In this document: one piece after another, positions 1-64,000 of the stretch
Numbering within the stretch: position 1 is the first letter of the stretch
Layout of the letters: the number at the start of each line of letters is the position of its first letter
Origin: Amoebophrya sp. A120
Taxonomy: Eukaryota; Protista; Dinoflagellata
Assembly: GCA_905178155.1 (NCBI GenBank)
Contig: CAJINV010000003.1
Coordinates: forward strand, 3,777,600-3,841,599
Length of the DNA stretch: 64,000 bases
Reading direction: 5' to 3'
Notes under the pieces: generated by a model
The model's database searches: none
Told to the model about the DNA's origin: nothing
The model's input: only the letters and a program-made list of their open reading frames with translations
Program-made: the position numbers and the translations under genes

Positions 1-435
1 GAAGCAGCAGGTCCACAAGGGAGAGGGAGGCCTGCAGAGCGATCTGAGAGACCAAAGGAAGGACGACCCGCAAAGAAACAAAAACAAGGCTGATGATACC
101 CTTTTGTCACAGACGGATACTAGTAATCAAATCCGTTTTTTTTCACCCGCACACGTGAAGATGAGTAAAAATGTAAAAGCGAAACAGAAATAAAAACGCA
201 CTCGAGCTGCAAAGTGGCTGTCCCATAACAGCTCCTACCGGAAGCTGCTTCGGTTGATCCGTGATGGTGTTCAGCTTCTCCGTAGTTTTGTTTTAGTTGT
301 CCGTCGTGAATTTACGACGAAGACAAACCGCGCCATCTCAAGTACAAATGTTGTCTGTACCAGATATCGAGCTCGTCACAATGTGGAGCCCTCGTATGTA
401 GAGGCGATTTTGTTTTGATCTTCGATCGAGGAATC

Positions 436-3400
436 ATGTCAACTATTCCGGGAGACGGACGGCAGCATCAGCATGATCTTGCAGGCGACCCTCCAACTCA
501 CATCTCTGCTTTCAGCCTGGTTGTGCTGTTCGCGCTGTGGGTGTTTGCGCACGCATGGGGTTGCTTATTCCGTTACGTGATGAAGACACCCCCACTGCTG
601 GGCTACCTCCTGGGGGGTATTTGTTTCCGCAACGTGGGCGGTGCCGCACTGCATTTCGCACAGGCGAAGGTGAGGCAGTCACTAATACATGACAACAGCA
701 GGACAACGACCAAACCTGGCGGCCCCCCAGCGGCCGGAGATGCGGAACAAGCGAGCCAAAACCTCACTTTGATTCCCGCAGATATTTCGTCCCTCGTGCG
801 CACGCTCGGGCTCGCCACTATTCTCATGATTGCGGGATGCGAGATCGACTACCAGAAAATCCGGCGGATGGGCGGCATGTGTCTGCGGCTGACCGTGCTT
901 CCCGGCGTGAGCGAGGCCTTTGCCGTGGCTCTCGTATCCATGTATGTGTTTGGGTTTTCCCTCGCCTGGGGCCTCGTGCTGGGCTTTATCCTGGGCGCCG
1001 TGTCCCCTGCCGTGGTGTGCGGCGGTATGTTTGCGCTGCAAAAGCGCGGGTACGGTGTCGCGAAGGCGATTCCCTCTCTGGTCGTGTGCGCCGTATCAAA
1101 TGCAAAAATTTCTGGGTCTGGAAGATTGCGAGATTTGTTATGCTGATCTGGCATGGCTCTTGAATCTGTATTGCGTGGCCACAAACAACCTCTCTCGCCT
1201 GTCATGCAAAAACGCAGTTTCTCATGCGGAATACGCAGCACCGAAGCACGAAGCAACTTGTCATGCTTGGCGGCGCATTACAGTGCATTTGTATATTGAC
1301 TGACTTGCATCACAAGTTTCCAGACCCAGACATTTTTGCATTTCATACGCCGCGAGCTTGGACGACGTGGTTGCCATTTATCAAATGCAAAAATGTCTGG
1401 GTCTGCAAGAATGCAACTTGTGATGCTGCATTTGGATGTCTAAAAGATTTGTGTTGCATGAGCAGCAAAAGGAGTCTCACTTTTGCTACGCGGACAGGGC
1501 ATTTGTCATGCGGAATAGGCATCAAGAATCCCTGAAAAAACCTGTGATGCTAGGGCATGCATCACAGACATCATGGCTCATGCAAACCGTGCGTGGCATG
1601 TCTCAAAGTCAAAACCCTCCAGACCCAGACATTTTTGCATTTTATACCATTTCCGGGTTCACCACCTCGCTCGGCGTCGCCATGAGTGACATCATGCCCG
1701 CGGACGAGAGAAACCTTTTGCGGACCCTGCTGGGGCTGCCGCACGTACCTGCGCATCCCAGTTCGCACTTCTACGCGATGCTGCACGGGCCAACCAATTT
1801 GCTGCTCGGCGCGGTGCTGGGCGTCACTTTAGGTGCGGCGTTCGCGAAGCTTTGCCAAACGGACGCAGCGACGGCATCTTCATCATCATCCCGAGGGGGT
1901 CATGCAACCTCTAGTTCAACTAGCTCCTTTTGGGGTAGCGGTTCTTTCTTCGGCCGCAAGCTCCTGGCTGCCCACGCGCTCGCCCGCCGAAACGAACTGC
2001 TGCAGTCGTCTTCGTCCCGGGGACGGCGGGGCAGGAAAAAGCTGTTGCCGAATATGGTGGGGAAACTAATTTCTAATCAAAGCGACAGCTACGATCAGGG
2101 CTCTGTGTTCGGTGGTGGCCTCGGGGATGACTTGCGTCGGAGCAAGACGCCCGTGGAGCAGCTGGCGCTTGGATCAGCACGGGAGTCACGGCAAAAGATG
2201 CGCTTCATTCCGACTGCTTCTAGCCCCGCAACATCTCCAACCGGAATGGAAACGCAGCTGCCCGGAAGTGGTCGTGGTGCCGCAGAGGACCCAAACAGCC
2301 TGGAAGAGAGCAGTAGAATAACGACCGAGGTTGTAAATAATCCTACGAAGCCTGAAAATTTTCTCTCCGCTATGGTATTCGCCACTGGGTGCGGCGTTGC
2401 GATGCTCGCAGTCCACTTCCAGTACTCGGGCGCGGGGTTTCTCGCTTGTCTGTTTTTCACCTGTGCGTTTTCGCAGCTGTCGAGGCCAAAAAGTGCAACT
2501 TTGCACGGCACAACAAGTTCTAAAACCCCAGTCGGTACTAGTACAGGCGATTTTCCAGACGACGGAGCAGAGGCAACGGACCGGCACGACGAAGGAGCAA
2601 CGGGCGCTTATAGTGATTCCGGAGCGGACAGCGACGACAACAGAATAGCCATGCCCAGTCAATCGCCGACTGACGGGGGCAGCGGGACGAAAAGAGTCAT
2701 GTCGTTTGAGCTAGAAGACATCTCGCTTGCGGCGCCGAGTGCGGCGAGCGATGAGGCGAGCCACTCACTCGACTTGGATCTTCGCACAAGTAGTCCAAAG
2801 GGCGCCGCAAGAGGGGGATTTGGAACAGAAGAGAAAGACCTCCGGGTTGTACTAGGTGATACAACTGCAGTCCCCTCGAGGCAGGGCGAGGACCACTCCG
2901 TTTTCGACGTGATGGGCGCATCTCACGCCGCCGAGGACGCGGATGCGGATTTTTCGGTGCGCGAGTTGATGTTGGCCGCTGGCGCGCAGGACTACACGCC
3001 GGTCACGGCGGTGTGCCACAACCTCAGCCGGATATGGGACTGGTTCGCCGAGCCGCTGCTTTTTGGCGTGATTGGTACGGTTGTGGACGTGCGAAAGCTC
3101 CACTTTCCCACCCTTCCGAAGGCGACCTTTCTCGTCCTGTGCTGCGTGTTTTTCGTGCGCGTTCCCGCCGCCGTGTTCGCGACGAGCTTCGGCAACCTGA
3201 GCTGGCGGGAGCGGATTTTTATCGGCCTCGCGTGGATGCCGAAAGCCACGGTGCAAGCAGCCTTGGGAAGCGTTCCGCTCGATAGGCTCCATAAGATTTT
3301 GGAAACGGAACGGAGTCAAGGCGGCGGAAAGAATAGCTCTACTCCCGAGGTGGAGATGAAGGTCTTGCAGGAGTGGGGCGAAGTGATCGTGACGACCGCG

Positions 3401-3604
3401 GTCTTGTCCATTCTTCTGACGGCGCCAATAGGTCTGCTGGTCGTTTCAAAGCTCGGACCCATCATGCTCACGCGGGACGGCGATCCGTCTGCGAGTAGAA
3501 GAACATCTGGCGCCGATCATGGGGCTGTCGAGCTATCATACGCTGACAACGTCGAAGTAGATGCGACGGCCGCCTCGAGTAGCGACGCAATAGCGCGGGA
3601 GTAA
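436..3604 (+). CDS. NHA2: Na+/H+ antiporter, NHA2/SLC9B-like; exons 436-1093, 1353-1378, 1652-3604 (878 aa after removing two TIR elements)
   Basis: Motifs LGFILGAVSPAVV, EPLLFGVIG, AWMPKATVQAALG, AVLSILLTAPIG. Removing each insertion plus one TSD copy rebuilds VVCAASLDDVVAISGF, the NHA di-aspartate motif, in frame. Confidence 0.9.
1094..1347 (+). mobile_element. TIR introner, family A copy 1 (non-canonical intron)
   Basis: TATCAAATGCAAAAATTTCTGGGTCTGGAA ... TTCCAGACCCAGACATTTTTGCATTTCATA; 5-bp direct repeat CGCCG at 1089-1093 and 1348-1352. Confidence 0.93.
1379..1646 (+). mobile_element. TIR introner, family A copy 2
   Basis: TATCAAATGCAAAAATGTCTGGGTCTG ... CAGACCCAGACATTTTTGCATTTTATA; TSD CCATT at 1374-1378 and 1647-1651; contains an in-frame stop near 1421. 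Confidence 0.93.
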
Positions 3605-4131
3605 AAGCAATTTTGCAAAAATACGCTGTGCATCTTCGGATCAAAGTCCTTTTGTTTTCGTCGCCCTCGCGTCATGTCAAGGATCGCTGTGTTTTCCAAT
3701 TTCGATCTACAAGGCAGAGAGACGGTTCGGAATAGCACTCATGCTTACGACGTTGGAGATTGCACCGAGCGATATTAACAAGGAGAGGCTATCTGGCATT
3801 CAGTACTTAGCTTATATATTTCAAAGAAGTTCTCTACTAGTCATGAAACAAAAATACTTTCTCGCGCGTTTCGTTGCTTCGTCGTGAATTTCGCGGTCGC
3901 TTTCGAAGTTTTTTCATTTTTCCAAAATCGATGACCGTTTATTTTAGAAACGAAAAAATGTAACAACGTTAGTTGTACCTAAGTCCCGTATAATTGAAGC
4001 CCAACGCGCTGGTGCTCGATAAAACGCCATGCCCGCATCTTCGTAAGGGCGTTTAGTTTCTACCTGTTGCGCCGTTTTCCGTGCCGGATACAACTGCCGT
4101 AGTAGTTTCGAAAGCGCAGGGTGGAGTAGAG

Positions 4132-7100
4132 ATGGATTTCGACTATGCACTGCAAATATGTCTGGGTCTGGAAAGTTGGAATGTTAAAAAGGAATGGCAG
4201 ACGCACTGCAATACGCAGCTATGCATGACAAATTTTTTGGCTGCCATGTGTTACGTATCACGCATGGCACACTGCGTTCTTGCGTGACAGGTAAGAGTCC
4301 CTTTGCGTGCCTATGCAACACAGACTCTCGAGTCATGCCAGACAAGCATGACAAAACTGCACTCTTTCAGACCCAGACATATTTGCATTTGATATCGACT
4401 TTTCGCGCACGATGGACTCGACCTTCGAGTCGTCGGTCTGGAGCGAGCTGCCGTATCCTGAGTAAAAACGTCCCCACCCCATAGTTGTCATGCAGATTTG
4501 CGACTACAGGAAGATTTGTATATGCGCATCTCCATGAGAGGCATTTCCAATCGCGTTTTGGGATTTGTAATGCTGTGAACGGGATGAGCAGATGGATTTG
4601 TGATGCGGCTGCACTTGCTAAACTGCACCACACTAAGGACTGGAATTTGTCATGCGTTGCTCCCAAAGCTTCTGGGTTTCTGTTGCTACGTTCCCAACTT
4701 GACTATGGGGTGGGAGCGGTTTTACATATGATATGCCGCCGATTGACCTCAAGATGCGGGGTTGGCACCTCTCCGACGATCCTGCTTGGGGGACGAGTAG
4801 GAACGAGGCCATGCGAAAAACCGCGATTAAGCCTTCCGTATTCCAACAAGTGGCACAGGTACTTATGTTTAAACTAAAGGTTGTTAGATCGAAGACGTTT
4901 GTGCGTCGATCTTCGGAAAGAAAAAGAGTCCTCAACAGGGATGGAGAGCCTATGCTACAGTAAGTACATGAAAAAGACTTTGAAAATGAAAATCTTCTTT
5001 CCGATCAACTCTAAAATCAGTCTTCTTCCTCGACGAGACGGGGGTCGCGCTCGCCACCGGGAGGTCGACAGAAGTCCCCGGATTTTGTGGACACCAGCAA
5101 GGAAGCCTCCGTAAAGTACGACAATCTAATGGCCGCGGACATGGTAGACGACCCCTCTAGCTTGCGGCGATACCAGCTCATACCTGATCCGACCCGGAAG
5201 CGGCGCTTTCCGCCGAAATCGCCAAAGCACCGGACTCCCAGGTTCGTCGTCTTTGGAAAACCAGTTCTTGCGCGGATTTCTTTTCTTTGACAGTGTGGAA
5301 CATGAAAGTGAAACTACAGTAGCTCCTGGCACACTTCGAGACAAAAAAAAAACTGCCATCAACCGCATAATATTACAGTGACTTCCTGAACTACAAGAAG
5401 TTTCAGGACACGCTGCGCCGCAACAACCGAAGCACGCAGCTCACTGACACGAGCGTGGATTCGGTGTTTTCCACTTCGCCTGGCCCCCTCGTGGAGGAGC
5501 GCGCCTACACGATTCACCCGGCGGATACGTATCCCGGCGAGGTTCACGGGAGCGGAGGGCGGAAGTCGTTGCAACGGAAAAAAACCTTATGGATTGCAAA
5601 TATGTCTCGGTCTGGAAACTTGTATTGCTAAAAGCGAATGATAGACGCACTGCAATACGCAGCTATGCATGACAAACTTTCTGGCTACCATGCCTTACGT
5701 ATTCCGCATGGCACGCTGCGTTTTTGCATGACAGGCAAGAGGGCCTTTTCGTGCCTATGCAACACAGATTCTCGAGTCATGCCAGACAAGCATGACAAAC
5801 TTGCACTCTTCCAGACCCAGAAACTTTTGCATTTGATAAACCTTTGCCAGCTACAACACCGACTTGCAAGGCGAGGACGTTGGAAACCGAGGTACCGCTC
5901 TTGGTTTTTCGATCTTTTTCATGTTGAGCGTACTGCTTTTTCAACATCAGGGTTGTCGACACCACGCGCCTATCTACTTTCTCAGCTGCATTTTGGTTGC
6001 TTATTGGTTTAAAGTTAGTCTCGCATCATCATCACCCCTCTACATTTCAGACCCGCAGCGTATGCTTCCACCGAAGAAAAAATACGAGAAGGAACTTCTG
6101 TCCTCGACGGAGAGTAGTTACGTTGCACGTGCAAACGCGTCAGAGCGTCTCAAGCAATCGTATCGATACTTCTTTCTTATTTGAGTTTGTCAACATAAGG
6201 TACAAATACAAGACCACGAAACATGAAATGGAGTGTTATAGACTGAATACTTCTGTATAGTACCCGCATCCATTTGAGTCTCGTTTTGTAGTTGCCACGC
6301 TGACGTGCAACAGGTACGATCCGACACGCAAGCGGTCTCCGCGGGCGTCGCCGCTGGCGGGGCCAATCGACTATTCCAAGATCGTACGAAATATTCCGGA
6401 CGGCAAGCCGACGGTGGATGAGCAACAACAGATGATTGACCAAATGATTCGGGAAGCGGAGGAAGCGAACCGGCGCGCCAACGAGGACCCCCGAGCCGTC
6501 TCCAACGCGATGCCAGGTCCCCCGCCGGTGAAGCGAAAGCAGAAAACGCAGCAAGAGATTGTGCGGATGGGTATGTTCGGGAACGACAAGGCCGGCCGCG
6601 CGAAAGCGGAACGCCACGTGAAGGCCGCCGTGCTCGGGGAAAGTAAGCAGGGCTCATCGTCTGCGGCGTCCGCGAAGACGGGTGGGGGAGCCTCGTCTTC
6701 TTCCTCCGAGTCGAAAACCGTGACGCGTTCGCCCTCTGCAGTGCCCGTGACCACTACATCAAGTACTTCTAAATCGGAGAAGAAAATAGTAACCTCCGGA
6801 ACATCAGCTGCTTCCAGTGCAGCTGCCTCCGCACCGAAAAGCAAAAAAAGCGAACGCAAAAGCAGGAGAATAGCGGAGCCGGAAGATGTTTTGACCGTGA
6901 TATCCAGCGAGGTTGCCAGTGACGTCATGGCGGACGTGTTCGGCGCGGTGGAAACGGTGCTCAAGCCCGAGGAGCCCGAGCCCATGACTCGCAACCCTCT
7001 GATAGAATTGATAACCGGAAAACCTCCCCGAAGGCTTTCGAGGGGTGGCAGCGCGGGAATTTCGCAAACGGGCCGCGCGTGGACGCGTGGGCCACAAGGG

Positions 7101-10100
7101 GCCCGCCTTCCGTCTGGGGCAGTTTCTTTTTGAGAAACAACCTGCCAACATTCCGTCCAACAATAGGGGCAAGGCCCTTGCTTTCTGACTTCCGACAAAT
7201 CTTCATCGTTGAAAAGTGAGAAGCTACGGACTTCTCACTGCGTTTCCACTGGTCTTCTAGAAAAGGAGTGAAAAGTCAGCGACTTCTCGTTTCTGAAGCA
7301 TTTTCATTCTGGAAAAGTGAGAAATCAGTGATTCATTTGTCACTTCTGAAAAGTTTTCATGTTGAAAAGCGAGAAGTCGCTCCGCTGACTTCTGAAAAGT
7401 TTTCATTTGGGAAAAGTGAGAAATCAGTGATTTCTCACTCGGTTTCTCGAACAATCCGAGAAATGGAGTGGGAAAAATGTGATTTCTCACTTTGCAAGAC
7501 TCTCACTCTGGTCGGAGTCGCGTTGACTCTTCCCAGAGTGAGAATTTTTCAAAAGTGAGAAATCAGTGACTTCTCACTACTTTTCTCGAAGGTACCCGAG
7601 CGCCAAATTTCTTCGGGGCTCGGGTACCTTCGAGAAAAGTAGTGAGAAATCACTGATTTCTCACTTTTGAAAAATTCTCACTCTGGAGTCGGACTCCAAA
7701 AAGGTTTCCAGCCGTCAAGATTTCGCGAGAGTGAGAAATCACTGATTTCTCACTTCTTTTCTCTAAGCCTTTCGGGATGTGTAGGCGACTTCTCACTCCG
7801 AGTGAAAAAGCCAGTGAGCTTTAACTTGGTTTTTTGAATGTCTTCGGGAGGCAGCGCGAAAGCTCGCTGCGTGCGAAAAGTTAATGGAATGTCATTCCCC
7901 CACTTCTCCAGCCTATTCGTAAAATGTAGCCAATAGGAGCGGACTTTTTACTCCCTTCCTGAGGGGACCTCTGGGCGAGCCCGAAGTGCAAAGCCAGCGC
8001 GCTTTCGCTTTTGTTGTCAGCGCGCTCGCAAAGTCAGCCGGCTTTGATTGGGGGGGGATTTGTTTTGTGCCGTCGATCTTCGTGCTGCTGCAGAGGTTTG
8101 CGAAGCTTCAAAAGAACTACTAACTTACACTAGCGCGCCAAACTGATCGACTTGGCGCGGATTCTGTTTCTCGAAGGCGTCCGGAGAAATTTTCCGGCGA
8201 AAAGGAGGGGGCTTTTGCGAGTCATGGCGGACGTGTTCGGCGCGGTGGAAACGGTGCTCAAGCCCGAGGAGCCCGAGTCTGCGCCGACGTTGGAGGGCAT
8301 CAATGCGCTGCTGCCGCCCTCCGAGCGCTTCACCTTTGGAGGGTCAAGCTCGTCTTCAGCAGCTTCCTCTGATGAACTCGAGAACTACGAGCTGCAGCCA
8401 GAAGTGCAGCGACAGACAGGGAAGATCACCAGCCAAGTAGAAGGATCCGGTATAGTCCAGTCTTCAACAACAAAGCCGCTGCAAAAGAATCAGGTCGTGC
8501 CACTTCTGGCAGCTGACCCGCTCGACCCGTTGCAGGCGAGCAAAACGAGCACCGACTTGCCCACGATCGTGGCTATTTCCGAAGACGTGGAGTACTACCA
8601 GGAGGGGGATGACGGAGAACTAGAGGAAGAGAAACGCGAACTGCCCAAGTCCACCACCGAGCCCGGGCCCGGGCACTACAACGTGAAGCCGATGTGGAAC
8701 CAGGATGGCCCGACCTGGAGCATGGCGCCGTGCCCGGCCCGGGAGCTGCTCCGACAGGGGGCCACCAACTGGCTGCTGAAGCCCAGCTTCGACCTGGGCA
8801 ACCCGGGACCGGGCCAGTACGGCGACGTGGCGGGCAACAAGATCCCCTCGAAAGCGACCATCTACATGGGGATGAAGCCCGAGTTGTGGAAGCCGGAGGT
8901 GAACGACCCCCAGATTCCCACCTCCACGCACCTCTACAAACCCGGCGGCCCCTATTTCACCATCAAGGGCAAGTTACCGGCCATGAAGTCGTCCGTGACC
9001 TTCAGCTTTGAGTACCGCCCGGGGAAGGAGTTCTACGACAATAGCAAGGTAGCGTTCGATCATCGGGAGTTCTTGGATGAGTTCGGGTCCTACTACAGCC
9101 TGGATCTGTCGAAGGAAGCGAGCCGGTTCCTCTCGCCGGAGAAAACCCGCCGCAAGTTGACCGCCAGCGAAATGGAGCAGGTCCGGAAGATGGAGGCCCG
9201 GGCGCAAGAACGGGTCCGCCACCTGATGGAGGTGGATGTTGCGGGGGAGAGTGGATCAGCATCTCGGATGCTCGAGGCGGGTTCGTCCACCATGCCCGCC
9301 GGAGCCGCGAATTTGTCCATTGAGGGCACCGTGGGGAGTAGTTCTATCGCAACAGAACAAACCCTCAATAACCTGGCGTCCTCCGCGGAACTACTCCGTG
9401 GTACGAGCACGATGAATCCGGTCGGATTCAGCAAAAACGCAACTTCTTTGGAGGACGAAACGCGGGAGCCCGAGGCTTCGGCGACCACCTCAAGGGCGCT
9501 TTATGACACCTCGATCGACAGCCTGGAGTCCAACACGTCTTTGATGTTCCCACCCACGACACGCATAGACCAGCTTCGCAAGGAGCACTACATGAAGACG
9601 AGGTACTTGTTTGAAAGAACGACCCATTTATTGGGGACTCCAAGTTGCAGCTGTGTTGGGCAGACATAGTGCAACTTTTTTTTTTGCATAAATTACAGGC
9701 TTGAGAGTAGAGAGAGTGGATGAAGTTTCTGTTCCGATATTAAAGTAGAACAAATCGTGTACACAGTATAATTTATTTCTCTTTCCACCGACCTACGAAA
9801 AGGTATAAGCCTCCGTCGTACACGCAAATTGGGTTGACGGCCCGGAACCTCGACCGGTACTCCATCGCGGGGAACGACAAGCGCACAACCAGTTTCAACA
9901 CGCGGCCGACCAAAAAGCGGATGGACGCGGACCAGACCAACTGGTACGTGCAGAGCAGCGACTGCCTCATCTCCGCCGGCCTGCGGTACGCCCACCCGAA
10001 CAATTGGGTCGCGGACCCAAAGAAGGGCTTCACCCTCCTCGGCCGCGACGAGAAACCGTTTGCGCTCCCGACCGCGGGAAAAGAGGTGCCGCTGCGCGAC

Positions 10101-10190
10101 ATGGGAAAGTACAACAGCCGCACCACGAGAACGAAGTCCAACGGCTTCTCGTGGGGAGCCTCGTCGAGGTTCGGCGGCCTGTACTGCTAG
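4132..10190 (+). CDS. Multi-exon ODF3/STPG (SHIPPO PGPGxY-repeat)-like axonemal protein; possibly two genes split near 6200
   Basis: PGPGHY and PGPGQY motifs in the 8278-9602 exon; DPTRKR motif at ~5186 and ~6318; interrupted by four TIR elements and several GT-AG introns. The junction around 6160-6260 is unresolved. Confidence 0.55.
4144..4394 (-). mobile_element. TIR introner, family A copy 3 (reverse orientation relative to copy 1)
   Basis: TATGCACTGCAAATATGTCTGGGTCTGGAA ... CAGACCCAGACATATTTGCATTTGATA; TSD TCGAC at 4139-4143 and 4395-4399; removal gives MDFD|FSRTMDSTF in frame. Confidence 0.9.
4462..4725. mobile_element. TIR introner, family B
   Basis: GTAAAAACGTCCCCACCCCATAGT (4462-4485) is the imperfect inverted repeat of ACTATGGGGTGGGAGCGGTTTTAC (4702-4725); the reading frame resumes after it (PYP...DMPPIDLK). 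Confidence 0.8.
5588..5838 (-). mobile_element. TIR introner, family A copy 4 (reverse orientation)
   Basis: TATGGATTGCAAATATGTCTCGGTCTGGAA ... TTCCAGACCCAGAAACTTTTGCATTTGATA; TSD AACCT at 5583-5587 and 5839-5843; very similar to copy 3. Confidence 0.9.
6981..8227. mobile_element. 1.25 kb non-autonomous insertion with 13-bp TIR, flanked by a 57-bp exonic duplication
   Basis: CCATGACTCGCAA (6982-6994) / TTGCGAGTCATGG (8215-8227); 6924-6980 identical to 8221-8277. Confidence 0.85.
7533..7686. repeat. Long hairpin: 69-bp arms (1 mismatch) and 16-nt loop, within an array of AGTGAGAAATCA(G/C)TGATTTCTCACT palindromes
   Basis: 7533-7601 is the reverse complement of 7618-7686; 25-bp unit at 7415, 7554, 7641, 7730, with partial copies at ~7215 and ~7316. 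Confidence 0.95.
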
Positions 10191-10563
10191 AAGATGAACG
10201 GCGCAGGAGGACTAACTTCGCGCGGAATGGATGCTAAGATTAGGAAAGTGACAAAGGGGTCATCCGATATCTGAATATCACCGTATTTCGTTTAGTATTC
10301 AATTAATGAACAATGAGGATGAGCTGCTGAATAACCTCTTTAATGCAGAAAATGTCAATTATCGATGTAGATGTACTACTGCACTGTCGCCTATACTATT
10401 TCTGAACTGGTCAAAAGAATATCGAGCAACCGCTCGCTGCGCGATATTTCTGTCCTTGTACAAATACGAATGACGACAGAGCTGCGGAAAAGTGTAGCGG
10501 TGCCGCTTTTTTGCCCCTGTAGGATGGAGTGCGATTTCAACGTATCACGACAGACAGAAAAAA

Positions 10564-12332
10564 GCGTTCGCCATGAAGGTCTCGACGACCACTCCGCCTA
10601 TGAAGTTTATTTTGTTTTTGATACACGTCGCGTGCTGTTCGCAATATTTACCCTGGAAGGTCTGAGGCAGATGTTGCATGGTGCCGGCTGTTGCTACCGG
10701 CAGAGCCCTGCGGAGGAACGTCTGCCGAGGTAGCGCCGACTTCCGTCTACAGGCCCCCAGGCGCGGGGCCCGCAGGGCTGCGCGCTCAGGCCCGGGACAA
10801 AGACCGCGCGCTCCTTCTCGACGAGGCTGAGCGGACAGAGCTGCAGCGCGGAAAAACCTGCCCGGCGGCAAGGCCACGGACCGCGCCGGGCCGCGTGCTC
10901 TGGCGTCCTAATGGCGACCCGATCTGTGCCGGCCTTCTCCTGGGGGGATCGGCGGCAGAGACGGGCGACAGCAGCGCGGGCACCCTGGCCCGCGCGGCCC
11001 CTCGGCCTGCCTGGCCCCTCCGCTGCCTTCTCTCGGATCGCCGTCCACTCAGTTGCACAGAGCAAGAGCCAGCAGGCCCCCTGGCAGCAATCGACGCTGG
11101 AGAAATCGGCCAAAAAGCTTCCGGCCTGTTAGCGGCCTGCCTCGCGCCGTTCCTCGGCAGGCCGCGGGCTGCCGCCCCAGACGGGAAGCCTGCGAAGCGA
11201 AAACGCCCGCGCGGCAAGGACGAGCCCACGCGGCACGCACAAGACGGAACCTCAGAAGCGGACGCCGGCGCCTTTCCTCGACAAAAGAACTCCTGCCCCG
11301 ACGTAATTCCGAAAACCGCCACCAACTCCGGCCCCTCGGACAGCAAAGGCCGGCGCTTTTGTGGATTCAGGTCGGGGCGGCAGTTCTGGAAACTGTCCCC
11401 CAGCACGACGGCCGCCAGTTTCCGCCCGTGCTGTGTTTCGTTTTCACGCTTGCGGGGCCGGCCTACGCCTGCGCAATATGCGCAGGCACATGAGGCCCAG
11501 AAAGGAGGCGCCGGCCTCCGCATTCGGGCCCCGCGAGGAGCGCCGCGATTCCGGGGGAAAGCCGGCAGCCGGAAACGGCGAAACCGAGGGACAGCCGTCG
11601 GGATCTCGATGCAGAACCCCGGTCCCGCCATATTGGAAGGGGACTTGGTGCAGCCCAGGAAAGACCAGAAGCCGTTCGCCTCCGATTATTTTGAGAGAGA
11701 ACTCAGAAGCGGGGCCCTGACCGCGGTCGATCTATCCCCGGCGTTGGACGCGATCGGCCCGGACTGGCGAGGTCGTCAGTCTCACGAGGCCCGCAGCACT
11801 GCGGTAGCCGCGTTTTCTCAGAAAATGCCCGCACCCAGCCCGCGGGCGCGCCGTCTGCGCTCGTGCCACAGACTTGGCGGGGAGTGCCGCGGCCGCGCGC
11901 CTGCGATGGCGCGCTCGTGTCATTAGACATCCAGGGGGCACTCGACTCCGTGCGCCACTAGTCACCCGTGGGGGACTGCGCCACCAAAGCCGTGCCGCCG
12001 TACATCCGGCCGGCCCTGTGGTCTTTCCTCCGTGGGCGATGTTTCCGCGCCCGTGTTGCCGGCGGCCACAGCACGTGGCACAAGATCCGCAGCGGCGTCC
12101 CGCAAGGCGGGCGCCTTTTCCCCTGGCTGTGCAGCCTGTGCCCCGAGTTCCTCGAAGTGCGCCTGGAGGGTGTTGCCATCATCATCATCATCTACGCCGC
12201 TTGTGCCTGGAGGCACAAGCGGCGTTCGCCGTGAATGATGGTCTCGGCGGTCACTCTGCTTATAAAGTTTGTTTTTGATACCCGTCGCGTGCTGTTCGCG
12301 CATCCAGCAATATTTACCCTGGGAGGCTTGAG
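10564..12332 (+). mobile_element. Degenerate non-LTR retrotransposon RT fragment flanked by ~100-110 bp imperfect direct repeats (10564-10666, 12222-12332)
   Basis: Remnant motifs FRPCCVS, AVDLSPALDAI (xDLxxAFD-like), SFLRGRCFRARVAGGHSTWHKIRSGVPQG and IIIYA (YADD-like); frameshifted and GC-rich. Confidence 0.75.
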
Positions 12333-12701
12333 CTCACGCTATACCTGACTTTTTTGCTTTATTGAATCTCTGTAGCTTTCTTGAAGTAGTACTAAGTTCG
12401 AGCTTGTTACCGAAACACGAGAAGAACGTGAGCGAGATCGAGGTCAAATGTGGAGAAGTATTTGCGAATGTGAAAAGCTGTTGATCTTCCCGTCTTGATG
12501 TGCAGAATCGGGTTTGAAGTGCAAATTGGTACTGCGACAACAAACGAAGAATGACCATATGACACTTGGTGCAAATAAGTGACGACTTTTGTTTGTGCGA
12601 TGCTGACGTAAAAAGCAGGAGGTACAACTACAAGGAGTCCGCCGGTTTTGCGTCGGACTGTCGCAGCAGACGTGGAAGGACTACCTACATTTCCGGTTCT
12701 G

Positions 12702-15700
12702 ATGGAGGAACGGTTAGCGTGCCTGGAGTTGTACGGGCGGCTTCGGGCCGCCGTTCCGGGGAGCAGCGAGCGGGCACGGGCTCTGTTTTCGGTCGAAGAG
12801 GACCAGCGCAAGCGGGTGTTTCTTCGCCTCGTGCCGGACCCGTACGCGACGGAACTGAAACCGAAGCAGTGGCGCTGCACGCACGCGGTGCCCGTGCAGG
12901 CGAAGACCAACGCACTTGTGGACACGGTCGGCGCTTGCCTGTTGGACTGGGTATAAATATGGTGAAGGATATTATGCCCTTACTGCGAAACAAGCGATTT
13001 CGGAAAGCCTATACTTGGTAAATGTGAGAGATCGCGCCGCACAGAGGTTATGTCACTACAGTCGTTTCTTGGAATTTGATAAAAGCGCGTGTTTCTTGTG
13101 GAACATCAAACCGATATAATCATTAAACAGGTCCTGGACGGGTACAATGCGGTCCTTTTATCGATGGGCGCCGAGGGGAGCGGCAAAACCTACACTCTGT
13201 TTGGCCCCCCATCGGGGACGAGCGGTGCAGCCACCGGGGCGTCGGCGGCGCGGAGCGTCGACGCCGACGGCCTGGTCACGGCGTTTCTGCGCGAAGTGTT
13301 CCGCGTGCGGCGCAAGGAGAAATTCCGGGTGGGTTTGTCGTGGTGGGACGTCCGCGGTAGCGAGGTTCGGGACCAGAACGAACGGCCGGTGTTCCGGAAC
13401 CTGACCAAGTTTGACGTGCTGGAACTGCAGTCCTACGGGGAGGCACTGGAGGTTTTAACCGCGCTGCGCGAACGCGACACCGTGCGCAAGCACTGCCTGA
13501 AGAACTCCACCGCGAAGCTCGCCAAGCCGCGGCACCTGTTTTTGCGCGTGGCTCTGTTCCACGACCAGGAAGATCACCTGTTAAGCACGGTGCACTTCGT
13601 TGATCTTGCCTCGGAGAGTGACGCCGAGTGCAAGCGCGACCTGGGGTCGCTGCACGTCTTGCTCCGGGAGGTGGGGGGCGCCTTCGCGGAGACCGAGAAC
13701 CACAACCCCAGCTCCGCCGCGGAGGACGCCGACGGCGGCGGCGGACCGAACGCCTTGCTGCGGTCCCCCGTCTCGCCCCAGTTCAAGTCGGAAAGACAGC
13801 TGGGCGCGTTGCTGATGCCGCTCATCACCGGCAACTGCAAGACCTTCGTGCTCGCCACCGTGCCGGAAACGCAGCTGACGGAACCGCAGATGGAAGAGAC
13901 TGTACGGATTTGTTGCTGTGTTTGAGGCAGGTGGCTTTTACATGGTAAGTTTACAACTAAATGTAGAGGAAGTGGAGGTCGTCGGTACTAAAGGTATACT
14001 TTTACAAACCTTCTTGGTAGATACCTTTTCATCGTGGGACCCTTTGTGTAGAGATTCCCACTTCGCTGTGCTGCACGCTCATTGTTCTATGCACCTACCG
14101 CAGATTCGCTGCCTGGACACAGCCGAACGGGCATCGCTTATGGCGACGACGTGCCGGCGGCTGTATTTACGCGGCGGGGTCGACCTCATTCCGCTGCGCG
14201 TCGGATGGACCCCGCCCACGGGCGCGGACGAGAAAATTCGGCGACCTTCGGTGGATCTTTCTACGGTGGGCGACCACGTGGGGCCGGAGGATCTGCATCG
14301 AGTCCGGCGCTTCACTGGCGATAGCTCCATCCTCGCCGGAGACCAGTGGGACCACGAAAATGTGCTTCCAACCGAAAGGCTTTTCGCAGACGAGATCGAC
14401 CCGGCGATTGACAGGAGAAACGCTTTCGACACCATAACCGCGCCGAAGGAACAATCGGATAAAAATTCCTTCCGATCGACGACTCGCAAGGCCGACCAGG
14501 AGCCGCCGCCAGCACCACCGCCCAACCTTCTGGCTTCGAACGACCCCTCCGAAGATACAAGCGCATCGCCCCGAGGGGCGGGGGAACATCAATCGTCGAT
14601 GAACAGTACGACCTCTAAGTCACCGGCCGCCGCAGCCAGCACAAAAAGTATCATCGCCGGCACTACAGTGCGCGCGTCTTCGTCCACGGCTCGACTCGGA
14701 TCGCCGGAAGCTGCGCGTGGCAATAAGGGCGGCACGACATCTGCAACCGGAGCACCAGCAGGACTGCTGCAGCAGTACTACGGCAACACCTCCAACTACC
14801 TGGAGGTTTCGCGGCCACCGGATTCGCCCAAGAAACAGCCGGGGGCCGACAAGAAGCTGGCGCAGGACTACGAGGCGCTGCTGCTGGCGCACCGGCGCGT
14901 GCTGAAGCAGGTGGAGGTGCTCCAGGCGTCTAAAGTTTCCGCCGTGGACCACGACTTACTCACCGACAAGTACCGCCGCGCGTTGCGCCAGATCGAAACG
15001 TTGGAAGAGCGCGAGATCGGGGCGGAGGAGCTGGCGGAGCGGGACCTGCAGATTCAGGACCTGAAGCTCGCCGTGCTGGATGTGAAGAAGAAGCTCCGCG
15101 CGGCAGTGGGGGAGAAGTTGGTGGACCTCGACCTGGACGTTTCGCGAAACCCCTACGCCCTGTTTGACGAGCTGGAAACCGAAATCACCCGTCTGCGTCG
15201 CGAGGTGCAGGCGCAACAGGAACGGAATGTGCGCCTAGCACTGGAGCTGGAAAGGTTTTGGAGGAAGTTTCTGTAGTTCTCGTTGATTGGTCGTTTCGTG
15301 CGGGCTTAATATTTTCAAGTGAGTATAGTCTCGAAGCGCCGTTCTTGAGTGGATGGCGTTTCTTGGATCTCGCGAAATGTTTGTACTGCTTTTTTGCATT
15401 TATTATGCTATGCAAGAATGTTTTCGACAGGTACCAAAATCCGCTGGGGGTTGCGAACCTGGACAGTGCGAAGTTGCCCAAGTTTGTGAAGGACTTGCAA
15501 CGCGATCTGCAGAGCCTTCGGCAGCGCGAAGACGAGTTCGCGCGGTCCGAGCGCAGCAACAAACTTGTATCGAAGTGCGTGCAGGACCTCACGACCAAGC
15601 TTGGCAGGACGGAGCAGCAGCTAAAAGAGTCGCAAAAAAGGGCCGACCTTGCCGAGAAGAAAGCTGATGCGAGTGAGGAGTTTCTCGAAAAGGTTCTGAA

Positions 15701-16431
15701 GAAGGCACGTGAAACGGAGTCCGACCTGGAAATGTACATAAGGGCCTTTTTCTGTCATTTTTTTTTCCGTGCGCAGCATCATACACTTGCTGCTGTAAGT
15801 ACATCAAGGAGGAGCTGTACTATGTTCATCTTGATTGTCGTACTTCCTTCATAGGTTGGCGTTGTACCGGAAGCATCGATAAGCATTCAGATAAAAACGC
15901 ATCATGCGGAATAAGAATATCGAAATAATGTATCTACTTTACACCAGCATGCGCAAGACAAACGAGGGGTTGGAGATCGAAGTTGCGGGGCTCAAGGAGG
16001 CGTGTTTTCACCACATGCAGTACAAACGGCAAGACGATTTGCTGACGAAGTTTTTGCCGCTGTCGCGAGAGCTGAAGACCGGGAGCACGAGGGGATCGGT
16101 GCTGCGTGCGGGCGGGGGGGCGACCACGTCCTGGACCGGGACGAATCCGAGCAAGGTGCTCACAGATAACTTTGAAAAACTGCACAAGGAGATCACCGGG
16201 AACCCGGACTTGCGTTTCATTGTGCCGCTCTCCGCGCGGGTCAAGAGCGGTCTGGACGCGCTGCTGCGGCAGCACTCCACGCTCGAGGAAAAAGCGGCCA
16301 CCGCGTTGCAAGTCATGCAGCGGTCGGTCGCAGACGAGATTCGGGATGTGTCCCCTGCACCCTCTGCCCGCAGTCAAGTCTCGTTCCTCTCCACGGGCCG
16401 ACGTGGCAACCGCTCGACTTTGAGAACATAA
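12702..16431 (+). CDS. Divergent kinesin-like protein (N-terminal motor domain plus coiled coil); GT-AG introns 12951-13130, 13902-14103, ~15256-15430, ~15733-15947
   Basis: VLDGYNAVLLSMGAEGSGKTYTLFG P-loop; FVDLASE; LITGNCKTFVLATV; C-terminal coiled coil. Confidence 0.85.
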
Positions 16432-17407
16432 AGATTGATGGACGGTAGAATCACGCTGCATGAAGAACAAGCACCGAAGCGGCCTTATGTGGTGTCTTGC
16501 GCAGCCTCGGGCTTTGCATGTCGTGATTCCCAACACTACTTCCACATAGATACATGCACATGCATTTGAGCATTGAAGCGCACAATTCAATGATGCAGCA
16601 CCAACATGCGCCGTCCGTGCTGGTCCCAAAAAGTGAGCAGTACTCAGCTCGACGTGTGCAGCGCGTTCTCATGTTTTTTGTGAAGCGAGAGAAAAATAAA
16701 AATCTCCGTGTCGGAACTGAAAAGTTCTTTTCATGGACCCGTCGTTCGTTTACGTTCTTCCAAGTCAGATGTGTGCGTTCTCACTAGCCAGCAGTCGTTT
16801 GTCGTAGGTGTGACACTTTCACTTCGTCGTCCGTTCCCGTTGTCGTGTCGTCTTTCAAGGGGCGTCAGCGAAATTGCAGGCCAAGTAAAGGCTCGTTCAG
16901 TTTAGAATCTTTTCGTTCAAGTTGAATTCGTGCGATATCAGTGTCGATATCGTTGACTGAGTATGTAGACAGCAGACTTTCCCATTGGATATTTGCGGAG
17001 TTACATCAGGTTGTTGTTGCTTAGGAAACCGATAGCGATAAGTTTTATTTCCCTTACCTGTCTGTAGTGCCCCAGCAGAACAACTTTCCCATGATGGACC
17101 TACCCACCTGTATCAAGAACGACCCTCCACCATCAAATATGTATCTGCGAAAAGAGAAGAATCACTGTAGTTTTACCGGCCGATAGGTATGGTTCTTCCC
17201 AGCACAATTTTATCTTTCAACATCCTTGGACCCCTCCCAGTTTGCTACTTACCTTCACCCCAATAATTTTGCGTGATCGTGACTAGACATGGATTTATTT
17301 GCTACTCCCCGCCTCTCTCATTCCGTCGCATGGCGGGGTTGTTAGTCTGGAGCAAACCGGCGAGCAACTCAGCGTACCACGGAAGTGCTACGGTCGTTCC
17401 CAGCAGG

Positions 17408-20400
17408 ATGCGTTGCGGTCGATCGCTCCTCGTTGCGGTTTGCTTGGGTGTCTTCGTGCCAGCCGTCGTCGTACGGACAGCTGAAGTTCTTGCACAGGCA
17501 TCCTCGTCGACTCAGCGTAGCACCGCGACAACGCGTGCGCGCAGGCGACTGACGAGACGGGATCATCATGCGCCAGTGTTTCAATCGCTGCGCGGCACGT
17601 TCCTCGATAAGAGAAGGCGTAAAGTAAATCGGTTTCTGCGAAGAGCGGCCGTGGTAGACGATAAGTATAACAGGATCGAGCTACTAGGCGCATCGAATGA
17701 TGATGATCGAATAAAGAGCACAAGTGAGGCGGAGCTCGCGGCCGCTGCGGCGCCAGGAGCACCGGCGGGGCAGGGCTCTTCCAAGACGTCCGCAGTGTTA
17801 ACCACCCTGCCGCCCTTCTCCATGGAGACCAAGTTGGCGAGGGAGGCAATGATCCAGGACTTTCTGCGCAAGGAATTCGCCCCCGAGGCGACCTTCAAGC
17901 CGGAAGTGGTCACGCGGGCCGAGCCTGGTTCGTACCCCATCAACTATTGCAGCGCGCTGCCGCTGCTCGCAGAGAACACCGCGGCTTCATCCGCTGTGGA
18001 CAACGCGAAGAACGGTTCCGCCGTGGCGACGCCGTCGGCTTTCGGACAACAACTGTGCAGCTGCGGGGGCTACGTTGTGAGTACCACCACTAGTTCCCTC
18101 GGAAACAAGGAGAACAACGGCACAGCCGCGTCTCACACGATGATCACTTTGAACCTAGCGCAGGAGTGGGGCGGGGCGACGGAAGATCATGATGTTGACC
18201 TGTATTCTCCGTCGGAAGAAAAGACTCATTCGCTGGTGCGACTGAAAAACAGTATCCGGCCACGGAACTTGGGGAATCCCTTGACCGACAGTGTGCAACT
18301 GCAGTACTGCTGCGCGAGCCGCTACATTGTGTTCGCGGTCAAAAGCAGTCAGGGCGTCCCTGGTGTCTCCCCGGCAACCCGCTGGTCCTACATTGATGTC
18401 GAGGACTATCGGCGCCGCGAAATCGACGGGGAGCCTCGAGCCTGCACGGTATGCGACAAATTGCAAATGCGGACGGCTTCCTTTTCCCACACGGGGTATT
18501 TCCGCCGGGAGCCGTATTTGGCAATCCCGGAGGCGGCGAAGGCAAACTCCAATGGGCGCAATGATGTCGCTTTAACGGCGTTTCGCTACGCCCTGCGAGC
18601 GGACCGAGCCTTGTTGGAGGAGATGTCGAAACGCTTCTCCGAAACGGGAAATGGGAACGCAACTACCCCCACGACACCGGCAGCGGCAAGTCAGACGGTC
18701 ACCAACGCCTGTTTGCGTCAAGTGAGACGTGGCCAGTGGCGCCTGCGTGCCTACAAGGTGGCCACGGAGGACGGGTTGAAGGATTTTGTGTGGGATAGTC
18801 CAAACGTCGAAAGCGGTCGAGACCCGCTACGGGAAGGTGACAACGTCGTTGAGCCCAGAAGACATCTTCCGCTCGGCTGGAGCGCCTGGAAGCGGACGGT
18901 GGTAGAATCCGGGGAGCAGGAAGATCCGCTTTGTGAACTCGGTCCGCTTCCGCAGGAGGTAATAACCAGCATCAATAGCACTAACCAGAGTCAACAGTTC
19001 TTCTCGCAAGAATCGTCTGGTGCTTTTTTGCAGGAGCGCGACGAGAGTAACATAACTGCAGGGGGCGTGCCGCCGGGGGCAGAGAAAAATTCGTCGAATG
19101 CTACCAATGAGACGTCGGCCACGACCTTTGCTCCGGGACTAGTCAAAGATACTATCGGCGGGTCGGGCGAAAATAAAACTCCCACCATGCATCCGGGACT
19201 GGCTTTCGACATGACTGGTACAACAACTGCCCCTCCAGGAGCGAGCGAAGGTACAACAACTGCCCCTCCAGAGGTCACGCCCGCTGCCCTTCCAGTGGAG
19301 GAGCAGGTTATTCCAGACGAAAAGCTAGAAGGGCTGGCCCTCACTTGCTTGAGCTCGCAGCACGTGGAATTGTCTCCAGGACGGAGTGACAGCTGTTTTC
19401 AGACAGCCATGGGCTATGCTTTCCCCCCGGCAGTGTTGGCAGAAGTGCCGCACGTGATGCTGCAGCGTGTTCCGCCCGTTCAGTGCGAAAGCTGGTGTTA
19501 CAGGCTTGGCAGAGAGAATTGCGCCGCTTTTCAAGCCATGCGGATCGAGCCGCTCCGAGGAACACCAGTTTGGGCGTGCACACTCCTGAAGCAGAAGCCA
19601 GAGGTCCAGCCGACCACACTGGCGGTTGGTCCGCAAGTTTTTGAAGTGCTGGACAGTGAGGCGTCCGACCAGGATAAAGTACAGCAAGCCGACCTGTTGC
19701 AGCGGAATCCGACCGCTCTCATCGGGGTGCGGTGTCGCGATCCGTCCATACAGAAACTCGATCCGCAAACCGGCGAGAAGTTGGGGACGATTACGGGGCT
19801 GATGCCTCGCGGTTACGCGGTCTCTGCGGCAGCAGACGCCTACTCTCTGAAACCCGTAGACGGGCCCGTTTGTAGCCTGAAAAGTGTAAAAGAGTTCCGG
19901 GGACCAACACGCGAGAGCTGCCTGGAGTTGTGCACCGCGAATCATGCCTGCCGGGGCATCGCGTTTCGCCAAGGAGTCAAGAGCGTGGCGTCCGAAGCGG
20001 CACCAGAACGGCTGGCCGATTCTCTTTGTGTCCTGTTACATTCCGACACGGAAGTGCTGTTGGACGTGGAAGCGGCGGCACAGATTCAGGCGGACGGGAG
20101 CTTCTGTCTGACGATCGGGCCTGAGATGGCCGCGCTTGGCGGCGGGGTTTGGCTAAAGGGTCATCGCGAGGCCTGTGGGGTAAAGGAAAACAGTGAGGTT
20201 CCTATGGACATATCTTCTGCGCAGGCTGGCATCGGCGGAATCGCTCGCACCTCTTCGGCGTTGTCCGGTTACCTGCCCACCGTGGGCTTGCCCATCGGGC
20301 CCATGGAACTGACCGACGCGAATGCCCCCGTTTTAAACCGGCAGTGGTTACACAATGAGTTTGCAATCCGCGTGCGGGCCTCGCGCGTTGTTGTCGACGC

Positions 20401-23400
20401 GGTTCGCGGGGAGCCCGTCAACGAGGACTCGGACGAACTCGTACAGGTCGACCCTGGCGCGGCCTGCGCGAACGAGTGCAGGGCCAGGAGCTGCTCCTTC
20501 TACATGCTTCGCGCGCTTCCCGGGGAGCTGCGGACGGACCGCAGTTCCTTCCGCTTCCAAGAAAGCGGCAGGCTGCGGCGGCAGTCCAGTGACGAGAAAA
20601 CGGGGTCCTCGTCCACCGCCGACGGGACGACCGGGGCGAGTGGCTCTTCGTTTCTGGACGTACAGCGTGGACGAGAGCCACAGTCCCCGCAACTGGCCGA
20701 GCTAATGGAACAACTCAAGAGCAGCACGGCCGCATCGCTAGGCCTAGGACCCGAAGCCGCGGGCGAGAGTGAAGCGGTCTTGTCGACGCGCGAGATGCAA
20801 AAGTGGCGCGAAGACTACGTCTACTGCAGCCTTTGGACGGACGAAGCGGACGTCAAGAAGTACGACGTAGAGCGGGTTCTCGGGGCTATCTCTTTGCGCA
20901 TCTGGGCACCTTGGTTGCCAGACACCTCTCTATGCTTGAACCCCGCTGTCACTCCCATCGAACGGCGACCGCCACTGCTCGTGGAGTCCGCGTTGGCCAG
21001 AGCGCCGATTCGCTTTGGGCAGCGTGGCCAGGTGCTGGAGGAAGGTGTAGAGGAGGCGTCCATGGATCCTTTATTGTCGCTGCCGGTGCGACGTTTGTCT
21101 CCGCTTCAGAGGACGGGTGCGCGACCGTCCCCTCCGCCCCCGAGTGTGGGCGGCCGCGGTATTTTAGGGAAAAACGCCACAACTGTATTATCGGGCCAAG
21201 CTGGAGGCGCTAGTCAGAAGTTGTCACGCCAGGACGAGGACAATATGAGGCTCAACATGCAAGAAGAACCTAAGATGCTGGCCGACCTTCGGAGGGAACA
21301 ACAAGAAACACCCTTCCAGCCTGGCGCCTCGGCTTTGGAAGTGGCGGCGCGGCGGCGCAGCTCTCCGAGCTCCCAGGATCTTCCCCGCGCGGTGCCACCC
21401 GGACAGCAAAAGTCGCTCGATATGCTGGCGGACTTTCGCGAGTATCGGTGGTATGCGGACTCCGTGTTGAAAAACATCTGCTCTGCGGAGGCAGATGCAA
21501 CATCGCCCTTGGCCAACGACTGGCGATCGAAACTCGGAATCCAGGTCGCTCTTCCTGGACCTGCGGTGCCGGAGTGGGAGCGATCTCTTCGGGTTTTAGA
21601 CCCCAAGTGCAACAGCTGGCTCGAGAAGGACGGGGCTAGTTCCGACGGGCGTTACGCGCCCTCCCAGTGCGTGGTGGGCCTTCCGGTGCCGAAGCCGGGC
21701 GACGCCGCACAACGGCCGGACTTCCCGCCCCTCATTCCCGAGACGGATTCTCGTGGGCGCGCGAAGGAACCGGGTTACGTTTCCTGCACCCCAGCCAAGG
21801 GGTACGACGCGGAGGACTACCGGCTCTGGTATCCAACCGTGTTCCCCGCGGAGCATGTTCCCCGGGAGAAGCAATCCACGTACAACCACGACGAGGGCTT
21901 TGTGACGAAAGCGGTTTTTCCCCTAATCGAACAAGCCATCGAATACCGGCCGGACGACTTTCCCGCCTTTTGGCATTATCACCGAGTAGCGGAGGGTTTC
22001 GCGGGAACGAAGCGTCCAATCACTTGGCTCTTCGCACAGGAAAACGACGTTAACCCCGCCCGCAGACTCCTGGTCATGCACAAGCGCTGGCAGCGGCCGT
22101 CCGGCGACGGCGGCCTTCCTTGGACGCCCGACCCTGCGTTGGGAGATCCGCTGGAAGCCTCGCTGGGAAAGACGCGGGCTGAGTTGGTGCAGGACCTGGG
22201 AGCGAAACTGCAGACTCGGGAGCTGCAAGAGCCCGTTGAGGTCACGGACGCAATGTTGCCGCGCCAGGTCCAGGACGGGGCCCTGTGGGATTTGATGGTC
22301 TTCGCGTACCCACTGGGTTTATCGGAGGATGACTTCTCTCCGGCCGCGGCCGAGATGAGTCAGAGCAAATACGTCGATCACATGGTCCATGTGTACAGCA
22401 TGGAGGGACCCGTCATTCTCAACCTGACGCAAGAACTCCTGGTCGACCCACTTCCTTATGACGGCGGACCTGCTGTCGGCGGTTGGGGCAGCGCGTATTA
22501 TGCTTTTTCGGACGACGACTGGGTCCGAAAGGAGGCGTACCGCAGTCTTGTCTTGGAGGTCCTTCCGCTGGTGTACGAATTACCTTCGCTGCTGAGGTCG
22601 GTTGAGGATATTAGTTCTGGCGTTAGTACCTTTCGGACAACGCTGATGATGCAAGCATCACGGAGGCCTCCACTTGGAGCAGGCCGCGGGGGGTCTTCAC
22701 CATCCGCGTCGGCGACCGAGGACGCTGCCGCCGCTGTTGCTGCTCCTGCTGCTGCAACCTCGGAGCAGTCAGTTCCAGTAACCAGGGACGATGCATTTCA
22801 GACCGCCGACGAGGAAGATCCGGAAGGAGCTTTAGATTTATCTCTTTCAGTTTCTCGTGAGGACGCTGTTCTTGCCGGAGAAGCTCGTGTCCCCAAGAAC
22901 ATTACCAGCAAGACGACAACCACTTCGAGTGTGGTCGTTCCAGAAAAAATTATTGTAGGCGGAGAGACTCTCGACGCAGGTGAGGTTTATTTTGCTGAAA
23001 GCACGGCAGAAGACCTCCACTCGTCAACAGCAACACCAGTCTTCGATTCGCAGGACGTTCAAGACCAGCACCCTCCATCGGGCCCGAGCGCGGCGGACGC
23101 CGGGTCGCCGCGTTTTTCCGCTTCGATTCAACATGTGGTGACTACCACTAGTGCAACTACTGCTGCTCCACCCGTTGACTCCAGGTGGTTCGATGAGACG
23201 ACAGAGGCGTACGCGGTGGAATACGAAAAGCTGCAACTGTACTACCTCCGGCTGTTGGAGGCGCGCAACGAGAATATCCGGCGGTTCGCGGCGGCGGAAG
23301 GCTTCCGGGGCGGGCAGCTAACGCCAATCCGGGCCCAGCTCGTCCAGGTGATCGACGCGGACCGGGCCATGGTGCAGGTGCCGCTGGCAAAAAACGCGCA

Positions 23401-24157
23401 GTTCGACGTGATGCCGGCGATCAAGGTGATTGTTCCGCTTTCGTGGCTCGAGGACGCGCGCAAGGAGAGCTCGGCCACGCTCAACGTCTGGATGTGGCTG
23501 CTCGTGGTGCCCGCGATCACCATGATCTCGGTGTCCCTGGGCTTCATCTTCCTGTGTCCCTCCGTACTGCAGGATTCCGACCTGCAACACCGGCACCTGC
23601 AAATGGCGCAACAGCTGGAAATGCGGGATCGGGGCGGGACGACCGCGGCGGGCGTCGGGGGCCCCGTAAGTGTCAATCGGAGCATAATTGTGCTGCGGGA
23701 AAGCAGTCGTGAGGGAGCGGGTCTGGATAATTCCAGGGCGCACGAGAGCACCCGCGGTGGCGCGGGCTCACGAGTACAGAAGGGGAGCAAGACAAGCGCG
23801 GAGAGGGATTCTGACGCGCGCAGAACGTCCTTGGTCAGGGGTCCAACCGGCGTAGAAGACCTGACTGCAAGAAGCGCAGCCGTTAGAACAACTACTGTGC
23901 AAGGGCGTCCTTCTTTACGGACGGAAGAAAATAACGCGGGGATCGTTGCGACGTCAAGTGGTGATCTGGGGAAACAACTTGTCAATACAGAGACCACGGC
24001 GGAGCCACGTGCAGCAAAGGCTAGGGCGTCCGTATTTTCGGACATATTGAATGGAAGGCACGACGAGCAAATATCCGATGAGGAAAAAGCTAGGCGAAGA
24101 GACAAGGCAAAGTTAGACAAATATTCCGCTGCAAAACAGCGGGAAAGCGATTTGTAG
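17408..24157 (+). CDS. Large type I membrane protein with signal peptide and PAN/Apple-like Cys modules (putative adhesin)
   Basis: Single ORF (track starts at 17273); hydrophobic N-terminus; CxxxC-type motifs (CESWC..CAAF, CLELCTANHACRGIAF, CANECRARSCSFY); TM segment VWMWLLVVPAITMISVSLGFIFL. Confidence 0.7.
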   Translation: MRCGRSLLVAVCLGVFVPAVVVRTAEVLAQASSSTQRSTATTRARRRLTRRDHHAPVFQSLRGTFLDKRRRKVNRFLRRAAVVDDKYNRIELLGASNDDDRIKSTSEAELAAAAAPGAPAGQGSSKTSAVLTTLPPFSMETKLAREAMIQDFLRKEFAPEATFKPEVVTRAEPGSYPINYCSALPLLAENTAASSAVDNAKNGSAVATPSAFGQQLCSCGGYVVSTTTSSLGNKENNGTAASHTMITLNLAQEWGGATEDHDVDLYSPSEEKTHSLVRLKNSIRPRNLGNPLTDSVQLQYCCASRYIVFAVKSSQGVPGVSPATRWSYIDVEDYRRREIDGEPRACTVCDKLQMRTASFSHTGYFRREPYLAIPEAAKANSNGRNDVALTAFRYALRADRALLEEMSKRFSETGNGNATTPTTPAAASQTVTNACLRQVRRGQWRLRAYKVATEDGLKDFVWDSPNVESGRDPLREGDNVVEPRRHLPLGWSAWKRTVVESGEQEDPLCELGPLPQEVITSINSTNQSQQFFSQESSGAFLQERDESNITAGGVPPGAEKNSSNATNETSATTFAPGLVKDTIGGSGENKTPTMHPGLAFDMTGTTTAPPGASEGTTTAPPEVTPAALPVEEQVIPDEKLEGLALTCLSSQHVELSPGRSDSCFQTAMGYAFPPAVLAEVPHVMLQRVPPVQCESWCYRLGRENCAAFQAMRIEPLRGTPVWACTLLKQKPEVQPTTLAVGPQVFEVLDSEASDQDKVQQADLLQRNPTALIGVRCRDPSIQKLDPQTGEKLGTITGLMPRGYAVSAAADAYSLKPVDGPVCSLKSVKEFRGPTRESCLELCTANHACRGIAFRQGVKSVASEAAPERLADSLCVLLHSDTEVLLDVEAAAQIQADGSFCLTIGPEMAALGGGVWLKGHREACGVKENSEVPMDISSAQAGIGGIARTSSALSGYLPTVGLPIGPMELTDANAPVLNRQWLHNEFAIRVRASRVVVDAVRGEPVNEDSDELVQVDPGAACANECRARSCSFYMLRALPGELRTDRSSFRFQESGRLRRQSSDEKTGSSSTADGTTGASGSSFLDVQRGREPQSPQLAELMEQLKSSTAASLGLGPEAAGESEAVLSTREMQKWREDYVYCSLWTDEADVKKYDVERVLGAISLRIWAPWLPDTSLCLNPAVTPIERRPPLLVESALARAPIRFGQRGQVLEEGVEEASMDPLLSLPVRRLSPLQRTGARPSPPPPSVGGRGILGKNATTVLSGQAGGASQKLSRQDEDNMRLNMQEEPKMLADLRREQQETPFQPGASALEVAARRRSSPSSQDLPRAVPPGQQKSLDMLADFREYRWYADSVLKNICSAEADATSPLANDWRSKLGIQVALPGPAVPEWERSLRVLDPKCNSWLEKDGASSDGRYAPSQCVVGLPVPKPGDAAQRPDFPPLIPETDSRGRAKEPGYVSCTPAKGYDAEDYRLWYPTVFPAEHVPREKQSTYNHDEGFVTKAVFPLIEQAIEYRPDDFPAFWHYHRVAEGFAGTKRPITWLFAQENDVNPARRLLVMHKRWQRPSGDGGLPWTPDPALGDPLEASLGKTRAELVQDLGAKLQTRELQEPVEVTDAMLPRQVQDGALWDLMVFAYPLGLSEDDFSPAAAEMSQSKYVDHMVHVYSMEGPVILNLTQELLVDPLPYDGGPAVGGWGSAYYAFSDDDWVRKEAYRSLVLEVLPLVYELPSLLRSVEDISSGVSTFRTTLMMQASRRPPLGAGRGGSSPSASATEDAAAAVAAPAAATSEQSVPVTRDDAFQTADEEDPEGALDLSLSVSREDAVLAGEARVPKNITSKTTTTSSVVVPEKIIVGGETLDAGEVYFAESTAEDLHSSTATPVFDSQDVQDQHPPSGPSAADAGSPRFSASIQHVVTTTSATTAAPPVDSRWFDETTEAYAVEYEKLQLYYLRLLEARNENIRRFAAAEGFRGGQLTPIRAQLVQVIDADRAMVQVPLAKNAQFDVMPAIKVIVPLSWLEDARKESSATLNVWMWLLVVPAITMISVSLGFIFLCPSVLQDSDLQHRHLQMAQQLEMRDRGGTTAAGVGGPVSVNRSIIVLRESSREGAGLDNSRAHESTRGGAGSRVQKGSKTSAERDSDARRTSLVRGPTGVEDLTARSAAVRTTTVQGRPSLRTEENNAGIVATSSGDLGKQLVNTETTAEPRAAKARASVFSDILNGRHDEQISDEEKARRRDKAKLDKYSAAKQRESDL

Positions 24158-24733
24158 AATCAGTTTTTCTCATTGGATATTCTTTCTTGAATAATTTTTT
24201 TCTTCTTTCTTTGGCGGAGAACTTTCGCCTATACCATGTTTTTTTACCATTATTTCAATCGTGTATGATTTTGAACCAGAAAATTAACATTGGAACTACA
24301 GTTACCCCTTCTTGTAGCTTCATCGGCATGATGGGGACCGTGTTGCAGGAGAAGTCAGATTAACTGCTACGACTTATGAATGCAGCTATCCACGGTTTTT
24401 GTTGGTTGTGCAGGGCCATCGTGCTTTGCCTTATTTTGGCCGTGATGTTCATGAGAGAGAAAGAGAGACTTCTTTTTTGCGACTTCACACGAGAGTTCTT
24501 CCCCACGCAGTTGAGCAGCGTTTTCTGTTTCATACGTCCATGACTATGTATGGCTTGGAGACTGTTTTTCCTTACGGTACTAACTGTTTCGTACTACAAT
24601 CTAAACTGAATCGATCACAGCTTCAGCATTTTGTTTGAAACCAGATTGGTTTTCAGATAAACACCATCGTCTCGGTGCCTTTTGTTCGTTCTCAAGAATA
24701 CAGATTTATTTCAAAGAACTCGTTACGTCAAAG

Positions 24734-26018
24734 ATGATGCACGAGTCACCGGTCGCAGGGCACCAGCATGCCCCGGTTTTGGGGAAAGCCGCCAATGCCA
24801 ACTCCATTGTTGACAGAAGTGACCCGCACACTGTTTCCACTCGTTCCGCGGCCAATGTGAAAGAAAATTACGTAGACCAGGATCGTCCGCGGCGCTCGCG
24901 GGACCAGTTGTGTTTCGGATGCGTGCCATTGCCACTAGCGTGCTTTCTGCACACGGTGTTGCTCCTCCTGGTGGACATCGTGTTTTTTTTGCTCGGGTTT
25001 CACGGGACGATGGGCTTCGGTACAACAAGTCGCGGAGGTGTCGCGGGCGCGACTGCAACAGCCTCCGGAACGACGACCGCAGGCGTCGCACACCAAACGT
25101 CGGTGTATCTGCAGCTGCTGGTTTCATGCAGTTTCTCTGCGACCGGAAGTTGGGGCATCTACGCCGGAAAAAAGCAGCCGTACCTGGCCTTCGTGTTGTC
25201 TCTCGTGTTTTACCACTGGCCCGCGAAAGTTTTGCGCTTATGCGCCGCCTGCGAACTTCTTTCTGTCGCAGAAGGGGCGTCGTCTTTGTTTAACGTGGTG
25301 CCGGCGTCAACCCGAGCAGGTAGTATTTTTGCACGAGCAGTCGAAATAGTAGTCGATCCGAAATGTTGAAGGGATAGAGTTTTTCGCTGCTGTTGCACCT
25401 CAGACAAACATACGTTTTTCATCTCACCACTGAATGCTGGGAACATCTTCAGGAGCCGTGGGATTTCTGCTGGACGTTGGTGCCGCGGTTTCTGAGTTTT
25501 GTCTCGCCACTTACTTGCTCCTGGTTCATCACCGTTACATTTCGTACACAGCATCAGCATCAGGCGCGTCGTGCAAGAACAGGTCCAAGCCGGAAGAAGA
25601 TGATCAAGCCGACGAGGATGGCAACGGCTCGGAGGAGCAGAGTCTACTCGATGAAGAGGTGGACACGACTACTTCTAGCGCAAGAAGCGGCCGCCCGTCG
25701 ACGGATGTGGACGAGGAGCAGGAAGTGCGGCTGCTGATGATACCCCCCTCTACTGCTCCGGATGATCTTCCGGAGGGGCAACTGCAGAGCGAGTATGGTG
25801 TGAGACCGGTACAACTAGCAGGTAATAATCGGCGTCTGGATCTGCGCGCGTTTCTCGATGAGCGCCGGTTCTTCGGGTTCGATCAGGACCTGGTCCCGTA
25901 CGCAACTTTGACGGGCGAGGAATCCTTTTCCTTCTACGATCTATCCCGACTAAACCTCTCTGTCGAGTACATTCCGGAGGAGGAAGACCCCCACGATTTA
26001 CGCAGTCGAAGATCTTAA
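24734..26018 (+). CDS. Multi-pass membrane protein, paralog 1 (intron ~25360-25433, boundaries unresolved)
   Basis: LCFGCVPLPLACFLH motif shared with the 27161 gene; several hydrophobic segments. Confidence 0.6.
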
Positions 26019-27160
26019 TCACACTAGGTACTTGATGTGCAGCCTGCTAAGTGGTTTTTCAAGGCGGTAGGCCAAGTTTCATCTTCGCTCTCATGAGGAA
26101 TGAAACAGACATGATTTTTTGCAGTCTGGTTACAATGACTTGAGAAGTGTGAGATGAAACTGCGGGCACTGGCCCGCTAGAAATAAAAACAACTGCTTGT
26201 CCAAAGTGCATGGCAGGAAGTGTGTGATTCTTGTTTTTCATCTTCATACACATTGAGCGACTTTCTTGCCGCTACGTTTCTCGGTGGATTAGAAGAGACG
26301 CCTATGCCGTCCCGCGCGTCGCCAACCTCTTCACCAAGAGGAGGGAGTACAATCGCGGTGGTGGAGCGCTGACATGTCCAGGCGGAGTCGCAGCGTTCTT
26401 CCGGCGCGATAGACAGAGCATTGCGACTTCCGGCTGTGGTTTTCAGTTGTCCGTGCGGCAAGTGATAATGACATGCGTCATCTTTGAATTTCGAGTTCGA
26501 TTTTGCTACAGTACAATAGAACCACGCGAAAAATTATAGAGCCACGCAGTCGTCTAGCGACAGAATGTCATATCGAGCCTATATTTCTTTCACATGCGCA
26601 TAACTGGGACTCGAAGCAGCCCGGAGCGCCATAATTCATACGAAATACTTCTTCCAAAACAGAACGGAAGCGACATGAAAAATAGACCACCATGAAAGAA
26701 CACACAGAAAGAACCCCAGCAGAAAGAGGCTTCCTCGTCAGGACGATTCAAGAGGCAGGCGAGTCTCTCAAATCGACTCTACGGCACGTCGTCGGCGCAC
26801 GGTCGCAACGAGGAGCCGTGGCGCAAACGTGTTGAAGACGATGCGCACAAGAATTTCGTTTTGGCGTTGCTGGACAACGCGAAGAGACGAGATTTTATTG
26901 CGGGATTCTCTAGAGGAAGAGTTTTTGTTTTTTGACTGTGGACGAGAGAAGCACGGTGCGTAATTCCAATTACGACAGCATGTCGTGTAAAAAGCACCCC
27001 ACGAGGCCGGAAAGCGGAGCATGTGGTGTATAGAAGATACAACTAGAAAATAGAATCGTTTCACATCACCCGAGAATACAGATTTTTTCGACGTTTTAAA
27101 ACGTCCGTGGTCCGCCACCCGTTCTAGGGAAGTAGCCGCTAGTTTCCGCGGCACGTCGCC

Positions 27161-28455
27161 ATGTTGCTCGACGACGAGAACCCCCCGGTGCACGATTTTT
27201 TTGACCACAACTACCAACGGCACGGATTTGATCCCGAGAAGCCCTTCGCTTTCTTCGGGGACACTTTTCCGCGCCCGTTCGAGGACTACTTGTGCTTCCA
27301 CTGTCTTCCGGTACCGCTGGCCTGCTTTCTGCACTGCTTGTTGCTGCTGTTTCTGGGGGCGGTGGAACTGGAATACCCGGGTTGGGTCCTGGGTGGCTAC
27401 ACCGCCTACGCACGGAGCCTCAGCAACATCGGGGGCGTCCTCCTCGGCTTCGTGCTGGCGGTCGTCGCCGGCGTCTCCATCTACGCCGGCCACGGCACCC
27501 CGAAAGAGATCTGCTACGCGTTTCTGTTCCGACTGGCCGTCCCGGTACTGGTTTTGGTCTTCGGTGATTTCTGACAAGATGGCAGATAAGTTTTGAAGTC
27601 TACCTGGTCCTCGTTTCCTCATGCTTTGAAGTATTTTTGCAGACGCATTGGCATTAGGATTCGCTGTGTCTAAACAGGTCGTGCTGGCGAAGATAATCCT
27701 TTTCGTAGTGACTGTTTTTTCATCTTCACATAAAAGTCTTGACAGTCGAAGAAGGGGAAAAAAAATTTGATTCTATTTCACAATAGTTCACTGTGGTCGC
27801 GCTGGATCTGCACTCGTTGTGGTATTGCGAGGAGTGGTTCACGGACATCCAGAAGGCGGCGGACCGCAACGGGGGGTTTTTCAACGAGGAGATGTACAAT
27901 ATCGCACACGACCAGTTTTGCATTGGGGAGACCGTGAAATTTGCGGTGTTTGCCCCGGCCATTTTACTGCTCCAGTGCTACATGGTGAGTGTGCACTTCC
28001 GGTGCCAGGTTCTGTTCGACCGCGACGAGGAAACCGTGCACAAGTACGAGCGACACGCCGCGGAAGTGTTCGAGGCCCACGACTTGGTGTTGAAGGACGA
28101 GAAGGACCGTCAGCCGTTCCTCTCGCATAAGGGCCAGCCGGCGCGGGAAATGCTAAACTATAAAATCAACTCGCTGTTGCCTTCGAGTAGGCTCCGGAAG
28201 TTGTACGACCTGCCCGAGCCTGTTATCACGGAGGATGGGGAAAGGGTATCCAGTACAGTAAGGGACGAAAAGACCAGAAAGCTAGTCAAGTACGGGGTCG
28301 GCATGCAAGTCAACAGTAAAGACTACCTAGTTAAGTTCGGAAATCGGGACTGGGCGGCAATACCAGAGGAGCACCTCGTAGAGTTTACCACGCTGCGAGA
28401 AGGAGAAGAGGACGCTAGACCAATAAGTTCCGGCGATGCGGGAGCGGTGCGGTGA
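27161..28455 (+). CDS. Multi-pass membrane protein, paralog 2 (GT-AG intron ~27545-27786)
   Basis: YLCFHCLPVPLACFLH, LGGYT and CEEWFTDIQ motifs. Confidence 0.7.
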
Positions 28456-29237
28456 TTTCTATGATAAACTTTTATATACCATAAATGCTTGCGTCTGGTG
28501 CTGATGCTCTACTTCGCACCTGCAGAAATGATACATGGTAACCATGCTCCTGCGCGGATCATTTTTTAGCATCTATGTAGCTAGTCGTTTCATGATTGCT
28601 CAGCAATTTACCCGTGACTCCGTTCCTCTCACATGATGAAACCAGGGCGAGCGTGAAGATCTTGAATATGATCGCTCACACAAAACACTTCAACCAAGTT
28701 GAACATAGTTCCGATAACGAACGAGAAATGGACATGGTACATGATGCTCAGAAACAACACACATGGAGCTGAGTCAATCTTTCACGACCGCGCTTACGCG
28801 CAGCCACGTATGGCACTGTAAACGACCAAAATATATTTTGCGCATTGATTGGTCACGCCTGCGGAGTTGCGCTCTCATGACATTAGCTCCGAAAATTATA
28901 TACGAGACCTCCTTATCCATGCCGTGGCTCCGGAACGATCGCACCCGCTCGCTCAGAACCCGCTAGATGCATAGATCCACCGGCGGCGGGAGTTTTTTTT
29001 AGAGCTCTGACCATTTTCTTTTTAAAAATTTTTCTTGCACAAGACTACTCGAATGCGCAATGCCATATGCATTGACGCCTTGGATTTCTTTACAACAGCA
29101 AGAACGGTCTCGGCTAAGCACGCTCGTGATTTAGTTTTGTGCGAGTTTTCGTTGTGATTTTCTATAATTAAATTGCCCGCCGTGCTCGTTTTGTACATTT
29201 TTGTGACCTAACGACCCTTTTTTTTTCACAACAAATT

Positions 29238-32200
29238 ATGGGGAGAATAAGAATGAGTTACCCGCAGCTTCTGTGCAGCTCAATGCACTGCTTCGCGCTG
29301 ATATTCACGGCAATACTCGCTCGCGCAGTGGGGGGCGTAGATGTCAGCGGCATGCCAGTGCTATCGGCGACGGACCTCTGGAGCTGGCGACTAGGTTGCC
29401 TGGCCACCCACGTCCTGGAAGAGCACCCGGCTCACGGGCCTCGGTACGTCACTGCGGATTACCTGCTGCACCTGATCCAAAGCAGCTCGGACGCCGCCAT
29501 TCAGGCCATCGTGCACCAGGTGCCGATGAGCATCGGCCAATCGGTTCTGCAGCGGCCAGGCTTCCTGCACGGCCCCTTCCTTACGCAGCCGGACGAAGAC
29601 CAACAGGCGCGTATTGGTGCTTTCCGTACGATCGTGTTTTTTTTTGTTTTTTCCAAAAGCAAAAATAAACGCAAGAACGCACAAAAAGTAGATGCGCGTG
29701 AATTATAAGCGGTGCAAAAACTTTAACTTCCTATCCAGATATCGAAATCGAATGCACAGGTCCGCAGATGTCTACCGGTGCAGCGAGTTCTTCTTCTTCC
29801 GCGCGCTCATGGGCACAGCAGCAGCGTCATAGCGTTCACACGTCCTTGTACGGGATTCGCACCAGTGTAGACGACCACCGGAAGCTGTCGTTATGGGAGC
29901 ACCGATTGGTGTGCGCCGCTTGGGTAATACTGCTCCGCAACGGGCCCATCGGGGTCCAGGAAGTGTTCGAGCAGCTGACTGCTTTGAAGACCAGCAAATT
30001 GCGACGGCAAGCGGAACTCGCGGCCATCCAGCGTTTGCACCAACAGGAGAGGGAGTTTGATCACCGCACGCTGCTGTTGCCGACGCACGCAGACCTCCTG
30101 CAGTTGTTCACCGCGGGGCACCGCCGTATCCTCGAGCGCAAGCACGCGTCGCAGCAGCACACTATGCAAGGCCCCGCTACTAGTTCGAACGGCGCAAGAA
30201 CAGCCGAGATGACCACGGGGGAAAGACCTATCGAAACGTCAGATGCAGAAGGGACGGGCGGTAATCGGAAGGTCTCCTTCGCTGGGGACGAGGAACTGGT
30301 GACAACAGTGTCAATTTCCCCGCGAAAGGGCGTGGTCTCCGCCTGCACGGCTTCCGAAGGAGGTGCTTCGAGTAGTACTAGTGCCAGCAGTTTTCTGTGT
30401 AGTGCAGGCGCGGCGACCAGGCGACAGAAGAAGAAAGAAGGAAACCTGTTGAAGAAGCTGTCTACCGATCCGGAGGGCAACAAGGAGTTTGAGCTTCGAC
30501 TGGCCGCAGCCTTCCTGGGCGCGGATCCCCGGTATGCCACGTTTAGCAACCCGGCAAAAGTAGACGACCCACAGCAACAGAACGAGGAGAGAAACCTGAC
30601 GCTGAACAGCACCGAGGAATTCCGAGCGGTGAGGATGAATCTGATGTACCTCGCAGCAAACGAAGTGGAGTTCGGCTCGGTTGCGGCGGACTTTTTTCGG
30701 AACGACGCTGCCACGTTCGGGCGGTGGCTGCTGTCAGGGTTGTCGACCTCGGGTCTGCGGCTTCCTGAGTTGATCCACGTAAGGCACTACGAGGACGAGA
30801 CTACGCGTCCGGGCTGCGTTTACTACCTGGAAGCGCACATTCCATTTCCCGACCAAGTCGCCGGACCAGCAGAACCTTTGTCGTGTTACCAGTCCGAAGA
30901 ACCTGAGGGTGTTCACCGGCACCCGCAGTCGCGAGGAAGCGATACTCGGCGCACTTGGGCGTCCTGCCCATCCGCAGGAGGTACATATGTCAATGGCGTT
31001 TTTTTTTCTGCTGATTTCAACCGCACTGACTTCATGCTGGCTTGAAATTTGCGATATTTTATGTTCGTCTACTTCTATGTAAGATGATGTTTACGATCAA
31101 AATACAACAGTGATCGGGTCGTCTCGTTATCACCCAGCGTTTGATGGGTACGAATACCATCTGCCGTCTAACTTGCTCGCAGATGAAATGGAGACTGGAG
31201 CTCGGAGCCAGCAGCAACAGGAACGACCCGTGTCAGAACCTTCTGGCGAAGAACCGCACGAGCTTTTTTCAGAGGAGGCACGGAAACGAGCGATTGAGTG
31301 TTTGTACATCCGGCCGGCACTGAAAGAAGCGGAGCGCCTAAGCATTCCTCGGAGAAGTGCGTATGCACCGTCCGCACCATGCGGCTCCTATCACAGTGCA
31401 TCTTCAGGTCCTGGCAGTCAGTACCACCCCGGGAGCTACGAGCAAGGACCGCGTGTGAGCGACGCTAGTGGACGAGGTGGTGTTACTTCTGGGCACTATG
31501 TCACCAATTCCGTTCCAAGACACGGCCGGGTTCCGCAAGCGACGTACGCCTGGTCCGACGTGCATACACCGGGTCCGAGGTGGGCGCCGCCAAACAGTGC
31601 GTCCGTTTGGAATGGCGCCTACCCGATGGCACCGGGCCCGATTTCGGGTCCAGGTTTTTTTCCGCCTGATGCTGCGTACTGCCATCCACCGGGGCCGGTG
31701 CCTCCTTACGTGTCTGCCACGGCGTCTCAGAGCGGTCCTACCGCTGTTCCGCATTATTCTCCTCCGCCACCGCCACCCCGGGCTGAGGCACCATCGACAG
31801 CGCAAATTGAGCGGCCGTCGGCTTCTTGCGCACCAGCGGGTGAAGAACTGCCGCTTACCCGGGAAGGCCTCCGCAGACGGGGAAATATGATTTTGTTTGG
31901 GGACGAGAGGAATCCGCGAGGAGGTGCAAGAACCACAGTCAGGAGTAACAGAAAGCAGGGAAAGAACAAAAACCCGCAGCCCGGCCCGGCCAGCGCAATG
32001 CAACGAGGAGCGACTGCTTCTTGGCTGGGCGATGATAGTGCTCGCGGCAACCCACCGGCTCTCTCGCCAGCAGAGTACAACTCCGTGCAGTACACGCACC
32101 ACGGACCGCCTTACCCGCCGCGAGCGGCCTTCGTCGACCGGCAGCATCCGGATCCACGCACCAGCAGTGTTCCTTTTTTCTCGGCCTCTGGTTCTGCAAG

Positions 32201-34430
32201 TTCGGTTTTCGGTTCAGAGCCGCTGCCCTCGCAGACGCAGCTCGCAGAGGTTGAACGGCCCCGAGCGGGCACCGATCATCCGCTAGAACAACGAGCAGTA
32301 GTAGAAACAACGGGTTCCCATTGTACTACCAACCCTGCTCTGGGATTCTCGTCGGAGCAACTGCTTCAGCGGCTTTTGGTGGACAGCGGCCATAGAATGA
32401 GCAGCCGGGGTGATGCCGCAGCCGCAGCGAAGGAGCGACGGGGCGCCTTCGAGATCATGGGGGATCGCGTCCGGGAGATGCTACAAGAGAACGCGAGGAG
32501 TACGAGCGAAACCGCCGAAGCGGTTCACAAGGAACGCGAGCGCGCGCTCGCGGCCGCGAAGGCGATGCTGCAAAAATTCGTGCCGACCATAGCCCCGCGC
32601 ACACACCTGCGCGACGTGGTGATGGCACGAAAAAACAGCGGGGACGTCGTGTTTAGTAGTCCTCGCGAAGGAAGCAGGTCGGCCTCGGCGGGCTCGTCTC
32701 CGCCATCGTCCAACCATTCTTCGCCGATCGTTGGCTCCGCGGCCTCGCCCTGCGCCTCTACTTCGCCGACTGCAAAAAGGCATGTGGTTCGCGTGGTGCA
32801 GTCCTTCGGGAGTCACGTGAACGGACTCGACACCGTGTCTTCCGATTTGGACGTGACTGCAGCCATCGACGTGGTGAATCCGTGCTCCCCAAACAGCCTG
32901 CCGCGGCCGCTGGACTCCGACCAAGCACGGCACCTGCTGTTCTCGATGGTGAGCGAACATAATTTGTTGCCCGGGCACTGGGAAGTGTTGGACGGAATTC
33001 ACGGAGAGTGGAGCCTGCAGGTGGATTGGCATGCCGCGCTGTGGAAAAGTCGCATCCCGGTATTGCAGCTGATTTGGCGTCCTCTGCTGAAGTGGAGGCG
33101 GAAGGGCAATGCAACTTCGACGTCCTCGGTAGTTGCGTCACATGCGCTGTCCTCGTCATCTCAGAACAATAGCACGGCAGATGAGCAGAGCCGCGCCACG
33201 AGGAGAGATGGGGAGATCGAGCCCTATCCTGCAGGCCTCCTTCCGAAGAACTTTTCCAATTCCACCTCTGCAGCCGGTTACCAGAATACAACGAATCCCG
33301 TCGTGGAGAAAGTATCTAGCCCGCCTGCGGCAAACGAAATTCTGCTTGATTTGACTATTGGGAACGAGAACGCCGTAGGAAACACTGAGCTGATCCGGGC
33401 GCAAACGGAAAAAAGCGTTTTAGTCCGCGATTGGCTGTTGGTGGTCAAGCTTGTGCTGAAAAAGGCGAATGTCGTCGGCGCGAAGACGGGCTGGCTTTCG
33501 TCCCACGGGTGGGCGCTGGTGGGTCTGCATTTCTTGCAAATGCTGCACATCGTTCCCATGCTGCCTCCCGAATTGGCACCAGAGCCAATCGTCGTAGTAC
33601 CAGCAGCAGCACCAGAGGGGGGAAGAACAAGAACACGAACAGCGACTACTCTGACCGACGAGAGTTCTGTCGCGGATGAGCCATTCCTGCATTCCGCGGG
33701 CAGCGGCGGCGCGAGCTCGGGAGCGAGCGAATTGGGCTGGGAAATAATCTCTTCGGCGGAAAGCGTGCTTGCTGCGTCGACCGCGGCTAGTACCCCCGCA
33801 GACTCGCCCTTTCTGGCGCCGAGCGCGCCGCCCTCCGAGGCCGGCCACCTCTCGGGGCTCGACGAACACGACGACCGGCCGTGGAGCGTATCGGATGTGA
33901 AGCTCTTTTCCAGGTCTGCCTGGCGCCCGTCCGACGTTCTCAACGACCCCGGGCTCGACCGCATTGCGCCGGCAGCGTTGGCCTCCACGACCGGCTCCGC
34001 GCCGGAGTACTACACTTTCCTCGGGCGGCTGTTCCCGCACTTCATCGACTACCTGCTGCAAAACTGGGATGAGTTCAGCAGTGAAGAAGGGGAGTTCGTG
34101 ATTGCCGTCCGGGCACCGCCACAGCATCAAGGCCATGGGCATGAGACGGCAGAAGAAATTATTGCCAGAGGACGTAGAGCAGGAGGGGACCACAGCTCGG
34201 CAGTGGGATCGTATGCATCACAGATGGCGCTGCAACCGCTTCGCAGGCAGTTTCCACTGTTTCCCCGCTCTTTGCACAGCTTCACCACCGGTTCGAAAAA
34301 ACGAGACGGGCATCTTATACTACGGGATCCAACCGCACAGCACCGTCAGTGGTTGTCGATCCGCTCTGAAAAGACTAAGGACGAGTTTCGAAACTCGGTT
34401 GCGCGGGCAATCAGCTCGCTTTCAAATTAA
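29238..34430 (+). CDS. Cid1/TUTase-family (Pol-beta superfamily) terminal nucleotidyltransferase with long N-terminal extension; introns ~29611-29759 and ~30981-31109
   Basis: FGSHVNGLDTVSSDLDV (GS...DxD), RIPVL, LLDLTIGN (third Asp), GWLSSHGWALVGLHFLQ. Joining of the upstream exons is inferred from GT-AG sites. Confidence 0.75.
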
Positions 34431-35263
34431 GCTTACTTACTACATTCATTATTTCTTCGGTATTAATAGTGCATCACTGCCTCTACTATGTTGACGGACT
34501 TTTACAGGATCTGCTTTCAGAGGATCTTTTCATCGAATGTATTTATTGGCAACAAATAGTGAATGCGTGTGTAGAAAAAAAATAAAGAAAAATTGCAAAA
34601 ACCTGCTAGAAAAAATCTAAATCTAAATACGCAGTGAAGAAATGCGTCCAGAGTGGTAGCCATCACTCGCTCTCTTGACCTTTTGCAAATACGAGAATAC
34701 AGATTTGATTAATATGAAATTCAGGAGTTGTGGCTGTTGTCGCCACTGACTTTTGATAGAAAGTTACTGATTCAAGAGAAAAAACAGATAGTCAAAATAT
34801 CAGCTGCGGTTGTGCCGCCGTAAAGAATGTGAATACTTTGTGTACCACCAGTGGACTGAAAAATAAACAAGAACAGCATCGAAAAATACGAAGTTCGGAA
34901 AGAAGCTATTCGGGATTATAGATTGAGGAAATCAATGCAAGAGATTTTGGCTACAAGCCCGCCAATCCACCGGGTTGAACCGCCTGCCTTTCCCGAGAGC
35001 GTGGTAGATTCAGGGTGGAAGCAAGAACTGAGGGATCGCACAGGCGCGTGGTTGTACTGGAGGGGTTGAGGTTGTGAAAGGAAGTAATCTGTGGGTATCA
35101 GTTTTTCGAGCGAAAATTTTCAAAAGACCTGACCACAAAGAATCACGATTCGGATTCCAAGAGGGCAAATAAAATCACACATCAAGAATATATCTGACCC
35201 GCACCTGAGTAAGCTAAGTGCCTGCATTGACGCGTCTCGGCACTACGCCGACAATAATGCCAG

Positions 35264-36053
35264 ATGGTGGCTAGCGCGGCCTCGACACGCGAGCCGCACT
35301 GGAGCGAGGTCGCGTTTTTTGTCTTGCCCATCAGGCTCACGGTGTTTGCAAACGCGCTGCTCACCCTGGTTTTCGGCGTCATATTGCTTTCCGCCCGACA
35401 TTCGTGGCACCTCTATTTCCTCGGTGGCGGGTACACCTACCAAGCCTCGACCGCCTTGGGCATCGAAAATTTCGTCGCCATCCTGGTTGGCCTACTGGGC
35501 ATCAACGCAGCATGGCGAAACCGTTCGGACTTCCACTTTACCTTCCTGCTCTTCGGTCTGTACCGTTTCGTCAACCTCTGCACGTGTGCCGTTCTGGACT
35601 TCTCGCTCATAGCAACCTGTGAAGAATGGATTACGGACATACAAGGACAGATTGATCAGCACGGCTTTTCGCAGACCATGTACTGATAGATATGCACCAC
35701 TGATGTCGCTGTTAGTTTTTAACATCTTTACTGTCGTAGTCCGATTTTTCAATGATAAAAATGATTTTTACAACTCTCGGCAAAGAACTGTTGCCCGACA
35801 GACACCAGATTTCTCGAGACTCCGAAAAACTTCCAGGTTTCGCATTTCTTTCGAGGGTCGGTGCGGAGAGGAGCGTCGGAACTACATGCTGGCGACCTAT
35901 TCCATGATCGTGTTGTACGCTTACCTGTTCTGGGTCTCTATCAAATACCACCGCGAGCTGCAAAGACGCCCGGATTACCTGTTCGAGAAAAGACCCGACG
36001 AGCTGGCATATTACACCCTGGGAAAAAACTTCCCGGTTGCTGCGCGAAGCTAG
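35264..36053 (+). CDS. Multi-pass membrane protein, paralog 3 (GT-AG intron ~35680-35836)
   Basis: LGGGYT and CEEWITDIQ shared with the 27161 gene. Confidence 0.7.
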
Positions 36054-36516
36054 CAATAGTAGGGACGACGGCGCAGGATCAGGAGTGCACTAGAGAAGAG
36101 CTGTTGTTTAGCTCTACTCTCAAGGAGGATGTGCTGACGGATTCATTGTGTAGTAGCAAGCTCCTTGCTCGACAAAAGAAAGCAAATTGGAACCATTTTT
36201 CAAACCGTAGGTGCGCTTGTTTTCTTTTCCAATTTCTGTTGTGGGTGACGCAGGAAGTTACGAAACCACTGAAAGACTTTGGAACCCCGGGCGGAACAAG
36301 TTGTGCACCGTCTGTTTTCGCGTGATTAGAGACAGCAAAAACCACTCAGGATCACGATTCTTTCTTCTCGTAGGTCAGAAGTTGAACAAATTTTAGGGTC
36401 CGCAGCTATGCCTAGTCGGTGATTCTCGAGAAAAATCTGCGGCGTGCGCAAGTATGTCCCCACCTCGATTTGTGTTTTCCAGTTTTGAGCAGAGGTTGAG
36501 GTTGTAATACACGAGG

Positions 36517-39500
36517 ATGTCGTCGTCTGGTGCGAACAGTGCAAATCTGCTTATGGAGCAGGTGGTCGCGGAATTGAAGGCTCAGCGGCGGGACGCAGCT
36601 GTGGCGGTGACGAGTTTGCGGCAACTGTTCCAGTCCTCCATCCTTTCGCTGAATAAAAACCATGATGTCGCTGCGACGCTGTTCTCTTCAAAGAATAGCA
36701 CTTCCTCCAGCAGCACGCAGCCTCACCAGCAGTCTTTCACGCTGGCGCAGCGCCGCCTGCTTACGGAGCTCTTTGCGCTTCTGTTGCAGCCGGACACCAG
36801 CATCGTTCCGCCAAGGGTGAGAATACTCGTTGCCGCACTGATTCGGGAATTTGCTGTGTCCGTGCGGCCGCAGTGCGTCACGGAAGCGTTGTGTTCCCCG
36901 CTATCCTATGCACAGCACTTGTTTCAGCCACCCCGTGTGGCGGGTGCCGGTTCAACTGCAGGTGGAGCCTCATCTCGTGGGAGCGGAGGCAAAGACCCTA
37001 ATTCGGCGGAGTCAGCGTTGGACCAGAGCGTGGATTCAACACGGACGCCGCGCAGTGAGCAGCCGATTCCGTCCTCCCCCAGCAGCACCGCGGCGGGCGC
37101 AGCGCAGTATTTTTCCGATTCATTTCCCAATCCTGTGGATGTGCTCGCAGCGGCCGCGCGGCGGGTGAAGCTGGAGAGGAGTACTAGCGAAGGTGGCGGT
37201 TGCGACGAACAGGACCACAGCGTCGGTGACAGCAACGCAGCGGCAACGCCCTCCTCGACGCGATCGCGAAATCCGGAATTCGCCCGCGGTTGGAACACGA
37301 TCCCCGGTGACACTGGGTACTACTGTCCCCCGATCGTGTCGTCAACGACGGTACTGAGCACTTGTTTGCCGGAGTTCTTCCTCAAACTGGCACTGGTTGA
37401 GCTGCGAGACCCGAAGGCCCGATACCCGCCAAACGCGGGTTTCGGTTTTGTGCGCCTGGAAAATGGTACGAAACATTCACATGGTTCCCGCGGTGGAAGG
37501 CGTACTAGCGGCCACTACCCAGGCGAGAAGGAAAAATCACCGGCCGATTCTCTAGCTTCCTCGAACGGGAGCAGCGGCAGTTCCGATACTGACTTATTCG
37601 GGCATGACATGACAAACGACAATGCAGCTCTGGCCCCGTCAGCGGACATCGGAAGTCCTCGCCGCGCTGCAGACGACGCTGCCCGAGATTCCTCTGGTGT
37701 TGTCAAAACCGCAGAAACAGACTCTCGCAGGAATTACAGTAAGCGGGCTCACTCTCCGAATGAGAATGACAGCACCCGGTTTGATGTGCTACAACCACTT
37801 GTGGAACAAGATGATCAACAACCGTACGAGGCTGTCGACGTGTTGAATCTGTATGTGCTGCGACCGTCCGGGGATGAGTGCGCCGACGTGAACATGGAAA
37901 ATTTGCTTGCGTGGTTTCTCGGTTTCCACCTGCTCGAGCGGCGCATGGAGCGCGCACCCCTGAGTCGGCGAGCGCAGTGGACGCGACTGCTGCTACGCGT
38001 GGCCGTGGCGGTGTTCGAAAAACTACGCAAGGATCGGGAGGAAACGCACCGCAAGTTCGAAGATCATCTAGAGAAGCTTCCGAGCAACTGGGTGGAGCAG
38101 CCGCAAACCTCGGCGCCGATCCTGCTGGCGTCAGGGCCTGCAAAAACAGGTAGGAACAAAGCCGACCCGGGCGGCGCAATATCCGGCGGTCCTCGAGGGA
38201 CCACATCGGAAAGAGCGCACAGGAGCGGCGCCTCTGCAGCGACGGCGTCCAGCGATGCGTCGTCGCGCAGCACGACGCCACGAAGTAGCACGACGGCGCG
38301 GTCGCGACACGGGAATACTAGGGGACGCGGTTTGTATGATCCGCACATGGCCGCGGTCGCGGCGACGCCCAATAACAGGCACAGTCAATCGATTGCCAAC
38401 ACACCTGGCAAAACTACGTCGATTGGAAGCACGACGCCGCCTGGTGCAACGCCCTCGAACAAACGAGTTACCGAAGCTTTGGGTCACCAGAGTAGTAGAT
38501 CACTACCAGAGCAGCAGTCCCCAGCCGACCCGGTAGAACAACAGCAGCTGGCAAACAAACTCTTTGAAAGCATGCTGTGCGAAGACAGTCCTCTGGCTAC
38601 GGTTTCCGAACTAGTGCAGGCAAGGGAGGCTGTGTCGGTTGCGTTGCGCTGCCACTCGTTGGTAGCACTGGTGCATCACCTGATATTATGCAGGGGGCGC
38701 TTGGCGTTTGCGCGAAAGTTGCTGAGTGTCGTATTTGGTATCTGACAGCGAGCTCGATTTTGTATATTAGCTTATCGCTCTCTGCTTTTAGTGTTAGCTT
38801 CTCTCTTTTCGGTCACTTTTGTGGATACAAAATCAAGTACTTAGACTGCTGCAGCTGCTTCAAACGCCGAAGTGGACCACTTGTATGTATCCGCCTATCT
38901 GCGGCGGCGGAGCCTGCGTTCCCGCCGATGCAGACCGTGCCTTGCGGGGACGGAGAAGACGAGGAACAGAACTTGCAAGATGCTGCGGAAGCTTTACAGC
39001 TAGTGAAATTCTGCAACTACGCAGGGGATGCGGCCGGGGTAAGTCAGAAGAACACTGCGGCGCAATCGGACCACGACGCCAGGCACAACAACTATTCTTC
39101 CACCGGAAAATCGGCGGAGCCCGGTACTAGGTTGGAACAGAACTACTGCGGTCCTCGAGAGCCATACAGCACAACGTACCTGATTCCCAATCCATTGCAG
39201 CACACGTGCAACAGCCTCTACCACATTGTTCTCTTTCCCATGGAGCAGTTTTTCTGTTACCTTCTGACCAGCACCAGTGTGAAGACGTCGTCAAAGGGGA
39301 AGAAAAAGCTCTGGAAGCGGCTGTTCGGCACTAACAGCGAGCACCGGCAAGTCACCGAGGTGGACGGGCAGTTTTCGTCGCCGGGAGATAACTTCACGAT
39401 TTTAAACCTGTCGCTCGAATATACGGATGACCAGGTGCTGCACGTCGCGGTTTTTTCCACGCTCTACCACTACCTGTACCACGTATACTTTCTCGGCGTC

Positions 39501-42500
39501 TGTGCCAGACTGGGCGGCGCGACGTCGGAGGTTATTGCGAAGAACGGAGCAACAAGATCAGCGAGTACGAGCAAGGAAAGGTTTTCGGGGCGTCGTGGGG
39601 AGAACCACGACGATGTCGCAAGAACGTTCGACGCGTCTTCGTCTGTCAACCAAGGCACTAGCGTCTCAGCTGACGAACCGCCACTCTTCTACCGAACAAG
39701 CCAGCGCGCCACTGCCTCCGCGGCCTCGAGCTCTAGCGGCTCCTCCGGGCCGCGCTTGCGAGGCGGACAACAGGTTCCGAGCTTTCAGACTCCACGAAGA
39801 GTTCTCGAGCCGTTTTCCACGGAGGAGGGGGATGGTAACGACAAAGATAGTACCCTCTTCCCAATGCACCCGTACTTTCGAAACGTGATTATAGCCTACT
39901 GCCACCGTGTGTTAGCTCAGAGTGAACGCGAAGCCTGCGTGAGTAGCAGCAACAATGGCAGCGGGCGCGGGGTCGATGAAAGTGCAAAGGATGCGTGGCC
40001 AAAGAGTGTCGCGTACGCGTGGCAAAGCCAGATGATAGAAGCCAGCGCGGTGGAGGCCGTGCGGATTCTCGATTTGCTTTGCATCATGGATTCGTCGCTC
40101 GTGTCTGCGATTTTCCCGGCGGTGAAGCGTGTCTACGAGCGGCAGTGTTGCGCTTCGACAAGCTCCTCCACGAGCAGCGCCTCCTCGACCCGCTCTGCCT
40201 TCATGGGTGTTGCGAGTGCGAGTGTCGATCACCCAGCCGGACCGCCGGGGCATCACGCAGATCTTGGCGCGTACGACGCGTCGGTCGCTTCGGGGAAGCA
40301 GCGCGGGTGTCACGGCGCCGCGCTGGGCGATCCCGCCGGAGTAGGGGCGACGGCCCGCGGCCGCGGCAGCGGGATTTTGTTCTGCACGGTGCTGCAGTTT
40401 CTGCTCAACCACGGACACCACGTGATCTTTGACATGGATCCGGTTTTGTCGCACTTTTTTCTGTCGCAGACCAGGAAATCGGCTTTGCTGGCCATGAACA
40501 CGGTTTTGTTTCTGATTCAAAACCGCGACACGTTGCTGAAGCACTACCCCTCCGTGTTCCAGAAATACTACCCGGTTTTGCTGCAATTGGTCGTTCTGCA
40601 TCCGCGAATCGTGTCGCAAGAGATCCTGAGTCTTTTGCCGGCGATGGTCGGGCCACTCTCCCTGCAAGGATTGTTTCACCAAATTCTGGACCTACCTCTG
40701 ACGGCCGCATTCGTGGAGGACCCCTTTCTATCTACGTGCAACGTGAGTACCTACTTCGGGCGGGCCAGCAGCGCAGCGTACCACCCGGGTCTGCTGTCCT
40801 CTTCGGGAAGTGGGGCTGGATCCGCGGGCCCGCACAACTCCGCGTTTGCGTACAACCTAGGTGCGGGGAGTGGTGGCGCCAGTGGCGGAATAGCATCGCA
40901 CAAGCACGGTGGCGGCGCCGGAGCGAAGGCATCCGGACTGCATCCGGGAGGGCTTGGGGCCAACGGCGCCGGAGGCGCGGCACGACGAAATCGGGGGCCT
41001 GGGACGCGTGACGACTTTGGAAAGGATCAACATCATGGGGGGAGGCCTCGATCACCACCCGGGCGCGGCGGTCTCGAACACGAGGGCGGCAGCGCTCGGT
41101 CGCGCAGTCCCCCGCACAAGCGCGCCGCGCGGGACCAGGCCGCGAATCTGTACTGGGTGGCGCAGATGCAGAAGTATTGCCTCCGGAGTCAAGCTACGGA
41201 CGACACATTTTTGTGGCACCAAGCCGCGACGAGGAGCGACCAAGACATTGGGCGGACCCCGCGGGACCAGCACGAGGAACGGATTGCGGAGGAACGCGAC
41301 GCCTACGTGGATTTTCTGTGGCAGCGACTCCCGATCACGCCGCGCGTTAGCAGCATTTGTAAGCTGGTGCCGCGGTTTTTGAGTCTGTTCTTCGAAGTGG
41401 TGTTGAACCATACCACGACTGAGACCGTGCGCGCACTGATTCCGTTGCTTGTGCACCGGTTCAGCCGGGGTCTGTGTCCCGTAGATTTCTTCCAGGAGAA
41501 AGTGCACTCCATTCTCATCGAGAACCTGCACAAAGTTTTCTTCTCCTCCGCATCGGCTGAAGATGTGGTGGACGCGCATGTCGTGCGCGCGATCCAGACC
41601 GGGGTCAACGCCTTTCAACTCTACGTGCCTGGCGCACCGACGCAACCGCTGCTGCTTCCACCTGTGCGGCCGCTCGCAACAAGCTCGAGAATCGGAATAA
41701 GGTCAGACTCGGTGGGACTGGCTTCCGGTATTAAGCCGATACAATCCGCGCGATCAGACCGGTCCTTTGCAAGCAGCGCCTCTAGGGGGATGCACAACTA
41801 TTCAGGGTCTAGTGACTCTACTTCTCGAGCCGCGGCTTACGCGGCTTCCTTTTTGCACTTAGACGGGCACACGCAGGCCGAACTGCTGCATTGGTTTCCG
41901 AACATCTCACCCCAGACCGTGCCGTGGCCACTGCTGACGGGGAATCCGGAAGGCCCGAGAAAGGCCGACACTTGCCATCTGAAATTGGTCGTTCACCTGT
42001 GCCACTTGGTGGGCGAGCTCGCTACGGACGATTGCAGCGGCAGCGACGCGGATGAGCCTTCTTCGCCATTGAATTCGGTTTCTGAAGGATTCTTTCAGAC
42101 CGGCATTTTTGAAGCGCTAGTGCATTTGTTCCTCGCGGCGTGCATGCGGCTGGAGCTTTCGTGCTTCGCGGTGGTGGAAAATCTCGCAGAGTACCAAAGC
42201 CTGGATGTAGGCGGTGCACTGTTTTTCAACAGTACTACGGCAAATAATCATCTTCACGCGGGGGCTGACAACTTCAACATGCCACACCACATGAGCGGCA
42301 GCGCCGACCAATACCACCACCAGCATGGGTCCTCAGCTTTCGGGGCCGAGCATCAGGCCTCGGTCGGTCATTACGATGACGGATCCTACACTGCTGGCGC
42401 TGGAGGTGGGCGGAACGCTTCTAGTCACCATCTTCCTTCAGGCGGTTACAATCATCAGCACGATCACCACGCTAATCGGGAACAAGGCGATCCGAGTTTG

Positions 42501-43209
42501 AAACTGCGGATTCCGTCCGAGGACGAAGTGATACGCCACGATCCGCATCTGGCAATCCGGCACGACCACTTCTCCCCGCCGCAGCGCGTCAACGACGCGT
42601 TTTCTCCACGGCATCACGCCCGCGGGCAGGGCAGCGGGAACTTCTACAATTCGCAGCACCCTTCGCGCAGTCGGTCGCACGTGCGGTCCGCGGAATTTCA
42701 GGTCATGGAGGAAAACGAATTACTGCAGGCCTGCTTCACGTGCAGCCGAACGCTGGCAGTGCTGATCACGGCCTTGCTGAAAATTTGTCTGGTGAAAACA
42801 AATGAACGGAGTCCCGTGGTGCTGGCTTGCTTCTCGAAACTGTTGCGCGTTTTGTCGTGTCGCAAGCGTCACCATCTGCTGGCTGCAGGGTATGGATCTA
42901 TGATGGAATTTTTTTCTTTCGTATGGAATGCGTCTCTCTGGATGTTAACGCCAATCACTTATGTGTTGATCATGGAAACAGTGGAGTTGACAAGCGATGT
43001 CTTCTACTCTGAACGAAAACAGGAGCGACAGTGGGTCCTTGCTGTCTCACTTGGAGAGTCGGTTACTTGATGCTTTGGAGCTGCTCCGGAACCAGCCAAC
43101 TCTTGGACACGTGATCTTCAATAAGCGGGTGCGGAACTCTTTGGCGCATACGGCGCACGGCCACAACCACGTGCCAAGCAATTACGCGCTCCACCCTTTC
43201 TGTTTGTAA
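36517..43209 (+). CDS. AP5Z1: AP-5 complex subunit zeta-1 (SPG48) homolog, greatly expanded; introns near 38738-38854 and 42890-43022
   Basis: VTEVDG..FTILN..YTDDQVLHVAVFSTL, VEAVRILDLLC..D, LQFLLNHG, LLPAMV..HQILDLPLTA and C-terminal LELLRNQP match my recollection of conserved AP5Z1 blocks. Confidence 0.8.
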
Positions 43210-43397
43210 ATGCACTAGCTCGACGCAGGACGACGAGAGAGATTTTTACATGCACATGCACATGAAGAATTTTGCAAACCAGATCGGCGATCAATTTCAT
43301 GATTGCGATTTTCGAAGAAATGCGAATGACTGCACCATCAAGTAAGCCTACCGAGCAGCCCACTAGTGCTAGTTGTGGGTTCGCCTAATATGCAGTG

Positions 43398-43458
43398 GAA
43401 TTGTCTTCAATGGATTTTGCGTTACTTTCGTTTGAATTGTCTTCGATGGATTTTGCGT
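43398..43458. repeat. Short direct repeat (25 bp x2, period 36)
   Basis: GAATTGTCTTC(A/G)ATGGATTTTGCGT at 43398 and 43434. Confidence 0.7.
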
Positions 43459-43644
43459 CCAAACGGATGACTGTGTGCTTCTTTTCGGTGGAACGAGGAG
43501 CGGATACTACATCATCCACGAGTCGTGTTTTGAGATCGTAAATGTGTTTGCAATTTTTTCGCCGTAGCTCGCAGAGAGAGAAACAGAAACACGTCAAACG
43601 AGTGGCTGTCGGAGGAGCGAGTTTGAACAGTCGAGAAAAAGAAC

Positions 43645-44463
43645 ATGACGACGCCGCATTTGAAGGTCCTGTTCGTGGGACCGGAGGGCGCGGGAAAGAC
43701 GTGGCTCGCCAACCATTTGTGCGACATGCAGAGTGCGGGTTCGAGTTTGCCACCGACTTTGGGCGTACGCGTACTGGAATACGACGACTCACACGTGCTG
43801 GCTCAGGCCGGCGGAGGTGGGGCGCAAAATTACGACGACAGCGCGCAGCTCTGGGACGTCAGCTCCAAGTTGCCAGATAAGTGCTTCACGGCCCTGAAGC
43901 GCGACATCAGCGGGGTTGTGTACGTCTACAATCCGGAGATAGCGACGCACACAGAACAGCTGGAATACTGGTACGACTCCTTCGGGCCAAGAGCACTAGG
44001 TTTGCCGCCACAGTGCTTCCTGATTTGCCAGGTAAAAGAGTCTGTGGTTTCTGTTTCGTTTTCGTTGATGGTGAGCAAGGAGTTCATGATATTCTTTCGC
44101 AGCAACTTTTCCTAGGTAGATCTACATGTGACGACACTGCAACTTCTACACTCAGATGCTAAAGAGCAACAACATGCGAGACTACGTCGTTCCGCAGAAG
44201 ATATCATTCGCGAGCATACAGCAGCCACTTACCATGACCTGGGAGAACGCAGCAGCGAAGGTACTTGCTTGTTTTTTGTGTTTTTTTTTCGCATGAGAGT
44301 TTACTTCCCCTTCAGAGCCAGTGCATTTGCAAAAAGACATCGGGTTGCATTTTTCACAACACTACAGATGAAGCCGACTTTCGACAAGTACCTTGCAAAG
44401 GTGTACAGGACAGTGCAGGAGAGGCAAAGACAAGAAGAAGAGGACGTGATGAAGATGGGATAA
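43645..44463 (+). CDS. IFT22: Intraflagellar transport protein 22 (RABL5); two GT-AG introns
   Basis: LKVLFVGPEGAGKTWLAN, PTLGVRVLEY, QLWDVS, GVVYVYNP, C-terminal ERQRQEEE. Confidence 0.88.
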
Positions 44464-44900
44464 CTTTCGGCGCCTGTATGTGGTTACACACTGGCCTTTT
44501 TCTCTCGCTCGCTTCAACGATTACGTGGGACTGCCTCGTCTGCGGTTTGTTGGCGACTACACTTCCGATCCAAATGACATCCGTGTTCTGCAGCAGGAGC
44601 ACGGTAGGAAGTCGATCAGTTTTTCATGCAATTCAAGTTCAGAAGGTCAAGGTTGTCCACGACAGAAAAATCTGAGAATGTGTACGAGGACCCTAGGAAA
44701 GTGTTTTTCCTGATCTGGTGCTGAAGCCTCTTCATTTGGATGGGACAGTTTCGAACCTTATAAGTACTTAACTTTAATATGCCGATTACGATTTTAAACC
44801 ATGACGATTTTCCTTCTGATTTTGAAAATTTTCAAATCCAACCCGTATTTCGATTTTTCCTGTTTTAAATACCTCTTCGCTTCTATAGCGTTCAACAAAA

Positions 44901-46250
44901 ATGACGCTTACACCATCCTCTCCTGAGACTGTGGTAAAGAAGGCCGACTGGGCCAGCCGGCTGGCGTCGCCTACCGGAATTGCCACGTCTTTGGGTCTTT
45001 TGCTGTGCGTGACTACGACGCAATACTTCTTCGACCCACCGCAGCTCAACACCGAAGCGGCACAGGCGCGGTTCATTGCGATCCAGGGCGATCAGCAGGA
45101 GGAGAAGAAATTTCTGAATTACTGGGGCACGCCCGACGCGGAATTCGACTGGTGCGAGGCGAATTACGTCTCCACGCTTTCAGTACCGAGACTGTGGTCC
45201 TCCTCCGACGAAACCACCTCTGATAGCGCATGGATCGAGGTTCCGGTGGCTGAATCGTGGAACACGGTCACGTCGGTTCTGTACCTCTTCCCAGTGGTTG
45301 TGCCGTTTTGGAATTATTTCCGCCTTCTGCAGATGAAGTCCGCAAGCGGGGACGCGAATTCATCCAGCAGCTATTCTTACTCGCCGGCAGCGGTGCGCGC
45401 ATTGGTGTTTCTGTTTTGCATCATGATTGGCACCACGCTGTTCCACATGACCTTGCGGTACTGGGCGCAATTGGTCGACGAGCTGCCGATTTACTACATC
45501 ATGCTCAACGGCAATTTCGCAGTGTGGAACTGCAGACGAAAACTTTCACGAAGCGGGAACAAGGCAAAACTGCCTTCAAAAAATCCAGATCGTGTGAGTT
45601 GGGCCCTGGCACGGTTCACGGTTTGCTGGGGCTTGGGCCTGAGCATGGGCATACTGACCACCTTGAGCCCGGAGCGGAAACAACTGCATCAGGTGCTGCG
45701 GGGCCTCATGTCGACCAGCTTCAGCATTCTGTTCGTTCACGAGTTCTACGCCTTCGCCCGTGTTTTCCAGGCGCTTGACCAAGCGACGGGGGAAAAAATG
45801 GCAGCGAGGAAATTTCGAAAATCCTTTGTGGACGCAAGGAGCATGTTTCACCTGGCGTTTTTGGAACTCCTTCTCGCGATTCTCTGCTGGGTCGTGGACA
45901 ACGGCTTCTGCTCGGCGCTGCGCACGCGGCTGCCTTTTTACCCGCAGACGCACGCGTGGTGGCACTTCTGGACGGTGGTAGGCTTGTATCACATGTTTCT
46001 CGTCACGGAAATCGTCGAGCAGCTGGCGGTCGCGGTGCCGGAGGTGGAGGCGCGAGTGGGAGGAGAGCGAGATGAAGTGTGCACGCAAGCAGATTCGTCT
46101 GAGGGGGAAAAGAAGGGCGCTGGTCGCACCGGACCTTTTCCGGAATTGCCGCACGTGGGGACCGTGTGTGGCGGCTGGGTACATATTCTGGTTTTCGACG
46201 AGCCGTGTGAAGATTCCGAGAATTCACCAGCGGAAAAAAAGCAAAATTGA
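44901..46250 (+). CDS. ACER3: Alkaline ceramidase (ACER3/YPC1-like, CREST superfamily)
   Basis: YWG...DWCEANY, AESWNTVTS, FHMTLRYWAQLVDELP, HAWWHFWT. Confidence 0.9.
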   Translation: MTLTPSSPETVVKKADWASRLASPTGIATSLGLLLCVTTTQYFFDPPQLNTEAAQARFIAIQGDQQEEKKFLNYWGTPDAEFDWCEANYVSTLSVPRLWSSSDETTSDSAWIEVPVAESWNTVTSVLYLFPVVVPFWNYFRLLQMKSASGDANSSSSYSYSPAAVRALVFLFCIMIGTTLFHMTLRYWAQLVDELPIYYIMLNGNFAVWNCRRKLSRSGNKAKLPSKNPDRVSWALARFTVCWGLGLSMGILTTLSPERKQLHQVLRGLMSTSFSILFVHEFYAFARVFQALDQATGEKMAARKFRKSFVDARSMFHLAFLELLLAILCWVVDNGFCSALRTRLPFYPQTHAWWHFWTVVGLYHMFLVTEIVEQLAVAVPEVEARVGGERDEVCTQADSSEGEKKGAGRTGPFPELPHVGTVCGGWVHILVFDEPCEDSENSPAEKKQN

Positions 46251-46859
46251 ACTACAAAAATTGCTAGTTCAGTTAGTCATTGTTCTGGCCTTGATGGAGG
46301 TAGCTACTTATCGCAAAAACTACTACGAGCGGACTATGGAATCGGCAACTGTAGCAGTATCTGCTGCGATTTGGTCTGCGCCTGTGTTCCGAAGGAACTG
46401 GTATTTCTGTATTTGCTACAAACTTCGAAAGACAATTTCGTCGATCGTAGACTCGTCAGACCTTGCAATGTGATCGTAGAAGTTGCAGTGCCATTGGAAA
46501 TAATGCACTCAGGATTGATTCTTTTTCTTGATCATATTCGTCAATTGACGCTCGAACTCGGTAATCCAGCTGGGGCTCGTGGCAGCAGATTCGTCGTGGC
46601 TGAATCGTTTGGGACGTCGTGGCCATTATTCGCTGTAAAACAACTTGCGTTCTTTGTTTCAGAAGTGAAGATACCAGTATAGAGTCGTATCTAGTAGATT
46701 TCGTTGGCAGCGCGTGGGCATTTTCCGCCGGCGAGTACATCAAGGTAGAGTAAGTACCTTCGACGACTGGAACCCACTTCACATCCACGTAGCCTTTTTG
46801 TTCATTCGAGCAAAAATAACTCCACAAGTGAACGAAAAAAGCAACAGGTTGCGAACATC

Positions 46860-49010
46860 ATGTTTCGCCTAACCAATTTTGTTGTCTTTCTTGCCGTCTT
46901 GGCGGTCAATACGGTGGACACTTTTGCGCGGAAACTGACGCAGACCCCGCAAACGCGGACCTACAGCAGGTCGTGGTCGTCGTCGTCGTCCTCTGTGTCC
47001 AGTTCTACCTCTACCTTCAACTACGCGAACGGCCGCTCGACAGAACACAAGCACGAGGACAAGCAGAAACGAACCAGCGACCAGGTCAACGATCAACCGC
47101 CGCAGACGACGCGCAAGGAAAGCGAGAAATCGACGGACAAAGTGGACGGTGTGAAGACCAAGGAAATCGCGGACTACGAGAACGCCGCGGGCGGATTCAC
47201 GTTGCCGGAAGCCTGCGCCAAAGCGGTCGACAAAGCGCACGAAGAGGATCGCGCCGACCACTGTGACGCTACCTACATCGGTGACATCGCTCCGGACCGG
47301 GTCAATTGTGCCCAGGAGGACCTGGCGAACTTGCCCCATGCGACCGACAAAAATTGGATGTATTTTGTTTTTCGATAGAGCGAGGTAACAAACCCAAACG
47401 AGAACTTCGCGGTTGAGTTCTCATCCGGCCGGCCGGCCGGATGAGAACTCAACCACATCAGCGGCGGAAATCGACCGGCTGGTCGTCCTGGTCAATTGGC
47501 CCGCCATTCGCTCGGGCGAAAGGGGGGGGGGCGGCCTGCTGGAGACCGACGCTTCCCTCACTCCACTTTCGCCGGGGGCCGTGTGCAACACAAAAACGCT
47601 ACGCGCGCCTGCTGTGAATACAGAGAAGCTACGCTATGCAGCGGGGCAGAAGTTGGAAAATTTTAAAGGTGGCGCATTGTGCGCGCCCGCCGCGGGCGCG
47701 CTTTCATAGTTGGACTGCGCTATGCCTTTTGGCTTCTGGGTGGAATTCGAAAGAATTGAATGCAAAAACATTCGCGGGGCTCGCAAACGCAATAGGCAAA
47801 ATTTCGCGGGGCGCGCAACGCGCGCCCGCTATACGTTGCAATCGCCGGCCCAGAAAGCGCGTCCGCGCGCCTCTCCGCTGGCTCATGCTTGCTTCGGCGC
47901 AACAGTTGGCAGATGCGCCGGATCCGGGTCGGACGCGCTTCGCGCGTCCACCGACTTGCGTGATGGGAGGCGGGGCCTCGCTCGGCGCGCCGGGCAACCA
48001 ATCTCCGACGCGCCGCGCGCGCTGCCCTTTGTTTCTGCCGGCGCCCGAATCCTGCGGCGCGTCGGGCTCCAAAGCTGCCCCCACCCGATAGCAGGGACAA
48101 TGCAAATGGCCTGGGCCGCGCTTATGTGTGCCTCCGCCGGGCTACTGGCGCCCTAGCAATCTTTATCGTTTCCCACACGCGAAGGCGGCGCAGCAGGATG
48201 GCCCGCGCGCGCAAGTTGTACGCTGTTGCTTTGCTTCCTGGTGGGGTTCGTCGGCGCCCGGCCGCAGCCGGCATGGTCACTCAGCCAGCGCTGCGCGCCC
48301 GCGTTGGGCTGTGCCCCCATCCTCTGGGCCCCCAGGCTTATCGTCTTTTCCGGCGACTCGCAGTAGAAGTAGCAAACAACGCAGCTTCTGCTTCTTGGCT
48401 TTAGGCACTTGCCGCAGCTTTTGCATGACAAAGCTCGGGCTTTTTGCGTAGAAGTGAAACTGCGCAGCTGGGGGGTGACAATCAAGAAGAAGAGTGAGGC
48501 CGTCGACCAGGAGGGAAGAAGGGGACCCGGACGACCGGCCGGCCGATTTCAATCCGCCACAGATGTGGTTGAGTTCTCATCCGGCCGGCCGGCCGGATGA
48601 GAACTCAACCGCGAAGTTCTCGTTTGGGTTTGTTACCTCGCTCATATACTTCTTCGAGATTTGTTTTTGTTTGTCGAAATCTACAACTCTGAGACTCACG
48701 TAGTCGGGTTCGACATTCATTTTACACCGATAAATAGAAGACGGCTTCGACATTCGCAAGATAATACTACAACAGGGCCACCTGCGACAGCGAGGTCCGG
48801 TTTCAGGCTCCGCCGCCGGCTTCGGCAGTCTCCGCGACCGTGGATGTGCCGGACGCCCCCGCGGAAGCAACTGCTGCGGATTCTACCCCCGGCAGCTTTG
48901 TGCAGCAGAAATCCCGGTTGGTGGACATGACGCTGGAGGAAATGGCGGAAACCGACGGCGAGCTCGAGGAGGAGATGATCGCCAGACTGCAGAACGAGCT
49001 GCAGTTGTGA
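46860..49010 (+). CDS. Secreted hypothetical protein; exon 1 ~46860-47360, exon 2 ~48765-49010; its intron carries a TIR element
   Basis: Signal peptide MFRLTNFVVFLAVLAVNTVDTFA; open frame YYNRATCDSEV...LQNELQL* after the element. Splice sites not resolved. Confidence 0.55.
47378..48643. mobile_element. Non-autonomous DNA transposon with perfect 82-bp TIRs and 3-bp TSD (ATA)
   Basis: 47378-47459 is the exact reverse complement of 48562-48643; ATA at 47375-47377 and 48644-48646; GC-rich non-coding interior. Confidence 0.93.
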
Positions 49011-50095
49011 GGTGGAACCGGGATGGGAAAAAATGACAAGATAAATTGTCAGGAAGAGATACACGGAATACAACAAGTGAAGCTTCGAGAAGGAGATTTT
49101 CACGGCTAAGTTTATGACTAGGAGAAAGTATAACTGCCGCCTTTAATGTAACGACAAATACGTACAAAGCCAGTTACTTCGTTACTTTATGATTTTGTAG
49201 TATGAAGAAACAAAGACAAACGACATATATCGATTGATTGTGTCCTAGAAAAAATTAAATCTTTTGACGGATTTATCTTTTTCAGGAGTTTCATCTGTTT
49301 CTCTACTATGCATTGCAGAGGTGATCGCAGTAAGACATTGCAAAATTAAATTGTTAGATAGAAAATTGTATGGATTGATCGCGTTATTGTGCGGCCGCGC
49401 CGATAGCTAAATGTAAATATAAATACGATGGAATGAGAAGGAAGATTGTTGATTACTCATCAAACAAATCCATTTTAGACGATGACTGGAGACGAGATAT
49501 ACAGGAAAAATTTTCTTCATAAGTCTGAGAAGAGGAGCAACAACGCTAGCGCTTGTTTGCCTTGATTTCCCCGGAATTTTTGGTCACATCGATGCACGTG
49601 TGTTTAAGCTCGGTCATTTCGTACGATTGGAAGTCGTTCATTGTCGGTGAAGGCCTCCAAAAGTTGGAATTTTTTCGGTCATCGTCCAAGCGGCGGCTGT
49701 TTACGCAATTTCGCCTATCGGTATCGCTGGCAAGATCGTTCAACTCCTTCAGGCTTCAGAAATCGTGCGCAGCGTACATTGCCTTCACGTTACGTTCAAT
49801 TATGTAAGTAAAGAAATTAAGTCTTTGAGCGTGTTTGGTAATTACTTATAATTTTTGGCCGGGAAATCGGTTTAGCAGGTCCAGGTTCATCTGAAAAGCC
49901 CAAGGAGGTGATTAGGTTCATCGCCAACCCGCTTTCAACCCTCTTAGCCCTTTTTAGGAACTGTTGGATTTTCCAAGGTAGGGTTGACTCAGCAAGTTTC
50001 GCACATCAGGGAAACGCCTTCGAAACTGCTACAGCCTAAATTGTCCAGGTTCGCAATTAGAAGACCGACCACCGAAGCACTTTCGCCTTAAGAGC

Positions 50096-50572
50096 ATGTT
50101 CGGTCGGAGCATCCGGATTTTGGGTGGTTGTGCCGTCGTGCAAGACGGCGCAGTTGGGCGGAAGACTGCCCAGAAACGACAGCACATGGATACCATCGAC
50201 GATCAAAAAGGACCGCACACCACCGTGCATTTCGAAGAACACTCGGAAGCGTCTACGATGCGTGATGGTCACGTCGACACTTCCGAATCTCACATGACGC
50301 ACGACCGGCAGGACGAGAAGTCTCGGACCGATCAGGATGCTGCACAGGCCAGTGCTTCGGGAGCCGATGGCGAGCCGGCAGAAGTTGCATGTGCCAAACA
50401 AGTCCAGGCTCTGCAGTCGCAAATTCAGGGTGCGGTAGTGGAGTGCACTGTCAACTTTGTCGCAGGTGGACAAGAAACTTTTGTTGGCGTGGATGTGCAT
50501 GGAAAAATGTGCACTGCTTCTCTCGCAACCTTCGTGAAATGTGAGGAACACAAACACGTCACGAACAAGTAG
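50096..50572 (+). CDS. Hypothetical protein, possibly a distant paralog of the 46860 gene
   Basis: 158-aa ORF with coding-like composition; charged S/T/D/E tract followed by ACAK, as in the 46860 protein. Confidence 0.4.
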   Translation: MFGRSIRILGGCAVVQDGAVGRKTAQKRQHMDTIDDQKGPHTTVHFEEHSEASTMRDGHVDTSESHMTHDRQDEKSRTDQDAAQASASGADGEPAEVACAKQVQALQSQIQGAVVECTVNFVAGGQETFVGVDVHGKMCTASLATFVKCEEHKHVTNK

Positions 50573-51823
50573 GACGCTCGAAAGAAGCAGTCAGGCTTGC
50601 ATGGCGATCCGAGAGTGCCGCAGATTTTTATCTCAGTTTGCACTCACAAATTTTTTTTACATCAGTCTAATTTTGGGCGAATGACACAGTAACTCAAAGT
50701 GTCGCTATTCAAGGTTGCCAAGATTGAAATTTCAGCGGAGGAAGCATTATTTATCAATACTTTACGGAACTTATCGAAAAAAATAAATACACCAGAAGCC
50801 GTTTATTTATTTTGGCGGACAATCCTGTTTCTATTGATTCTCTTTGTCTTTCTCAGTCTCATTGTCAATCTCTTTTCCTTCGCACTCCAGGTTTGCTTCT
50901 GATTACGAGTTGTCAGTATAATCCCCGGAGTTGAGTACATCGCCATCATCTCTTCTACATCTCGTTGTATCTGAATCTAGTTTAACACTTTCCTTTGCTA
51001 AATCTTGTTATGATGATTTTCTCTGTATCGGACGTCATCTGTCAGGTGTTTGGAAGGTCACTGAGTCTCGTCGTACGAGCAACGATTCCTAAGGGAGGCA
51101 CGGGCGCAAACCATGGCAGTGATGAAGTAACACGAAACCTGATTATGTTTGTGTGTCGTACCAGTATCGCCGCTCTGGATGCACTAGCAGATGATTTCGA
51201 GGTTCTAGTGTGTTGCGTTCCGCTTTTCGCCGGAAGACCCATTTACATTTCTGTTCCTGCGCCGAGTGGAAAAAGTTCATTCGCAGCCCGAAGTCAGATT
51301 CTTCAATCGGGTCCTATCGTGCAAGGGGCGGGGTCTCTTTTTGAATAGTGTTTATATTGCTTTTGTGAACATTCGACTCGTTCTTTATTGGTGGTTCGTT
51401 CTCGTCTTTAGCTATGGAATTGTCGTTCACTGTAGAAGTCGTCGAGTTAACCGAATCGGGGTGAGTTTTTTGGATAGTCAGAGGTGATTGTTGCTGCATG
51501 CCGCTACTTCGCTTTAATGTGAAAATATGCAGGTTCCAAACGCAAACCCTATGAAGCATCGCCCAACAGAAAGGCCTGACGTCCCTGACTTGCACGACCA
51601 CGATCTACTACGTTCTCTTTTGCCCTGTACCTTTTTCCTGACACTCATAAAATGATTAAACCGAGCAACATATCGTCAAAGTACGATTTACTGTCGCCCC
51701 TCAGATAGGACACGTTGCAGAGCACGAATGTCAGCATGCATCTAAGTATATGAAAAAGCGAAAGTTTGTTATATCGATAACGTTTGGAAGTAACACGATA
51801 ATGGTATTGGTAATATTCAGAAG

Positions 51824-53975
51824 ATGTTAGAAGTTCTGAAGCTGTTGTTTGGTGAAGAGAAGCAGACGAGCAGCCTGGAAAAACTCATTCCAGCTTTCTT
51901 TCGCACGGATGCCGAAGCAAACGCGGAGTCAGCGCACAATCGAGCGGTAGTCGCGACTGCTGGAGCTATCGCAACGGCGACTATACTTCTCGCTGCATTG
52001 CATAGGTACAATTTTATCAAGGCGAAAAAAACCACCAGAAACAGATTAGAAGACGACAATCATCAAAACAGCGACTCACCAGAAAGAAAACCGCGCAAAA
52101 CCGCATGGTTTCTCACGGAGCAGCTGACGCGCGTGTCAGTGCGCGACCTTGGCGCGAAACTTTTTTTCCGCCAGAGAGACTCGCGTCAGAGGCAAAGCCG
52201 CTTTTCAACCGCGGAAACAAATGAGTCCCCGATCGTGTTCGACTTCAAGCCGGGTACTGCGCTTCTCGCGGGTCCAGCCTACGCCGACCCGGACGCGAAT
52301 AACCCGGTCGCTTACGTACCACCCGCAGGTTTTCGGGTCTACGATTTCCTCTCCAAAGTGGCGTTTCCGAATCCCTCGTCGGATAGAAGAAACCACCGCC
52401 TGATGAACGACAAACAAGCTCCCTTTTTCATCTGCGTCGACAAAGCTCTCGCGGGGGTGGAATTGGAAGACGAGGTTGAAGCCGCGGCACTATACGACCG
52501 GTTCCAGTTCCGTTTGTCCTGGATTACTGCAGTGAGAACTCTCGCGGACGCTCTGGACGAGAAGCAGATTCTAGCGTTTCTCGCTACGGGACTAGGCTTC
52601 GCGTACGACAAGACCAAGCCAGCACGGGTGAACGTCTGGGAGTATGTGAAAGCGATGCAGCTGGCGCACAACTACTTAGTACTGTTCCCATCAGCGGTTG
52701 AAGGAGTTGCTGATGCAGGTGATACTGCCGCTACACCAACAGCGACGCGTACACAGACTCTGCCTTTGGTGCGAGTGGACTTGACGTACGACACCTGGGG
52801 AAACATCAAACAAAGTCTGCGCGCCGGGCGGCCTCATTTGGTGCTGCATCCGGACGTCGAGGCGCGAAGGGATATGAGCGAAGTGGAAAAACAGGCCCTG
52901 CAGCTAGAGGCGATCATTCACGAATACGCAGACAGGTATCCTACGCTACAGCCGACAAAAGAGGGTGGACTGGGCGACAACGCGAATATCTGTCTTGCGA
53001 ACTTCGTGAAGCAGAATGTTGATAATGAAACAAACGCTTCTCTTGGTACAACAGCACCTGCTTCCCCGACGAGAACTTCGCTCACAAGAGAGAGGATCCC
53101 AGCCGTAGCCGCCACCCCACCGCGACGGCCGTCGCTGATGCGGGAAGAGTTCGACGTGCCAGAAAGTGCTACCTCGGTCTACGGTTCCTTCGTGGACGCT
53201 GCGAAGTCAACCGACGCGCTGACGAAATTCCGAAATCTTTCCGGCAACAAACCGCTGAAGAAGCTGGGGAGAGTGTTGACCCTGCGGGAGATCATCTACG
53301 ACGTCGTGGGTAATTTCCACGACATCCAAGACTACGAGGACAAGGCACATTACCTGGCCGCGGCCTCGACCGACGGCGAGCGGCAGGCGGTGATTAACGT
53401 ACTGCGGGGCGTCGAGTGGGGCGAGTTTTTCGGCGTGCTGAAAACCATCGCGAAAAACAAGACCACGGGTGTATGGGAGCGTCAGGATTGAAATCGACAA
53501 AGTTGAAATAACTTGTAATGCATAAAATCGATACCAGTTAGAAGCCCAATTACCAAGCGGCGCATGACAAATTTTGGCACCGTCTAAGTCCAGTTTGTCA
53601 TGTTGTTTAGGGACAGAAGGCGTCCTTTGTCATGCTACTTTAGCAGCTGCATCGCAGACCCCAAACAGGCTGACAGTCGGCCTTACTTGCCATCCCTGCA
53701 AGAGAGGCACTTCATGCCTTGCAGTTTATGCATGAGAAATCATTTCAACTTTGACGATTTCAATCCTGACGCTTCCACAGGGCCGTGCAGAGCCGATCGA
53801 ACGGGTGAAAATGATACGAGAACTGTTTGCGAAGCACGTCACGGATGACAGAGACGAGAAAAGAAGAAGGCTGGAAAGAATGTCCAAACATGGAGCCACC
53901 CATAGCTGTATCAGTTTCATCTGTAAGCTAGTCCATGCTTTGGAGCCTCCCATGGCCACATCTTCAGACAAGTGA
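51824..53975 (+). CDS. Hypothetical protein with N-terminal TM segment; intron 53471-53780
   Basis: 555-codon ORF; removing the TIR intron joins KTTG|GRAEPIERVKMIRELF in frame to the stop at 53975. Confidence 0.7.
53471..53780. mobile_element. TIR introner, family C, with GT...AG ends
   Basis: GTATGGGAGCGTCAGGATTGAAATCGACAAAGTTGAAAT...GCATAAA versus TTTATGC...ATTTCAACTTTGACGATTTCAATCCTGACGCTTCCACAG (~55-bp imperfect TIR). Confidence 0.88.
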
Positions 53976-54677
53976 TTTCGTTTATTCGTGTATCTTGGGC
54001 GCACGAGGATCAGGTTCAGCAATCTCTTTCGCAAAATGAATTTTCCTGATTTCGATCTTTTTTCCGAAAGGGGGTCGCTATCCATCGTCCTTTTTCTTCA
54101 CACAAGTGTGGGGTCGTTTTGGGCATAGTAGTACTCAAAAGAGTTCACTACGAACTGTTGTGAGCAACACCAGCGCCGTGAATTGGTAGTTTTGTTTCGT
54201 GGTGAACCAATGCTGCGTTTTCAGCGAGGGGCCACTTCGAGCATCGTCCGAGAGATTTATCGTTGAGACGTCCAGGTCGTACTGTCTTCAAGTGAGGCAC
54301 CGGCAGTATAAATGTAAGTGCCTTTATTTGTTGTTTTCGTCCACCGCATGTCGTTCACCGTCACTGAGTCTGTAAGTCCGTAGATTTATGCTAGTTGGTG
54401 TTTCTGTGCACTTTATTCGATCAGCTACATTCACGGAATCACTCTCAGGATAAAGCTCACATTGAGAAGGAACAGCGTTGCATTTTTACAACCAGCTTAG
54501 AAACCGACGGTTTTTTTTGGCTGCGTCCCTGCACTGAAAAGTGAGTCTCTAGCACTACGCCCCCGAGGACCGTAGTGCAGAGACTCCGCGCAGCAGGTTT
54601 GTGCTCGAAAAGGGGTTAGTACCCATTGTAAAATTAATTATACGCTTCTAGTTCTACCCCATAGAAAACCTTTCAAG

Positions 54678-56538
54678 ATGCCGTTCAACATGGAAGCGTT
54701 GGAGAGCAAGCGGGCGGAGATCCTCGCGAACTCACTAGCGTCTGCAAACGAACCAAAGTTCGGGTACTTCGGTTTTACCGCACCGCTCGCCATTGGTGAA
54801 AACTCCAAAGCACCAAGGACAAAGAAGGTACAAGATCAATCTGTTGATCTCGTCGTGAAAAGTTTTCTAAGTAAAAATCCATAGTCGAATGAAGATACGA
54901 ATATTGTTGAATTTATCGTGTTGAAAACGAACCAAAACTTCAGATGACAGAAGAGGAGCTTGCGGAAAGAACAAGGCCAAACATAGTGACGAACCCAGGG
55001 AAGAAGGGCATGACACTGGTACTTGAACTTGTTTTTGGGCTCGTCGCGGCTCTTCCCTTTTTTTTTTGAGATCGAAGAATGTGAATGCTTTTTTTTCTCT
55101 CGGCAAAAAAGATGGCAAAGAGATACCATGGCGGGTAAAATGAACCAATTTTCACCTTGACATCACAGGACACCATGTTCGAGTTTATCCAGCCAATATG
55201 TATCGGCGACCCCTTCAAGGAAGCATCCGGCGCCGTGAAGCGAGACAAGGTAAAAATGTACGCCGAAGAGCCCTTTAGACCGCCAGGCGCGATCAAGGTA
55301 GGGACATCCGGTGGTTTGGTGTGGATCCCCAGCGGGGAGCCAAAAGTCACGAGACGAGAAAAGGTAGATTTGATTCTTGTTGTTTTTTTTTCTGCCGCAA
55401 TGCGCTCATGCTTTCGTTTCTTGAAAAATAAAAGATCAATACGGAATATATCAATCGAGACAAAGCGACCTCCCAACTCGCCCCACCAAAACAGGTAGAG
55501 CCGTTGATTCAGCCGAACATAATGACAAATCCGGCCAAGAAGGGTGGCGGTGGTATCATCACGCCGGGTGTCTTGTTCGGTTTTGGCGATGACGGGGAGA
55601 GGAGATTTCCCGCGCACGTTCCAGACGATTACGACATAGCGTAATAACCTTTTGGCATTTTAGTTTGATATGGATTTCTGAATACGCTGCTGTTGTTGTG
55701 CATCACTATCTTCCACGCAGTGCGGATTCCATTCAGATCTTTGAGCTTCCGTTTGCTTTGAGGATTAGAAACTACTAAACGTACCATGTGAAACGAAAAA
55801 CAGATCCAAGTTGAGACGAGAGGAGCTGAAGAAGGAAGCCGAAAGGACAACACACGAGCAGGCCTTCAAGGGACCGGGCTACGGCAACAAGACTTTCGAC
55901 GGGAACGAAGTCTTCCATTGCGACGTGCCCTACGGCATTCCGAGACCAGATGTAGAGAGCACTGCGAAGAAGGTATCGAGTCAATCTATCATTTGGAAAT
56001 GCAATTGAACTTTAGAAATATGCCCCTGATGCTTTTTTTTGTGAAGATGTATAAATATGTAGAGGAGGTCACTGCAGAGAGCCCTCGTCCATGCTTTTTT
56101 CCACTCGCATGCACAGGCTGTCCATGAAGCGCCTTTCCGACCCATCGGTGGTATGAAGGAAGGACACGACGCCTACATGGGCTACATAAATAGCGACGGC
56201 GACACAAGAAGCTTTCCCCACTGGATGCCTGATCCCATTCCTGCGCCGAGAAAACGAAAGATCGTTGCCGACGACGGCAAGGTTGTGGAGCCGTGGAAGG
56301 TAGTTAGAGTTGATTCTAGAAACTTTGAAAATTCTATCAATCCTCTGAAGCAGCTGCGTCCGTGTCATGGATCAATTTTCATCACACAAACAATGTGCGG
56401 TGTGGTCATTCTTTTCGCAAATACAAATAACAGGTTGGCGCCCCAGTGATGGTGGATACTCCGCAGCCACCCGTGCAGATGATCATGCGCAACCTGAAGC
56501 AGGAGTTTCCCAAGAGCTTCATACGGCCCAAGGTGTAA
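54678..56538 (+). CDS. CFAP96: Cilia- and flagella-associated protein 96 (C4orf47/UPF0602-like); six GT-AG introns
   Basis: NIVTNPGKKG, CIGDPF, PFRP, NIMTNPAKKGGGG, DDYD motifs; exons join in frame. Confidence 0.75.
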
Positions 56539-57472
56539 AGGCGAAAGGGGAGTTGGGGAAAAGTAAAAGTTGTTCCTCTTCGAGAATACAGTACCAGTGT
56601 CTTAGTTTCTTACAGTTTTCTTACAGTCAGTGGCAATAAAACCCGCGGCTACTTGACAATTCTTACAGTTGGTATAGCGTGAAAAACACAAATCAAAACG
56701 TGAAAGGTATAGCGTGAATCTAGCAATAAAGTAGCCCTATCAATAGCATGGTAGCGGATATTAGCGTGAATTCCCTTAACTGGCGTTTCTAGGAGAGCGT
56801 AGACAGTAGCTTTTAGCAGAACAAATGCACCCGAAATGACAAGGAGTGGTGGTGCGCATGGGAAATATAAATGTTTCTGTCCTGGATTGCGCAAAATGAA
56901 CCCGGATCAATAGTTTTCTTTTTGCTCCACGACACTGCAGGGACCATTTTGACGAATGAACTAAGTGCAAGTGTTGTAAAGCAAAAGCGAAAGAAACAAT
57001 GGATCGAGCGCACGAAAAAATCGGTGACTTTCGTTCACAGGGAATGATTCGGAAATTTTTTGTTCCAAGCGAGAGTAGATTCGTACAACCTCGTACAACA
57101 TGTGGATCAAAATCAGACATATTTTCAGAACAAAACACTTCGTAAATGACAGAAAATGTTCGAATGTCGAGGCTCGTTTACCATTCGATTTGACTTTTTT
57201 CACTTTCATCTTTCACAGGAACAGTTGCCTCCCCACGAAATAACGCTACGTACCCTCTTGAAGATGACAACATATCCAGAATGACTTTTTTCGAGTGCTG
57301 TCCACTACATTCTTTCAGATATTTTACACCAGAGTTCAGGTAGGCACGTTTGCGGTCATCTCCTGCTCCTGGAGATGACGCAATTTTCCTATCCAGTTCA
57401 TTTCCCGTGAGTATTACAGCTCAGACTTGGAGAATTTACCGCAATATTGAGTAAAAAGCTCCTCTGCCAACC

Positions 57473-59002
57473 ATGTCGACGGCGGGCATCACGTTGAAGG
57501 CCACCCAGGCGGATGGGTTTTACTTTCCGCCGGAGTTCGACCCGCAAAAACACGGCTCGATCGACAAGTTTCGCCGGGCCCAGGGGTTCGAGCACGCGCT
57601 CGGGAAAAACCGAACGAAAAACCTGCACAAGGGTATTCTGCAGATCCGGTTCGAGATCCCCTTCAAAGTGAAATGCTGCAACTGCGGCAACTTCATCGGC
57701 CAGGGTACGCGGTTCGACGCGGACAAGAAGAACGTGGGCCACTACTTCACCACCCCCATCTACGAGTTCCGGATGTACTGCGGGGAGATCGTGGACATCA
57801 GCCAATCTGTGAACGGCAAAACCCACTGCAACCAGGAATGGGTGATCCGGACCGACCCGAAGAACTGCGACTACGAACTCGTGTCCGGGTGCGAGCGACC
57901 CAAGGGACAGAGCGGGTTTCGCAGCGCGCACGAGATGAAGGGCGTGGCGGACGTCGAGAAGGTGACAGAACTCGACCCTCTTTACATGGATTTAGACGCG
58001 CGACGCGAAATGAAGAACGACCCCATGTTCCGCCTAGAGAAGCTCGCGGAGCTGCAACAGCAGAAGTTCGCGAAAGCGCACCCAGAGCTGAACTATCTTC
58101 CAGCCGCGAGGCCGCAGGTGCAGGACGCGGCGTCTGTCACAGGAGGTGCAGGAGCTCCTTCAGTAACCACGATGCCCTCCTCGTCTTCCTCAACGACAAC
58201 AAGGAGAGCGATGAGCAGGCAAGAAGACGAGGACGATTTAGACGAGGCCGGGACCATGTTCGACCCGAATAACCGTGGCGTGGACGATTTAGACGAGGCC
58301 GGGACCATGTTTGACCCGAATAACCGAGGCAGGATGGCGGGAGCCGGCGCGCCACATCCAGATGACGACGAGCACATTCTGCTCACGAACAAAGATCGGC
58401 GCGAGAAGAACGCGCACCTGCAGGAGAGCATGCTGAATTGCCCGGTGGAGGCGATGCGGAACAAGCGGGCAGCTCCGAAGATGACGACCGAGGAGGCGGA
58501 TCAGCTGCGGGCACAGGAAGCGTCGTTGCTGGGTCCGCAGGAGAAGAGGCGGCGGGCAGACGCGCACTTGCAGGACTTGTACAAGTTGCGACACAAGACG
58601 AATCGCAGCGACTTTTCCGTGAACTCGCAGATGCGCAAGATGTTGCGCACGGACAAGAAGAACGACAAGGCCGAGAAGGATCTCATCGCCCAGACGGGCG
58701 GGATCGCGGGACGCAGCAAGATTCTGGCGCTCGCGAACGCGCAGCTGTCCGGCAACGCCTCGCTGATTGGCCAGCTGAAGCAATCGCGAAATGCACCCGA
58801 GCCCGCGTCGGGCTCCGCGCGGCCAAAGGTGTTCAACGAGCGGCTGCAGTTCGAAAAAGACGTCGAGCGAAGGAAGGTCCTGAACAAGGACACGGTTTTG
58901 CCGCGGGCGCAACAGCGGTCCGGGAACTTCGGAAAGATGGAAGATAAATTTGCGCTCTTCAAGGCGTGTCAGTCCCAGATCGGACGCGATCGACGGAAAT
59001 GA
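57473..59002 (+). CDS. CCDC130: Splicing factor YJU2B/CCDC130 (CWC16 family)
   Basis: FYFPPEFDPQKHGS, GILQIRFEIPFKVKCCNC, TRFDADKKNVGHYFTTPIYEFRM, IRTDPKNCDYELVSG, DPMFRLE. Confidence 0.9.
   Translation: MSTAGITLKATQADGFYFPPEFDPQKHGSIDKFRRAQGFEHALGKNRTKNLHKGILQIRFEIPFKVKCCNCGNFIGQGTRFDADKKNVGHYFTTPIYEFRMYCGEIVDISQSVNGKTHCNQEWVIRTDPKNCDYELVSGCERPKGQSGFRSAHEMKGVADVEKVTELDPLYMDLDARREMKNDPMFRLEKLAELQQQKFAKAHPELNYLPAARPQVQDAASVTGGAGAPSVTTMPSSSSSTTTRRAMSRQEDEDDLDEAGTMFDPNNRGVDDLDEAGTMFDPNNRGRMAGAGAPHPDDDEHILLTNKDRREKNAHLQESMLNCPVEAMRNKRAAPKMTTEEADQLRAQEASLLGPQEKRRRADAHLQDLYKLRHKTNRSDFSVNSQMRKMLRTDKKNDKAEKDLIAQTGGIAGRSKILALANAQLSGNASLIGQLKQSRNAPEPASGSARPKVFNERLQFEKDVERRKVLNKDTVLPRAQQRSGNFGKMEDKFALFKACQSQIGRDRRK
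58231..58330 (+). repeat. In-frame 51-bp tandem duplication (DDLDEAGTMFDPNNRG x2)
   Basis: Copies start at 58231 and 58282 and are nearly identical. Confidence 0.92.
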
Positions 59003-59489
59003 TATATAGATGTTTTTTTCCAGCACAAGCGACAGTATTTCTTGACCGATTCCTGCCTGCTGCGCCCTGGTGGTGTGCGACAGGAGAGGCGGTGTTACCA
59101 AACTGGTCTTTTTTGTTACCCTGTGTTGACAAGAATAGAAACGAGTTACAACAGACTACCCCGGCGGTTCAGTTATGTACAAAGTGCAGGTCACCAGGAC
59201 TTGTTTCAATTTTGATGCTGTCACAGCGTTTTCTAGACCAAGGGCTGTTCATTGGTTGTTTTTGTCGGTGAAAGGAGCGATCAGTCGTGGCTGGCTGACC
59301 CAACCTGGATCTTCATGATATGCATCGGTAGCGTATCTGGAAGAAGATACGAGGGGAAGAAAAGCGATCACGATTTAATGATGAGCAAAGCTAGATCGAG
59401 GTCTCTTGTTTGTTGCCGAGGTGCTGCAAGTTCCGTGACGAGTGCGTGTGTATCGTGCACATCAGTATTTCATGTTGCTCCTCAATTCC

Positions 59490-60028
59490 GCGATGCATTT
59501 CCTGACCCTCGAGCCTTTTTCGTGCTTGCAGTAGGTCAAGTAGCCATCGCAATACTATTTCGTGAGTTTTTTCTGCAGATTTTCTATGACCAGAGGTTTC
59601 ATCTGATACTTCCACGTCTGCACTGCAGATCTCACTACAACTGTGGAATTTGTTTTTTATGCGCCTCAATTTGAATTTATTTCGCGATGCATTTCCTGAC
59701 CCTCGAGCGGATTGTTTGCTTGCAGTAGGTCAAGTAGCCATCGCAATACTGTTTCGTGAGTTCTTTCTGCAGATTTTCTATGACCAGAGGTTTCATCTGA
59801 TACTTCCGCGTCTGCACTGCAGATCTCACTACAACTGTCGAATTTGTTTTTTATGCGCCTCAATTTGAATTAATTTTGCGATGCATTTCCTGACCCTCGA
59901 GCGTATTGTCTGCTTGCAGTAGGTCAAGTAGCCATCGCAATACTGTTTCGTGAGTTTTTTCTGCAGATCTTCTATGACCAGAAGTTTCATCTCATACTTC
60001 CACGTCTGCACTGTAGATCTCACTACAA
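59490..60028. repeat. Intergenic tandem repeat, 194-bp unit, ~2.8 copies
   Basis: CGATGCATTTCCTGACCCTCGAGC at 59491, 59685 and 59879. Confidence 0.92.
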
Positions 60029-60394
60029 TTTCGGAATGAACAAGATGAGGAATCAAGAATAAGATCAACAAATGGATCTTTTACACAGAAACGAGCGATC
60101 AAGGCACACTGACAGACAGCATTTTGGATCCAAATTTTACTGCAGCTCCGCCATGAAGCGATCATGAGAGCTCCGGTTTGATGACCTTGGTCTAGTCACT
60201 GCAAAGCGATTTTTTTGTACGTGTCCCAAAGGACAAATTAATTTGCTTCTGTTCTTCAGGAATCGACATCGATTAAGGAAATAGCATTCCTTGTTTTCAA
60301 CTTGGATTTTGGCACGTAGGTGTCTCGCGACAAGACTCTCAAGAATTTATTAGTTCGTTTTTTTCATTGCATCGAGTTACCAGGAAATAAGAGA

Positions 60395-61807
60395 ATGCCG
60401 GGTGAACGCCGAGCGTTGGCGACTGCGACACCAGAGAAGTCGCATTTTGTTTGCGCGGGTGTGATATCCGAGGATACCTTGTTTTACGCCGTGGAAGAAC
60501 GCCTTTTCTGCTACGACCTGTCCGCCAATTCCTTTCTCAGCGACCTGCCGCAGCCGCATACGCAAGCCGTGCGAGTAGTTTGCGAAAATAGTGTTGGTTC
60601 GGCCCAAAGCCAGGACTTTTCAGCAGACCCCCGGGACGAGGATGCACGGGCAAAGAAGCGACGTATTGAGACCACAGCTGACAGCGGGCGCACCACCAGC
60701 GTCCGGTACGCGACCGCCGGGGATGACAAAACGATTGTCCTTTGGTCGCACGATAGGAAAGAATTAGGCCGTTACCAGCACCAAAAGAAGATCACGTGCG
60801 CGACGTTCGACCCCTCTGGGCGCAAGTTGCTTTTTGCAGACAAGTTCGGTGATGTATACGAGTTGGCAGTGGAGGGAGTACTAGAGCACGGCAAGAAGCT
60901 GGAGGCGAAACTTCTGTTCGGACACCTGGCGATCGTTACGAGCATGTGCTTCCTCGAGAAGAAGCAAGTGCAAAAGACGGGGGTTGGAATTGCGGCCGGC
61001 ACTGCTGCTGCGATTAGTCCAGCGTCCACTGCGACGTCCGCTTCCGGAGCAGGGGATCCTCAGGCGAAGAGCGTGGAGATGTTGCCCAGGAAAGCGTACT
61101 ACTTGGTAACCGGAGACAACCACGAGAAGATTCGCGTGAGCAATTACCCGCAGCACTGGGACATCGAGACGTTCTGTCTGGGGCACACGGGGCACATCAC
61201 GAAACTGTTGGCCATCCCCGCTGTCACGTTGCAGAGCAAGCCGCGGTCGGAGGTGCTTGTCAGTTTGGGTGCGGACGGGAAGCTGTGTCTGTGGGACGTG
61301 GACCAGCCAGAAGGCCGGCAGCTGGTGCACTGCTCGCGCGTTCTCGATGAGCGAGGGCTGCCGGACGCGGTGCCGACCGAAGTTTGTTTCCTCCCGGACG
61401 GATATGTCAAGCCAAAGTTGCTGGTGCACGTCAACTCACAGTTTGTTGCTGCAGCCGCAAGTGGTAGCGCAGAGCCGGCGGAGCAGTCTACGGTGGTCCC
61501 TTCGGAGACAAAATCGACACTGGGTGCGGTCGCGGAGGGGAAGAGGAGTACGGATCTTGCGCTTTCGGGAGACCAGGTTTCCGTGCCGCATGCGTTGCTG
61601 CATCGCAGCAAGGTGCCCGTGGATCACTGCCTACTCGGCTGCCGTTCGGGAAGGGTGTTCTACGTCAATCAGAAGACGGGACATCTATTTGCCTCATCCG
61701 GGACGCAAGTGAAACTACAAGACCTCGGACCCGAGAACTTGGAGATTTGTGCAAAGAAGGAACGGCTTTACAAATACTTCAAAGATGATGAGAACGCGGA
61801 AGACTGA
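60395..61807 (+). CDS. TRM82: tRNA (guanine-N7)-methyltransferase non-catalytic WD40 subunit
   Basis: ADKFGDVY, LLFGHLAIVTSM, DNHEKIRVSNYP..IETFCLGH (WDR4/Trm82 signatures). Confidence 0.9.
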   Translation: MPGERRALATATPEKSHFVCAGVISEDTLFYAVEERLFCYDLSANSFLSDLPQPHTQAVRVVCENSVGSAQSQDFSADPRDEDARAKKRRIETTADSGRTTSVRYATAGDDKTIVLWSHDRKELGRYQHQKKITCATFDPSGRKLLFADKFGDVYELAVEGVLEHGKKLEAKLLFGHLAIVTSMCFLEKKQVQKTGVGIAAGTAAAISPASTATSASGAGDPQAKSVEMLPRKAYYLVTGDNHEKIRVSNYPQHWDIETFCLGHTGHITKLLAIPAVTLQSKPRSEVLVSLGADGKLCLWDVDQPEGRQLVHCSRVLDERGLPDAVPTEVCFLPDGYVKPKLLVHVNSQFVAAAASGSAEPAEQSTVVPSETKSTLGAVAEGKRSTDLALSGDQVSVPHALLHRSKVPVDHCLLGCRSGRVFYVNQKTGHLFASSGTQVKLQDLGPENLEICAKKERLYKYFKDDENAED

Positions 61808-62099
61808 GCTGCGTGCTATGATGACCATAGTCGAGGTGGTCGGCGCGTGACACTTTTTCTAGACCTCGCTCGTACAGATGTAAAAATCAGCGAAGAAGGC
61901 TTCTCGTTGTAGTTTTTATTGCCACTGTGTTTTACGAATTGCGATACTCGACGGCACTAAAATGCACGATAAATGCCTTTGTGGCAGTGCAATATCGATC
62001 CTGAGTAGTGTTCTGTGTTTGACGGTGCTATGTGCTTTTTCTACAGTCAGAGGCATTCGTGTGTGTGATCGTGACTCCGCCAGTCTAGCACCTTGGGAC

Positions 62100-63700
62100 T
62101 CTCCTGTTAGACCAAAGCCCGCCGCCGCGCCTAGCGTTCGCAGAACAGAAGGCGCCGCGAGTGCCTCCGTGGGGTGCTTGTGCGGCGCTGCCGCGCTTCG
62201 CTGCCTCCTGCCCAGTGTGGCGGCCGAAGGCGGCAGGAATCTCCGCCCGGATCTCATCGGCCGACCCGGCCAGACGGCGCGCCCGCTACATTGGGGGGCG
62301 ACGACGGTGGGCGGTGGCGCCGCCCTTTCGGCCTCGATGGATCGCTTTTGACGCGCGGAAGTTCTGCGCCTGGTTCTCTTCGCGGTTTTCTTCCGGTTCC
62401 TGCCCGGCTCCTGGTTCGCCGGGATTTCCGCAGCCGCAGCGCAGTGCGCGCTCATGCAGAACGCCGAAGCGTTGTCGATTGATTGCGGGACTCGCTCCGT
62501 GGCTTGGCTATTTTGGAACAGGGGCCCAGGCGGGGCTGTGTGTGCTCGCAAAATATGCAAAAGGGGCGGCGGGCGGCGCGACTACTTTTGCTGGCGCGCG
62601 GGGGCGAAGCCCGGGCCCGCGTGTCGTTTTTGGCCCGCCGGCTCCCCGGCCTCGGGCGGCGCGGAGCGGATCTCCGCTACTTTGCCGCCTACGCGGGCAG
62701 CGGAGACAAACAGGGTGGCGAGGGGGCCGCAGACCTCTTGAGGCGCCTCGCCGGTTCGTTGGTTGGGCCCCCAGCAAGCACGCAGGCCCGCGCGCCATCG
62801 GCGCATCATCACCGCCGGGGGGCCGACGCCGGGAAGGGCGGGGCCGACTCGTATCCGGCCTTTTCCCCGGATGGGGGGCGCTCTGCCGCGGATTCCGCGA
62901 AGCTGCGGGGCCGTTCTGGAGGGGGAGGGCCGCCGAAGCGGGGGGATGCGCCCTGTGTGCGATGGAGAAAACTTCGGCGCGGCACGGGGCGGCCGGGCCG
63001 CTGTGAGTTGGGGCCGCGACTGTCGAATGGCCTTTGGCGGGCCGCGCCGGCCCGACTTGGTTCAGCCGCGCGGCCGGGCCGGGGGCTGCACGCCGTGAAG
63101 CGCAGCACGCCGCCGGCCGCTGCCGTGGGTGGTCCGGGTGGCGCGCAGTTTTGCCCGCGGCGAAACTGCGGGCCCCACCGAGACGCCAAGTGCCGCAGTC
63201 GCCCGGCCCGCCGGCAACGAGAACGACGCGGACAATGGGGGAGGCAAAAACAACCCCGGGGCCGAAGTTCCCGCTGCCAACCAGAGGGGGGGCCTGTTGC
63301 TCCGAAAATAAGGAGCCGCCCCCCGCGCTCGCACGCAATTCGCCACGCAGGCGCGCGGCGCCGCCGCCCGCGCCCGCAGTGTGTCGCGCTGGGCTGTTGG
63401 GCCCAGGCCGCCGGCCTTTTGGCTTCGGCGGAGCTAAGGCCCGAACGCAGGCTGGCCCCTTTCGGTGCCCGCGCTGAAGGGGCGCGGCGCGAGCCCATCG
63501 GCGCGTAGAGGGGCGGGCGCGGGCGAGTGCGTGGGGCGCCGCGAATTGTTCAGCTCGCGCGCCGCAGCGGTTGCTCAGGGTACTGGCGCGGGAAAGGTGC
63601 CGGCCGGCCCGGCCGGCGGGAAGTGCGGCTCGGGCGCCGCTCTCTGCGTCGGCGGCTCTTCTATTAATTTGGTCCACGGACGCCTCGTCTCCTCGCAACG
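62100..63700. other. Very GC-rich degenerate tract, probably a decayed repeat or transposable element
   Basis: Composition resembles the interiors of the elements at 10.7-12.2 kb and 47.5-48.5 kb; overlapping Arg/Gly/Ala/Pro ORFs in all frames with no recognisable motif. Confidence 0.4.
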
Positions 63701-64000
63701 CCGCTCGTGCTTGGAACATGATCGGAACTCGGAACAGTAATGGAAATGGCCCAGCGCCGATAGCGTTTGTGCGTCGCCAGCGCGCACCGACTTTTTGTGC
63801 ATGTGGTGTTCGTGATTCATGCGTATTTATCGTGCCGACGTCGGCACTTTTTGAAAGCAGTATAATTCAACGCGCCTCGTGTTAATGGCAGCTTTTTTCC
63901 CAGCGGATCCCCAAGCCTCAGCATTGCAAACGAGAGTGCGCTGGTTCGAGAGCTCCAAAAAGCCTGCTTCGGTTCGAAGGCCCTGCGTGGGTACGCGTGT

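Follow-up and report, generated by a model that had tools for sequence, protein, structure and literature searches.

Transposon-like elements that are present in the DNA of two genes of Amoebophrya A120 are absent from the spliced transcripts of these genes, together with exactly one copy of the 5-base repeat flanking each element. The window analysed was a stretch of 64,000 nucleotides, in which two ORFs are 100% identical to proteins annotated as Amoebophrya A120. Its relevant features are as follows.

436..3604, + strand: host gene 1, an NHA2/SLC9B-like Na+/H+ exchanger, 878 aa once elements 1 and 2 are removed
1094..1347, + strand: element 1, family A, 254 bp, reference orientation; CGCCG at 1089..1093 and 1348-1352
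1348..1378, + strand: short exon between elements 1 and 2, made up of the downstream repeat of element 1, exon and CCATT
1379..1646, + strand: element 2, family A, 268 bp, oriented as element 1; CCATT, downstream copy at 1647-1651
3953..6980, + strand: host gene 2, transcript from about 3953, running on past 6980
4144..4394, − strand: element 3, family A, 251 bp, opposite orientation; TCGAC at 4139-4143 and 4395-4399
4454..4733, strand unassigned: element 5, a different TIR family, 280 bp; TGCCG at 4449-4453 and 4734-4738
4859..5020, + strand: canonical GT-AG intron, internal control, 4/4 runs
5242..5378, + strand: canonical GT-AG intron, internal control, 4/4 runs
5588..5838, − strand: element 4, family A, 251 bp, opposite orientation; AACCT at 5583-5587 and 5839-5843
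5892..6050, + strand: canonical GT-AG intron, internal control, 4/4 runs
6160..6313, + strand: canonical GT-AG intron, internal control, 4/4 runs
53472..53779, strand unassigned: element 6, a third TIR family, 308 bp, ends TAT...ACA

The initial annotation had described the four family A elements, and re-inspection confirmed their coordinates, TAT starts, ATA ends and flanks (CGCCG, CCATT, TCGAC and AACCT). The terminal inverted repeats (TIRs), given there as ∼30 bp, match at 28, 27, 26 and 23 of 30 positions in elements 1-4. Copies 3 and 4 had been taken for reverse complements of copy 1; their orientation is indeed opposite, but they are not exact reverse complements (74% and 77% identity), and the co-oriented copy 2 is 69% identical to copy 1 over 193 nt. 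Element 5 sits inside the same annotated interval and had been overlooked; it has the TAT-N7-AAA ends of family A and is also removed from transcripts. The motif TAT + 7 nt + at least three A was found in 5/5 elements in the 1-6 kb region, and a scan for TAT-N7-AAA...TTT-N7-ATA with a 5-bp repeat gave five matches in the window and none in each of 30 shuffles. In folding predictions, the TIRs of each of the six window copies form stems of high pairing probability. An Rfam search of the window gave no match.

Both halves of host gene 1 are matched by Pfam Na_H_Exchanger, and the PDB NHA2 match has an E of 1e-20. As had been claimed, the frame is restored when an element goes together with one repeat; the product is open and NHA2-like, whilst taking out just the element disrupts it. 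P0002, a protein annotated in A120, is reproduced without a mismatch within the spliced translation. The short exon contributes 26 nt net to the mRNA and encodes a conserved ASLDDVV stretch, and the IP..DD spacing is that of the spliced model in 116/116 matched homologs (119 homologs in all). The frame of host gene 2 is open, with its first in-frame ATG at 4132; a Pfam scan of this gene in two pieces gave no family. Copy 3 begins only 12 nt past this ATG, so that its coding status hinges on the start codon, and the claim that all four family A copies lie in + strand coding sequence holds for copy 3 on that condition.

The transcript evidence consists of assembled contigs from four runs (contig sets) of one sample, presumed to be RNA. 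The joints were 1088>1348 (259 nt) for element 1 and 1373>1647 (273 nt) for element 2, each in 3/4 runs, and 4138>4395 (256 nt) for element 3, 4448>4734 (285 nt) for element 5 and 5581>5838 (256 nt) for element 4, each in 4/4 runs. All five equal the element length plus 5, with placement ambiguous by 5-7 nt; the loss of element plus one repeat was thus seen as a non-canonical junction in all four copies for which it had been proposed, and in element 5. The contigs of host genes 1 and 2 have the lengths predicted for the spliced models (2483 and 1602 nt), and four introns of host gene 2, all with strict GT-AG ends, are spliced in the same contigs that lose the elements. A further joint, 1230>1307 (76 nt, side 27, 2/4 runs), probably stems from a paralog and was disregarded. 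The raw RNA runs X9 and X10 contributed 10 and 4 reads, each a partial match to element-like sequence in a different flanking context and so uninformative.

Two rivals had been named at the outset: dead genes whose transcripts retain the elements, or splicing at cryptic GT-AG sites near the element ends. Equal-length G[TC]-AG pairs do occur within 40 nt of elements 2-5, but the observed joints differ from those pairs and, at all five joints, the exon pieces match without differences up to the repeat. Neither retention nor any alternative or cryptic GT-AG junction was found at the five element sites in the transcript contigs, and for these elements in this sample both rivals are refuted, their probability being practically nil. 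The number of equivalent removal registers is 6, 7, 7 and 8 for copies 1-4, rather than six each as first reported; the accompanying claim that no + strand register reads GT-AG, GC-AG or AT-AC stood, and one register of copy 4 is CT..AC, equal to GT-AG on the antisense strand.

DNA contigs covering 1-1121, 1618-4171, 4685-5617 and 5809-6980 extend 28-49 nt into the elements, and no empty-site branch was found in the DNA contigs, which come from one run and drop rare variants. Contig pieces were used because the joints of DNA run X1 were dominated by paralogous TIR joints (15 listed, 506 more). Summed DNA word depth was ∼2e4-4e5 in element-holding bins against ∼25 in flanks, and the elements are also present in a second assembly. 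Since the joints occur in transcripts and the elements are kept unbranched in DNA, removal most likely takes place at the RNA level.

Ciliate IES excision is precise and leaves one repeat; it acts on DNA, is bounded by TA and needs nuclear dimorphism. Excision of the IES type, acting on DNA during part of the life cycle and forming one branch of the original proposal, would fit the TIR and repeat anatomy and the loss of one repeat, and the DNA evidence comes from a single run. However, the contigs run unbroken through the would-be empty junction and the second assembly keeps the elements; unlike in ciliates, no empty DNA site was seen here, in contigs of one run that would not show rare forms. 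The infective cells arise from the intracellular stage, and excised copies would therefore be lost by inheritance. We found no support for this branch and consider it extremely unlikely.

A hairpin with direct repeats is also the textbook setting of a reverse-transcriptase template-switch artefact, in which jumps across the hairpin between short repeats leave false introns in cDNA, and the RNA evidence is presumably all cDNA. This explanation implies dead genes, yet in-frame stops occur in 158/163 elements within coding-like sequence, conserved proteins included, and a retained element could be read through in only 1/163 cases. Depth is moreover zero at 4499-4719 inside element 5 in 4/4 runs. 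An artefact is very unlikely. Ribosomal bypass, considered as a rescue, fails, as 8 of the 20 mismatches within the repeat's complete codon are non-synonymous.

The survey beyond the window comprised 219 further copies. The elements are repeated across the genome (at least 141 loci; 144 family-A calls). The repeat is an exact 5 bp in 171/219 copies, any other length from 3 to 9 occurring in at most 4/219, and 1-2 mismatches were found in 39/210 copies, with every position affected. Orientation relative to the host gene was 49:48, in agreement with the orientation independence first proposed from the window, and adjacent element pairs were 11 in the same and 14 in opposite orientation; strand calls within loci agreed in 121/123 pairs. 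The first and last 16 nt of the elements have the same profile, neither repeats nor flanks are biased towards splice-like bases, and the repeat has no sequence preference. A 90-nt flank scorer was passed by only 27/166 tested copies, 4 of which disagreed on strand; the confident, strand-agreeing flank pairs all require one repeat to be kept (23/23), as in the five transcript joints. On the six window elements the scorer was confident only for element 6, correctly; at low score it was right for element 4 and wrong for element 3, and it gave no decision for 1, 2 and 5.

Splice dinucleotides are found in 0/5 window copies, and among 132 further copies a GT-AG register is possible in 10 (6.2 expected, p = 0.09), leaving 122 with none; GC-AG registers number 0, and AT-AC registers slightly exceed expectation (10 versus 5.2, p = 0.044, uncorrected). 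Nested elements, sought in seven long copies, were not found, and L142, a single viral-collection match with phage-like ORFs and no paired TIR, was dropped as chance. With their TIRs, fixed-length TSD, short length and lack of coding capacity, the elements have the anatomy of MITEs (non-autonomous TIR transposons). In the literature, a transposase was not found in A120 (PMC7789003), and TIR elements with integrase-like homology have been described in A120 (PMC12130899); the words 'amoebophrya' and 'A120' are absent from Dataset S2 of the latter.

The published A120 introner elements are RNA-supported, non-canonical introns of about 240 nt with TAT + 7 nt + AAA inverted repeats and direct repeats of 3-5 nt (5 bp in the legend to Figure S19), for which a hairpin was proposed (PMC7789003). 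The window elements share with them the host, the inverted-repeat motif, the border-overlapping repeat, RNA-supported non-canonical removal and genome-wide repetition. They are thus members of this already known class, as had been suggested, and nothing different in kind. The excerpts of PMC7789003 do not give the orientation ratio, the single 5-bp length or the border position, and the even orientation, unbiased 5-bp repeat, one-repeat loss and join inside the repeat were not found in print.

Like the nonconventional introns of Euglena, the elements have no GT-AG, pairing terminal inverted repeats and TSD-like repeats (PMC12501133, PMC11282704). In Euglena the length of a spacer counted from a paired motif fixes the borders, the introns coexist with normal ones, as here (PMC12501133, PMC11282704), and excised circles have been demonstrated (PMC12501133; PMC11282704). 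However, Euglena introns depend on a CAG/CTG motif with spacers of 3 nt and 5-6 nt, and the following exon must begin with a purine. The present elements instead carry TAT-N7-AAA, have overhangs adding up to 5 nt and show no preference for any exon base, and the N3-CDG ... CHG-N5-6 motif with a purine exon start was not found in them. Canonical introners of Polarella, Symbiodinium and Aureococcus share the MITE-like origin and the restoration of sequence by loss of one TSD (bioRxiv 2020.10.14.339549, PMC9860276), some classes form introns either way round, and a phase bias is also common to both. They recruit G[TCA]/AG from the TIR or a constrained TSD, whereas the TSD here is unconstrained and the splice dinucleotides of the Aureococcus/Polarella type are found in neither TIR nor TSD; their either-orientation classes are biased to one orientation, whereas these are even. 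Introns of Fritillaria borealis are likewise transposon-derived, with TIR and TSD and non GT-AG, but their borders favour AG-AC and AG-AT, and their removal is ascribed to a spliceosome in modified form (PMC11282704).

Copies with mismatched repeats locate the join. We describe a register by k, the cuts lying 5-k nt outside the stem on the upstream side and k nt outside it on the downstream side. In element 6 the repeats GGGTG (53467-53471) and GGGCC (53780-53784) are identical at positions 1-3, and the annotated protein P0001 reads TTGRAE across the element (an annotation, not reads), which is incompatible with the whole upstream repeat being kept; k = 5 is thereby excluded, and downstream position 5 is kept. 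In the L019 copy the repeats are identical at positions 2-5 and upstream position 1 is kept; k = 0 is excluded as it would place Glu where 117/119 homologs have Gly, a limit that rests on conservation in an allele slightly different from A120. The two copies belong to separate TIR families and put the join within the repeat rather than at an element end. For the position-3 mismatch in L011 (SNF2-like) no close ortholog was found to polarise it (best matches 38-48% identity), and Pfam gave no useful match for ten other non-synonymous cases. Since ∼1 in 5 copies carries such built-in cut-point markers, existing RNA-seq could map the offset genome-wide.

Our leading reading, held tentatively at somewhat less than an even chance, is that a dedicated cut-and-join activity removes the elements from RNA, measuring from the hairpin of the inverted ends; as first suggested, removal would be guided by the TIR stem and the direct repeats. 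From its anatomy, a non-autonomous DNA transposon would insert through a 5-bp staggered cut into almost any sequence in either direction. In the pre-mRNA the TIRs are predicted to pair into a ∼30 bp stem closed by TAT/ATA, whose geometry would be equal in both orientations. Both cuts would be fixed a few bases outside the stem, inside the repeats (k = 1-4), and with overhangs summing to 5 the join would restore the pre-insertion sequence whatever its letters. The outcome is an mRNA with one repeat and an intact frame. We favour as executor a second route beside the spliceosome, by analogy with that proposed for Euglena, where hairpin introns with spacer-measured borders are a precedent (PMC12501133). 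The four local introns are strictly GT-AG and 98.6% of position-conserved introns are canonical (PMC7789003), thus the spliceosome is not generally relaxed. Such removal, blind to sequence and orientation, would account for the cheap spread of a transposon through coding sequence, would add a second example of hairpin-defined splicing to that of Euglena and, if reconstituted, could provide a portable scarless intron. The mode of removal matters for >60% of this organism's introns, and the options are narrowed sharply by the even orientation, sequence-blind 5-bp repeat, exact one-copy loss and join inside the repeat.

Against a hairpin ruler, there is no sign of selection on the RNA stem: TIR mismatches show no excess of G-U (128) over A-C (132) in the transcribed strand, and folding favours the sense strand in just 89/158 copies. 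Synonymous mismatches in the repeats (20, against 12 non-synonymous; p 0.0003-0.065 depending on assumptions) exceed what is expected if the cut is fixed and one copy evolves neutrally, AT-AC registers are slightly high, and both register limits are equally predicted by a crossover in the identical part of the repeat.

A redirected U2-type spliceosome, in which a TIR-binding adaptor, or the hairpin itself, takes over the role of U1 and of splice-site recognition ahead of two-step chemistry with a lariat, is possible but less probable; it is close to a suggestion in PMC7789003. A120 has 83/89 spliceosomal proteins and U2, U4, U5 and U6, with U1 not detected, and the inverted- and direct-repeat layout occurs in 15% of canonical A120 introns (PMC7789003); Fritillaria offers the precedent of a spliceosome adapted to TIR/TSD introns (PMC11282704), and a few copies are readable as GT-AG. 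However, both borders are sequence-blind and old introns are still strictly canonical, and, given the symmetric ends and 49:48 orientation, each strand would have to supply a branch point.

Distinctly unlikely, finally, is a repeat-guided crossover in the identical part of the repeats, its register variable: either RNA polymerase would jump the template hairpin and the 3' end re-pair on the second repeat, or a repeat-matching ligation would act. We similarly give little credence to the wider conclusion of a second, non-spliceosomal intron deletion that reads no splice sequence and proceeds by crossover in the 5-base duplication, possibly through a polymerase jump; if true, any insertion, in either direction and at any site, would be silently undone. 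Mismatches at all positions of the repeat speak against it, element 6 is annotated as removed despite only three identical bases, and five bases would offer little pairing energy. Yet both natural markers, element 6 and L019, fit a crossover, as do the synonymous excess and the lack of an RNA-wobble signal in the TIRs, and mismatches are fewest at the repeat centre (8, 7, 4, 5 and 8 by position; small numbers).

The four family A elements of the initial annotation, with terminal inverted repeats (TIRs) and flanking 5-bp direct duplications (repeats), were all found. A scan for the end pattern TAT-N7-AAA gave five matches in the window against none in each of 30 shuffles, an abundance far above chance.

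Elements and host genes in the window
436..3604, + strand: gene 1, an NHA2-like exchanger, host of elements 1 and 2
1094-1347: element 1, family A
1379-1646: element 2, family A
From ~3953, + strand: gene 2, host of elements 3, 5 and 4
4144-4394: element 3, family A
4454-4733: element 5, fifth scan match, with TAT-N7-AAA ends as in family A but from a different TIR family
5588-5838: element 4, family A
53472-53779: element 6, with a 63-nt TIR, repeats that differ from each other and a degenerate ACA at one end; removed in the annotation

Elements 3 and 4 do lie opposite to elements 1 and 2, but are not their exact reverse complements, sharing 74–77% identity with element 1. When both repeats match, joins at several positions along the repeat (registers) give identical products; elements 1–4 have 6, 7, 7 and 8 such registers rather than the six per copy first proposed, and element 5 has 6. 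As claimed, no register of the window copies gives GT-AG, GC-AG or AT-AC on the + strand; element 4 has CT..AC in one. In the strict scan all five intact elements fell within the first 6 kb and none in the remaining 58 kb, and the distribution along the window looks patchy.

Deleting each element with one repeat restores the frame of gene 1, as had been proposed, and rebuilds a conserved stretch across both junctions; deletion of the elements alone causes a frameshift. Motif spacing in the spliced model is that of all 116 homologs with the motif (119 homologs in all). Gene 2 has an open frame once seven stretches are removed, and the pieces scanned gave no Pfam match. Two ORFs in the window match, at 100% identity, proteins recorded under the name Amoebophrya sp. 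A120. The window also carries an apparently uninterrupted Saf4/Yju2-family splicing factor gene (57455-59002; Pfam E = 2e-37).

Transcript evidence came from contigs of four runs of one sample, labelled RNA by guess only and presumably cDNA. Joints 1088>1348 and 1373>1647 (elements 1 and 2) were present in three of the four runs, and 4138>4395, 4448>4734 and 5581>5838 (elements 3, 5 and 4) in all four; at each of the five the length removed equals the element plus 5. Since the joint-bearing contigs also splice four + strand GT-AG introns and the intergenic bin 3615-3835 is empty, they are spliced transcripts of fixed strand, and their lengths (2483 and 1602 nt) are exactly those predicted. That joints in such contigs are a cDNA artefact is very improbable. 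Equal-length cryptic G[TC]-AG pairs lie close to elements 2–5 but are not the joints used, and dead genes or cryptic sites are scarcely credible as an explanation.

In the DNA run X1, depth is even (~25) over flanks, introns and intergenic DNA, summed depth over element bins is 2e4–4e5, and contigs continue 28–49 nt into the elements instead of stopping at an empty junction. Combined with the transcript joints, this indicates that the elements occur in the DNA in many copies and are missing from mRNA. The IES-like DNA excision initially entertained is thus even less probable than a cDNA artefact, on a comparison of one DNA run with one RNA sample through contigs, which lose rare forms. A few raw RNA reads (runs X9 and X10) at 1094-1410 have related TIR sequence with different flanks, and none matched window exons; they possibly come from a related strain that has copies of its own.

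A TIR pattern search of a metagenome collection gave at least 141 loci, and wide flanks were taken for 80, all contigs of one assembly. Because an exon at one locus (L019) is 100% identical to an A120 protein over 94 aa (elsewhere 1 difference in 141 aa), the loci represent A120's own species or a near-identical one rather than a separate lineage. Element ends were paired without using the repeats. Among the matches listed, 219 of 227 non-redundant elements are TAT...ATA; 171 of these carry identical 5-bp repeats, 34 have a single mismatch, 5 have two and 9 a larger number, other lengths from 3 to 9 being exact in at most 4 of 219 each. With flanks scored independently, both sides were confident for 27 of 166 listed copies and agreed in strand for 23, and all 23 require one repeat to be kept, bearing out the proposed loss of the other. 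Only 1 of 163 listed copies would be readable through if retained. Of 132 listed copies, 10 allow a GT-AG register against an expectation of 6.2 (P = 0.09) and 10 allow AT-AC against 5.2 (P = 0.044); GC-AG is possible in none, where 3.7 would be expected. Among the matches listed, repeats and flanks have no splice-like base bias, and the profile at the element start mirrors that at the end. Among the matches listed for these loci, several unrelated TIR families (~110, 150, 210, 260, 280 and 320 bp) resemble one another in nothing but their TAT-N7-AAA ends and 5-bp repeat. Such sharing suggests that a single enzyme may mobilise these families and a single signal may direct their removal.

Stitched contexts oriented 163 of 206 listed copies relative to the host. 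Orientation independence held, with 49:48 for family A and 11:6 for the element-5 family among the matches listed. Since a random strand caller would likewise yield 50:50, orientation was checked in two further ways: strand calls inside one locus were concordant for 121 of 123 pairs, and for all 46 of those >900 nt apart, and adjacent family A copies, needing no strand call, are 11 same versus 14 opposite (both among the matches listed). Insertion phase is uneven, the first base of the repeat being at codon position 3 in 82 of 163 listed copies and at the others in 45 and 36 (P = 2e-5), with no base preference visible in the matches listed from L001–L141 despite the skew. A cut after repeat position 1 or 4 would place half of the introns between codons.

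Perfect repeats conceal the cut point, and mismatched repeats expose it. Element 6 (GGGTG/GGGCC) is the best single target for mapping it: the protein annotated there by a transcript-based pipeline reads TTGRAE, which corresponds to registers 0–4 and not 5. In one L019 copy (GGGTC/AGGTC), register 0 gives Glu at a site that is Gly in 117 of 119 homologs and Glu in none. Judged from these sequences, both cuts would lie inside the repeats, away from the stem ends, provided one rule serves both families. The two copies are equally compatible with a fixed ruler and with crossover in the identical stretch. Repeat mismatches among the matches listed affect each of the five positions (8, 7, 4, 5 and 8), 20 being synonymous and 12 non-synonymous, a synonymous share above the single-neutral-copy prediction (P = 0.0003–0.065 by assumption). 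This excess is a lead, not a result, pointing to a variable register, and to that extent speaks for a repeat-guided crossover making the join, which we consider unlikely overall. TIR stems are predicted to fold in all six window copies. Among the matches listed, G-U is not in excess over A-C at TIR mismatches (128 versus 132), and in only 89 of 158 copies is the sense-strand fold the better one; selection for an RNA stem is therefore not demonstrated.

The elements are therefore present in DNA and missing from transcripts along with one repeat, in both orientations and with no dinucleotide rule. Transposon insertion with a 5-bp stagger would create the repeats, the symmetric TIR ends may be what is recognised, and the cuts would be placed inside the repeats. 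Both borders are sequence-blind and ordinary introns stay strict, and on this ground we tentatively favour a putative dedicated, hairpin-measured cut-and-join route over a redirected spliceosome; the spliceosomal reading is possible but more doubtful.

The elements are real and of an already known class, described in the accessible text of PMC7789003 for Amoebophrya A120 (TAT motif, 5-bp repeats, hairpin; U1 undetected, border not assigned), where the 'orientation' passages deal with genes only. Polarella and Aureococcus introners also occur in either orientation but, in the available portion of bioRxiv 2020.10.14.339549, rely on splice sites that were recruited and favour one orientation. Euglena offers a comparison (PMC12501133, PMC11282704, in excerpt), and related literature includes PMC12130899, PMC12005148, PMC9860276 and PMC13326754 (likewise in excerpt). 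Our search found no publication addressing how the Amoebophrya elements are removed or which way they are oriented, though subscription papers or supplements may do so. The present analysis adds orientation symmetry, a sequence-blind repeat and register limits, which make the removal question directly testable.

The window holds other repeats. A 57-bp perfect direct repeat (6924-6980 and 8221-8277) encloses a 1240-bp insert in gene 2 with palindromic repeats at 7200-7800; without 1297 nt of 6924-8277, gene 2 has an open frame of 921 codons. Three RNA contigs end inside the repeat at 6963, one continues ~2.1 kb, and a DNA contig ends at 6980; the insert may be spliced or polymorphic. A 1.27-kb element (47378-48643) has a GC-rich interior and inverted ends of ~120 bp (92.5%), each with a 44-bp perfect palindrome, and no 4–11 bp flanking duplication near its ends. 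A 1.7-kb GC-rich stretch between imperfect direct repeats of ~110 bp (75%) at 10564-12332 is possibly another mobile element, and a similar GC-rich stretch starts near 62000. At 59485-60066, a 194-bp unit forms three intergenic tandem copies.

Follow-up and report, generated by a model that had tools for sequence, protein, structure and literature searches.

A 26-nt micro-exon between two introner elements in an NHA2-like antiporter gene of Amoebophrya sp. A120: competing hairpin pairings and a possible role for transcription order

Introduction

The introner elements of Amoebophrya sp. A120, as described by Farhat et al. 2021 (PMC7789003), are RNA-supported introns of about 250 nt that carry inverted and direct repeats at their borders, begin the inverted repeat with TAT followed by 7 nt and AAA, and have ends other than GT-AG. 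The same source counts 29,850 repeated introns in A120, reports that U1 was not found, gives more than 60% of the introns of A120 and A25 as lacking canonical ends, and states the excision mechanism as open. The main text of that paper, its supplementary figures aside, does not treat micro-exons between copies, competing pairings of the terminal inverted repeats (TIRs), spacer lengths or the cut register. A literature search, limited mainly to openly accessible papers, listed no work on Amoebophrya introners that deals with micro-exons, with skipping or with the register of the cut.

Introners derived from MITEs, with TIRs and target-site duplications (TSDs), are described as making introns in algae and other eukaryotes, with tens of them in single A120 genes (Gozashti et al. 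2022, PMC9860276; 2025, PMC12130899), and the same reports give a bias of introners to nucleosome linkers in many species. For the nonconventional introns of Euglena, experiments are reported to show that the length of the spacer from a terminal motif sets the cut sites (Nomura et al. 2025, PMC12501133).

Here we describe a 64-kb window of the Amoebophrya sp. A120 genome (the whole stretch of DNA that was analysed) in which two TAT…ATA elements, E1 and E2, bracket a 26-nt exon of an NHA2-like antiporter gene. Both are known Amoebophrya introner elements, members of a described class and already annotated: they have TIRs at the intron ends, a direct repeat within the 3-5-nt range, TAT followed by 7 variable nt and at least 3 A, recurrence, and absence from RNA combined with presence in DNA. 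They differ from the published description in TIR length, which is at least 27 nt here vs the 8-20 nt reported (PMC7789003).

Results

The first antiporter exon (436..1093, forward strand, aa 1-219) ends in the upstream TSD copy of E1, CGCCG at 1089-1093. E1 itself occupies 1094..1347 (254 nt, no strand assigned), with TIRs of about 27-36 nt and TAT…ATA ends, and is followed by its downstream CGCCG copy (1348..1352, forward strand), which is likely intronic, a register drawn from two loci of a related assembly (L044 and L038, below). The micro-exon (1353..1378, forward strand) encodes (A)SLDDVVAI, including D223/D224, and holds at its end the upstream TSD copy of E2, CCATT at 1374-1378. E2 (1379..1646, 268 nt, no strand assigned) has TIRs of the same family as E1; its downstream CCATT copy (1647..1651, forward strand) is likely intronic, judged from sequence, and the third exon (1652..3604, forward strand) encodes aa 229-878 and the stop. 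Both TSDs are perfect over 5 nt, and the distance between E1 and E2 is 31 nt, or 26 nt after one TSD copy is dropped per element. The coordinates, TSDs and peptide of the preliminary description were rechecked on the sequence and stand as given.

All four ends of E1 and E2 match a common 27-nt TIR with 0-1 mismatch. This is not a chance likeness, because the same TIR recurs at two more elements of the window and in at least 157 copies in the related assembly. The E1 stem additionally reaches into its near-palindromic TSD, with arms at 1088-1131 and 1310-1353. Due to the duplications, the edges of the micro-exon are ambiguous by 5 and 6 nt, so that it may be placed anywhere from 1348-1373 to 1353-1378/79.

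Removal of both elements yields an 878-aa open reading frame (436-3604) reading VVCAASLDDVVAISGF, and retention of E1 or E2 leads to a stop after residue 236 or 242, respectively. Skipping of the micro-exon at equal register shifts the frame, with a stop after residue 231. A cut exactly at the outer TIR ends would instead stay in frame, with loss of SLDDVVA and a product of 871 aa.

The joined protein is identical (100%) to the annotated A120 protein P0001, i.e., the public gene model already carries the micro-exon. Both flanking exons match the Pfam domain Na_H_Exchanger (E 2.4e-6 for exon 1 and 6.5e-10 for exon 3), and the nearest solved relative is human NHA2 (7b4l; E 2.4e-20 with exon 1). 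Alignment of the protein to this structure (E 3.2e-45) is free of gaps over aa 117-242 of A120 and 172-297 of NHA2, and places D223/D224, the pair encoded by the micro-exon, on D278/D279. In human NHA2 these are described as the ion-binding aspartates, and the D278C/D279C double mutant as giving poor salt rescue in yeast (PMC12072577). The DD pair is conserved in 119/119 homologues (P0002-P0120), nine of which were also aligned; P0002 is 55% identical to the A120 protein. The identification of this pair as the ion-binding motif of an NHA2-type antiporter, made in the preliminary description, is borne out by this alignment and conservation. By its domain and DD position the gene is a candidate NHA2/SLC9B-like cation/proton antiporter; the likeness to human NHA2 (SLC9B2) lies in the position of the pair and the gap-free core, and transport is a prediction from sequence. 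The A120 protein differs from human NHA2 in its length of 878 aa, with long low-complexity insertions.

Three further non-canonical elements lie in the next gene, none of them with an assigned strand. E3 (4144..4394, TSD TCGAC) belongs to the family of E1 in the opposite orientation, and its joint, 4138>4395, was found in 4/4 RNA-like runs. A 54-nt exon separates it from E4 (4454..4733, TSD TGCCG), which also has TAT…ATA ends but a TIR of another kind; its joint, 4448>4734, was again found in 4/4 runs. E5 (5588..5838, TSD AACCT; joint 5581>5838 in 4/4 runs) is of the family of E1-E3, and a 52-nt exon lies between it and a GT-AG intron. The family has four copies in the window (E1, E2, E3 and E5). 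Over 4144-5838 this gene mixes three non-canonical elements with GT-AG introns, and its family copies, E3 and E5, are opposite to E1/E2.

Hairpin and TSD scans of the 58 kb beyond E5 (5839-64000) turned up no other TAT…ATA element that was convincing. Five elements in the first 6 kb vs none convincing in the last 58 kb are consistent with strong clustering. Separately, an exact 57-nt direct repeat (VMADVFGAVETVLKPEEPE) is present at 6924-6980 and 8221-8277, in frame in both copies, and encloses 1.3 kb that include an array of palindromic repeats (7183-7800). Were one copy and the insert removed, two open frames would be joined, and the arrangement resembles that left by a large insertion whose duplication is unusually long.

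Eight of twelve listed sequencing runs (X1, X3-X6 and X10-X12) were compared with the window. None of the runs listed as containing the sequence is recorded as RNA. Run types were inferred from the coverage of introns and intergenic DNA, and the four RNA-like runs (X3-X6) come from one sample. X3-X6 behave as RNA because the GT-AG introns of the next gene are absent from them; X3 also has no cover at 3639-3852. The DNA-like run, X1, keeps these introns and covers intergenic DNA. In X3, a single 2483-nt contig (contig 2) consists of 597-1088, the 26 nt of the micro-exon and 1647-3611; its flanks are free of mismatches, and its joints are 1088>1348 (ambiguous by 5 nt) and 1373>1647 (ambiguous by 6 nt). 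Contig 19 of X6 has the same layout, record positions 196 and 223 being separated by 26 nt. The micro-exon is therefore bridged and exactly included in contigs of 2/4 RNA-like runs; X4 and X5 have no piece across the site among the pieces listed. Three raw RNA runs (X10-X12) gave 2-6 partial TIR reads each, none of them on exons.

Each element is absent from the RNA contigs together with exactly one 5-nt duplication, and the 26-nt exon is kept; at all five elements of the window (5/5, E1-E5) exactly one TSD copy is lost. The view that both excisions have to be precise to the nucleotide agrees with the exact joints in X3 and X6 and with the retention of both elements in X1. An absence of the micro-exon from all mRNA had been named as the observation that would speak against it, and the X3 and X6 contigs include the exon. 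A skip joint was not found among the 12 X3 joints listed, a count in which contigs drop rare forms and decay of a frameshifted mRNA could hide skipping. GT/GC-AG or AT-AC ends were found at no register of the ambiguous junction in any of the RNA-confirmed elements (0/5); E1 and E4 give GT…CC at register 4.

Hairpins with direct repeats are a known signature of reverse-transcriptase template-switch artefacts, and the RNA evidence consists of cDNA-derived contigs throughout. The joints might accordingly be switches across the hairpins, which short direct repeats flank, in a broken gene. We regard this as very improbable: the joined form is assembled at all five elements, including E4 with its weak TIR, and an artefact would tend toward the nested fold favoured in the folding described below. 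Additionally, the open reading frame is intact and conserved, retention of the elements gives stops, and mismatches in imperfect TSDs show the excess of synonymous changes reported below.

A second explanation, which we consider just as improbable, is that the elements are excised from DNA, by somatic or allelic loss, and that the RNA derives from templates free of them. The elements do resemble DNA transposons, and the single DNA-like run may be the source of the window itself. Nevertheless, at both outer junctions X1 contigs cross between exon and TIR without a break (300-1121 for E1, and 1618-4171, TIR to exon, for E2), and no exon-exon joint was found among the X1 joints listed. Perfect loss of one TSD copy is also not known as the usual footprint of cut-and-paste excision.

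A scan with the TIR picked at least 156 loci from one metagenome assembly, 80 of them with wide flanks, in which elements were called by script. Where they were compared, two of its genes agree letter for letter with A120 proteins, for which reason the assembly is taken to come from a very close relative of A120. The loci hold at least 157 family copies; a perfect 5-nt TSD is present in 126 of the 157 listed, among which at least one is a duplicate (L022 and L080 are the same site, with 1 difference in 800 nt). The terminal triplets are conserved (TAT in 152/157 and ATA in 151/157 listed copies), and element lengths among the matches listed peak near 150 and 260 nt. Two over-long copies with intact TSDs, L059:571-1051 (481 nt) and L061:1815-2445 (631 nt), are possibly elements nested in elements. 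One contig from a viral collection carries a lone TIR-like match that lacks a full element (L157:1501-1520) and is probably due to chance or a fragment.

Short exons between elements are frequent in this assembly. Among the matches listed, neighbouring elements, whatever their family, are separated by 133 spacers. Of these, 79 measure 26-90 nt (four at 26-31 nt and 75 at 32-90 nt), only one falls at 150-199 nt, and none (0/133) is 25 nt or shorter; under an exponential fit, 23-27 of them should be shorter than 26 nt. For same-family neighbours (n=22 listed) the shortest spacer is 39 nt, and 12/22 are at most 81 nt. At L038, a 35-nt exon between two family copies is kept in the annotated A120 protein P0242, which matches verbatim. 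At L015:549-1755, four tandem family copies are separated by exons of 54, 48 and 45 nt, and two of the TSDs are imperfect but synonymous. L015 may encode a channel-like C-terminal region, IP3R/RyR-like by its motifs; the segment had no Pfam or PDB match, and Pfam named 2/38 of the flanking segments of the related-assembly loci. The micro-exon layout is thus common and the antiporter locus not special, its 31-nt spacer lying near the floor of the distribution and not different in kind. The floor could reflect a minimum exon size, the footprint of the insertion machinery, chromatin phasing or assembly bias, as very short spacers may be lost in short-read assembly. Nucleosome-linker phasing was considered as the source of the spacer peak, and the 54 spacers above 90 nt among the matches listed have no clear period.

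The outer TIRs (left of E1, right of E2) are complementary. The inner TIRs are complementary as well and would close a 31-nt loop around the micro-exon, a pairing absent from the preliminary description. The latter had noted that the outer TIRs could pair across the exon, and folding, the check it proposed, shows a real competition in which the nested fold, which would skip the exon, is at least as stable as the cognate one. The minimum-energy fold of 1050-1700 is the nested one (-254.2 vs -247.8 kcal/mol for the cognate fold at 37 C), and it is also best at 20 C. At 5/5 flank sizes the nested fold beats the cognate one, by 3.1-13.4 kcal/mol, a gap of 1-7% of the total energy and within model error. 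Across 14 folded same-family pairs of the related assembly, the nested fold was favoured on both strands in 8/14 and the cognate fold on either strand in 5/14, among them the L038 pair. Compared with the error of the model, the gaps between nested and cognate folds are small, so the cautious conclusion is that equilibrium folding, as modelled, would not select the correct partners.

Folding of transcript prefixes gave a different order. The cognate E1 hairpin was the best fold in 7/8 prefixes ending at 1335-1500, the one exception being the prefix ending at 1408, in which the inner hairpin between the right TIR of E1 and the left TIR of E2 was preferred; the nested fold takes over from 1620. 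The near-palindromic CGCCG extends the E1 stem, which reaches -51.0 kcal/mol vs -41.2 for the outer pair. These computed prefixes support, without showing it, a commitment of the hairpins in the order of transcription. What is new here is a predicted preference of 3-13 kcal/mol for the wrong, exon-skipping pairing, together with the earlier formation of the correct hairpin in the modelled prefixes.

The paradox of a wrong best fold would disappear if the hairpin played no part, i.e., if proteins or snRNPs recognised the TIR ends as linear signals and linked each 5' TAT to the first ATA downstream of it, in the manner of intron definition. The conserved terminal triplets fit such a route, as does the removal of E4 and E5 (14/20 complementary end bases) as well as of E1 and E2, and most spliceosome parts are described as present (PMC7789003). 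Transposition, however, explains the terminal conservation equally, and helices of 27 bp (about -40 kcal/mol) would form and mask the signals unless unwound. We consider linear signals an unlikely explanation, though one that deserves some weight. Elements are spliced whether oriented like E1/E2 or like E3/E5, which agrees with symmetric TIRs on a hairpin model and on a linear one alike.

The role of the TSDs was assessed on imperfect copies. Mismatches at 1-2 positions occur in 27/157 listed copies and are spread over positions 1-5 (5, 6, 5, 10 and 4, respectively); three or more mismatches are found in only 4. Removal of the element plus 5 nt gave the best frame continuity in 9/15 imperfect vs 43/73 perfect TSD copies. 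A codon model, trained with one out-of-frame segment excluded, set strand and frame for 28/45 imperfect-TSD sites above its cut-off, 17 being dropped, and 15 of these 28 confident TSD mismatches were synonymous vs 25% expected (p=0.001). Such an excess is expected if one TSD copy is coding and the gene functional. Two imperfect-TSD loci match annotated A120 proteins. Exact TSD identity is not required for removal, because copies with imperfect TSDs are no rarer than perfect ones at positions that restore the frame, and because they show the synonymous excess.

These counts bear on whether the TSDs define the junction, either the machinery or an RNA strand exchange aligning the two 5-nt copies and rejecting the outer pair. 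The outer copies, CGCCG and CCATT, match at only 1/5 positions, one TSD copy is lost at every element of the window, and most listed TSDs are perfect, with few carrying three or more mismatches. Identical TSDs were seen in 0 neighbour pairs among the 100 spacers listed, as is expected by chance anyway. Young insertions, on the other hand, also have perfect TSDs, a fixed ruler gives identical products, and 1-2 mismatches, which between them affect every one of the five positions, are borne by copies in genes that show signs of selection. The earlier proposal that the differing TSDs enforce correct pairing is weakened by this tolerance; what survives is that a 4/5 match is still distinguishable from the 1/5 match of the outer pair. 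We therefore judge TSD matching to be improbable, to about the same degree as linear signals.

Two imperfect TSDs were informative about where the cut falls, one with a mismatch at position 4 and one at position 1, both read from protein conservation and gene models. At L044, a Rab5-like gene, the upstream TSD copy at position 4 gives Ala, as in the A120 protein P0123 and in 103/116 homologues, and the downstream copy would give Asp, found in 7/116. At L038, position 1 of the upstream copy yields Gly, present in 117/119 homologues, where Glu occurs in none. Both cases thus appear to keep the upstream copy, and the cut likely falls after position 4 or 5. An informative mismatch at position 5 was not found among the sites passing the codon model. 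A bias of the TSDs to the proto-splice site AG|GT was likewise not found (10/217 vs 7.4 expected), and the 77 oriented TSDs are only roughly oriented, by ORF length, with the wrong strand at L038 and L064.

Discussion

We propose that the correct partners are chosen by the order of transcription and not by the duplications, through hairpins that commit in sequence and are cut by a ruler, a reading on which our own confidence is evenly balanced. In the computed folds, the two TIRs of E1 would pair with each other before transcription reaches the left TIR of E2, and the near-palindromic TSD would clamp the E1 stem, which is the best fold in most prefixes up to about 1500. E1 would then be committed or removed while trapped in its cognate fold, and E2 would be left without a competitor; the full pre-mRNA, by contrast, would relax to the nested, exon-skipping fold. 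The two imperfect TSDs suggest that the cut may be measured from the TIR ends, falling at or one base before TAT on the 5' side and 4-5 nt past ATA on the 3' side. The TSD would make the join scarless but need not be read. The putative catalyst is most likely a U1-independent spliceosome route, as Farhat et al. suggest (PMC7789003). A skipped product, with its frame shift and stop after residue 231, would likely be degraded.

A model based on linear motifs or on reading of the TSDs explains the inclusion of the micro-exon equally well. If order-dependent commitment with a ruler does apply beyond this gene, tens of thousands of introns might be cut by a structure-guided ruler that needs neither U1 nor splice dinucleotides nor TSD identity: hairpins would be committed during transcription, before the skipping fold can form, one cut would fall at the 5' TAT and the other 4-5 nt beyond the 3' ATA, and an exon shorter than about 21 nt would be unworkable, giving the spacing floor. 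We offer this wider claim tentatively, and lean somewhat against it as a whole.

Altogether, the likely new constraints on any model are a wrong fold no less stable than the right one, a dispensable TSD identity, a cut that probably lies late in the TSD, and a floor to the spacers. The locus itself is ordinary and annotated; its use is that its geometry separates three models, namely transcription order, TSD matching and linear signals. With imperfect TSDs, in turn, existing RNA-seq could be used to locate the otherwise hidden cut. Knowing the rule for excision would fix gene prediction in Amoebophrya parasites and allow comparison with the independently evolved system of Euglena.

The closest comparisons outside Amoebophrya are of two kinds. 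MITE-derived introners share with E1/E2 that they are non-autonomous TIR elements forming introns, and within this group the introners of Micromonas and Aureococcus are described as having canonical splice motifs (PMC7789003), whereas E1/E2 have none. Euglenid nonconventional introns share a proposed MITE-like origin, paired ends, TSD-like repeats at the junctions and ends other than GT-AG, as far as these are described in PMC12501133 and PMC11282704. They belong to an independent lineage, however, for which circular excised introns are among the reported features. The Euglena signature given in PMC12501133, 5'-N3CDG…CHG N5-6 with spacers of 3 nt and 5-6 nt, is absent here, positions +4 to +6 of E1/E2 being CAA at register 5 or TCA at register 4. 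The fixed-spacer ruler of Euglena may thus serve as an analogy for the cuts suggested at E1 and E2, and does not imply membership of these elements in the euglenid class.

Follow-up and report, generated by a model that had tools for sequence, protein, structure and literature searches.

An exon of an Amoebophrya gene carries a 1244-bp, non-autonomous, introner-like element whose ends are terminal inverted repeats (TIRs), and host coding sequence is duplicated around it. The intron removed from the transcript is 1249 nt long (CC..GG) and consists of the element plus 5 nt, one on the left and four on the right. The spliced product retains an in-frame 16-residue tandem duplication. We suggest that the element inserted with a 5-bp target duplication and that a microhomology-mediated template switch then made the long copy, likely as a one-off event; in our judgement, confidence and doubt in this account are evenly balanced. 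All positions refer to the window, the whole 64,000-nt stretch that was analysed.

Table 1. Features of the element, its host gene and neighbouring introners.
Feature	Position	Strand	Remarks
Upstream exon of host gene	6314..6981	+	RNA contigs, public gene model
Host codons V-M-(A), likely microhomology	6924..6930	+	Same as the final 6 nt of the element and the base after them
Left copy of duplicated host DNA	6930..6982	+	51 nt exact; one mismatch in the 2 nt that follow
Candidate original 5-bp target duplication	6978-6982	+	End of left copy; putative role
Intron removed	6982..8230	+	61-nt RNA contigs X3 and X4; shift test; fit to P0030
Non-autonomous TIR element, introner-like	6983..8226		1244 bp; several genome copies
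Left TIR	6983..6994	+	CAT-N7-AA register; probable left boundary
Subterminal 8-nt motif	7015..7022	+	Opposite-strand mirror at 8190-8197; distances to the element ends 32 and 29 nt
Internal array of a repeated, partly palindromic motif	7179..7800		Includes palindrome 7533-7686 with 75-nt arms
Right TIR	8215..8226	-	CAT-N7-AAAA; end fixed by loose ends of four contigs
Right copy of duplicated host DNA	8227..8279	+	Repeat comparison
Downstream exon	8231..9602	+	Opens with the retained second block copy
Ordinary introner, same gene	4454..4733		5-bp duplication; intron = element + 5 (285 = 280 + 5)
Ordinary introner, same gene	5588..5838		5-bp duplication; intron = element + 5 (256 = 251 + 5)
Introner with decayed 5-bp duplication	53472..53779		3 of 5 match; splice-register test

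The intron removed and the duplication left behind

The splice joint is fixed at 6981|8231. It is present in both RNA-like contig runs that cover the gene (X3 and X4), in one 61-nt contig each that joins the end of the duplicated block to its start. No run is recorded as RNA; X3 and X4 are judged to be spliced RNA because both also skip the GT..AG introns 6160-6313 and 9603-9802. The public gene model gives the same joint, which cannot slide in a shift test, and 6982-8230 is the only placement that fits the public protein P0030. This protein may derive from the same RNA and hence is not independent support. The preliminary description had read the intron as GT..GA (6924-8220) or GA..AG (6972-8268), or had it removed as 6981-8220 to leave a 19-residue duplication. 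None of these is the main joint in the RNA contigs or the gene model. The description had also proposed counting block copies in RNA; the X3 and X4 contigs do carry two, with 16 retained residues in place of 19. Depth at the joint against single-pass depth is 57.2 versus 61.6 in X3 (about 0.93) and 11.2 versus 19.9 in X4 (about 0.56). Given the X4 value, a second isoform with one block copy is possible, and the contigs would hide it.

The host protein has 1066 residues, with PGPG repeats and a weak SHIPPO-repeat match below the Pfam cut-off. P0030 reads ...KPEEPE-H-VFGAVETVLKPEEPE-SAPT across the joint. A homolog search at near lengths returned none, and one at longer lengths returned three proteins. 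The related proteins P0031 and P0032 have a single copy of the block.

The duplicated block is identical over exactly 57 nt (6924-6980 and 8221-8277), as first described, with no further match in either direction. It encodes VMADVFGAVETVLKPEEPE, and the computed chance expectation of such a repeat in 64 kb is about 1e-25. The earlier observation that the right TIR shares its last 7 nt with the start of the duplication also holds: an exact 13-nt inverted repeat (6982-6994 / 8215-8227) overlaps the right copy there. Six of these seven bases are the element's own end and not duplicated host DNA. The 57 nt are thus not flanking duplication throughout; beyond the element, the extra host DNA is 53 nt (51 nt exact, then one mismatch and one match). 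The bases common to the element end and the target are ancestral host codons; V-M-A-D is also present in P0032. Elsewhere in the window, the Yju2 gene contains another in-frame 51-nt tandem repeat, without an element.

Anatomy of the element and its other copies

The element is repeated in the genome. Four contigs of the DNA-like run X1, from other copies, depart from it after 8226, which places its right end there. The left end is set at 6983 by symmetry with the right end and by the register of neighbouring TAT-N7-AAA elements. A C at 6982 is also present in one related RNA contig, and the element could thus start one base earlier. The termini begin with CAT rather than TAT (CAT-N7-AA on the left, CAT-N7-AAAA on the right), and the 12-13 nt of the TIR pair in predicted RNA and DNA folds. 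Besides the four other right flanks, many internal variants attest to further copies: variant letters are numerous in the contigs inside the element only. Summed contig depth is 86-486 inside the element versus 24-27 on its flanks, a difference that we do not take as a copy count.

The element is non-coding and has no transposase gene. The longest stop-free stretch in a six-frame scan is 112 codons, and GC content is 0.49 versus 0.60 in the flanking exons. The motif of the internal array has 15 matches inside the element versus 8 in the other ~62.8 kb of the window; it has none in viral contigs and none in metagenome contigs. Motifs of the element had no match in 12 of the 14 supplementary files of PMC12130899, files that may hold no sequences. 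The subterminal 8-nt motif is a possible transposase-binding site.

Other introners in the window have ordinary target duplications. Among the six other clear introner-like elements, five have a perfect 5-bp duplication and the sixth matches at 3 of 5 positions. For three neighbouring introners, the intron in public gene models is element + 5. From this splice arithmetic and these neighbours, we infer that 5 bp is also the normal duplication length of the CAT-ended family.

The right flanks of four other copies bear on the length of their duplications, a comparison proposed in the preliminary description. Contigs are built from 31-letter words, and a duplication of at least 31 nt would break such a contig. 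The loose parts of the four right-end contigs have a median length of at least 255, so that at least two of the four extend far past the break point. These copies appear to be without a duplication of 31 nt or more.

Origin of the long duplication

The favoured history has two steps. Insertion of the element would first have duplicated 5 bp of target (6978-6982 / 8275-8279), and splicing would have left no scar. Later, while the locus was replicated or repaired, a strand whose terminus was the element's right end could have annealed to the same 6-7 nt in the host codons at 6924-6930, and the element hairpin would bring these close to that end. The switched strand would copy 48 nt and rejoin at the old 5-bp repeat. 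If the splicing machinery places its cuts by the hairpin ends and not by the repeat, as is likely, it would remove only 5 of the 53 extra bases. Such an allele would survive, as 48 is divisible by 3 and conservation is poor in this linker region. Only 1.7-2.8% of window positions have, within 60-100 nt upstream, a 6-nt match to the element end, and where the position is fixed by other means, an identity of 6 nt has p ~2.6e-4. These low frequencies make it unlikely that the microhomology arose by chance. The preliminary description had invoked either microhomology between the element end and the target or widely staggered nicks; the former is likely, while the latter is disfavoured as a habit of the family.

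A one-step aberrant insertion would yield the same product, and we regard it as rather unlikely. Here, the transposase would join the left end only, and the free right end would be joined at the 6-nt match 53 nt upstream; splicing would be the same as in the two-step history. This accounts for microhomology at one junction and a clean joint at the other, and in maize, Ac transposition intermediates are known to be repaired through microhomology (PMC4270019). However, after a one-step event all 53 nt should have been identical at the outset. The one mismatch between the two copies is in the final 5 nt, those that would be older in the two-step history (53 = 5 + 48), a position expected about 1 time in 10 by chance. 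This mismatch is all that separates the two histories, and it favours the two-step one weakly.

It is improbable that the family routinely makes long, variable duplications through widely staggered strand transfer, with the identity of end and target due to chance or target preference. There are precedents in IS1549 and IS1634, which yield repeats of 8-514 bp, and the element termini fit the CAT-N7-AA start given for IS231, a resemblance only, as the later TAA is absent (PMC2266710). Duplications of 6-30 nt at other copies would be compatible with the contig data. Against this, at least two of the four other copies appear to be free of duplications of at least 31 nt, the segment spliced out is exactly element + 5, and the 6-nt identity is too rare to be readily assigned to chance. 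Furthermore, among 41 Amoebophrya family rows examined (of 118) in PMC12130899, the 26 that state a duplication length all give 2-6.

Very improbable are two further origins: repair of a staggered break with the excised element as filler, as in Daphnia, and insertion into a tandem repeat that was already there. Introns born of repair have direct repeats on their flanks (PMC4202315), and the element-free 51-nt repeat in the window is in keeping with a pre-existing repeat. The Daphnia repeats, however, are 4-12 bp (PMC4202315), compared with 51-53 nt here, and filler capture fits poorly with an element that is multi-copy, has TIRs and is intact to both ends. A pre-existing repeat is opposed by the right flank, which continues the upstream sequence beyond the 48-nt unit, and by the mismatch in the flanking 5 nt.

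An assembly artefact is barely credible: among the DNA contigs listed none spans either junction, and the assembly may have been built from run X1, but RNA of two samples carries the block twice, joined as the genome layout predicts, and the shared 47-nt contig stands at about twice the flank depth in X3.

Several other known classes were considered and rejected. After integration of a Crypton-like circle by a tyrosine recombinase, all copies would carry the duplicated piece of target. Integration of this kind at the 6-7 nt core is rejected here, as other copies run at 8226 into unrelated sequence. A non-LTR retroelement (Dualen, R9) does not fit an element that has TIRs and lacks an ORF and a tail. 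Replitrons have terminal direct repeats with a right-end hairpin (PMC10288648), and the ends here are inverted repeats. A repair-born intron of the Daphnia type, in which the filler is not a transposon, is likewise rejected as a class for this intact, multi-copy TIR element with its 51-53 nt repeat.

The splice register in Amoebophrya introners

This copy of the element works like an Amoebophrya introner but is a variant of this class. In the introners of Farhat et al. 2021 (PMC7789003), an inverted repeat of 8-20 nt joins the intron ends, and 3-5 nt are repeated at the borders. The element shares with these its repeated and non-coding nature, an inverted repeat in that length range (12-13 nt), its non-canonical splice sites and the register of a triplet, 7 nt and As. 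It differs in having CAT rather than TAT termini, a flanking repeat of 51-53 nt rather than 3-5, and splicing that leaves 48 nt where theirs restores the site. The 5 nt flanking the element on the left and right match at two of five positions, so that the 3-5 nt border repeat is absent. Its 1249-nt intron compares with an analysis window of 40-1000 bp and a repeat survey of 3-8 nt in that study, which leaves the border position unsettled; at this locus it is fixed. Duplications in other dinoflagellates are 3-8 nt (Roy et al. 2023, preprint). As in Gozashti et al. 2025 (PMC12130899), where some introners add or remove residues on insertion, the protein is altered; the duplications stated there are 2-6 nt among the 41 of 118 Amoebophrya rows examined, and the parts of that paper covered here do not mention a 16-residue tandem copy. 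Our literature search, which covered text rather than figures and few subscription journals, returned no report that describes this locus, a fixed register, or an Amoebophrya introner with a repeat of ~50 nt.

More distant systems share single features. Euglenid nonconventional introns are also transposon-derived and closed by a hairpin whose stem lies at a fixed distance from the cuts (PMC11282704). Their stem lies at +4 to +6 / -8 to -6 under a pyrimidine|purine rule, compared with +2 and -5 here, and they belong to a different lineage. IS1549 and IS1634 are TIR elements with direct repeats of tens of bases, but they are prokaryotic and autonomous, and the repeats are a family-wide trait (PMC2266710); the present element lacks a transposase, and its other copies appear to have short duplications. 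Long or variable target duplications in eukaryotes are known from Dualen-4b, R9 LINEs and Replitrons (PMC9977147, PMC10288648), of which the first two are retroelements and the last are HUH elements with terminal direct repeats.

The long duplication makes the cut register readable. Amoebophrya has tens of thousands of non-canonical introns, no U1 snRNA has been detected and the mode of splicing is open (PMC7789003, PMC11282704). In ordinary introners, the short repeat gives the joint six or more equivalent positions, between which RNA cannot distinguish. The joint here cannot slide; thus, the cuts can be read as lying 1 nt ahead of the element and 4 nt past it. The introner at 53472-53779 is consistent with this: the protein P0033 fits removal of element + 5, excludes the register 0/+5 and allows -1/+4 to -5/0. 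Counting the ruler from the stem that actually pairs (0/+3) was rejected, as it would remove element + 3 where P0033 needs + 5. Published excesses of GT/AT donors were set aside as support for a register, as aligners favour those ends.

The locus argues against restoration guided by the repeat. There are 58 other registers that would restore the old protein, one of them GA..AG. As none is GT..AG, the locus is no evidence that splicing would pass over a canonical pair. We consider it somewhat probable that a hairpin ruler operates, by which Amoebophrya, regardless of the sequence on either side, places its cuts 1 nt ahead of the inverted repeat and 4 nt past it. That the cuts fall at the hairpin and do not remove the long repeat, despite so many protein-restoring registers, provides a precise and testable -1/+4 rule.

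At this locus, a transposon-derived intron has fixed a 16-residue duplication in an expressed protein. There is a small chance that such a ruler, combined with a CAT-ended family that often makes long duplications, repeatedly gives rise to in-frame tandem repeats in proteins. If both were true, the element-free 51-nt repeat in the Yju2 gene would be a footprint of this process.

Anatomy of the element and its flanking duplication

The preliminary description of a perfect 57-bp duplication is confirmed: 6924-6980 and 8221-8277 are identical across all 57 nt, against a chance expectation of ~1e-25. The insert is lower in GC than the exons (0.49 vs 0.60) and non-coding, the longest stretch free of stops being 112 codons. 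Within it, a partly palindromic motif is repeated in an array that includes a palindrome with 75-nt arms. In X1, a DNA-like contig run, contig depth sums to 24-27 on the flanks vs 86-486 within the insert, and variant letters are confined to the insert.

Four X1 contigs track the element up to 8226 and then depart into unrelated sequence, which places its right end there; by symmetry, the left end is therefore 6983. The termini so placed are CAT-N7-AA(AA), in a register that matches the TAT-N7-AAA of five neighbouring elements and is also that of the published introner terminal motif (PMC7789003, section 11). The terminal inverted repeat does overlap the duplication by 7 nt, as first described, but because the element ends at 8226, six of these seven bases are its own. 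The six are identical to the host codons for V-M (6924-6929); the related protein P0032 also has V-M-A-D, so these codons are ancestral. The extra host DNA amounts to 1297 - 1244 = 53 nt: 51 exact, then one mismatch and one match.

Elements and repeats in the window
Feature	Coordinates	Remarks
Inverted repeat closing the insert	6982-6994 / 8215-8227	13 nt
Introner-type element, TAT..ATA	1094-1347	perfect 5-bp duplication
Introner-type element, TAT..ATA	1379-1646	perfect 5-bp duplication
Introner-type element, TAT..ATA	4144-4394	perfect 5-bp duplication
Introner-type element, TAT..ATA	4454-4733	perfect 5-bp duplication
Introner-type element, TAT..ATA	5588-5838	perfect 5-bp duplication
Introner	53472-53779	decayed 5-bp repeat; spliced as element + 5 per P0033
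2.36-kb stretch	44135-46490	15-nt exact inverted repeat starting CACTG at bounds; no clear target duplication; 453-codon membrane-protein-like ORF (44889-46250)
1266-bp element	47378-48643	82-nt exact terminal inverted repeats with 44-nt palindrome; ATA/ATA flanks
Tandem repeat	59484-60028	unit 194 nt, 2.8 copies, 93% matches
Dispersed repeat pair	10564-10666 and 12222-12332	75% identical

A contig (record 12) from X3, one of two RNA-like runs, matches the left 63 nt of the element (6982-7044) with six differences and diverges thereafter; it is a related subfamily with the left end in common. Separately, the Yju2/CCDC130 ORF carries two 51-nt in-frame tandem copies (58231-58330) with no element between them, and the repeated motif is missing in all four homologs checked. 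A similar event could have left these copies behind as its footprint.

Splicing across the element

PGPG repeats occur in the interrupted gene, which also gives a weak SHIPPO-repeat match, under the Pfam cut-off. P0030, a public 1066-aa protein whose source labels it Amoebophrya sp. A120, matches this gene at 100% and maps onto the window with eight introns: five readable as GT..AG, and three with inverted repeats at their bounds. Among the named homologs of a Yju2 protein in the window, the nearest also bear Amoebophrya labels. The related proteins P0031 and P0032 have a single copy of the block, within a poorly conserved linker.

X3 and X4, from two samples, both skip GT..AG introns 6160-6313 and 9603-9802 and are therefore spliced RNA. 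Each holds a 61-nt contig that reads 6951-6981 and then 6934-6963 (= 8231-8260). This joins 6981 to 8231, at a joint that cannot be shifted, so the intron is 6982-8230 (1249 nt, CC..GG), the element plus 1 nt on its left and 4 nt on its right. Overall, 48 nt are gained, in frame, giving ...VFGAVETVLKPEEPE-H-VFGAVETVLKPEEPE-SAPT, exactly as P0030 reads, although that protein may rest on the same RNA. The GT..GA and GA..AG introns proposed earlier belong to the 58 registers that would restore the old protein (GT..AG is absent from them), none of which is the observed joint. Because the joint carries ~0.93 (X3) and ~0.56 (X4) of single-pass depth, a minor single-copy splice form is possible, beyond the contigs' power to show.

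Two other introners in the host gene, with perfect 5-bp repeats, are also removed as element + 5. Of the six clear elements other than this one in the window, five have a perfect 5-bp repeat; the sixth (53472-53779) matches at 3/5 and served as a test of splice register. P0033, a public protein, reads KTTGRAEP, which requires element + 5, rules out register 0/+5, and is compatible with -1/+4 (cuts 1 nt before and 4 nt after the element) through -5/0. The result is consistent with a fixed -1/+4 rule without singling it out.

Origin of the long repeat

Published introner duplications are described as 3-5 nt, at varied positions. The analysis covered 41 of the 118 Amoebophrya rows in a published family table (PMC12130899); 26 of them state a repeat length, and every value is 2-6 with the columns as we interpret them. 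The contigs use 31-letter words (30-nt overlaps are visible), so a repeat of at least 31 nt should stop a contig ~30 nt beyond the element. Median loose length of the four other right-end contigs is at least 255, a value at which the recorded lengths are capped (a loose end of 952 nt is entered as 255 too), so at least two of the four run on. This indirect evidence suggests that the long repeat is probably not a family trait; repeats of 6-30 nt at other copies are still compatible.

The element would first have inserted with a 5-bp repeat (6978-6982 / 8275-8279). At the right junction, which shares 7 nt with 6924-6930, a strand would then have switched to that site and, after copying 48 nt, rejoined at the earlier 5-bp repeat. 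An element hairpin, whose terminal pairs do form in the DNA fold, would bring the two sites together. Only 1.7-2.8% of positions have, within 60-100 nt upstream, 6 nt that match the element end, so the breakpoint was likely set by homology. The microhomology first proposed between element end and target, a 6-nt identity at 6924-6929, is supported and unlikely by chance; the mechanism itself we infer. One-ended insertion followed by microhomology repair yields the same product, and similar repair of transposition intermediates is described in maize Ac (PMC4270019). However, the sole mismatch between the copies falls in the supposedly older 5 nt, which slightly favours the two-step model over it. 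The long repeat is real and expressed, and most likely arose once, by accident, at an element of a known kind.

Relation to known systems

The element works like an Amoebophrya introner, but its repeat is not the 3-5 nt of introners, so we file this copy as an introner variant. A 1249-nt intron with a long repeat would fall outside the 2021 survey, which took in introns 40-1000 bp long and repeats 3-8 nt long (PMC7789003). Residue-adding introners have precedents (PMC12130899, Fig. S8 legend). IS1549/IS1634 (PMC2266710) and the Dualen and R9 LINEs (PMC9977147) are known to have long repeats, but none of these matches the element's anatomy. A search of paper texts and of 12 of the 14 supplementary files of PMC12130899 turned up neither this locus nor a fixed register. 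As a natural experiment, the element is of value for locating the cuts that Amoebophrya makes in its hairpin introns.
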